Source: Octopus sinensis
Taxonomy: Eukaryota
Reading direction: 5' to 3'
Assembly: GCF_006345805.1 (NCBI RefSeq)
Contig: NW_021829867.1
Location: 1 to 38,173, forward strand
DNA: 38,173 bases
Shown: one piece after another, positions 1-38,173 of the stretch
Position numbering within the stretch: position 1 is the first letter of the stretch
Layout: the number at the start of each line of letters is the position of its first letter
Position numbers and translations under genes: made by a program
The notes under the pieces: model-generated
The model's input: only the letters and a program-made list of their open reading frames with translations
Databases searched by the model: none
What the model was told of the DNA's origin: nothing

Positions 1-412
1 GAGGATGAGAATTACAAGAAGAAAAAGGAGCAGGAGGGGAGAAGAGGAGGAGGAAGAGAAAATGAAGAAGAAAATGAAGAAGAAAAGGAAAAAAAAAACT
101 TAGAAGAAGAAAAGTAGGAGGAGGAGGTGAAGAAGAAGAATAGAAGAAATGAAGAACAAGAAGAAGAAGATAAAGAAGGAGAAAAAGAAGAAGAAGAAGT
201 GAAGAAAATGAAGGAGGAGGAGGAACAGGAGGAGAGGCGGACGTGGAAGAAGACGAAGAAGAAGAAGAAGAAGAAGAGGAAGTAGAAGAAGACGAGGAAG
301 AAGAAGAAGTAGAAGATGAAGAAGAAGAAGAAGGAGAAGGAGAGAAGAAGAAGAAGAAGAAGAAGAAGAAGAAGAAGAAAAAGAAAAAGAAGAAGAAAAA
401 GAAGAAAATAAC
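1..412 (+). repeat. (GAA/GGA)n purine tract, truncated by the window edge
   Basis: Nearly pure A/G on the + strand. Source of the poly-L/F/S ORF artefacts. Confidence 0.97.
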
Positions 413-1560
413 ACATTGAAAATCATGGTGTTGAAGACGAATCTGGAAATGTTCTCAAAATATCAGGAAATAATTCAAGGATAGATCGATAAATTCTGGG
501 CGAGAAGACATGGCTGAAAAATCAGGGAATATACGGAATCAGAAATCAACATATTCAAATGCACTCATACGCATTCTTATATTCATAGTATCAACGACGG
601 AATGAGGTATGCACACTCACATCACACATATTCCCACTCACCCTTGTGGACATATGGTGAGAGAGATTATTTATTTCATATCGCTTCATTGTCACAAGAA
701 TATTAGAAAACACACGCTTACAAGAAATATATCAGCAGTTTAATTGTATCAGGCCAAATATTCCAGCTTACAAGTACAGTAAGTATTTCAGGTTTACAGA
801 TAGAATGTATGTGACTATATTATTCGAATATATATTTTCCGCTTCCACTTCAGTTGCTCTCTTACATAAATAACGGGAAGTGAATGACAAAATTCGAATT
901 TGAATGATAATATCGAAACACGAAGGAGAATATTGAAATAGAAATGAGGAGATGTAAAACTAAATAAGGAATATTATATTCACATTTCACACAGAACTAC
1001 ACTTATATATGAACATACACATATACTTCAGCTAAAAATATTTGATGCAAACATGTAAACTAACAAACGTTACCATTTCTAATACAAATTCATATCAAAA
1101 TCATTGAAATTTGGGGAACAAAAATGAGTTATTGAGATGCGAATTGAAACAAAGCAACTATAATAAAGGAACATTATATTTTTCCTATTATTTCATTTTC
1201 TCTCTCAAATTCTCTCTCTTTCTTTCACATTGTCTCGCTCTCTCATATTCTCTTTGTATCTTCCTAAATCGTGTTGATTCTACAAATTCGAATTGATTTT
1301 GTTTGGCGCAGTCTGAAATGTTTTACATTTGTGAGCTGATATATCAGCATCAATTATTACTTTCGGAAAATAGTATCAAGAAACTGAACGAACTTACAAG
1401 TATTTTAAATTTGAAAGCCCCGTGAATGCTCCTTCTTTAATGGTTGCAATGTTGTTCCCTCGCAGATTTCTATAGCAGTAAAGAAAGAGTAAAATAGATT
1501 ATATGGAAAATATTTGTGATACGACATCAAACACTGTGACTTCAGAATGAAAGGAAGAAA
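413..1560. repeat. Tandem intron+exon duplication unit, copy A (unique part)
   Basis: 413-807 matches 2809-3203 (offset 2396) and 1111-1560 matches 3221-3670 (offset 2110), with only scattered substitutions. Contains LRR exon 3. Confidence 0.95.
1398..1469 (-). CDS. 72-bp LRR exon (coding exon 3), one 24-aa typical-type LRR
   Basis: ...ctttactgctatag|a aat ctg cga ggg aac aac att gca acc att aaa gaa gga gca ttc acg ggg ctt tca aat tta aaa tac tt|gtaagt gives (L)NLRGNNIATIKEGAFTGLSNLKY(L). It is phase 2/2 and a paralog of exon 2. The gene continues beyond the left edge. Confidence 0.95.
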
Positions 1561-2808
1561 AGGCAGAAAGATAACGAAGAAGAAAAGGAAGAAGAAGGAG
1601 GAGGAGGTGAAGAAGAAGAAAAAGAAGAAGAAGAAGAAGAATTAGTAGAAGAAGAAAGGAGAAGAAGGAGAAGAAAAAGAAGAGGAAGAAGGAATAGGAG
1701 GAAAAAGGAGGAGGAGGATGGTAAAAGGGAAGAAGTAGTAGCGGAAAAAGTAAAAGAAGAAGAAGGAGGAGGAGGAGGAAAAAGGAGGAGGAGGAGAATG
1801 ATGGGGAAGAATAAGTAGGAGAAGATGAAAAAGAAGAAGAAGATGAAGGAGGAGGAGGATGAGAATAACAAAAAGAAGAATATAAGAAGAAGAAAGAGGA
1901 GTAGGAGGAGAAGTAAATGTTGAAGTAGAAAGTAGTAGAAGAAGAAGAAGAAGGAGAAGAAGTATGAGAAGAAAAAAAGAGTAGAAAAATGAGAAGAAGA
2001 AAAGAAAAAGGAGGAGGAGGAAAAGAAGAAGAAGAAGAATTAGAAGAAGACGCAGAAGAAGAAGAAAAAGAAGCGGGAGAGGAGGGGGAGGAGGAGAATT
2101 ACAAGAAAAAAAGGAGGAGGAGGGGCGGAGAGGATTGGGACGAAAGAAAGAAGAGGAAAAAAGAAGTAGAAGAAGGAAGAGGAAAAAGGAGGAGGAAGCA
2201 ATGAAGGGGAAAAGTAGGAGTAGAAGAAAAAGAAGAAGAATAAGAAGAAGAAGGAGGAGGAGAAGGAGGAGGAGTAGTTGAAAAAGTTGAAAGTAGAAGA
2301 GGATGTAGGAGAAGAAGAAGAAGAAATAAGTAGAAGCGATAGAAGAAGAAAAAGAATAAGGAGAAGAGAAGAAGAAGAAGAAGAAGAAGACGAAGAAGGA
2401 GAAGAAGAAGAAGAAGAAGAAGAAGAAGAAGAAATTAAGAACGATCAGGAGAGAGGGAGGAGGAGAATTATTACAAGAGGAAAATGATGAGGATGGGCGG
2501 AGTGGTGGAGGAAGAGAATTTAAGAAGAAATGAGAATAGAAGAAGAAGAATTAGAAGAGGAAGAAGGAGTAGGAGGAGTAGAAGTAGAAGAAAAAGAAAA
2601 GAAGAGAAGAAGAAGAAGAAGAAGAAGAAGGAAAAGAAGAAAAAGAAGAGAAGAAAGAAGGAGGAGAAGGAGCAGCAGGAGGAGAGGAAGAGGAAGAGGA
2701 AGAAGAAGAAGAAGTAGAGAAGAAGAAGAAGAAGAAGGAGAAGAAGAAGAAGAAGAAGAAGAAGAAGAAGAAGAAGGAGGAGAAGAAGAAGAAGAAGACG
2801 AAGAAGAT
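1548..2808 (+). repeat. About 1.26 kb imperfect (GAA/GGA)n purine tract
   Basis: Directly visible. It lies in the intron between LRR exons 2 and 3 and ends about 78 bp before the exon 3 acceptor in transcript orientation. Confidence 0.97.
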
Positions 2809-3670
2809 ACATTGAAAATTATGGCGTTCAAGATGAAACTGAAAATGTTCTTAAAATATCAGGAAATAATTCAAGGATAGATCGATAAATATTGGGCGAG
2901 AAGACATGGCTGAAAAATCAGGGAATATACGGAATCAGAAATCAACATATTCAAATGCACTCATACGCATTCTTATATTCATAGTATCAATGACGGAATG
3001 CGGTATGCACACTCACATCACACATATTCCCACTCACCCTTGTGGAAATGTGGTGAGAGAGATTATTTATTTCATATCGCTTCATTATCACAAGAATATT
3101 AGAAAACACACGCTTACAAGAAATATATCAGCAGTTTAATTGTATCAGGCGAAATATTCCAGCTTACAAGTACAGTAAGTATTTCAGGTTTACAGATAGA
3201 ATGCATAAATAACAAAACTTTTGGGGAACAAAAATGAGTTATTGAGATGCGAATTGAAACAAAGCAACTACAATAAAGGCACGTTATATTTTTCCTATTA
3301 GTTCACTTTCTCTCTCAAATTCTCTCTCTTTCTTTCACATTGTCTCGCTCTCTTATATTCTCTTTGTATATTCCTAAATCGTGTTCATTCTACAAATTCG
3401 AATTGATTTTGTTTGGCGCAGTCTGAAATTTTATACATTTGTGAGCTTATATATCAGCATCAATTATTACTTTCGGAAAATAGTATCAAGAAACTGAACG
3501 AACTTACAATGTCTTTAAATTCGAAAGCCCCGTGAATGCTCCTTCTTTGATGGTTGAAATCTTGTTCCCTCGCAGATCTCTATAGCAGTAGAGAAAGAGT
3601 AAAATAGATTATTTGGAAAATATTTGTGATACGATATCAAACACTTTGACTTCAGAATGAAAGGAAGAAA
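2809..3670. repeat. Tandem intron+exon duplication unit, copy B (unique part)
   Basis: Paralog of 413-1560 that lacks about 286 bp of it. Contains LRR exon 2. Confidence 0.95.
3508..3579 (-). CDS. 72-bp LRR exon (coding exon 2), one 24-aa typical-type LRR
   Basis: ...ctctactgctatag|a gat ctg cga ggg aac aag att tca acc atc aaa gaa gga gca ttc acg ggg ctt tcg aat tta aag aca tt|gtaagt gives (L)DLRGNKISTIKEGAFTGLSNLKT(L). It is phase 2 at both ends, in frame with exon 1, and matches xLxxNxIxxIxxxAFxGLxxLxxL. Confidence 0.95.
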
Positions 3671-3811
3671 AAGAAGAAAGATAACGAAGAAGAAAAAGAA
3701 GAAGAAATATAACGAAGAAGAAGAGAAGAAGAAGAAGAAGAAGAAGAGAAGAAGAAGAAGAAGAAGAAGAAGAAGCAGAAGGAGAAGAAGAAGAAGCAGG
3801 AGGAGAAGAAT
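3658..3811 (+). repeat. Short (GAA)n tract marking the right end of the duplication array
   Basis: Directly visible. Same position relative to exon 2 as the long tract has to exon 3. Confidence 0.95.
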
Positions 3812-4014
3812 ATCTTAATGTGGCAGCCGTTTCATGTTTATTTCCTACTTGACTTGCACAACCTCGAGTATCCGCTTCGCCTCTCTATGTACCAACACAC
3901 ACATCCACACACATACACGCACATGTATGCACATATAAGCACATACACACATATACACTCAGAAATATACACACATATGTATATCTACCTCTGGGTGCGA
4001 GTATGTGTGTGAAC

Positions 4015-5050
4015 CTCGTCCCCGTAGTGGTGTCCTTTTATCTGTCGATACAGTTTATTATCGAATCTAAAGGTGTTGTCTTCTAGTTCCCGGCGTGTGT
4101 CTTTGGAAATGCGTTTTGAAGCGTTCGTCCATCCGTCCGCTATGTTTTTCTACCCAGTGTTTGATTGCTCCCAGGCCCAAAGTGTGATGTATTTGTACAA
4201 AGATTAGTCAAATCTTTTAAGTATAGTACGTTCTGGGACAGTGGGTGGAATGTGTTTGATGAAATCCATATCGTCTCGGGTATAGCTGGGCATTAATGGG
4301 CACAACGGTTTGAGGAGTATATCCAAAAGATGGCTCAGTTGTTGTGTTGGGGCTCAAGGTCCAGCAACTGTTGGTCTCAATTTGATGTCAGTAGGTCTTA
4401 GTATTTTTATATGCTGATCCTTGCATTTTGGAGCATTCGCAGATCTTGGGTGATCCATAGAAATTACTCTCTTTCATTACAGAGCTGCATAAATAATCTT
4501 TCTCTTTATCTGTGAACGAACGTTGGTATTCATTTATCTTAATTTTGGGTGTATTCATTATTACTTTCTCCGCGAGTCTTGGTTCTTCCTTGTAGCAGGA
4601 TTAGTCTGTTTCCAATATTTTATCTTTATTGTAGTCTTGGTCCGTGACTGCTATCGCCCTTCCCCAATCGGTTTCGTTTAGGATGATTAAATTGTCAATT
4701 TGCAGTTTGTAAGGCTTTCTTTTCGTCTTCACGAAGGTTCTGTTTGCATTTTCGTATATTTTATTATATAAGATATAAAACAGATTTAAGTCACCACGTA
4801 AAGTATGAATGAAAAACACACATGCATGTAAAATATGAGAAAAGAATGGATGTTCAAAATATTTGTGATTTGAATTAGATTTACAAAGCCTTCGTTGCAA
4901 CATCAGTTTTCAGTGGAAGATATTTTTATCATCTCAGAAGTCAGCTTTATTTATAAATATCTTGTTTCTGTCCAATGAGCATTCTATTTGTTATTACACT
5001 TTGCTGTCAAAAGTAATTTATCTTTGCAAAAGTAAACTCCTCTCCTTTGC
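4015..5050 (-). mobile_element. Degenerate Penelope-like retroelement RT remnant
   Basis: Frameshifted minus-strand translation gives LIILNETDWGRAIAVTDQDYNKDKIL (ADKG-region-like), LRPTVAGP*APTQQLSHLLDILLKPL..SYTRDDMDF, and NTFRFDNKLYRQIKG, all resembling Penelope RT motifs. Confidence 0.8.
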
Positions 5051-6429
5051 ATAATTGATGCATAAAAGTTCTTCACAAAAATAAATAAACCCCCAAAACT
5101 TCAAGACTGAAATAATAGACTAGGAAGGAAAACATAACAGAAATAGAAAGGGATTTATTAATAGAATTGGTGATGGTAGAGTGGGGAAACCCTGATATAA
5201 TTTTGAGTTATGTGCTACAAAGGAGAACAACCTTACATGGTGATTTAACTGGTTAAGGGTGTTATTTAAAAAAGGGATGTGGCAACATACATTGCCTTAG
5301 TTTTTTCGTCTTTTTTTAGCCCTTTGCTCCTTACTCTTGCTGTATTAAACCTCAGTTTGTTACCATTATTAGCCATCTATGCTAAATCCTTCATCCCCTA
5401 AATAGCATCCCTGTTAATCATTCCTGTAAAGGTTAACCTGCAACAGCTCAAACGGAATATTAATGATATCTGTCTCACAAGTATTGGAGATCTTGCAGGG
5501 GTTAAAAAACTTGTATGATCCTTTCTCCAAAATCGGTAAAATAAAAAGTGTGGAATTTTAACTCAGGTCACAGACAACTGGACAATATACTGCAAGGTGT
5601 CTTATTCGAGGTCCTCATAGTTGCATTTGTTCATTGAACTGTTATGGTTCTTTATTGATCTCTGAAATGAATGACCCAAGGTTGACCTTGGCGGGACTTG
5701 AAGTCAGATTGCCGTGTGTCAGAACGCAATGTATTCTGCTAGACGGTCAAAAGATTTGTGCCTATCCTCGCTCAAGTTATGAACGATGAAAATATCTAAC
5801 TTATTAAATAGAACTTCAACTTTACTATTCAACATCTTGAGTTATACGAGATTTAGGAATTCCATTATTGACACTTTTCTCTTTATTTTACATTAGGATT
5901 TCTCATTTTGTCAAAACGTTCCAAATGTTTTGAGAAACAGATCTGATCGAATGAATTGATCCACTTTAGTATTAGAATATTTGATTAAAACTGAAAGTTT
6001 AAGGTGATTAATGCAATGATGCAAGCCAATTAACTGGAAATAATCACCTGGAAGAGCAATGTGTTGCAACAGAGTATTTGTTATGATTGCATGTATCAAA
6101 TAATTTCTCTTTTTTATTCTATTCCATTTCTTGAGACATTAAATTTTAATAATTTACTTAAAAATTGCGTAAGATTTCAGGTGAACGGGGATACATCAAT
6201 CAGCCGAAACTTCAATTAACCTTCCATAATTTTGTAATAAGGTTTATTGTGTTCATGATAGGGTAAATTTTACTAATGACATTCTATCAAAAATAAATTC
6301 CTCATAATTTGTTAAAATAACACTATTTTGATTTCTTCACTTAGGTATTTTAAGAATTTGGCAATTTAAGCGGATCTCGTCATTATCTGCTGTTTAATCC
6401 ATCTGTTTCATTTTTAATTATAAAAATAA

Positions 6430-6642
6430 TAATTTCTTCCATAGGAACAAACCTGAAATTTTGGGAAAGGGACAAGTCCTTTACATTGATCTCAGAGATA
6501 AATTGCTATTTATTTTACCGACTCCAAAAGAATGAAAAACAAAGTCAACCTCGACAGAATTTAAAATCGAAACGTAAAGACGAACGAAATACCGCTCAAC
6601 ATTTTGTCTGGCGTGCACAACGATTCTGATAGCTCGCTGCAT
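6430..6642 (-). mobile_element. SINE family B (tRNA-derived), degenerate
   Basis: Reverse-complement similarity to the copies at 16664 and 27869 (gtcgactttgcctttcatcctttcggggtcgat block). Confidence 0.7.
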
Positions 6643-7099
6643 ATTCTATTATAAAATTAACACAAATTAACAATTAACAATTATTCTGTGACGCGATCAA
6701 CTGATATTATATCATATTACTGTAATAATAAGCAACAATTCAACTAATTAATGATATAATATAACTATGTGGAATACACGTTTTCTTAGCACTAAAGTTT
6801 TTATACTGTCCGTTCATTGAATATACCGTAAGATTTGATAAGTTCAGACAAATGAAATCAAAGTCAGATACTAGTCATATCCAATCTCTGTGTATGCGAT
6901 GTTATATATTATAAATTCAATATGGTAAGTAACAGTTTATTTGACTTCACAGCAGGTAACATATCGATTTGTTTTACTCTAACATAAGATTGTGCTTAAA
7001 GCTGTGAGATAAACAGCATAAGCGATTAGCTGAGAACATAATCAATGAGAATTTAAAATATTGGATGTGGAAAATACGTAGAAAGTGTCAAATACTTAC

Positions 7100-7290
7100 A
7101 AATATTCAACATTCGTCGGAATTGGTTGTGGAATCGATGGTAAATTGCGATGTGCACAATTTATTCTCGTTGTAAGTGAATTGCAAGTACATTTCTTGCA
7201 TATATCTGAATCAGCTTGAGTCTCCAAAAACAATATCGTACACAGTATCAACACAAGAGACCGTCTATATGATACTACGTGGTGAAACAT
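7100..7290 (-). CDS. First coding exon of a secreted or membrane LRR protein: signal peptide + LRR N-terminal cap (LRRNT)
   Basis: Translates to MFHHVVSYRRSLVLILCTILFLETQA|DSDICKKCTCNSLTTRINCAHRNLPSIPQPIPTNVEY(L). It has a hydrophobic signal core, a CxxCxC..C cap and LxxIPxxIP. The acceptor is ...ttttcttcttttacag (AG at 7312-7311; exon starts 7310, ATG at 7290). The donor is GTAAGT at 7099-7094, splitting the Leu codon tt| (phase 2). Confidence 0.92.
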
Positions 7291-8458
7291 ATTGCCAGGC
7301 GTAGATTTATCTGTAAAAGAAGAAAATAGGAAATGTCAGAGATTTCAATGTTATTAACTTCAAATTGCAGATTCTCTGAAGGAACTAAAATTCACCCCTG
7401 TTCCACATGACAAATATATTTTTGTTTTCATGATTGGATATTTAAAGCTAAAAAATTAAATTTCGATAAATTAGTGTGAAGAAATTTATAAAAATATTAT
7501 AGCTTTAACGCGTAATAATATCAAAGAAAACACCAAACTCACACACACAAACACAAACGCACTCCTACACACATCTGTAACCATACTCGGAGGGGGGTGT
7601 AATATATATATATACAAAACTAGCGAACCATGAGTTTCGTAGACCCTAAATACGCAGTGGTTGTAAACCCGGTTGGGTCGTTAAATCCGATGGGACCCCA
7701 CAAGCAACTGTATTGTATCAAAGGATTTTTCCTGTACCCCAGTTTTAGAAGCATTCATACACATTTTTCCTAAAATACACTTTCATGATTTCATTTTACT
7801 TACTTTTTTTTTTACTGAAAACAAGAATAAAGCATGAACGTAAATCTATATATATAAAACTCAACTTGTGTGTCTATCTGTGTATCTGTGTGTGTGTCTG
7901 TGTCTTTTACTTCCCGGCACATCTCCTCCTAACAACAAATCGTAGAACCACCAAACATGGGTCACTTAAAGTTTAGGCGAATGAAAATTGAACTGCGCTA
8001 TTTCTGTTCCGAAATTCATCTCGCAAGTGCAAAAATCGATAATGTGTTTGTTTAGGCCTTCCCCCATGCATTGAATAGTGAACTTTACTCAGTCAGCTGT
8101 TTGACGTGAACTGTGTTCACCACGCGTGCAAGCATGCGTAAATTGCATGAAAAATAAAAAAGCAAGACGAATCGCCGTAAACATTGTAGAAATTCGGCAA
8201 AGAAATGAATTTTCGGGATGTAGCCTGGAGGGTTTTTCCCTATTAATCGTTTGGACTTTGTGAACTCATACCAATTGTTTTCATAACATTTTCATAACAT
8301 TTTTAACGCTTGAATTAAATGTGACCATTTTGCGTTGAATCACTAACCAAATTTTAGCAGGCAGGATTTTTGATCATCACAATATATCGCTAGCGACTCC
8401 CTGAAACTCTCCTCTGATATCCTCGTTGAGAAATACTGTTCTAAAAGAATAATTCAAC

Positions 8459-8650
8459 AATGCAATTTTCTGTATGTTATATGTGTTTGTAAGTCCTTGT
8501 GTTTTTGTTATGTATTTGTCTGAATAATTTTTTATCATGCCTAATGCACTTACTATGATAGGAATTGTTTCTGTTTTTAGATTCCTCGTTCGAGTTACCT
8601 CTATTTCCAGGTCTTTGTATTTTGAAAGTTTCTCCATTTCTTTATTGTCA
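8459..8650 (-). mobile_element. R4/Dong-like (RLE clade) LINE 3' fragment
   Basis: EKLSKYKDLEIEVTRTRNLKTETIPIIVSALGMIK..IQKIALL matches the restriction-like endonuclease C-terminus. It starts next to a short (TAA)n. Confidence 0.8.
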
Positions 8651-8899
8651 TTATTATTATTTGTGTCGGTTTTGGAGACTAGTTGTTCGGAGCTCTAAGT
8701 TTTCTTTAGAATTTGTTGTTACAATGTTGTTTTCAAAATTTTATTGACTACAGAACCCACCTCGCTGTAAGCGGGGCTAGCTGCGGTGGCCAGAATTCGC
8801 CCCTTAAAGGCGAATTTTGTGTTTTAAAAACTACAAATTAATATTTTGAAAAGAAAAAGTTCAGTCTGGCTTCCCAAATCGAGGCAATAAAGGTTCTTA

Positions 8900-9760
8900 C
8901 ATCATCCGTTTTGACATTTTGTCACCTCCGCTTCTGAATATTTTTGAGAAACAAAGCAAAGACAGCAGTAGTAGCAACAACAACAACAGCATCACAACCA
9001 TCAGCACCAACAAAAACATAACAGAAAAATGAAGAGAAGGCAAGGAATCAATCCACTTTGACCCTAAAAAAGAAGACACACCACCAGAAATAGACAGCTG
9101 ATTCTTGGTGGTAGATGTCCTCTTGGACATATAGGTCAAAACGAGCATCTTACAGATGCGGAAACTTTACTAACAAAACTATTCGGGTCAAGGCCTAAAA
9201 TTGTGGGTGAAAATGGACAGCCAAAATCTGGACACAATTCCAGATATCATAAATTCACACGGTGGCACCAACCTCCACGTGGCCTTTGAAAGCTGATGGT
9301 TTCGGTATCATCTGTGTGGGAACACAAATCATCTAAAATTCTTCTATTGCCCACAACAAATTAGAGAAAGGAGCCTCTCAATTTTGCCAACATCATCAAC
9401 ACCACCACCACAGCAACAATAACAACAATAGCAACAGCACCAACAGAGGCAGGTGACCATCGCGGCTACAAAATCAAGAATAACAGTAGCAGCAACACTA
9501 ATCGCAGCAGCACGGGCAGCAGCAAAAACAACAGCATCAACCCCGGTCCCCACCACCAAAAAAGCAACAACGTTATGAATAGGACAACGCCAAAAAGCTC
9601 TACAAGATTTGCCCCTCCCCTGTTCGGAGCACTCAGACATACCTTGCGCGGATAGGGACGACGAAAGACAAAAATGGCAAGTAGTCGCCTGAACACGCAA
9701 AAGAAAAAGAAACAGAACCCAAAACACACAGACAATACAGACATAGACTTGCCCAAATGC
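8900..9760 (+). mobile_element. Degenerate LINE ORF1 (gag-like) remnant
   Basis: Frame reading LKLWVKMDSQNLDTIPDIINSHGGTNLHVAFES*WFRYHLCGNTNHLKFFYCP (decayed CCHC knuckle), then a Q/T/A-rich linker and WQVVA*TRKRKKK. Confidence 0.55.
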
Positions 9761-9829
9761 ATCAATAAATTAACATTGATATTTTTTCACCGTTGTTGCA
9801 ATCATCTGAAATGGAACTGTCAAAGCGCG

Positions 9830-12150
9830 ATCTTCCAAAAAATTTTGTTGATAAAAGGCAAGTCATAAAAAGGGCTATTTCTAGTTACAAAAAAAGCACT
9901 TCTGGTTTTGTTCAAATGCTTGGAACCAACAATGAAGCTAAATAATGTAGTTAGACAATTGCTTAATGTATAGCTGAGAAAGGTAAACCTTTTACAGCCG
10001 GAGAATTTATCAAAAAAACTTTTTTGAGAATTGCTAAAATTTTGTTCAGTGTTTAAGCAAACGCTGAAAAAATACTGTCTCGAATTCAAGAAATACCAAC
10101 ATTCTGCATGATCGGTTGAGAGACGTGTAACTGATATAGCTGAAAACATAATTATAACACAGAAAGTTAGATTACAAAAAGCTGCTGCATTCAGTGACCC
10201 CTATCGATGAAAGTACTCAAGTGAATGACATGGCGCACCTAGCAATTGTTGCAAGATACTGGGACAATGATCGTATTTACGAAGAATCATGTTGTTTGAT
10301 TATTCCTCTTACCAATACATCTACAGGACAGGACATTCTGACTGCATTTCTAAATTATTTCGAAAATCAAGCCATTAATACAAATAAAATATTTTGTTAC
10401 TACTGGTGGTGCACGTGCAGTGGGTGGAAAGGAAAAAAAGATTTATTAAGCGTCTTGAAAATCACATTTCACGCAGTGTAATGTGTTTTAATTGCATTGT
10501 ACATCAGGAAAATTTAGTTGCAAAACTTTCGTCACAAAGCTTGAGTTATGTCGTGGAAACTGTTGTTAAAATAGTTAACTTCATGGTTTCTTGCTCTTCA
10601 CTGACGCACAGACAATTTAAGTCTCTTCTGCAGGAACTGGACAGCGAATATGCAGACTTCCCACTTCACAGTAAAGTCCTGCAGCGTAGACTCGGTTAAA
10701 ATTCCTCTCTCCCATTTATTATATATACGTGCATTCGAGAGTAGCACGGAACAGCTAGCCTTTTGCCGCTATTTGGATCCCGTTCTGTCCACTACTCTGA
10801 TTAGTTGGTATTGGCGCAATTTGTCGCGCCAAACTGCCGCGTATAACCAGTCGGAGTCAGCCTGTTCTCTACCCCGTTTTGGCCTACTTCTCCTTATAAA
10901 CGCTCCCCCTTTTCTCCTTTCGTCTTTTGGTTCCAGACCTTTTAAGGACTAGCCTCTGACCACAAAGACACAGCCAGTTCCAGAGACTTACCAACTTTGT
11001 CCAACAGCATTCCAACAACCTCCATCTTCGTCGCTATCACCATGTCCTTAACGTCTTCAACATCATCTCTCTACGTACACAGCTCTGCAAGCGATGCACC
11101 CAGGTTCCAACACTTCACTGTTCGTGAATTACTTCATCATGGGTCAACAACAAATATACAACCAGTATGAATTCCTGTACAAGTTACCCAGGCAGCAGCA
11201 TCACAGCCACGACATCACGTTCAACATATACCTCTAATTGTCTCCTACATCTATGAACCCATACGCATACATTCTGTTCTCATGACGGCATGTCTATCGT
11301 TCAGTATACATGATGCACACACAGACACATCTGTTAACATATCAATAAATCTTCTTTTAATCATTCTACGCGGTTGTCTCCTTTATCCATCTGGCAAATA
11401 GATGGTACTATCAATTCTCTTTATTGTAAGGGCTGTGTGATGTGGTACTAAAGAGCCATTCTTGTCAACTCGCATCGCACGGTCCTTACAGTCCGTTGGC
11501 TTTGTCGGGGTAATGTTTTGAACAGATTTGTATCATGCTTAGAAGAATATTTCTTGAAAGGAAACAGTTGCCAGAATCGAACAACGAAGACGGTTTATTT
11601 AAACTGATGCTTCTAACTGACAGTCACTTGAATGATTAAAATTTGCATTTACAAGAGAGAGGTCAAACAGTACTTGATGTTTTTGAATATTGGAAAGGAT
11701 TTTGTTAAAATCAGATTTTTTTTGCGTGATAAACTTAGCAATACATAAAAATACTTTCCAAATGTAAAAGCTTATTCAAATCGATTTAATATTTAATAAA
11801 AACGAACTTCAAAAATATATTGCAACGTTGAAAGAAGAATTTCCAAGTGAGATAAATATTTCGAAACAGATGTTCCTATATTTTCATTTCTCATCAAACC
11901 CGACTTTGAGGGATTTGAAAACGAACTCATTTAATCTCTCACATTTTGGCTAAAAAACAAATATACAGGATAGTTTTGAAGTGGAAATGATTGAATTAAC
12001 CACTTCAGAATTATGGGGAAAAAATTTATGGAATTACTAAAATCTCTTGAAAGAAGCAGCTTAGAGAAGTCAGTTGCCATCTTCAATCGCTGGGAGACGT
12101 TGCCTGAAAGATTCAATTCTTTGAAGAAAATCGCCTCAGCTCTGCTTTCA
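9830..12150 (+). mobile_element. hAT (SPIN/Charlie, GTF2IRD2/ZBED5-like) transposase remnant split by a solo LTR
   Basis: Motifs IDESTQVNDMAHLAI, PLTNTSTGQDI, NCIVHQENLVAK, VVKIVNF and LTHRQFKSLLQELDSEY are present. HSKV|RWLCRGNVL rejoins across 10680-11490. Multiple frameshifts and stops. Confidence 0.9.
10680..11490 (+). mobile_element. Solo LTR (811 bp), probably Gypsy-type
   Basis: Starts TG (tgcagcg) and ends CA (ccttaca). 4-bp TSD GTCC at 10676-10679 and 11491-11494. TATAAA at 10895 and AATAAA at 11344 suggest + orientation. No internal coding region. Confidence 0.88.
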
Positions 12151-12194
12151 GTCCAACATATACAGGATTACCCAAAAACAACAGAACCCATAAA

Positions 12195-12345
12195 ATTTCG
12201 GTTTCCGTCTACCAAATCCACTCAAAAAGATTTGGTCATTCCGAGACTATAGTAGAAAACAATTTCCCAAAATGCCATGCAGTGGAAACTGAAAAAGGAT
12301 CTACGTGCTTGCCAAGTAAGTTTCTTACCACACAGCCACGTCTAT
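12195..12345 (-). mobile_element. SINE family A, 5' half
   Basis: Reverse complement of the gtggatttggtagacggaaac block and tRNA-like head. Confidence 0.75.
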
Positions 12346-13395
12346 GCATGTGTGTTTATGTATAAGTCTATATATAGGATGAACAGGACAAACAAATGTT
12401 TAACTAATAGTTTTTACATGCGTGTAACAACGTTATGGTTGCTTGGAACCAAATGGTCACCGAAAAACGACCGCCAGGAACAACGTTATTCTATTAAGTT
12501 GCATAGTTATAGAAAGACAGAGGGAGAGAGAGGGTAAAATTAATTATATATATATGTGTGTGTATATATAAATGTTAAATCGTAAAAGAAAAGTAACAAA
12601 AATTGATTATCTATTCGCGTTCTGAGTTCCTTTCCTGTCGAACTCCCCTTTGCCTTTCATTTCTCAGAGGTGCTGAAGTCCAATTAGTCGACTGTCCACC
12701 TCCCCCACAAAACACAACCACTGGCATTCTACCTAAGCCAGAAACCACTTTATAGGCGGCAATCTAGGACTTTAGGACAAAGATATGCTCCGCGGTGTCA
12801 TATGTAATCAAGTATGGTTATATCAAAATGCATGAGGATATATATACATACACAATTACGCACAAAGATATGTGTGTGTATGAGTGTGTGTGCATATGAG
12901 TGTGTGTATGTATGTACGTTTGTATATATATAAAAAAAAAATTAAAAAATATGTATATATATATGTATATATGAATGTATTTGTGTGCGTGTGTATACAT
13001 GCACAAGTGTACGAGGCGAAACATTCACACACACACACACGTATATATATATAGGTATATAAATACTTATATATGTATTCATACGCATTTAGATATATAC
13101 ACACACATAAGCACACACATATATAAATGTGTATACGTTTTCTTTAATTCTTTTACTTGTTGAAGTCATTTGCCTGCGTCCATGCTGGAGCACAATATCA
13201 TAAGCCTTTAAGCCCAATACATTGACATCAGGGATTATTCTTTGTAAGCCAAGTACTTATTTTATTGGCCTCTTTTGCCGAACCACAATGTTAAGGATGG
13301 GAGCGTAAAAAACCTGCTGTCAAGGTGGTAACAAACATAGTTGCAAAGACAGAAACACACATACACAAACAAAATCACACACACACACATATACT

Positions 13396-13441
<46 letters not shown>

Positions 13442-13855
13442 CGAACTTCTTTCGATATCCGTCTACCAAATCCACTCGTAAGGCTTTGGTCAGCCCGAGG
13501 CTATAGTAGAAGACACTTTCCCAAATTGCCATACAGTGAAACTGAACCTGGAACTATCTACTTGCGAACCATGTTTCTTACCACATAGCCACGCCTATGC
13601 ATGTGTGTTTATGTATAAGTCTATATATAGGATGAACAGGACAAACAAATATTTAAATAATAATTCTGACGTGCATGTAACAATGTTATGGTTGCTAGGA
13701 ACCAAATGCTCACCGACAAATGATAGTCAGGAACATGGTTATTCTATGAAGTTCCGTAGTAATAGAAATATAGAGAGAGAGGGAGAAATAAATCATATAT
13801 ACATGTGTGTTTAGATACAAATGTTAAATATTAAAAGAAAAGTAACAAAAATTGG
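12200..13855. repeat. Direct duplication 12200-12605 / 13455-13855
   Basis: The SINE head plus unique flank (ctatgcatgtgtgtttatgtataagtctatatataggatgaacaggacaaacaaat...aaaagaaaagtaacaaaaattg) is shared at an offset of about 1250 bp. Confidence 0.9.
13140..13605 (-). mobile_element. SINE family A, near full length, with internal (TA)n
   Basis: Colinear reverse-complement match to the intact copy at 34419-34830. Confidence 0.8.
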
Positions 13856-14894
13856 TTTACCTTTATAACGCCGACTCCAAATATTACTTCAGTTTCAAAG
13901 TTTCTACAGAAATTAAAAGTTTTATCCACTTATCTGAATATTCTATTGCCTCATATAAATTTTTAGTCTCCCGTTCCGGCTGCTATCCGATAAGCATACT
14001 GAATGAAATACCCTGTTGTAATAATTCTCAATTTTTTTTAAACGAGAGTGGCAGTATTTTCCCCTTGATGTACGTGATTGGCTGAAATTCTTTAATATCC
14101 GGAAAATAAATCCATTTTCCAGCTAGTCACCATTCCTACACGTCAAGTGTTGAAATGGTCGCTGTGTAACATGAGATGAAGTATCTAGTGCGCAATACAC
14201 ATCTCGGTCCTGTATTTGAAATCACGACCTTGTACCCCAATCACGACTTCATGTGTACTCGACTTCTTTTATATTACAAAATTTATTTTTCATATGTCCT
14301 GGCAACACCCAGAGAATATTCTTAACTACTTGAAGGTTTTTGTAAAACAAACGCCATTGTTTTTATCGATTATTGGAATGGCGATATCTGCTCAAATAAA
14401 CGACCTCATCTCTCTAATTACTAAAATGCAAAGCCGACGAATTTTCCTTGTTTCACAGAATATATTTCAGTTGGTTGTAAAGTATTCTTGTTGTTCTCTG
14501 ATGACAAGACGAAGATCAGAGGCGTTTCGGTCATGATCATCCCGTCGATTTATTTACATCGTAATGTGTGTACTATTCTTTCCGTGGTTAAGACGGTAGG
14601 GTGTGAGACAATGGAATATCATTGTCTCAAATGCTTACGATAGGGCTGATAGCGCAAATGTTCAAGTAATGGGCATTCATTAGTCCTGAAACCTACATCT
14701 ACAATCATTATTGTAATATATCACATGATGTAATTGTTAATTTTCATAGATCTCTCCGACATATAAGTCTGACCTTACTATCAAGATGAACAATCAATTT
14801 ATTAAATGGCATCTAGGCCTGAATTATTCTGCTACTAGCAGAGGAATGAAAGGGATATTCTACGTGGTTTACTCTCCATGTGTTTTTAGGCTAA

Positions 14895-15657
14895 AACTTT
14901 ATACTTTTGATATCTTCATTATTAATTACCAGAAAAAAGAAAAACATGAATGCAATTATCGCCAGCGGCAGGCAATTCTGCATCAGAAGTAAATACTTTG
15001 AAAATGATGTGGTAAAAATTTGAAAAGTTTCAAGTGGTTGTAAGGAACTTAACAAGATACCGATCGGCCAAATTACTGGGACCCAAAAAATCGGAACCTG
15101 TTCCCAAGCGGTCATAGTGGATAAACTGAAACACATACACATATACATACACACGCTCACATATACATAGATATATACATATATGTAAAAAAAAAATATA
15201 TATATATACATAAGTGTGTGTGTGTGTGTGTATATATATAACAAAGTAAGTTTGGGGCTACTAATAAATATATATAATTGAAATATAGGATAAAATTTTT
15301 ACGAGGATTTATTAAGTAGTTATTGTGAAAAACCTCAGAAGGGATAACTTATTAATTATTCCCTATGAATAAATTTATATATATTAAGGGCATTACTATA
15401 CATAAATGCCTCACGCTAGGAGGGTCTCTTGAAGTCAAAACTACTATAATGCCCACATTGTACAAACCGCGAGGGAATGCAACTCTCAAAGCGAGCCTCC
15501 AGAAACAGACTTAGCTGAATATGATTTCGTAATTAGTGAAGAAAATGCACTTTTCACTCATCGGCGCAACCTTAGTCAAGACATATAAAAATTATCAAAA
15601 ATCAATTTACCAGACGAACACATGTATTCTTGCGTTTGATACAATGTGGTTATTATA
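14895..15657. repeat. Segmental duplication block, paralog of 25680-26450
   Basis: Long colinear match, e.g. aacaagataccgatcggccaaattactgggac and cccaagcggtcatagtggataaactgaaacac in both. Confidence 0.95.
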
Positions 15658-15722
15658 GTAGTGTTGACTTCAAGAGTCCCCCTTAGCGCGAGGCATTTCT
15701 ATATAGTAATGCCCTTAATATA
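15380..15722. mobile_element. Foldback/MITE-like element with about 94-bp imperfect inverted arms
   Basis: 15380-15473 (tatattaagggcattactata...gaagtcaaaactactataat...) is the imperfect reverse complement of 15629-15722. TA-rich flanks. Family not identified. Confidence 0.75.
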
Positions 15723-15727
15723 AATAT

Positions 15728-15775
<48 letters not shown>

Positions 15776-16663
15776 GTGCGTATGTATATGTGTTTATATT
15801 ACATACATATTCATATATATTATTTTCTACTTTAAATAAAGGTGTTCACTATATATAGAAACACTTCGAAGTGCTGAAGAGATTAGAACTTGAGACTTTA
15901 GATATGTAAAGAAACGACAAGCAAATTAGATATTTATTTACATTTACATATATGAAGATACATTGAATCGAAAACAAAAAGGTAAATGTGTATGGATATT
16001 AAGAAGACATAGTCTAATTTTCAGATAAAACAGTATCACAAAGAGAATAGGTAGAGTTTTAAGTGTTCTACGGCCGTTTCAGGGATCTTTGTGGTCCTGA
16101 TATATGACATATATCAGGGTCCATTGTTGGATAACATCACCTCTCCAGGGGAAGAATTTTATATTAAAAATTTCGCATTTAAAATGTTGATATGACAGAG
16201 GGTAAAGACTGATTGATTTTATAGAGGGCTACATTTATTAGGAAGGGGAGTTAGGGATGTTTAGACAGAGAATAGTTGCAGGATGGAGAAAATAGATTTC
16301 AAGATCATAAGACCACTGATGGTATTAAAGGTGAGAGTGGTAGAAAGTGGATTAGTTTATGTCCAAGTTAAATTAGTGAAAAAAGGATGGACTTAAGCGG
16401 TTCGATATCAGATAAGGGTATGAGAGGGTGGTTATAACTTCTATTCTAGGCTTTCCATCCGACTCATTTGCCCCAGAAAATCCGACTTGGGTCGAATTAG
16501 TTAATGCATTGTTGACCGTATTATACACCCTGTCAGGAATAACGTTGAGCTCCCGCTATGGAATTGCACTTGAGATGTTATTTTTGGTTTCCCTCTTTCC
16601 ACCATAGACGCACGAATTTCCTTCAGTTTGACATGTCAAATTATTGCAATATTTACAATGGAC

Positions 16664-16875
16664 AAGGCGCCGAGTAGGCAGAAACGTTTGCACGCAGGGC
16701 AAAATGCTTAGCTTTCTGTTTTTACGTTATGAGTTCAAAATTCCGACGATTTCGACTTTACCTTTCATCCTTTCGGGTTTGAAACAGTAAGTACCCGTTG
16801 CATAGTGGGGTCGATCTAATCAATTGGGCTCTACCCCAAAATTTCGGGCTTTGTGACTAGAGTAGATAAGAATAA
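16664..16875 (+). mobile_element. SINE family B
   Basis: ggcgccgagtaggcagaa head, gagttcaaaattcc B-box-like motif, gactttacctttcatcctttcggg body. Confidence 0.75.
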
Positions 16876-16920
16876 TTACAATCGACAGACAGGTGTCCTC
16901 ATCTTGTTAGTTGTTACTAC

Positions 16921-16960
16921 AACGTTTCGGCTGAGGAATTCTCCAGCCTTCTTCAGATGT
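16921..16960 (-). ncRNA. Penelope-type hammerhead-like motif (incomplete)
   Basis: CTGAAGA-A-GGCTG-loop-CAGCC-GAAAC-GT. Stem II is perfect, but I cannot build a convincing stem I. Confidence 0.4.
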
Positions 16961-17190
16961 CCTATTAACAATAAAGTGTAGACATCTACCCGTCCAATTC
17001 AAATATCATACATAATTCCTCAACTCTAAATTATAAAACAGTATCAAATGATTACCCGTCAATATCACAAATACTTTTGGATAAAACCTTAATATTTGTC
17101 CGAAATTATGCTACCATCCTAAATGCCGTTGAGGAGGCTTGACGATGGCCAATAGAAGGCCGATATAATATAATGAAAATCGTAACTTAC

Positions 17191-17240
17191 CAAAGAATTG
17201 GTTTCACCTCTGTTCGTAAGAGTTAGTGAATGTTTATATA
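17191..17240 (-). promoter_or_regulatory. Candidate non-coding leader exon / core promoter, copy 1
   Basis: tatataaacattcactaactcttacgaacag|aggtgaaaccaattctttg|gtaagt. Donor GTAAGT at 17190-17185, no ATG in the cassette, same strand as the LRR gene, whose ATG exon needs an upstream exon. Linkage to the gene is inferred. Confidence 0.4.
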
Positions 17241-17269
17241 TATATTTGCGCATATATATATATATATGT

Positions 17270-17622
17270 TACGTCATTTGTTTATTTACCATACATTTTT
17301 TCATTGAAGTAGCGGAACACAACGCACACAATTATGCATATATATATATATATATATATGTCTGTGTGTGTGTGTGTTTGTGTGTGTAGATATAGATTGG
17401 CGTCTTTGTTTCTCATTATATGAAAGCGATATGAAAAGTTTGCGTCAGCAGTCAAAGATGGGCGGTGCTAGTGGAAGAGTGTAAATGAGAGAGGGGAAAG
17501 AAAGTGATAGAAAGAGAGAGGGAGGGCGGGAGAAAGAAGATGTAGTGGGTTTTGTGTGTGTTTGTGTGTGTGTGTATGCGTAAATGTATGAGACTGTTTG
17601 CATCCGCGGAACTGAAATAATC
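17270..17622. repeat. Locus-repeated module P, copy 1. Other copies: 20318-20672 (inverted), 20881-21238, about 26830-26985, about 32481-32780, about 37765-37925
   Basis: Shared core ...ttctcattatatgaa...aaaagtttgcgtcagcag...agtggaagagtgtaaatgagagagggg... The 26.8 and 37.8 kb copies are more diverged. Confidence 0.9.
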
Positions 17623-17702
17623 TAAGTACTATTTTACAAATTGTGATATCTCTGTATGTGTGTGTATATGTATGTATGTATATATATATATTATATATAT
17701 TA

Positions 17703-17742
<40 letters not shown>

Positions 17743-17807
17743 ACGCACACACAGTTATCAGAATAATATATACGTATATATTCATGTATATGTATATATC
17801 TAAATAT

Positions 17808-17859
<52 letters not shown>

Positions 17860-18029
17860 TCAGTGGCGTGCGGTGACTTCCGGGACTGGACATGCAATGA
17901 ATTTCTTTGCCCCCCCCCCCGGACAATTTTTCAGGAAAAATACTTTGGAATTCCTACGATTTACATATGGGAGATTCTGAATATGCAATCAACCCCGTAT
18001 GACCTAGAATAAAAAAAAAACGTCGCCTT

Positions 18030-18281
18030 GGTACTATTTAAGAAAAGTGGTCCCGTTGCGCGCGCTCGCGCATCCGCGCTGGCTAGTCGTGACTAGTCGA
18101 TCCTACGACTATCTAGCAAACTAAATAAAATTTTTAAACAAAATATATAAAACACAAATACACAAAGTAAATAATGTTTTAAACAAAGTAAATAAAACAC
18201 AAAGTAAGGATCGACTAGTCACGACTAGCTGGCGTGGATGCTCGGGTGCGCGCACCGAGACCACTCTTCTTAAATAGTACC
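18030..18281. mobile_element. MITE with about 77-bp TIRs nested in the hAT
   Basis: ggtactatttaagaaaagtggtc...ctagtcgtgactagtcgatcctac (18030-18106) is mirrored at 18204-18281. No TSD seen. Confidence 0.85.
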
Positions 18282-18496
18282 CATGATTTTTAAATTGTTT
18301 GCAATACTCATCAAATTTGTTGAAATTCGAAAGTTCCATGAATTTAAACTCTTCTAAGGATGAATATCGTGCTTTTATTTGGTCAACTATTGTACTGATA
18401 ATTTTGTTATAAAGCATTTTATAATGTCGTTGGGGCTCAAAAGATATATTCTTGGATCTCTGAATTCCGATTCCTGCATCGACTCCATTCCCCCCC

Positions 18497-18818
18497 CCGG
18501 GTTCAGTTCCACTGCGTGGCACCTTGGGCAAGGGTCTTCTACTATAGTGTCGGGCCGACCAAAGCCTTGTGAGTGGATTTGGTAGACGGAAACTGAAAGA
18601 AGCCCGTGGTATATATGTATATATATGCGTGTGTGTGTTTGTGCGTCTGTGTTTGTCCCCCTAGCATTGCTTGGCAACCGATGCTGGTGTGTTTATCTCC
18701 CCGTTACTTAGCGGTTCGGCAAAATAGACCGATAGAATAAGTCCCGGGGTCGAGTTGCTCGATTAAAGGCGGTGCTCGAGCATGGCCGCATTCAAATGAC
18801 TGAAACAAGTAAAAGAGA
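18497..18818 (+). mobile_element. SINE family A, 5'-truncated, nested in the hAT
   Basis: gggttcagttccactgcgtggcaccttgggcaag...gtagacggaaactgaaagaagccc...gaaacaagtaaaagag. Confidence 0.9.
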
Positions 18819-19866
18819 TTGAAAAATTATCAAGTTTGTTTTCGAGTACAGTTCTAGTTTTATCTATTTGATCTTTACAATACACTATGTCATGACTTTT
18901 ACTCTGGAGGATGTTAAATATGAAAAAAGAAAAAATCTTACTGAATACTTCTAACAAAAATAAGAAATCAGGAGCTTTTAAAGTTTGTAAGAATCCAATT
19001 GCTGAATTTATGGTGGTATCATCCCATGCTTCAGGAGTTTCAATGATGTGCTCAAAAAGGCTGATTATGAAATGATAATTTTCCTTTGTGGTAATAATAA
19101 GCCGTGAGGCTGTTGCCTTCGGAAATCTTTTTTATAACAATGTTATCTAATGCATTAGCCCTTTTCGGTGTTGGTCTCCCACCGATATAATTAATTATTT
19201 TCCATCGAATTCTCCTTTCGAAAAACTATTTCTCAAAATATCGTTTATAACACACATTTCATTCATTTCGTAAAAGGCTGTTCTTATATACGAACACACG
19301 TGGAAGCGCCGGCGTAAATTGTAAGTCAATTTCAACAAAACAAAAAGATACAAAAAGTGGGTAACATGCGGTCAGCTCATAGCATGACATGCCACTGAGA
19401 GAAAGAGGAAGGGGGTATAAAATATTATGAACGACCTTTCCTCCTAGCATCTGCTTTATCAATTCACTAAGAGAGAGAGAGAGGAAGGAGGGACAAACTA
19501 AGAGACAGAGAGGGAGGTCATGCGGGTCTTCCCACAGCATAACCACTAAGAGAAAGAGGAAGGGGGTAAAAATATTTCAAATGCCCTATCCCCTTAGAAT
19601 GTCTTTTAAACAAGTCGCTAAGAGTGAGAGAGAGAGGAAGGAAGGACAAACTGAGACAGAGAGGGAGTGTCTAACATGCTGGTCTTGTCAATGCATGACT
19701 TCTAAAAGCAGAAGTAGAGTCACTGAGAGAGAAGGGGAGAAAAATACAACTGGACGGATTTTCTTTGAAACAAAGTAACTATTTTATCTAATTTTCCCAT
19801 CATATGGATAAAAAAATCACAGGGCATGCAACGCATACCTTGCATACCTGAGAGTGCACGCCCCTG

Positions 19867-19906
<40 letters not shown>

Positions 19907-20128
19907 CATTCATGCACATTTATGTGTGTGTGTGTGCCGCATCCCTGAAATCTGAAATAATCTAAGTACTATTTTACAAATTGTGATATCTGTGTGTGTG
20001 TATATGTATTATATATATAAACACGCACACACAATTATCAGAATTATATATACGTATATATTCATGTATATGAATATATCTATATACATATATATATATG
20101 TATATATACATATCATACATTTATGCAC

Positions 20129-20166
<38 letters not shown>

Positions 20167-20520
20167 CGTATCACTGAAATCTGAAATATTAGAAGAAATT
20201 TACCAAAAACTTTCAACCATGATAAAAAATGATTGCCTTGCTGATGCCTTCCATGAAATGGCACAAAAGACGCAAATCTACATAGAAACACACATGCACG
20301 CACATATATAAACATATGCAAACAGTCTCATACATTTACGCATACACACACACATACAAACACACAAAACCCTCTTCTTCTTCTTTCTCCTCCCCTCTCT
20401 CTTTCTATCACTTTCTTTCCCCTCTCTCATTTACACTCTTCCACTAGCACCGCCCATCTTTGACTGCTGACGCAAACTTTTCATATCGCTTTCATATAAT
20501 GAGAAACAAAGACGCCAATC

Positions 20521-20605
<85 letters not shown>

Positions 20606-20936
20606 GCATAATTGTGTGCGTTGTGTTCCGCTACTTCAATGAAAAATGTATGGCAAATAAACAAATGACGTAACAAGCTGTAATGTGAAACAAAAGTCAA
20701 CCTGACATTCGACAAGTGAACACATTCCAAATAACTTATATATGTGTGTGTGTATATGTGTATGTGTGTCTATGAATGCATATATGTATGTTATATATAT
20801 ACAACTCTTACATACTAAATGCAAACACACACACATACACGCACATATATAAAAATATAAACTCCTACATTAATATATTTTGCGTCATTTGTTTATTTAC
20901 CATTCATGAAGTATAGGACACAACACACAATTATGC

Positions 20937-20984
<48 letters not shown>

Positions 20985-21319
20985 ATATATGCGTGTTTGT
21001 GTGTGCGTGTGTGTGTGTAGATATAGATTGACGTCTTTATTTCTCATTATATGAATGCGATATGAAAAGTTTGCGTCAGCAGTCAAAGATGAGAGTTGAT
21101 AGTGGAAGAGTGTAAATGAGAGAGGGGAAAGAAAGTAATAGAGAGAGAGAGAGAGAGGGCGGGAGAAAGAAAAGTAAGAGGGTTTTGTGTGTGTATGTGT
21201 GTGTGTGTATATGCGTAACTGTATGAGACTTTTTGCATCCGCGTAACTGAAATTAACTTGATATAATCTAAGTACTATTTTACAAATTGTGATATCTCTG
21301 TGTGTGTCTATATATGTAT

Positions 21320-21423
<104 letters not shown>

Positions 21424-21576
21424 ATATATATATAAACACGCACACACAGTTATCAGAATTATATATACGTATATATTCATGTATATGTATATATCTATAT
21501 ATACATACATATATATATATAGATATATATATATATATATATATTTTATACATTCATGCACATTTGTGTGTGTGTA

Positions 21577-21625
<49 letters not shown>

Positions 21626-21639
21626 AATCACTAAAATCT

Positions 21640-22110
21640 GAAATATTATGAGAAGAAATTTACCAAAAACTTTCAACCATGATAAAAAATGAATGCCTTG
21701 CTGATGCCTTCCATGAAATGGCACAAAAGACGCAAATCTACATAGAAACACTTTATTCCCTTCTTACATACCAACACCAAAATGAGAACCAAAGCAGAAC
21801 TCCAGAAACGGATATCCACAACCTAAATTCAACCACACAAGACGTACTAAAAGAATTGAATGAACTCAGCTTGGAAAAAGGAGACATACAAAAAGAGAAA
21901 TCAAATGAAAAACATCCGGGTTAAGATATTAAATAAAAGAAACCAAGCCCTAAACAATGAAAACCTAGCCAACACTTATGAACAGTGGAGGGGCAGAGAA
22001 GAAGTAATACTTTCAATAAACTTTCGTATCAAAGAAATAACGTCAGAAGCAAAGGAAGAAACGAAAAATATTTGAGAAAAATCGTTTAGAAGCGACATTA
22101 ACCGGAAATG
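21640..22110 (+). mobile_element. Possible LINE ORF1-like remnant (partial duplicate at 20180-20290)
   Basis: Frameshifted, protein-like run IKNECLADAFHEMAQKTQIYIET..LNELSLEK/..ILNKRNQALNNENLANTYEQWRGREEVILSINFRIKEIT. Family assignment is from recall only. Confidence 0.4.
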
Positions 22111-22685
22111 ATCAATATATTGTTATACGATCAGACGACAGATTTTTCATGTTTTAGAATCGATCTCACTTTTGCTCGATAACTATTGATCATCGATCTC
22201 TTCCCAAATACAACGTCTAAAGTCAACATTAAAATGAAGTATATTTCTAAATTCTTTGTAAGACCCTCCAGTGTTCACATTGTCATCCACCATTCTCTTC
22301 GTGAGGAATCTGTAAAGCTTAAGCTTGATGTGCTAGAAATAGCAGCCAAATATTTCCTCTGAGCAGACGATATATTCATTTAACGATAGTGTCACTTCAG
22401 AAAATCAAGTTATCAATAACGATAATGATTTAAATGGTATATATAATGATTGACATGGAAGCAAACGATACAAATTCAATTAACAATAGTTCGTTTCAGA
22501 AAATTACGTTTGTGAAATAAAGTATATGATAGAGATTATACAATTCTGAAGAGGAATTAAAGGTTTTAGCAGCTTTAAAGTTATGGGAAAAGAATTTTCG
22601 TTATCAAAGTAACAATATTTTATACGAAAGAAGGATGACAGGCGAGGATTTTGTGGTGTGAAGGGTCTTCAATTGTATATGTCCT

Positions 22686-22721
<36 letters not shown>

Positions 22722-22740
22722 TGTGTGTGTTTGTGTGTGA
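22078..22740. repeat. Segmental duplication block, paralog of 33691-34350
   Basis: Colinear match from aaaatcgttta.aagcgacattaaccggaaatg to gaaggatgacaggcgaggattttgtggtgtgaagggtcttcaattg. Confidence 0.95.
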
Positions 22741-22871
22741 TGCAATGAGATACATAACCGTGCCTAAGTGTTTCTTTAATATAAAACTGAATTGAATATT
22801 AATGACAATATTAAATGATAATATTATATGACGTAATTTTACTGTGAAGGAGGTTTAGTCTTCAATGTTTT

Positions 22872-23100
22872 CAGTCTCGTCCACCACACTACTTGTTTAG
22901 CCACCGGGCAGAAGAAACTGCTTTTCCTTTCCGGCCAAAAGAAGGTGGCGGGGCGATCTTTACAATGAACTCGGCTCGTAAACTGGACGGACGAGTGCAT
23001 GCAGGACTATTTCATCGCCCTGCGCACATCCCGACACATCCTTCCGACAACACTTTCGCATCTGTAGAGCTTGTCTTGAATCGGCAGAGCACCCCGGTTT
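22872..23100 (-). mobile_element. Tx1/L1-like LINE 3' fragment (duplicate of part of 35228-36287)
   Basis: Same sequence and same left junction as the 35.2 kb copy. Encodes the degenerate C..C..HAL zinc-finger region. Confidence 0.75.
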
Positions 23101-23160
23101 AGATGTTAGATAGTTTAGATGTGTGTGTGTGTGTGTGTATGTGTGTCTATGAATGCATAT

Positions 23161-23208
<48 letters not shown>

Positions 23209-23444
23209 CATATATAAATATATGAGCATATGCAATAAATCTGAAATATCCAAACTTGCATTTACTAATACATCACATTTACAAATACATGATATATAAA
23301 TATAAGCGCTTACATATATACATGCAAACACACACACATATACGCACAATATATATATATACATATAAACTCCTACATTAATACACAGTATTAAAAACAT
23401 AAAGTAGTCAGCATATATATAGATACCCACAGAAATATAAATAT

Positions 23445-23970
23445 ACTAGCTGAAGGTGACCCGCTCTACGCGCGGGTAAGAGTGTGGTTGTTACTTTCTG
23501 TTGCTTCCTTTCAGCACGTAAAAAGCACCATCCGAACGTGGCCGATTGCAGCACCGCCTTGACTTGCTTCTGTGCCGGTGGCACGTAAAAAGCACCAAAC
23601 GATCGTTGCCACTGCGAGCCCCCCTGGCACCAGTGCCGGCGGCACGAAAAAAGCACTAACTACACTCACAGAGTGGTTGGCGTTAGGAAGGTCATCCACC
23701 TGTAGAAACACTGCCAGATCAGACAGGAGCCTGGTGCAGCCTCCTGGCTTCCGAGACCCCGGTCACACTGCCCAACCCGTGCTAGCACGGAAAACGGAGG
23801 TTAAACGATGATGATGATGATGATTCTCAGTATTTGTTTCTCTCTCCTTTCTCTCTCACTTTCCCACTCTCTCACTTTCCCACTCTCTTACTTTTCTTTT
23901 CTCTCGGACTCTTCCTCGTTTTCTCTTACTCTCTATCTTTATCTATCTCTCTCCCATTTATAAACAACAG
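23445..23970 (+). mobile_element. Possible non-autonomous Helitron-like element hosting a SINE
   Basis: Starts actagctgaaggtgacccgctctacgcgcgggt (ACTAG start plus a short subterminal hairpin), followed by a CT-rich body. The 3' end is uncertain. Confidence 0.3.
23512..23823 (+). mobile_element. SINE family C with (GAT)n tail
   Basis: Three internal gcacgtaaaaagcacc-like repeats, then gagtggttggcgttaggaagg, ending ttaaacgatgatgatgatgatga. Confidence 0.75.
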
Positions 23971-24724
23971 AAGATCTTGAGTAAGTTGAGAAATAAAATA
24001 TTTAGAAAGATCAATCAGAAATATGAGGCAGTAGCAATGGAAAGGACTGCTTCAAGGTAGACAGCAAAACGCTAACATTTAAAAGGGACAGACGAACTTG
24101 CGAGCTGAATAAAAATAATAAAATATTGGAAACCAAAGTTTGAAGGGATAGAATCTGAGGATAGTAGAGTCACCATGGACAACGACGGACAGCAACGTAG
24201 TGACAGTTTAACGGCTGGCGTAAAATTTTGAACTTGATGTAAAAGAAAATTCGTAAACACCAAGTTTTGAAGTGATTCTTTCTCACGACAGTAGACTCAC
24301 CATGGCAAGCATTCAAAACTTCTTTATCATGGACGGCAACACATTGACGATTAAAACGCTGGCGCAAATTTTTTAGCTTGATGTAACAGAGAATTCCTAA
24401 ACATCCGCTCCTTGAAATTTTAATCCCCTTCCAGCCCAAGTTAGACCCCATTTCACATTTTGGTTAATATAACCCGATTTCATTCGGGTCTACTGGGGCC
24501 ACATTTTATAAGATGAGGAATTTTGTCCTAGAGGTGACGCTTTCATTTGAGGAACAAAATAGTTGTCATGCAAACTTGTCAGCACCTTTAACATAGGTGT
24601 GCATATTTTCAGCTGAATCGACCGACTACGTAATGCACACATTATATATATGTGTATATATATATATATGTGTGTGTGTGCACGCATTATAAATACAAAA
24701 AGAAAATATAACATAGAAAATATA

Positions 24725-25040
24725 TCTATATATATAAAACTGTAGTTGTGTGAGTGTCTGTCCCCTTCGATTTAGATTCCTAACTACTCCCACATTTTGC
24801 GGTGCAGTTTAACCAAATTCGGGTATCTTATAGTCGTGATTAATATCGAGCCCGTCTGCGTATTAGCGCGCGTCTACGATGAGTCTGCGATTTTAAAAAT
24901 AATTTTAATGCATATTTTTTCGTGTGTCGATGGCGGCGAAGTTGGCGTCCATGCTCACGCCTGCACCTGTGTTGCTTCTCCCCCTTCTTCCCTCCCTCGT
25001 GAAGCTGTGGGGAAGGGAGTGTAAGGAAATCAACGTCGGG
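24725..25040 (+). mobile_element. Helitron-like 5' portion
   Basis: Begins TCTATATATATAAAA, typical of non-autonomous Helitron 5' ends. It joins the Tx1 fragment at about 25041. Confidence 0.5.
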
Positions 25041-25272
25041 TGTTGGCAGCAAATGGATCGCCTGACCATCGGGACGCATCCTTTCCACAAGAAGCGGAAG
25101 AGGATGCGTTCTAGTTTGGTGATGGTAGGGTCGGGACAAGGTACGACGGTCAGGCAGTAGTAGATGGTGGACGCGATGTAGGCTTTTGCCACCTCCACCC
25201 GACCTTTTAGGGACACTTTCCTCTCGGCCCATTGCTGGGCGAGAGTGACCACCCTGCTCGTTATCTCGTTCC
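25041..25272 (-). mobile_element. Tx1/L1-like LINE RT C-terminal fragment
   Basis: WAERKVSLKGRVEVAKAYIASTIYYCLTVVPCPDPTITKLERILFRFLWKGCVPMVRRSICCQHP. Confidence 0.85.
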
Positions 25273-25303
25273 AGATAGATAGATAGATATGTAGATATAT
25301 AGG

Positions 25304-25367
<64 letters not shown>

Positions 25368-25407
25368 GATATAGATAGAAGATCGATTGATTGATCGATA
25401 GATAGAT
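25273..25407 (+). repeat. (GATA)n microsatellite
   Basis: Directly visible. Confidence 0.97.
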
Positions 25408-26450
25408 CATTTTATTGTTGCATCCTTAAAAATTTCAGGAACACAAACCATAGAGCTTCAATTCCCGTTCGCTGTGTCGATGAGATCCGACAATTCTAAT
25501 TTATGGCGTAGAATTTAAACATAGCTGTAAACAATTCCTTACGTTTGTCATCCATTGGGCTGCGCCTATGCTGGGGCACTGCCTTAAAGTGTTTAGTCGC
25601 ACAAATCGACCCCAGTATTTGTTGTTAAGCCTGCTGCGTATTCTCGCGATCCCTTCCGCTGATTTGCCTAGAGTTACGCAACTTTATACTTTTGATTTTT
25701 TTATTATTACTTACCAGAAAAAAGAAAAACATGAAGGCAATTATCGTCAGCAGCAGGCAATTTTGAATCAGACGTAAATGCTTTGAAAATGACGTGGTAA
25801 AAATGTGAAAAGTTTCAAGTGGTTGTAAGGAATTTAACAAGATACCGATCGGCCAAATTACTGGGACGTAAAAAACCGGAACCTCTTCCCAAGCGGTCAT
25901 AGTGGATAAACTGAAACACATACACATATACATACACGCGCTCACATATACATAGATATATACATATATGTAAAATAATAAATATATATATATATTATAA
26001 CTAAGTGTGTGTGTGTGTGTGTGTATATATAACAAAGTAAGTTGGGGGTACTAATAAATATATATAATTGAAATATAGGATAGAATTTTACGAGGATTTA
26101 TCAAGTAGTTATCGTGAAAAACCTCAGAAAGGATAACTTATTAATTATTCCCTATGAATATATTTATATATATTAAGGGCATTACTTATACATAAATGCC
26201 TCACGCTAGGAGGGTCTCTTGAAGTATAAACTACTATAATGCCCACATTGTACAAAACGCGAGGGAATGCAACCCTCAAAGCGAGCCTCCAGAAACAGAC
26301 GTAGCTGAACATCATATGATTCCGTAATTACTGCACAAAATCCACTTTTCACTCATCAGCGCAGCCTTTGTCAAGACATAAAAATTAACAAAAATCAACG
26401 TACCAGACGAACACTTGTATCCTTGTGTTTGATACAATGTGGTTATTATA

Positions 26451-26808
26451 TTCAGGCAGTCATAGTTGACGGAAGCGATGTACGCATTCGCCACCTCGAC
26501 TCGACCCTTCACGAACAGCTTCCTCTCTGCCAATTTCTGGGTGAGATCGACTATCCTGTTCGTCACCTCTCACCCGTTGTTGTCCCACCTCGGGGTCTAC
26601 AGCAGACCAGACCCCAAACAGTTTAACCTGTCTTTCACTTTAGCGCCCTACAAACTGTCGGTTGGTATGGGTCTGCCTCTCCATCTGCCGATTTGCAGGC
26701 CCACCGACTTCTCTTGGATAAGCTTTGCTCCTATCAACGCTTCGTGGACAGTATTATGATGACATAGTCCGTGTTAGCTGATACGAACATTCCACATCCT
26801 AAGACATA
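26451..26808 (-). mobile_element. Tx1/L1-like RT fragment (duplicate of 35938-36287)
   Basis: Degenerate YADD region (VSANTDYV), KSVGLQIGRWRGRP and KLAERKLFVKGRVEVANAYIAS. Confidence 0.85.
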
Positions 26809-27165
26809 TATATATATATATATTTATATATATATGTTATCTGTGTTTCTAATTATATAATTTCGATTTGAAAATTTCAGTCAGCAGTTTATGATGATTG
26901 GCGGTGGAAGTGGAAGAGTTAAAATGAGAGAGGGGTAGAGGGAGTGATAGAAGAGTGAGAGGGGAAAGAAGAGGAGGAGAGTTGATGTGTACGATTGTTC
27001 GTGTGTGTGTGTGTGTGTGTTTCTCTGTGTGTGATGTAATATATACATAACCCTGCCTAAGCTTTTCTTTAATATGAAACTGGAGGGAATATCACATTAA
27101 CGATTGCATTAAATGATATTTTACTGTGAAGAAGTGAGTGAAATGTTTAGCCGGAAGAAATTTCC

Positions 27166-27265
27166 AATAACAATAATAATTATAATAATAATAATAAAAA
27201 TAATAATAATAGTAATAATATTAATAATAATAATAATAATAATAATAATTATTATATTATTATTA

Positions 27266-27296
<31 letters not shown>
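27166..27296. repeat. (AAT)n followed directly by (ATT)n, a quasi-palindromic AT-rich repeat
   Basis: The repeat strand switches near 27249. Confidence 0.93.
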
Positions 27297-27790
27297 GAGC
27301 AGTGCATGCCATCAAAGTGACACTAGGGTAAAATATACGAAGCCCAGTATACCCATCATGACTACCCGTCTGATAAGGGTACACCAGGCACATGCATCAC
27401 AACCATAAATGCGAAACATGATGATCTCATATCAAGATAAAAAGCACATGACCTTTTAGGTGGGGACCAGTTAGAATTTTCTTCTGGTCGAGTAACCCAT
27501 CCTGCTCAAAAGGTCCCTGAGTAAGAGTTGTTTACGGATTTTGAACGAAACACCCATGTTTCCAGAGGTGAATTATTCAAACCCCAAAGAATCCCTCTCA
27601 ACACATGGCTATGATACTCCCCCACTACTTCTGCTTGTGATCAGAGATGCACATATCATCAGCCACTAAGGGACATGCTCAACTGGTTAACGTCGAGCAA
27701 CTGACAAGCAAATCTGTGGTATTGAGCAGAATATTTGCTGGAGCCCATCCCCTATACCAAGAAGATGGGCTACTCTTCTTACATCTCTTC
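27297..27790. mobile_element. Interspersed repeat embedded between (TAA)n tracts, possibly the UTR of an R4/Dong-like LINE
   Basis: Flanked by (ATT)n on both sides (ending 27296 and at 27809-27855). Recalled as a high-copy octopus repeat, not verified. Confidence 0.4.
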
Positions 27791-27808
27791 AACATCCTTC
27801 AACAACCC

Positions 27809-27855
<47 letters not shown>

Positions 27856-27868
27856 TGCAAATAGGGCC

Positions 27869-28105
27869 GGCATAGCGGTGAGATCTGGCAGAATCTTTAG
27901 TACGTCGGGCGAAATGCTAAGCGGTATTTCTTCTGCCGTTATCTTCGGAGTTCAATTTCCCCCAAGGTCGACTTTGCCTTTCATCCTTTCGGGGTCGATT
28001 AAAGAAGTACCAATTACGCACTGTGATCGATATAATCGGCTTAATCCGTTTGTCTGTCCTTCTTTGTCTTTTCTGTGTTTAGCCCCTTGTGGGTAGTAAA
28101 GAAAC
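27869..28105 (+). mobile_element. SINE family B
   Basis: gcggtgagatctggcagaatc head, ggagttcaatttcc B-box-like motif, gtcgactttgcctttcatcctttcggggtcgat body. Confidence 0.85.
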
Positions 28106-28269
28106 AGGATACAGTAGACATGGACAGTGGAGATTTAACGCTGAGACAATGAGTACACAGTAAAAAGAATAACAATGATATCCGACAAAAGAATATAACA
28201 ATGAAAGTTCGTAATAGGTGCAGGTAATCCCCTGGAGTTGGCTCAGGTACCCCCACCCCAATCCTGAAC

Positions 28270-29270
28270 AACTCGACGCTTCGAGAGCATCTGGGAAGAA
28301 CACTCTCCTTTCTTTCAAATTCACTAGTTCAAAGGCGTGTTATTAGAGTAAGTCCACTCACACGTACCATTTTCGCTATTCATCCACCTTTTGGCAAATG
28401 TACTGGTTGGCAGCACTTCACTCTGCACCCTCATCTTCCTTTCCAAAGAAAATTTGAAAAAGTTGACGAGTGATTGGCCGTAGAGAAAAGTCTCTGCCTT
28501 TAGTCCTTTTAACCTGGTCCACAACACAGCCTCTTTCGCTACTTGCTATTAGACATAAGTAAATTGCCTGACCTTCCGGACTGATTGAAAGTGGATGATC
28601 GATCTTCACTACGGACTCGGCCGATAGATAGAACCACCGTACACGTGATAACAGCTGTTCAACATAACTCCACATGTCAGTAATGCAAGGACACTGGACG
28701 AGTGCGTGCAGAATGATTTCATAGCTCTGCGCACATGTCGGGTAGGTCGGTCAGACAGAACTTCCGTGCTTGTAGAGTTTATCTCGAACCGTCAGTGCCC
28801 CCCGACAGCACTGCATAACAAGGGACTTCTAGAAGTTATCCATCGTCCCCGTCTTGAAAGTCCTCCTCAACAGACTGGTTAGTTCAATTTTGTCAACGCC
28901 TAGCGTCTCTCCAAGTGCTTCATCGCACTTTCCCTCCACTAACCCTCCATAGAGTGGATTTTCTACTGATCGCATTGCCCACCTGGTAGAGGACAGTGTG
29001 TGCCTAGCAACATTCCAGATGCCAGTAACCCTTCCTCGGTCTCTTCTTGACCCACGACTGCAGCTTACTCAAGGAGATGAGATGTGGAAAAGCCTGTTTG
29101 ACAAACGATGACCACACCTGTTCACCATTTACGCAGAATATTTGGAGATGCCGCAGCCCCAGTGCATGTCTTCCACAGCATGCCCAGTGTTCCGGAAATC
29201 GGAAAGCGAAAGCACAAAAACGAAAATGGGAAAAGGGAAAAGTAAAAACAGCATTTAAGAGTTCTCCTTG
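28270..29270 (-). mobile_element. Tx1/L1-like LINE 3' fragment
   Basis: ALPVRDKLYKH..PTCAQSYEIILHALVQCPCITDMWSYVEQLLSRV..LWTRLKGLK..FFKFSLERKMRV..FAKRWM, with frameshifts. Confidence 0.8.
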
Positions 29271-30037
29271 TTAGACATTGAATTATAAGGCTAATAAAAT
29301 ATCAAAAATCTAATCAAGAATAGACGGAATTTTTCAGTTCTTCAAAATATATTTATACTTGACAACGACTGAAAATTCCCGACCTAGAGTCCAATAGAGG
29401 ATTAAGCATCTTAGATCTGAACAGGATATGCACTCTTTCAGCTAAACAATGTTTATATTTATTCGATCCATTCACATAAGTTATGGATTCTCAATTACTT
29501 CCCATCCAGTCACATGTGGTGTTTCGTTTTCTTCCAAACTTAGCCACTTTCGTAGCTTTACTTTTGGCATATGTCGGAAGGGGATTATGTGATTGGCATT
29601 AACGACTTTGAAATTCACCTTAAATAAGCAAAAGATTAAAAGAATAAAAGATTGTGTGTGTGTGTGTACATGCATACAAAAATACACCCACATACGCACG
29701 GATATGTACATAAGCGCGCGCACACACACATATAGGCGTATGGATTATTGTTTCGGTAAGTTGTGTCCACGAGAAAGACACTTCCAGTGCTCTCATCTGA
29801 AAAGCACCAGCATTAACCAGGGGTTAACATTGCGACAGACTGGTATCCTGTGTGTTGTATCCTTGTGTGTTGAAATACGTTCGAAACCGAGATATACTGG
29901 GGGCCTAATGAGCCTGTAGATCAGGCAGAGAATTTAGCTTAGAAAATGCTTTAATGTAGACATTTAGGCATGCGCAGTCAAGTGTTTCTGTAACGTTTAT
30001 GGAGTGGAAGTCGATATGAATATGACAAAAAAAGAAA

Positions 30038-30400
30038 TACCGTATTTTCCGGTGTATAATCCGCTATTTTTTACCTGGGAAATTTAGTGTGCCGCTTAGA
30101 GAAAGGTGCGCCTAATGTGTGTAACTTTTTTTATAGTTCCAGGAGGAAAATAATTTGTGTATGGAGATCGATTTTTTTGGCGGAAAGGTCGGTCGATGAA
30201 AGACTATTGCTACAGGACATTTGTGCCTGGAAGAAAACAAAGCACATTTGTTTTGTTTAAACTTCATGTTTTGATAAAGTTTTTTTTTTATCCAATAAAG
30301 AATTAATATTGACGGAAGGTGTTTGTTGCTGATTATAGTAAGATAAAATAAAAAAATCAACAATACATCTCAAAGTTGAAGAATAAAACATTTTGAAAAT
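30038..30400 (+). mobile_element. Pogo/Tigger-like MITE fragment
   Basis: Starts with the TIR-like TACCGTATTTTCCGGTGTATAA. The second TIR was not found. Confidence 0.4.
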
Positions 30401-30429
30401 ACATACACATCAACAACAACAAAGCTAGC

Positions 30430-31140
30430 AGCGGTCACGTGGTTCCATAAGTCTTTATAAAACACCGGTAGGCTTTATGTGTGGATAAAAACCAAAATTT
30501 TCCCCAAAAACCCAAGCTAAACTTCACAATACAATAATACAAACATTAATAAGCCACCTCAATTGTATAATACTAATCTTAAGCCAACATTCTACAACCC
30601 TGTCTACGAGACGACAAATATTAGTTCCATTACAACCTCTCAATCCGATACTAATATAAATCCCAATTTAGATTCTCCCCACTAACAACAAACCAACCAA
30701 CATCAACATTACTAATAGTAAACCCCAACCACTTGCAACTGTCGCGCATCTGAAATATACGGTATGCAGACACCTGTCTCCTCAAAAGTGTATTGTATAA
30801 GTTTCACGTGATGACCGCATGCACCCACCAGGCAAGGATGTATATTTGGGGCACTGAGGATTTGGAATGGCGTTGTCGTGCTCATATGAATTCTTTCACT
30901 AATCCCAAATCTAAACTATTTCAATCTTTAGCGACACACATATACAACCTCAATTCAAAACAATGTCCAATACGCTCTATCGTGGTCCAAATTATGTGAA
31001 GCTCCCCTCTACAACACAAATATAGGTAAATGTATGTTATGTATAAAAGGGTTATTAACTATTCTTCGCCTCCACAACTCCTCACTGTTAAATTCTCTGA
31101 CGTTATTTTTTATCGTAAGCATAAATACTGCCCGACATTC
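30430..31140 (+). mobile_element. Degenerate Naiad-type Penelope-like element, GIY-YIG 3' part
   Basis: AVTWF..., LKSVLYKFHV..MYIWGTEDLEWRCRAHMNSF..LATHIYNL, then APLYNTNIGKCMLCIKG..LLNS. Confidence 0.65.
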
Positions 31141-31267
31141 ATGCACTTCCCTAATTCCAAATAAATAAAGCTGTAAAGTAAAACAAGTGTCAACCTGACA
31201 ATCGACAAGTGGACACATTCCAAATAGCAAATATGTGTGTGTGTGTCTATGTATACATATATGTATG

Positions 31268-31324
<57 letters not shown>

Positions 31325-31327
31325 CAG

Positions 31328-31387
<60 letters not shown>

Positions 31388-31899
31388 CATATGCAATACA
31401 TATGAAATATCCAAAATTGCATTACAATACATAATATATACATACAAGCTCTTACATACATACATGCAAACACACACACATATACGCACAATATATATAC
31501 ATATAAACTCCTACATTAATACACAGTATTAAAAACATTAAGTAGTCAGCATATATATATATATACCTACAGAAATATAAATATATAACACGCATCCCAA
31601 ATTTATTCCAAGTATTATGATCAATCGATTTTTCATCCTCCTCTCAGCCTCCTAAATCTCTCCAACACACATCACAAATTCTTCAAATTTTTGCTTTTCA
31701 ACCGTCTCTACTCTCATTTGACCCTTCTCGGCTTGAAACAATAATTAACAAAAGTCAAATACTAAGAAAAATACCGACCCGATTTTTTGTACTACTAACA
31801 TTCTTAACCACTCCCTCGTACCTGAAAAGTGTCCTTAAAAAATACCCCACGTAATTTGAGATGGAATTGCTGTTTCATTATTGTACCAGCTAGAAGGGG

Positions 31900-32114
31900 A
31901 TACTCCTTCAACATTCAGATGAATTACTTATTTATTCACATCGTTTAAAATTAAACATACGTTATCTTCTAGCTTTGAGATTTTGATTATGTGATTGCTT
32001 ACTTTTAGAATAACTTTGCATGGTGGTTGTGAAAGGGCTGATCTGTTCAGTTTCAACAGAAAACAGGAAGAATATTTGGGCCCGACGTGGCCAGTGCCAA
32101 TGCTAATGGGTTAA
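31900..32114. mobile_element. piggyBac-like MITE
   Basis: Ends aatgctaatggg-TTAA (32099-32114). The 5' end is a decayed ccttcaacattcagat. Confidence 0.6.
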
Positions 32115-32117
32115 CTG

Positions 32118-32551
32118 AAAATTATGCCGTCTTCGAAACATGTGTCGAGAGTAAAAACCTCGTTCGACTCCATTCTTTCATTTATTCATATAAATAACAC
32201 AAATTTGCAGACAGGACTTAACTGGGTTAAGTAAAAATAAAAGCATAATAAAACATTTTAGGTAATTTGGGGACACAAATTTATGAGGTCTTAAGGGTGG
32301 AGAACCTTTTTATCCCATCCTTAATGCCGTTGAGGAGACTGGACAATGGCCAATAGAAGGCCGATATAATATAATGAAAATCGTAACTTACCAATAAAGT
32401 GCTGTTAGTCTCTGTTCGTAAGAGGTAGTGAATGTTTATATATATCTATATATATATATATATGTGCGCATATATATATATTGCGTCATTTGTTTATTTA
32501 CCATAATTTTTTCATTGAAGTAGCACACAATTATGCATATATATATATATA

Positions 32552-32589
<38 letters not shown>

Positions 32590-32877
32590 AAATATAGATT
32601 GGCGTCTTTATTTCTCATTATATGAATCCGATATTAAAAGTTTGCGTCAGCAGACAAAGTTGGGCGTTGATAGTGGAAGAGTGTAGATGAGAGAGGGGAA
32701 AGAAAAGTGAGAAGAAAGAGAGAGAGGAGGAGGGAGAAAGAAGAAGAAAAAGAGGGTTTTGTGGTGTGGTTGTGTGTTGTGTTGTGTATATGTATATATA
32801 TATATATCAACACGCACACGCAGTTATCAGAATTATATAAACGTAATATTCATGTATTTGTATATGATATATATATA

Positions 32878-32908
<31 letters not shown>

Positions 32909-32947
32909 CTATATATATATAATATCTAATATATATATATATAATAT

Positions 32948-32981
<34 letters not shown>

Positions 32982-33197
32982 GTAGGTGAATGAATTATCC
33001 TAGCATGGAAAATTCGTTTAACCGATACCTGGGTAGCAATTCACGTCGGAAATCACAGTTGAAGTGACCTGTCAAGGGTAGAAACTCCGGGTTCGTGTGT
33101 GTGCAAATGTGTGCAATTGTGTATTTATGAATAAATGAAAGAATGGAGCGAACGAGGTTTTTACTCTCGACACATGTTTCGAAGACGGCATAATTTT
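32118..33197. repeat. About 90-bp inverted repeat pair (32118-32209 / 33112-33197) of Penelope-type terminal sequence
   Basis: aaaattatgccgtcttcgaaacatgtgtcgagagtaaaaacctcgttcg..tccattctttcatttattcata is mirrored almost exactly. Confidence 0.92.
32392..32445 (-). promoter_or_regulatory. Candidate non-coding leader exon / core promoter, copy 2
   Basis: tatataaacattcactacctcttacgaacag|agactaacagcactttattg|gtaagt. Donor at 32391-32386. Flanks are almost identical to copy 1. Confidence 0.4.
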
Positions 33198-33248
33198 AAT
33201 TCCGAAGGAATAAATGTGTGCATTATGTCATCTTCTCATCAGGAAGAT
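33163..33248 (-). ncRNA. Type I hammerhead ribozyme (Penelope-associated)
   Basis: atcttc-CTGATGA-GAAGATGACATAAT...ATTATGCCGTCTTC-GAA-AC-atgt-GT-C-gagagt. Canonical core, long stem II, short stem III, GUC cleavage triplet (C at 33169), imperfect stem I. Confidence 0.7.
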
Positions 33249-33615
33249 TAAGAGCCTCTTTCAGCCACAAGACGAACAAAACTTTTGATGATTGCCTACA
33301 TGGTGACCACAGTGACAATGAGTGTTTTTTTTAAATAATCCGTTATAAGCAATGACTTAAAAAATGGTAGAAGGAGGGAGTAGTAAAAAATAGGTAGGGG
33401 ACAATATGTATGCTGTATGTATGATGATGTGCGGGTGTGTGCTTGTGTTAATGATTGCGAGTGATTGTGTATGTGTATGAGTGTGTATATAACTGCATTT
33501 GTGTCTGTGTGTGTATGTGTTATTGTGTGTGTGAGGTAGACAAACGTGAAATACACTTAGTAGTAAGGTGTGAAATTTGTGTCTGTGTGTTTGATCGTGC
33601 GTGTTATAGAGAGGG

Positions 33616-33650
<35 letters not shown>

Positions 33651-34307
33651 ATATATACATACGTCAAAGAAATTTAGTAGCTATGGAACATAAAATCGTT
33701 TAAAAGCGACATTAACCGGAAATGATTAAAATATTGTTATACGATCAGATGATAGATTTTTCATCTGTTAGAATCATCTCACTTTTGCTCGATAAGTATT
33801 GATCATCGATCTCTTCCCAAATACGATGTCAAAAGCCAACATTAAAATGAAGTACATTTCTAATTTCATTGTTAGACCCTCCAGTGTTCACATTGTCATC
33901 CACCATTCTCTTCCTGAAGAATCTCTGAAGCTTAAGCTGGATGTGCTAGAAATAGCAGCCAAATATTTCCTCTGAGCAGACGATAGATTCATTTAACGAT
34001 CGTGTCACTTCAGAAAATCAAGTTATCAATAACGATAATAATTTAAATGGTATATATAATGATTGACATGGAAGCAAACGATACAAATTCATTTAACAAT
34101 AGTTCGTTTCTGAAAATTACGTTTGTGAAATAAAGTATATGATAGAGAAATTATAACAATTCTGAAGAGGAAATAAAGGTTTTAGCAGCTTTAAAGTTAT
34201 GGGAAAGGAATTTTCGTTATCAAAGTAGCAATATTTTATACGAAAGAAGGATGACAGGCGAGGATTTTGTGGTGTGAAGGGTCTTCAATTGTATATATCC
34301 TGGTCTG

Positions 34308-34340
<33 letters not shown>

Positions 34341-34418
34341 TTGTGCCTGTGTGTGTGTTATGCACTGAGATATATAAAGATTATAATAATGGACACAATT
34401 ATATTCCAAACTTCTATA

Positions 34419-34830
34419 GGCGCGGGAGTGGCTGTGTGGTAAGTAGCTTGCTTACCAACCACATTGTTCCGGGTTCAATCCCACTGCGTGGCACTTTGGG
34501 CGAGCGTCTTCTACTATAGCCTCGGGCCGACTAAAGCCTTGTGAGTGGATTTAGTAGACGGAAACTGAAAGAAGCCCGTTGTATATATGCATATACATAT
34601 ATTTCTATGTGTGTGTTTGTGTGTCAGTGTTTGTTCCCCCCCCCAACATCGCTTGACAACCGATGCTGGTGTGTTAATGTCCCTGTAAGTTAGCGGTTCG
34701 TCAAAAGAGACGATAGAAGAAGTACTAGGCTTACATGAATAAGTCCTTGGGTCGATTTACTCGACAAAAGGCGGTGCTCCAGCACGGCCACATTCAAATC
34801 ACTGAAACAAGTAAAAGAGTAAAAAAGAGA
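34419..34830 (+). mobile_element. SINE family A, full length
   Basis: A-box tggctgtgtgg (34429-34439), B-box gggttcaatcc (34471-34481), CORE-like ggcactttgggcgag block, internal TA/GT tract, and aagtaaaagag tail. Confidence 0.92.
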
Positions 34831-35227
34831 GAGAGAGAGCTCATCTGTACCCAAACCTTCAATAGTTTGATGTCCTATTTTCATAGGAGTGAGGGGAAGA
34901 GGGAGAGGAAAACATGCAGGGGCCTCTAAACTGTTTAACGTATTTGTATCTGAGAAAGTCTCCAGTATTCTTGATGCCTTCTGCAAAAAGTGAAAGATAA
35001 AAAAGGAAATTGGAAAAAAAAACTAATTGTCTTCCAGTATCTGTGTGTGTGTCTGTGTGCGTGTGTGTGTGTGTCTGTGTGTGTTTGTGTGTGATGCAAT
35101 GTGATATAAATAACCATGCCTATAAGTTTCTTTAATATAAAACTGAAGTGAATATTAATGATAATATTAAATGATAATATTAAATGACATAATTTCATTG
35201 TGAAGGAGGTTTAATCTTTAATGTTTT

Positions 35228-36287
35228 CAGTCTCGTCCACCACACTACTTGTTTAGCCACCGGGCAGAAGAAACTGCTTTTCCTTCCCGGCCTAAAGAAG
35301 GTGGCGGGGCGATCTTTACAATGAACTCGGCTCGTAAACTGGACGAACGACTGCATGCAGGACTATTTCATCGGCCTGCGCACACCCCCTACATATCCGT
35401 CCGACAACACTTTCGTATCTGTAGAGCTTGTCTTGAATCGGCAGAGCTCCCCGGTAGCACTGCCAGGCCAGGGATTTCTGGAAGTTAAAGACCAGTTAGT
35501 TGATTCCCTCCACCAACGCCCAGAATTTACCCCGATTTCGTCGTTGTTCTTTCCCCTCTACTAATCCCCTATAGAAATCCATGGTGGAACTTTCAACGCC
35601 CGCGTTGCCGACTGGCAGAAAGCTGTGAGAGCTTGCCGACACTCCAGGTGCCAAGCGCCCTTTCTTGGCCAACGCTTGACTCAGTACTGTAGCTTCTTCA
35701 GTGAGACGAGCTGCGGAAAGTCCCGTTTGACAAACAGTCAATCCCCCATGCTCACCGTTAAAGAAACGCAGGAGATGTCTCCGTCTCAGCGCATGTCTGC
35801 AAATCATTAACGACGGCATGTCCAGTACTCCACTGAGAGGTTGTTGACAGCAGATAGAACGTCTGATGAGCGGAACACGTCCCTTCTTTAGAAAGCAGAA
35901 TAACAAACGCTCTAACTTTATCGGGCATGGGACTACATTCAGGCAGTCATGACGGAAGCGAGGTACGCATTAGGCATCTCGATTCGACCCTTAACGAACA
36001 GCTTCCTCTCTGCCAATTTCTGTGTGAGATCGACTATCCTGTTCGTCACCTCCCACCCGTTGTTGTCCACCTCAAGGTCAAGAGCAAACCAGACCCCAAG
36101 CAGTTTAACCTGTCTTTCCATTTAGGACCCTAAAAACTGTCGGTTGGTATGGGTCTGCCTCTCCATCTGCCGATTTGCAGGCCCACCGACTTCTCTTGGA
36201 TAAGCTTTGCTCGTATCACCGCTTCGTGGACAGTATTATGATGACGTAGTCCGTGTTAGCTGATACGAACATTCCTCATCCTAAGAC
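35228..36287 (-). mobile_element. Tx1/L1-like LINE remnant (RT C-terminus to zinc finger), internally deleted
   Basis: VKLLGVWFALDLEVDNNGWEVTNRIVDLTQKLAERKLFVKGR and FLKKGRVPLIRRSICCQQPLSGVLDMPSL. Confidence 0.88.
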
Positions 36288-36308
36288 ATATATATATATA
36301 TATATATA

Positions 36309-37736
36309 CAATATGTTACATTACTCGGTAGTCAAGATAAAACTCTGAGTTTCAGATGCCGAAGTGGAAATCCACAACACCATCTCTTCGGTTATCTGGC
36401 TATTTGAAAACGTTATGAAAAAATACCGTTAAATAAAGGGAAATTGCTCTGTTATAACTCTGCTTGCCTGCGTACTTATACATCGCTCGCATTTTTCGTC
36501 ATAAAAATTATATAAAAATACATAAAAAATATATAAAAAATATATAAAAATATATAAATTCTTCTTGGGGCATAACATAGAAAGCATGTTCTATCTGTTT
36601 TCTTTAGGGGACCAAAAACGTAACAGAAATTTAGTCACATGTGGGCATGATCCGAAAAGCTCTGTCCTTGTATTTAGACATGTAGTAGGGTCTAAGCTGC
36701 TTTTCCAGATAAGCCATCTCTCCATGTCGCATAGACCGCACCTTCCGCTGCGTTAGTATAGGGCTTACATCTGGCCAAAATCTTCCATTGTATGTTATAA
36801 TCGACACCTTTATCTCTTAAAGACCAAATATGATTAGACAATTGTGTCGCTTTTCTTTTGTTCCAGTGCCTAAAGCTCAAAGTGTGGTTATTGAACCTGG
36901 TCTTGAAATTACCCTCTGTAAGGCCCACGTATTTCTTCGTCGAAACGGTGTCTTTAGTGGTTATAGAGTTTACGGTAGCTTCATATATGATGGTCTTGGA
37001 CATGCAAGCTCCATTTAGCGGGCACAATTCTTTATTCCTGCATGAACAGCTGTTTTCTTCTTGTGTTTTTTGTATGTTATGTTTGATTATGTTTTTAAAA
37101 TTGATAGTTGAACTAAAACTAATTTTTAAATTGTGTCTATTGAAGAGTTTCCTATAATTATGGTTAACTGGAAAATGTCTATCTATCAGTGCTAGGAAAT
37201 ATTTACCTATATTGAAGGCCACCTCGGGTGAGTAAGGGGGCGTAAACCAGATTACCTTCCTATTTCTATTATTCCTTTTCCTTACTGTTGGGCTAGTGAT
37301 AGGTGTATATTTTATTTATCGCTAAAACCACTATCTTTTAAAGCCTTATTATAAACTGGAGCAACGCTATTAAAGATGTCCTCATCAGATGAGAGGCTAG
37401 AAATCCTCTTACTAATATTTTTAACTAAATTTTTGAATACTATAGAGGGATGGCATGGACCTACATTAATGTAACTTAGTCTATCATTGGGCTTCCTATA
37501 AGGCTTATAAATATTCTTATTAAGATCTAAGGAAACGTCTAAGAAATTGACAACCGTCAGGTTAGTATCTATAGTTATACTAAGTCCGAAGTGTTTCATT
37601 AACTGGATAATATCCTTCCTAAAACGATCTTGTGCCGGTCCATTTGAATTAGCTGTTAAGCGAGGGCCTTTTTTCTTATTCTTAATAGCTTTAAACCAGT
37701 TTACGACTTCTATACTATTGGACCATTGTACTAGCC
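36309..37736 (-). mobile_element. Naiad-clade Penelope-like element, 5'-truncated and RT-core-deleted, inserted in (TA)n
   Basis: GLSITIDTNLTVVNFLDVSLDL..PYRKPND, RKVIWFTPPYS..NIGKYFL, linker CSC..CPLNGAC, GIY-YIG IIYEA..YVGLTEGNFKTRFNNH, and C-terminal RCGLC..LNTRTELFGSCPH. At least two frameshifts. The paralogous site near 26810 is empty. Confidence 0.92.
36335..36397 (-). ncRNA. Variant type I hammerhead ribozyme in the Naiad 3' UTR
   Basis: AGATAA-CCGAAGA-GATG...CATC-T-GAA-ACTC-A-GAGT-T-TTATCT. Perfect 6-bp stem I and palindromic stem III. The core has U4C and an extra U before GAAA. Confidence 0.6.
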
Positions 37737-37767
<31 letters not shown>

Positions 37768-38077
37768 GGCGTCTGTATTTCTAATTATATAATTTCGATT
37801 TGAAAAGTTTCAGTCAGCAGTTTATGATGATTGGCGGTAGAAGTGGAAGAGTTAAAATGAGAGAGGGGGAGAAGTAGTGATTGAAGCAAGAGAGAGTGGG
37901 GAAAGAAGATGAGGAGGGTTGATGTGTACGATTTTCAGTGTATGTGTATTTGTCTGTGTGTGTGATGCAATTAGATACATAACCCTGCCTAAGTGTTTAT
38001 TTAATATGAAACTGGAGGGAATATCGCATTAACGATTGCGTTAAATCACATAATTCTACTGTGAAGAAGTGAGTGAA

Positions 38078-38160
38078 ACATTAGACAAGGCGGTGAAAGT
38101 TGGCAGAATTTCAAGTATGTCAGGCGAAATGCTAAGCGATATCTATTCTGCCGTTAAGAG
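38078..38160 (+). mobile_element. SINE family B, 5' part
   Basis: aaggcggtgaaagttggcagaat...ggcgaaatgctaagcgatat. Confidence 0.7.
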
Positions 38161-38173
38161 GCCCATCAAAGCT

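What the first reader, a model, noticed from the sequence alone, without database searches (positions are those of the whole stretch)
413..3811. LRR gene whose array grows by tandem duplication of one-repeat intron+exon cassettes
Seen: each 2.1-2.4 kb tandem unit carries exactly one 72-bp phase-2/2 exon encoding one LRR. The introns are nearly as similar as the exons, so the duplication is recent and module-wide. A third (GAA)n tract at 1-412 predicts another cassette just left of the window. Established: symmetric 72-bp LRR exons can be skipped, added or swapped without frameshift, and such exon-per-repeat dynamics are described for candidate pathogen receptors in the brown alga Ectocarpus. 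Inference: this may be a copy-number-variable or combinatorially spliced LRR recognition receptor. An ORF finder would miss it.
Basis: partly seen in the sequence, partly recalled or inferred. Interest (0 to 1): 0.85.

Follow-up and report, generated by a model that had tools for sequence, protein, structure and literature searches.

The report
Octopus LRR receptor gene built from exon cassettes
The left end of this Octopus sinensis scaffold holds the start of a receptor gene whose binding domain is built from repeated one-exon modules, each preceded by a (TTC)n tract; relatives show that module number and the binding-surface residues vary strongly.

Summary
On the minus strand, two 72-bp, phase-2/2 exons (3579..3508 and 1469..1398) each encode one canonical 24-residue LRR. 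Each sits in a 2.1-2.4 kb tandem unit bounded by (GAA)n tracts. One correction: the introns are more alike (96.0%) than the exons (87.5%).

I also found the first coding exon (7310..7100), which encodes a signal peptide and an LRRNT cap and ends in the same phase. The spliced 112-aa product is exactly RefSeq XP_029654374.1 of Octopus sinensis. The window is a whole 38,173-bp scaffold, so the gene is already annotated, but it is truncated and misnamed.

Relatives share the identical signal peptide. Their full architecture is LRRNT, then 2 to about 10 cassette LRRs, LRRCT, HRM, GPS and 7TM. This is the octopus-specific adhesion-GPCR expansion.

In three paralogous loci, every (TTC)n tract is followed 66-99 nt later by an LRR exon. 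Cassette introns are about 95% alike, whereas the codons for concave-face positions 3, 5, 7 and 8 are hypervariable.

RefSeq lists up to 13 isoforms per paralog, differing by 24-aa steps. Some contain chimeric repeats, so some of these isoforms may be artefacts.

Copy-number variation and splicing of this particular gene remain untested.

The parts
7100..7310 (-). First coding exon. The acceptor AG is at 7312-7311 and the ATG at 7290-7288. The CDS 7290..7100 is 63 codons plus TT, and the donor GTAAGT is at 7099-7094. It encodes the signal peptide MFHHVVSYRRSLVLILCTILFLETQA, an LRRNT cap (CKKCTCNSLTTRINC) and the start of LRR1.
   Evidence: PDB alignments place it at the N-terminal cap of LGR4, LRRC15, LRRC4 and LRRC32. 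Pfam LRRNT is weak, E=0.058. The product equals RefSeq P0004.
3580..7099 (-). Intron 1 (3520 nt). It is unique sequence that ends in the first (TTC)n tract.
   Evidence: It is collinear at 93-96% with intron 1 of three paralogous loci.
3664..3810 (-). (TTC)n tract on the sense strand ((GAA)n on the + strand). It opens cassette 1 and ends 68 nt before the exon.
3508..3579 (-). LRR exon 1 of the array (type A), 72 bp, phase 2/2. It encodes DLRGNKISTIKEGAFTGLSNLKT.
   Evidence: It is identical to LRR1 of O. vulgaris P0015.
2815..3507 (-). Unique intron part of cassette 1. It carries a roughly 300-bp deletion relative to cassette 2 and to the paralog cassettes.
1561..2807 (-). (TTC)n tract (1.25 kb, degenerate) that opens cassette 2. 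It ends 71 nt before the exon.
1398..1469 (-). LRR exon 2 of the array (type A), 72 bp, phase 2/2. It encodes NLRGNNIATIKEGAFTGLSNLKY. If the donor is left unspliced, TT|GTAAGT reads Leu-stop, and that is where the RefSeq model ends.
413..1397 (-). Unique intron part of cassette 2.
1..412 (-). Third (TTC)n tract, cut by the end of the scaffold. By analogy with the paralogs it should open a further LRR exon about 70 nt beyond the scaffold end.
   Evidence: The L002 contig ends 10 nt into just such an exon.

Best explanation
Positions 1-7310 (minus strand) are the 5' part of a member of an octopus-specific family of LRR-bearing adhesion-GPCR-like genes. The gene encodes a signal peptide, an LRRNT cap, and then an array of LRRs with one repeat per 72-bp phase-2/2 exon.

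Each exon belongs to a cassette. On the sense strand the cassette runs: (TTC)n tract of 0.15-1.4 kb, about 70-100 nt, the exon, then 0.7-1 kb of unique intron.

Shown here:
- the exon and cassette anatomy;
- identity of the spliced product with a RefSeq model;
- the same cassette in paralogous loci, in two types, A (..IKEGAFTGLSNLK..) and B (..ISRIEKEMFQGLHNLE.), arranged in different orders and numbers;
- a dead cassette exon in one paralog;
- hypervariability confined to the codons for LRR positions 3, 5, 7 and 8 (with 10 and 12 moderately variable), against introns and an exon core that are about 95% alike.

Inferred:
- Cassettes are gained, lost and reshuffled by unequal recombination or slippage between the flanking (TTC)n tracts. 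This never breaks the reading frame, because every exon is symmetric.
- The introns are kept alike by the same exchanges, while selection keeps the ligand-facing residues different.
- The symmetric exons can be skipped, so one gene may give several ectodomains.
- The rest of the gene (last LRR, LRRCT, HRM, GPS, 7TM) lies beyond the scaffold end, where the assembly breaks in the tract.
For: Gene anatomy and identity:
- Exons and splice sites.
- The LRR_8 hit and the alignment to N-terminal caps.
- The 112-aa product equals XP_029654374.1, XP_029654376.1 and XP_036354634.1, on a contig of 38,173 bp, which is the window length.

Family architecture:
- Relatives with the same signal peptide carry LRR+HRM (P0017), LRR+GPS (P0019), LRR+7tm_2 (P0066) and LRR+GPS+7tm_2+Death (P0067, O. 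bimaculoides 'GPR126-like').
- This fits the published octopus-specific adhesion-GPCR group 3, in which 5 of 22 sequences have LRRs and one has a Death domain. That paper reports positive selection and expression in nerve cord, suckers and skin.

Cassette rule: 13 of 13 resolved tracts are followed by an LRR exon 66-99 nt later.

Hypervariability:
- Segregating sites are 17/31 in the hypervariable exon part, against 66/494 in introns (p=2e-7) and 6/41 in the exon core.
- pN/pS is 1.78 for the six variable codons and 0.14 for the other 17.
- Entropy peaks at positions 5, 7, 8 and 3 across 37 type-A and 16 type-B units.
- In exon 1, the signal peptide has pN=0, while the mature LRRNT has pN 0.105 against pS 0.065.

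Birth, death and splicing:
- Repeat number varies from 2 to at least 10 among family proteins.
- L002 has a dead exon, with AG changed to AA plus a stop codon.
- Isoform ladders in 24-aa steps appear in four paralogs.
Against: - No transcript or population data for this gene could be examined.
- The link to a 7TM domain rests on relatives, not on this scaffold. The 3' part of this copy might not exist, in which case it is a partial duplicate.
- All four O. sinensis loci examined end 0.8-1.4 kb after their last LRR exon, at a contig end. Array lengths in this assembly are therefore unknown, and mis-joins between near-identical cassettes are possible.
- Some RefSeq 'isoforms' contain chimeric repeats, with the first half of one exon joined to the second half of another (units j, m, n). 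This is the signature of reverse-transcriptase template switching, or of transcripts from unassembled paralogs.
- Synonymous divergence in the exons (0.23) also exceeds intron divergence (about 0.055). Positive selection alone does not explain this.
- The within-locus excess of intron similarity is small (0.040 against 0.050-0.063).
- The recombination and splicing roles proposed for the (TTC)n tracts are inference only.
Confidence: 0.75

Rival explanations
1. The annotated model is complete as it stands. The gene would make a small secreted LRR-only protein of 112 aa (signal peptide, LRRNT, two LRRs). The transcript would end in the intron after exon 1469..1398, where the unspliced donor supplies the stop codon.
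For: Three RefSeq accessions give exactly this protein. Every phase-2 TT|GTAAGT donor reads Leu-stop when unspliced, so short products are always possible.
Against: The product would lack a C-terminal cap. Paralog models end the same way, and always next to a contig end. L002's contig ends inside a further exon. Relatives with the same N-terminus continue into LRRCT, HRM, GPS and 7TM.
Confidence: 0.1
2. It is a dead or partial 5' gene fragment. A segmental duplicate copied the promoter, exon 1 and a few cassettes without the receptor body. The exons are decaying relics, and their high divergence is relaxed constraint.
For: There are several 93-96% identical copies of the 5' region on separate scaffolds. 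One cassette exon in L002 is clearly dead, and one in L003 carries 1-bp deletions and a stop. Exon synonymous sites are also diverged.
Against: Both exons here keep the frame, the acceptor, the donor and every scaffold residue of the LRR. Changes avoid the 17 structural codons (pN/pS 0.14) and pile up at six surface codons (pN/pS 1.78). The signal peptide has no replacement in four loci. Decay would not be patterned like this.
Confidence: 0.1
3. It is an ordinary LRR gene with one neutral exon duplication and constitutive splicing. The isoform ladders and the apparent diversity would then be artefacts of assembling and aligning near-identical repeats (haplotigs, collapsed arrays, template switching).
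For: Chimeric repeat units occur in RefSeq isoforms. All loci sit at contig ends. There are homopolymer-type 1-bp deletions in L003 exon 2.
Against: There are more than two distinct copies, with different A/B cassette orders. Repeat number differs among chromosome-scale O. vulgaris and O. sinensis models. Site-specific hypervariability is seen at the DNA level in assembled loci, independently of any transcript. Several isoforms skip whole, unchimeric exons.
Confidence: 0.05

Closest known systems
Octopus-specific adhesion-GPCR expansion ('group 3' of Ritschard et al. 2019, PMC6408891; O. bimaculoides 'GPR126-like', O. vulgaris 'ADGRG6-like')
   Same: Relatives carrying the identical signal peptide have LRR, HRM, GPS, 7tm_2 and in one case a Death domain. 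These are the same extra domains that the paper lists. The paper also reports clustered genes, positive selection, and expression in nerve cord, suckers and skin.
   Different: The passages of the paper I read classify the family by its 7TM and GPS domains. They mention neither the one-exon-per-LRR cassettes, the (TTC)n tracts, the two cassette types, the position-specific hypervariability nor the isoform ladders. This scaffold itself carries no GPS or 7TM domain.
Ectocarpus LRR-ROCO genes (Zambounis et al. 2012, PMC3341825)
   Same: Each LRR is one 72-nt, frame-preserving exon. There are local exon duplications and shuffling, non-coding LRR relics in introns, and diversifying selection on concave-face residues.
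   Different: The Ectocarpus genes belong to a different kingdom and have a different effector domain, a cytoplasmic ROC-COR GTPase. The octopus gene instead has a signal peptide and LRRNT, with adhesion-GPCR relatives. The exon boundary falls at a different place in the repeat (GxxPxxLxxxxxLxxLxLxxNxLx there; x5..x3 here). The passages I read do not mention microsatellite-bounded cassettes.
Animal eLRR genes with one LRR per 69-75-bp exon (Slit and others; Hoss et al. 2019, PMC6642158)
   Same: They show frame-preserving single-LRR exons, conserved exon structure and potential for alternative splicing. The repeat type is the 'typical' 24-residue extracellular LRR, and the best PDB matches are IGFALS, LGR4/5, LRIG1 and LRRC15.
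   Different: From my own knowledge, those are conserved single-copy developmental genes with fixed repeat numbers. Here the family is young, multi-copy and variable in repeat number, with hypervariable surfaces.
Lamprey variable lymphocyte receptors
   Same: They have LRRNT plus a variable number of 24-residue LRR modules, with diversity at positions 3, 5, 7, 8 and 10 of the beta-strand face (from my own knowledge; the general principle appears).
   Different: VLR diversity is made somatically by copying flanking cassettes into an incomplete gene. Nothing here indicates somatic rearrangement. Diversity is germline (paralogs, cassette number) and possibly arises by splicing.

Membership tests
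Extracellular 'typical' LRR protein with N-terminal cap | Tandem 24-residue LxxLxLxxNxIxxIxxxxFxxLxxL repeats recognised by LRR profiles | tested here: met
   Pfam LRR_8 gives E=6e-16 (49 aa) and 1.6e-16 (112 aa), above the 27-bit cut-off. The top PDB hits are eLRR ectodomains.
Extracellular 'typical' LRR protein with N-terminal cap | Signal peptide followed by a Cys-rich LRRNT (CxxCxC...C) directly before LRR1 | tested here: inconclusive
   The sequence shows a hydrophobic N-terminus and CKKCTCNSLTTRINC. It aligns to the N-terminal caps of LGR4, LRRC15 and LRRC32. However, Pfam LRRNT gives only E=0.058, below the cut-off, and no signal-peptide predictor was available.
Extracellular 'typical' LRR protein with N-terminal cap | C-terminal cap (LRRCT) | not testable with these tools
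   The scaffold ends before it. Relatives have ..NNLMKCGCHLPAFVKYIK..C after the last LRR.
Adhesion GPCR (class B2) | GAIN/GPS autoproteolysis motif | not testable with these tools
   It is absent from the window. It is present in relatives P0019 (E=9e-11), P0067 and P0141.
Adhesion GPCR (class B2) | Secretin-type seven-transmembrane domain (7tm_2) | not testable with these tools
   It is absent from the window. It is present in relatives P0067 (E=1e-23) and P0066 (E=8e-28). The O. vulgaris gene in the same 90% cluster spans 105.8 kb, and its DNA could not be fetched.
Exon-per-repeat LRR arrays (Ectocarpus ROCO type, Slit type) | Each LRR encoded by one 72-nt exon with the same intron phase on both sides | tested here: met
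   This holds for two exons in the window and nine more in three paralogous loci. All are 72 bp with AG...GTAAGT, except one dead and one damaged copy.
Exon-per-repeat LRR arrays (Ectocarpus ROCO type, Slit type) | ROC-COR GTPase (ROCO) or EGF/laminin-G/cystine-knot body (Slit) | tested here: not met
   Relatives carry HRM, GPS, 7tm_2 and Death domains instead. This gene works like these families but is not a member of either.
Somatically assembled LRR receptors (VLR type) | Incomplete germline gene plus donor cassettes lacking splice sites, assembled by gene conversion in lymphocyte-like cells | tested here: not met
   The cassette exons here have canonical splice sites and lie in order within introns of a spliceable gene. 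Somatic DNA could not be examined.

The most novel reading that the evidence does not exclude
The (TTC)n-bounded, symmetric LRR exon cassettes are a dedicated diversity engine for an octopus-specific adhesion-GPCR family. The tracts would act both as recombination substrates that add, delete and reshuffle cassettes in the germline, and as pyrimidine platforms upstream of each exon that make inclusion probabilistic. Individuals, and perhaps single cells in suckers, skin or nerve cord, would then display different LRR combinations. This would be a Dscam/protocadherin/VLR-like recognition code built on a GPCR.
Probability: 0.2. Interest if true: 0.85.

Novelty: new variant of a known kind. Interest (0 to 1): 0.6.

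Why it matters
Modular LRR arrays that diversify by exon gain, loss and skipping are known from brown-algal ROCO genes and from vertebrate NLR and Slit genes. Somatic LRR cassette assembly is known from lamprey VLRs.

Here the same logic appears on the ectodomain of a young, octopus-specific adhesion-GPCR family. That family is published as positively selected and as expressed in suckers, skin and axial nerve cord.

If the cassette and tract architecture really drives copy-number change and alternative inclusion, it gives a concrete, testable mechanism for rapid diversification of a sensory or recognition receptor repertoire in cephalopods.

It also matters for annotation. These genes are truncated at contig ends and are variously named LINGO-, LRRC4-, Slit-, chondroadherin- or ADGRG6-like, so the family is under-counted and scattered.

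Tried and rejected
- Searching the 49-aa two-repeat peptide in the large protein index gave only one 49%-identical hit. A transposon-like ORF gave one hit. From this I wrongly inferred that the organism was absent from the database. The 112-aa query including exon 1 then found it.
- An exact look-up of a spurious 77-aa intronic ORF, tried as a way to extend the contig, found nothing on record.
- A metagenome scan with the invariant exon core gave 0 hits.
- An Rfam scan of the window gave 0 hits.
I did not pursue it with pasted pseudo-proteins.
- The DNA of the O. vulgaris gene in the same 90% protein cluster as this product is not retrievable, because the gene range of 105.8 kb is too long.
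- Isoform X5 of the 72.6-kb paralog is not on record, because only the longest product is indexed. My guess that isoform X1 equals all five repeats is not in the collection.
- I looked for the upstream coding exon used in O. vulgaris models (MLMS.KKEGILN). A candidate exists in L002, but no counterpart was found in the window. The 5'UTR exon(s) implied by the acceptor at 7311 therefore remain unlocated.
- Alignment of the (GAA)n tracts to each other is dominated by low-complexity noise. The left tract aligns best (80% against a background of about 72%) to the right end of the middle tract, as expected for a unit that includes its tract, but crossover points cannot be placed.
- My first argument, that the left tract need not predict another cassette by symmetry with the right end, was dropped. 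On the sense strand the tract always lies at the 5' side of a cassette.
Full report
OBSERVATION

The left 3.8 kb of the window consists of two copies of a unique segment (413-1560 and 2815-3660). They alternate with three degenerate (GAA)n tracts at 1-412, 1561-2807 and 3664-3810.

On the minus strand each copy carries one 72-bp segment, at 1469..1398 and 3579..3508. Each is flanked by ...ctttactgctatAG and TT|GTAAGT. Each segment reads as one base, 23 codons and two bases. The products are (L)NLRGNNIATIKEGAFTGLSNLKY(L) and (L)DLRGNKISTIKEGAFTGLSNLKT(L).

This is a textbook 24-residue LRR with phase-2 introns on both sides. The spliced pair scores E=6e-16 on Pfam LRR_8. It aligns to eLRR ectodomains in the PDB, including IGFALS, LGR4/5, LRIG1, LRRC15 and TLR3/13. 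No other LRR exon exists in the 38 kb.

One statement is reversed. The introns are more alike than the exons, with 31/769 mismatches against 9/72 (Fisher p=0.005).

THE REST OF THE GENE IN THE WINDOW

A scan for cysteine-rich caps found the first coding exon on the same strand at 7310..7100. Its features are:
- an acceptor AG at 7312-7311, so at least one untranslated exon lies further upstream;
- an ATG at 7290;
- 63 codons plus TT, followed by GTAAGT.

It encodes MFHHVVSYRRSLVLILCTILFLETQA, a signal-peptide-like N-terminus. This is followed by DSDICKKCTCNSLTTRINCAHRNLPSIPQPIPTNVEY, which has the CxxCxC...C pattern of an LRRNT cap running into LRR1. The exon ends in the same phase, and with the same TT, as the LRR exons. 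PDB alignments place this stretch at the N-terminal caps of LGR4, LRRC15, LRRC4 and LRRC32. Pfam LRRNT is only weak, at E=0.058.

IDENTITY

The spliced 112-aa product is 100% identical over its whole length to a protein whose longest contig is 38,173 bp, which is the window length. That protein is XP_029654374.1 / XP_029654376.1 / XP_036354634.1 of Octopus sinensis, named 'LRR and Ig-like domain containing NOGO receptor-interacting protein'.

The window is therefore a whole scaffold of assembly GCA_006345805.1, and the gene is already annotated. The model stops at ...LKYL because an unspliced TT|GTAAGT donor reads TTG TAA.

FAMILY AND FULL ARCHITECTURE

The same 90% cluster holds O. vulgaris CAJ1099301 (480 aa, 'adhesion GPCR G6-like'). 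Its first LRR is identical to exon 3579..3508. Its gene spans 105.8 kb, so no DNA could be fetched.

An exhaustive HMMER search with that protein, followed by Pfam, gave relatives with the same signal peptide:
- P0017 (O. vulgaris, 844 aa): at least 10 LRRs plus HRM.
- P0019 (957 aa): 2 cassette LRRs, a terminal LRR, LRRCT and GPS.
- P0066: LRR plus 7tm_2.
- P0067 (O. bimaculoides 'GPR126-like', 1283 aa): LRRs, GPS, 7tm_2 and Death.

This matches the octopus-specific adhesion-GPCR 'group 3' of Ritschard et al. 2019. In that group 5 of 22 sequences have LRRs and one has a Death domain. The genes are co-localised and show signatures of positive selection. They are expressed in axial nerve cord, suckers and skin.

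They carry from 2 to at least 10 cassette-type LRRs.

THE CASSETTE IS FAMILY-WIDE

Three paralogous O. sinensis loci were fetched: L001, L002 and L003. They are collinear with the window at 93-96% identity over exon 1, intron 1 and kilobases of 5' flank.

In all of them each LRR exon is 72 bp with AG...GTAAGT. Each is preceded on the sense strand by a (TTC)n tract of 0.14-1.4 kb that ends 66-99 nt upstream. This holds for 13 of 13 resolved tracts. The fourteenth is the window's terminal tract, which is cut by the scaffold end.

There are two cassette types with unrelated introns:
- Type A: ..IKEGAFTGLSNLK.., acceptor ctatAG.
- Type B: ..ISRIEKEMFQGLHNLE., acceptor cttcAG.

They occur in different orders. 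The window has A-A, L001 has A-B-A, L002 has (dead A)-B-A-B-A, and L003 has A-A.

L002 keeps a dead type-A exon, with the acceptor changed from AG to AA and a GAA-to-TAA stop. The RefSeq model skips it. The L002 contig ends ten bases into a further exon. L003's second exon has 1-bp deletions and a premature stop. This could be real decay or a long-read error.

Every one of these genes runs to within 0.8-1.4 kb of a contig end. The assembly evidently breaks at these tracts, and the short RefSeq proteins (108-160 aa) are truncations.

It may, however, be the terminal 'NPIEKYEDGAF' LRR rather than another A or B cassette.

DIVERSITY PATTERN

Among seven type-A cassettes, pairwise diversity is:
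- 0.03-0.08 per 100 nt in 800 nt of downstream intron;
- 0.075 in exon nucleotides 26-66;
- 0.28 in nucleotides 1-25;
- 0.48 in nucleotides 67-72.

Segregating sites among the six intact cassettes are 66/494 in introns and 6/41 in the exon core. In the two variable stretches they are 17/31 (p=2e-7).

By Nei-Gojobori counting over 15 pairs, the six codons for LRR positions 5, 7, 8, 10, 12 and 3 have pN 0.46 and pS 0.26. The other 17 codons have pN 0.03 and pS 0.23. Across 37 distinct type-A and 16 type-B repeats, entropy peaks at positions 5, 7, 8 and 3 (1.8-3.3 bits) and is near zero at the scaffold positions.

These positions lie on the beta-strand of the concave, ligand-binding face. This rests on established LRR structure and is also stated in PMC3341825.

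Exon 1 behaves alike. The signal peptide has no replacement in four loci (pS 0.055), while the mature cap has pN 0.105 against pS 0.065.

Two things do not fit a simple story:
- Synonymous divergence in the LRR exons (0.23) is about four times the intron divergence.
- By introns, the window's two cassettes are each other's nearest relatives (0.040 against 0.050-0.063 to other loci). By exon, however, 3579..3508 is nearest to the first exon of L003 (0.083 against 0.125).

I read this as intron homogenisation within loci, by unequal exchange or conversion, around exons that are older and kept different. The margins are small and the sequences few.

SPLICING

RefSeq lists isoforms of paralogs that differ by whole repeats:
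- X2-X5 of the 72.6-kb scaffold gene each have four of five repeats: abce, bcde, acde and abde.
- A gene on a 52.8-kb scaffold has 13 isoforms, of 409, 385, 361 and 337 aa.
- A chromosome-placed gene has isoforms of 525, 501 and 477 aa.

There is a caveat. Three units in the 13-isoform set are chimeras, joining the first half of one exon to the second half of another within the invariant core (units j, m and n). Splicing cannot produce that. Reverse-transcriptase template switching can, and so can transcripts from unassembled paralogs. Part of the ladder may therefore be artefact.

For the window gene, only one protein is annotated.

MECHANISM: SHOWN VERSUS INFERRED

Shown: the cassette anatomy, its recurrence, variable number and order, one exon death, site-specific hypervariability, and the family's receptor architecture.

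Inferred:
- Unequal recombination or slippage between (TTC)n tracts adds, removes and shuffles cassettes. The homology between the two window units does begin and end inside tracts.
- Diversifying selection acts on the concave face.
- Exon skipping is regulated or stochastic. Long (UUC)n tracts are rich in UCUU motifs, with 31-156 per tract in the window. From my own knowledge, polypyrimidine-tract-binding proteins recognise such motifs. This is a hypothesis only.

COMPARISON AND NOVELTY

The closest functional analogue is the Ectocarpus LRR-ROCO family. It too has one 72-nt exon per LRR, exon shuffling, relic exons and positive selection on the concave face. One-LRR exons of 69-75 bp are also a known class in human genes such as Slit.

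By descent, the gene belongs with the published octopus adhesion-GPCR expansion. It is not a ROCO, Slit or VLR gene.

New here, as far as the papers I read go, are:
- the microsatellite-bounded cassette;
- the two cassette types;
- exons that are more diverged than their introns;
- the strict localisation of variability;
- the link between the scattered 'LRRC4-like', 'Slit-like' and 'LINGO-like' RefSeq fragments and that GPCR family.

I rate it a new variant of a known kind, with interest 0.6. The gene and the family expansion are already known. The architecture makes a diversification mechanism directly testable.

Noticed in passing
window 36692-37222 (-): A 176-aa ORF has a weak GIY-YIG match (Pfam E=0.0037, below the cut-off). 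Only one homolog (51% identity) turned up in the large protein index. It is probably a remnant of a Penelope-like or other GIY-YIG element.
   Followed up: partly
window 22078-23098 vs 33692-35455; 26447-27143 vs 35934-38078; 14895-15657 vs 25680-26450: Interspersed repeats of 88-93% identity lie within the window. The same elements lie upstream of the paralogous genes (L002 2921-5518, L003 5037-6838). L003 518-3035 matches window 30377-27875 at 93.6%, so the duplicated unit of this gene family extends at least 20 kb upstream of exon 1.
   Followed up: partly
L002 13724-13795: This is a dead type-A LRR exon in a paralog. The acceptor AG has become AA, and an in-frame GAA has become a TAA stop. 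The annotated model skips it. It is evidence of cassette death alongside cassette birth.
   Followed up: yes
L003 15913-15981: The second LRR exon of this paralog has three 1-bp deletions in short homopolymers. The protein model therefore ends ...GLSN, and the donor is damaged. I cannot tell real decay from long-read indel error.
   Followed up: partly
RefSeq isoforms X2, X7, X8 and X13 of the 52.8-kb-scaffold paralog (P0041, P0172, P0174, P0183): These contain chimeric LRR units: YLSENNISTIKEG joined to the second half of another exon. Canonical splicing cannot make them. This suggests template-switching artefacts, or transcripts of unassembled paralogs, in the evidence behind the models.
   Followed up: partly
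type-A LRR exons of the window, L001, L002 and L003: Synonymous divergence in the exons (pS about 0.23, even in the conserved core codons) is about four times the divergence of the flanking introns (about 0.055). Positive selection alone does not explain this. It points to intron homogenisation or to older exon lineages.
   Followed up: partly
window 3204-3219 vs 809-1109: Cassette 1 lacks about 300 bp that cassette 2 and the paralog cassettes (L001, L002) retain. It is a private deletion in the intron after exon 3579..3508.
   Followed up: yes
all four O. sinensis loci (window, L001, L002, L003): Each gene model ends 0.8-1.4 kb from a contig end, in or next to a (TTC)n tract. These tracts appear to break the assembly systematically, so the family is truncated and probably under-counted in GCA_006345805.1.
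   Followed up: yes
35 family proteins (e.g. P0003-P0007, P0019, P0021, P0041, P0181): The 26-residue signal peptide is identical or nearly so across paralogs and three octopus species, while the mature N-terminal cap varies. Relatives also carry a cysteine-rich segment after the LRRCT (QCQTC...CCVGHLCN) that has no Pfam hit.
   Followed up: no
window 7311-7312 and L002 5795-5833: The first coding exon starts at a splice acceptor, so upstream exon(s) exist. O. vulgaris models start 18 codons earlier, in an upstream exon (MLMS.KKEGILN). A matching exon is present in L002, but I could not find one in the window.
   Followed up: partly
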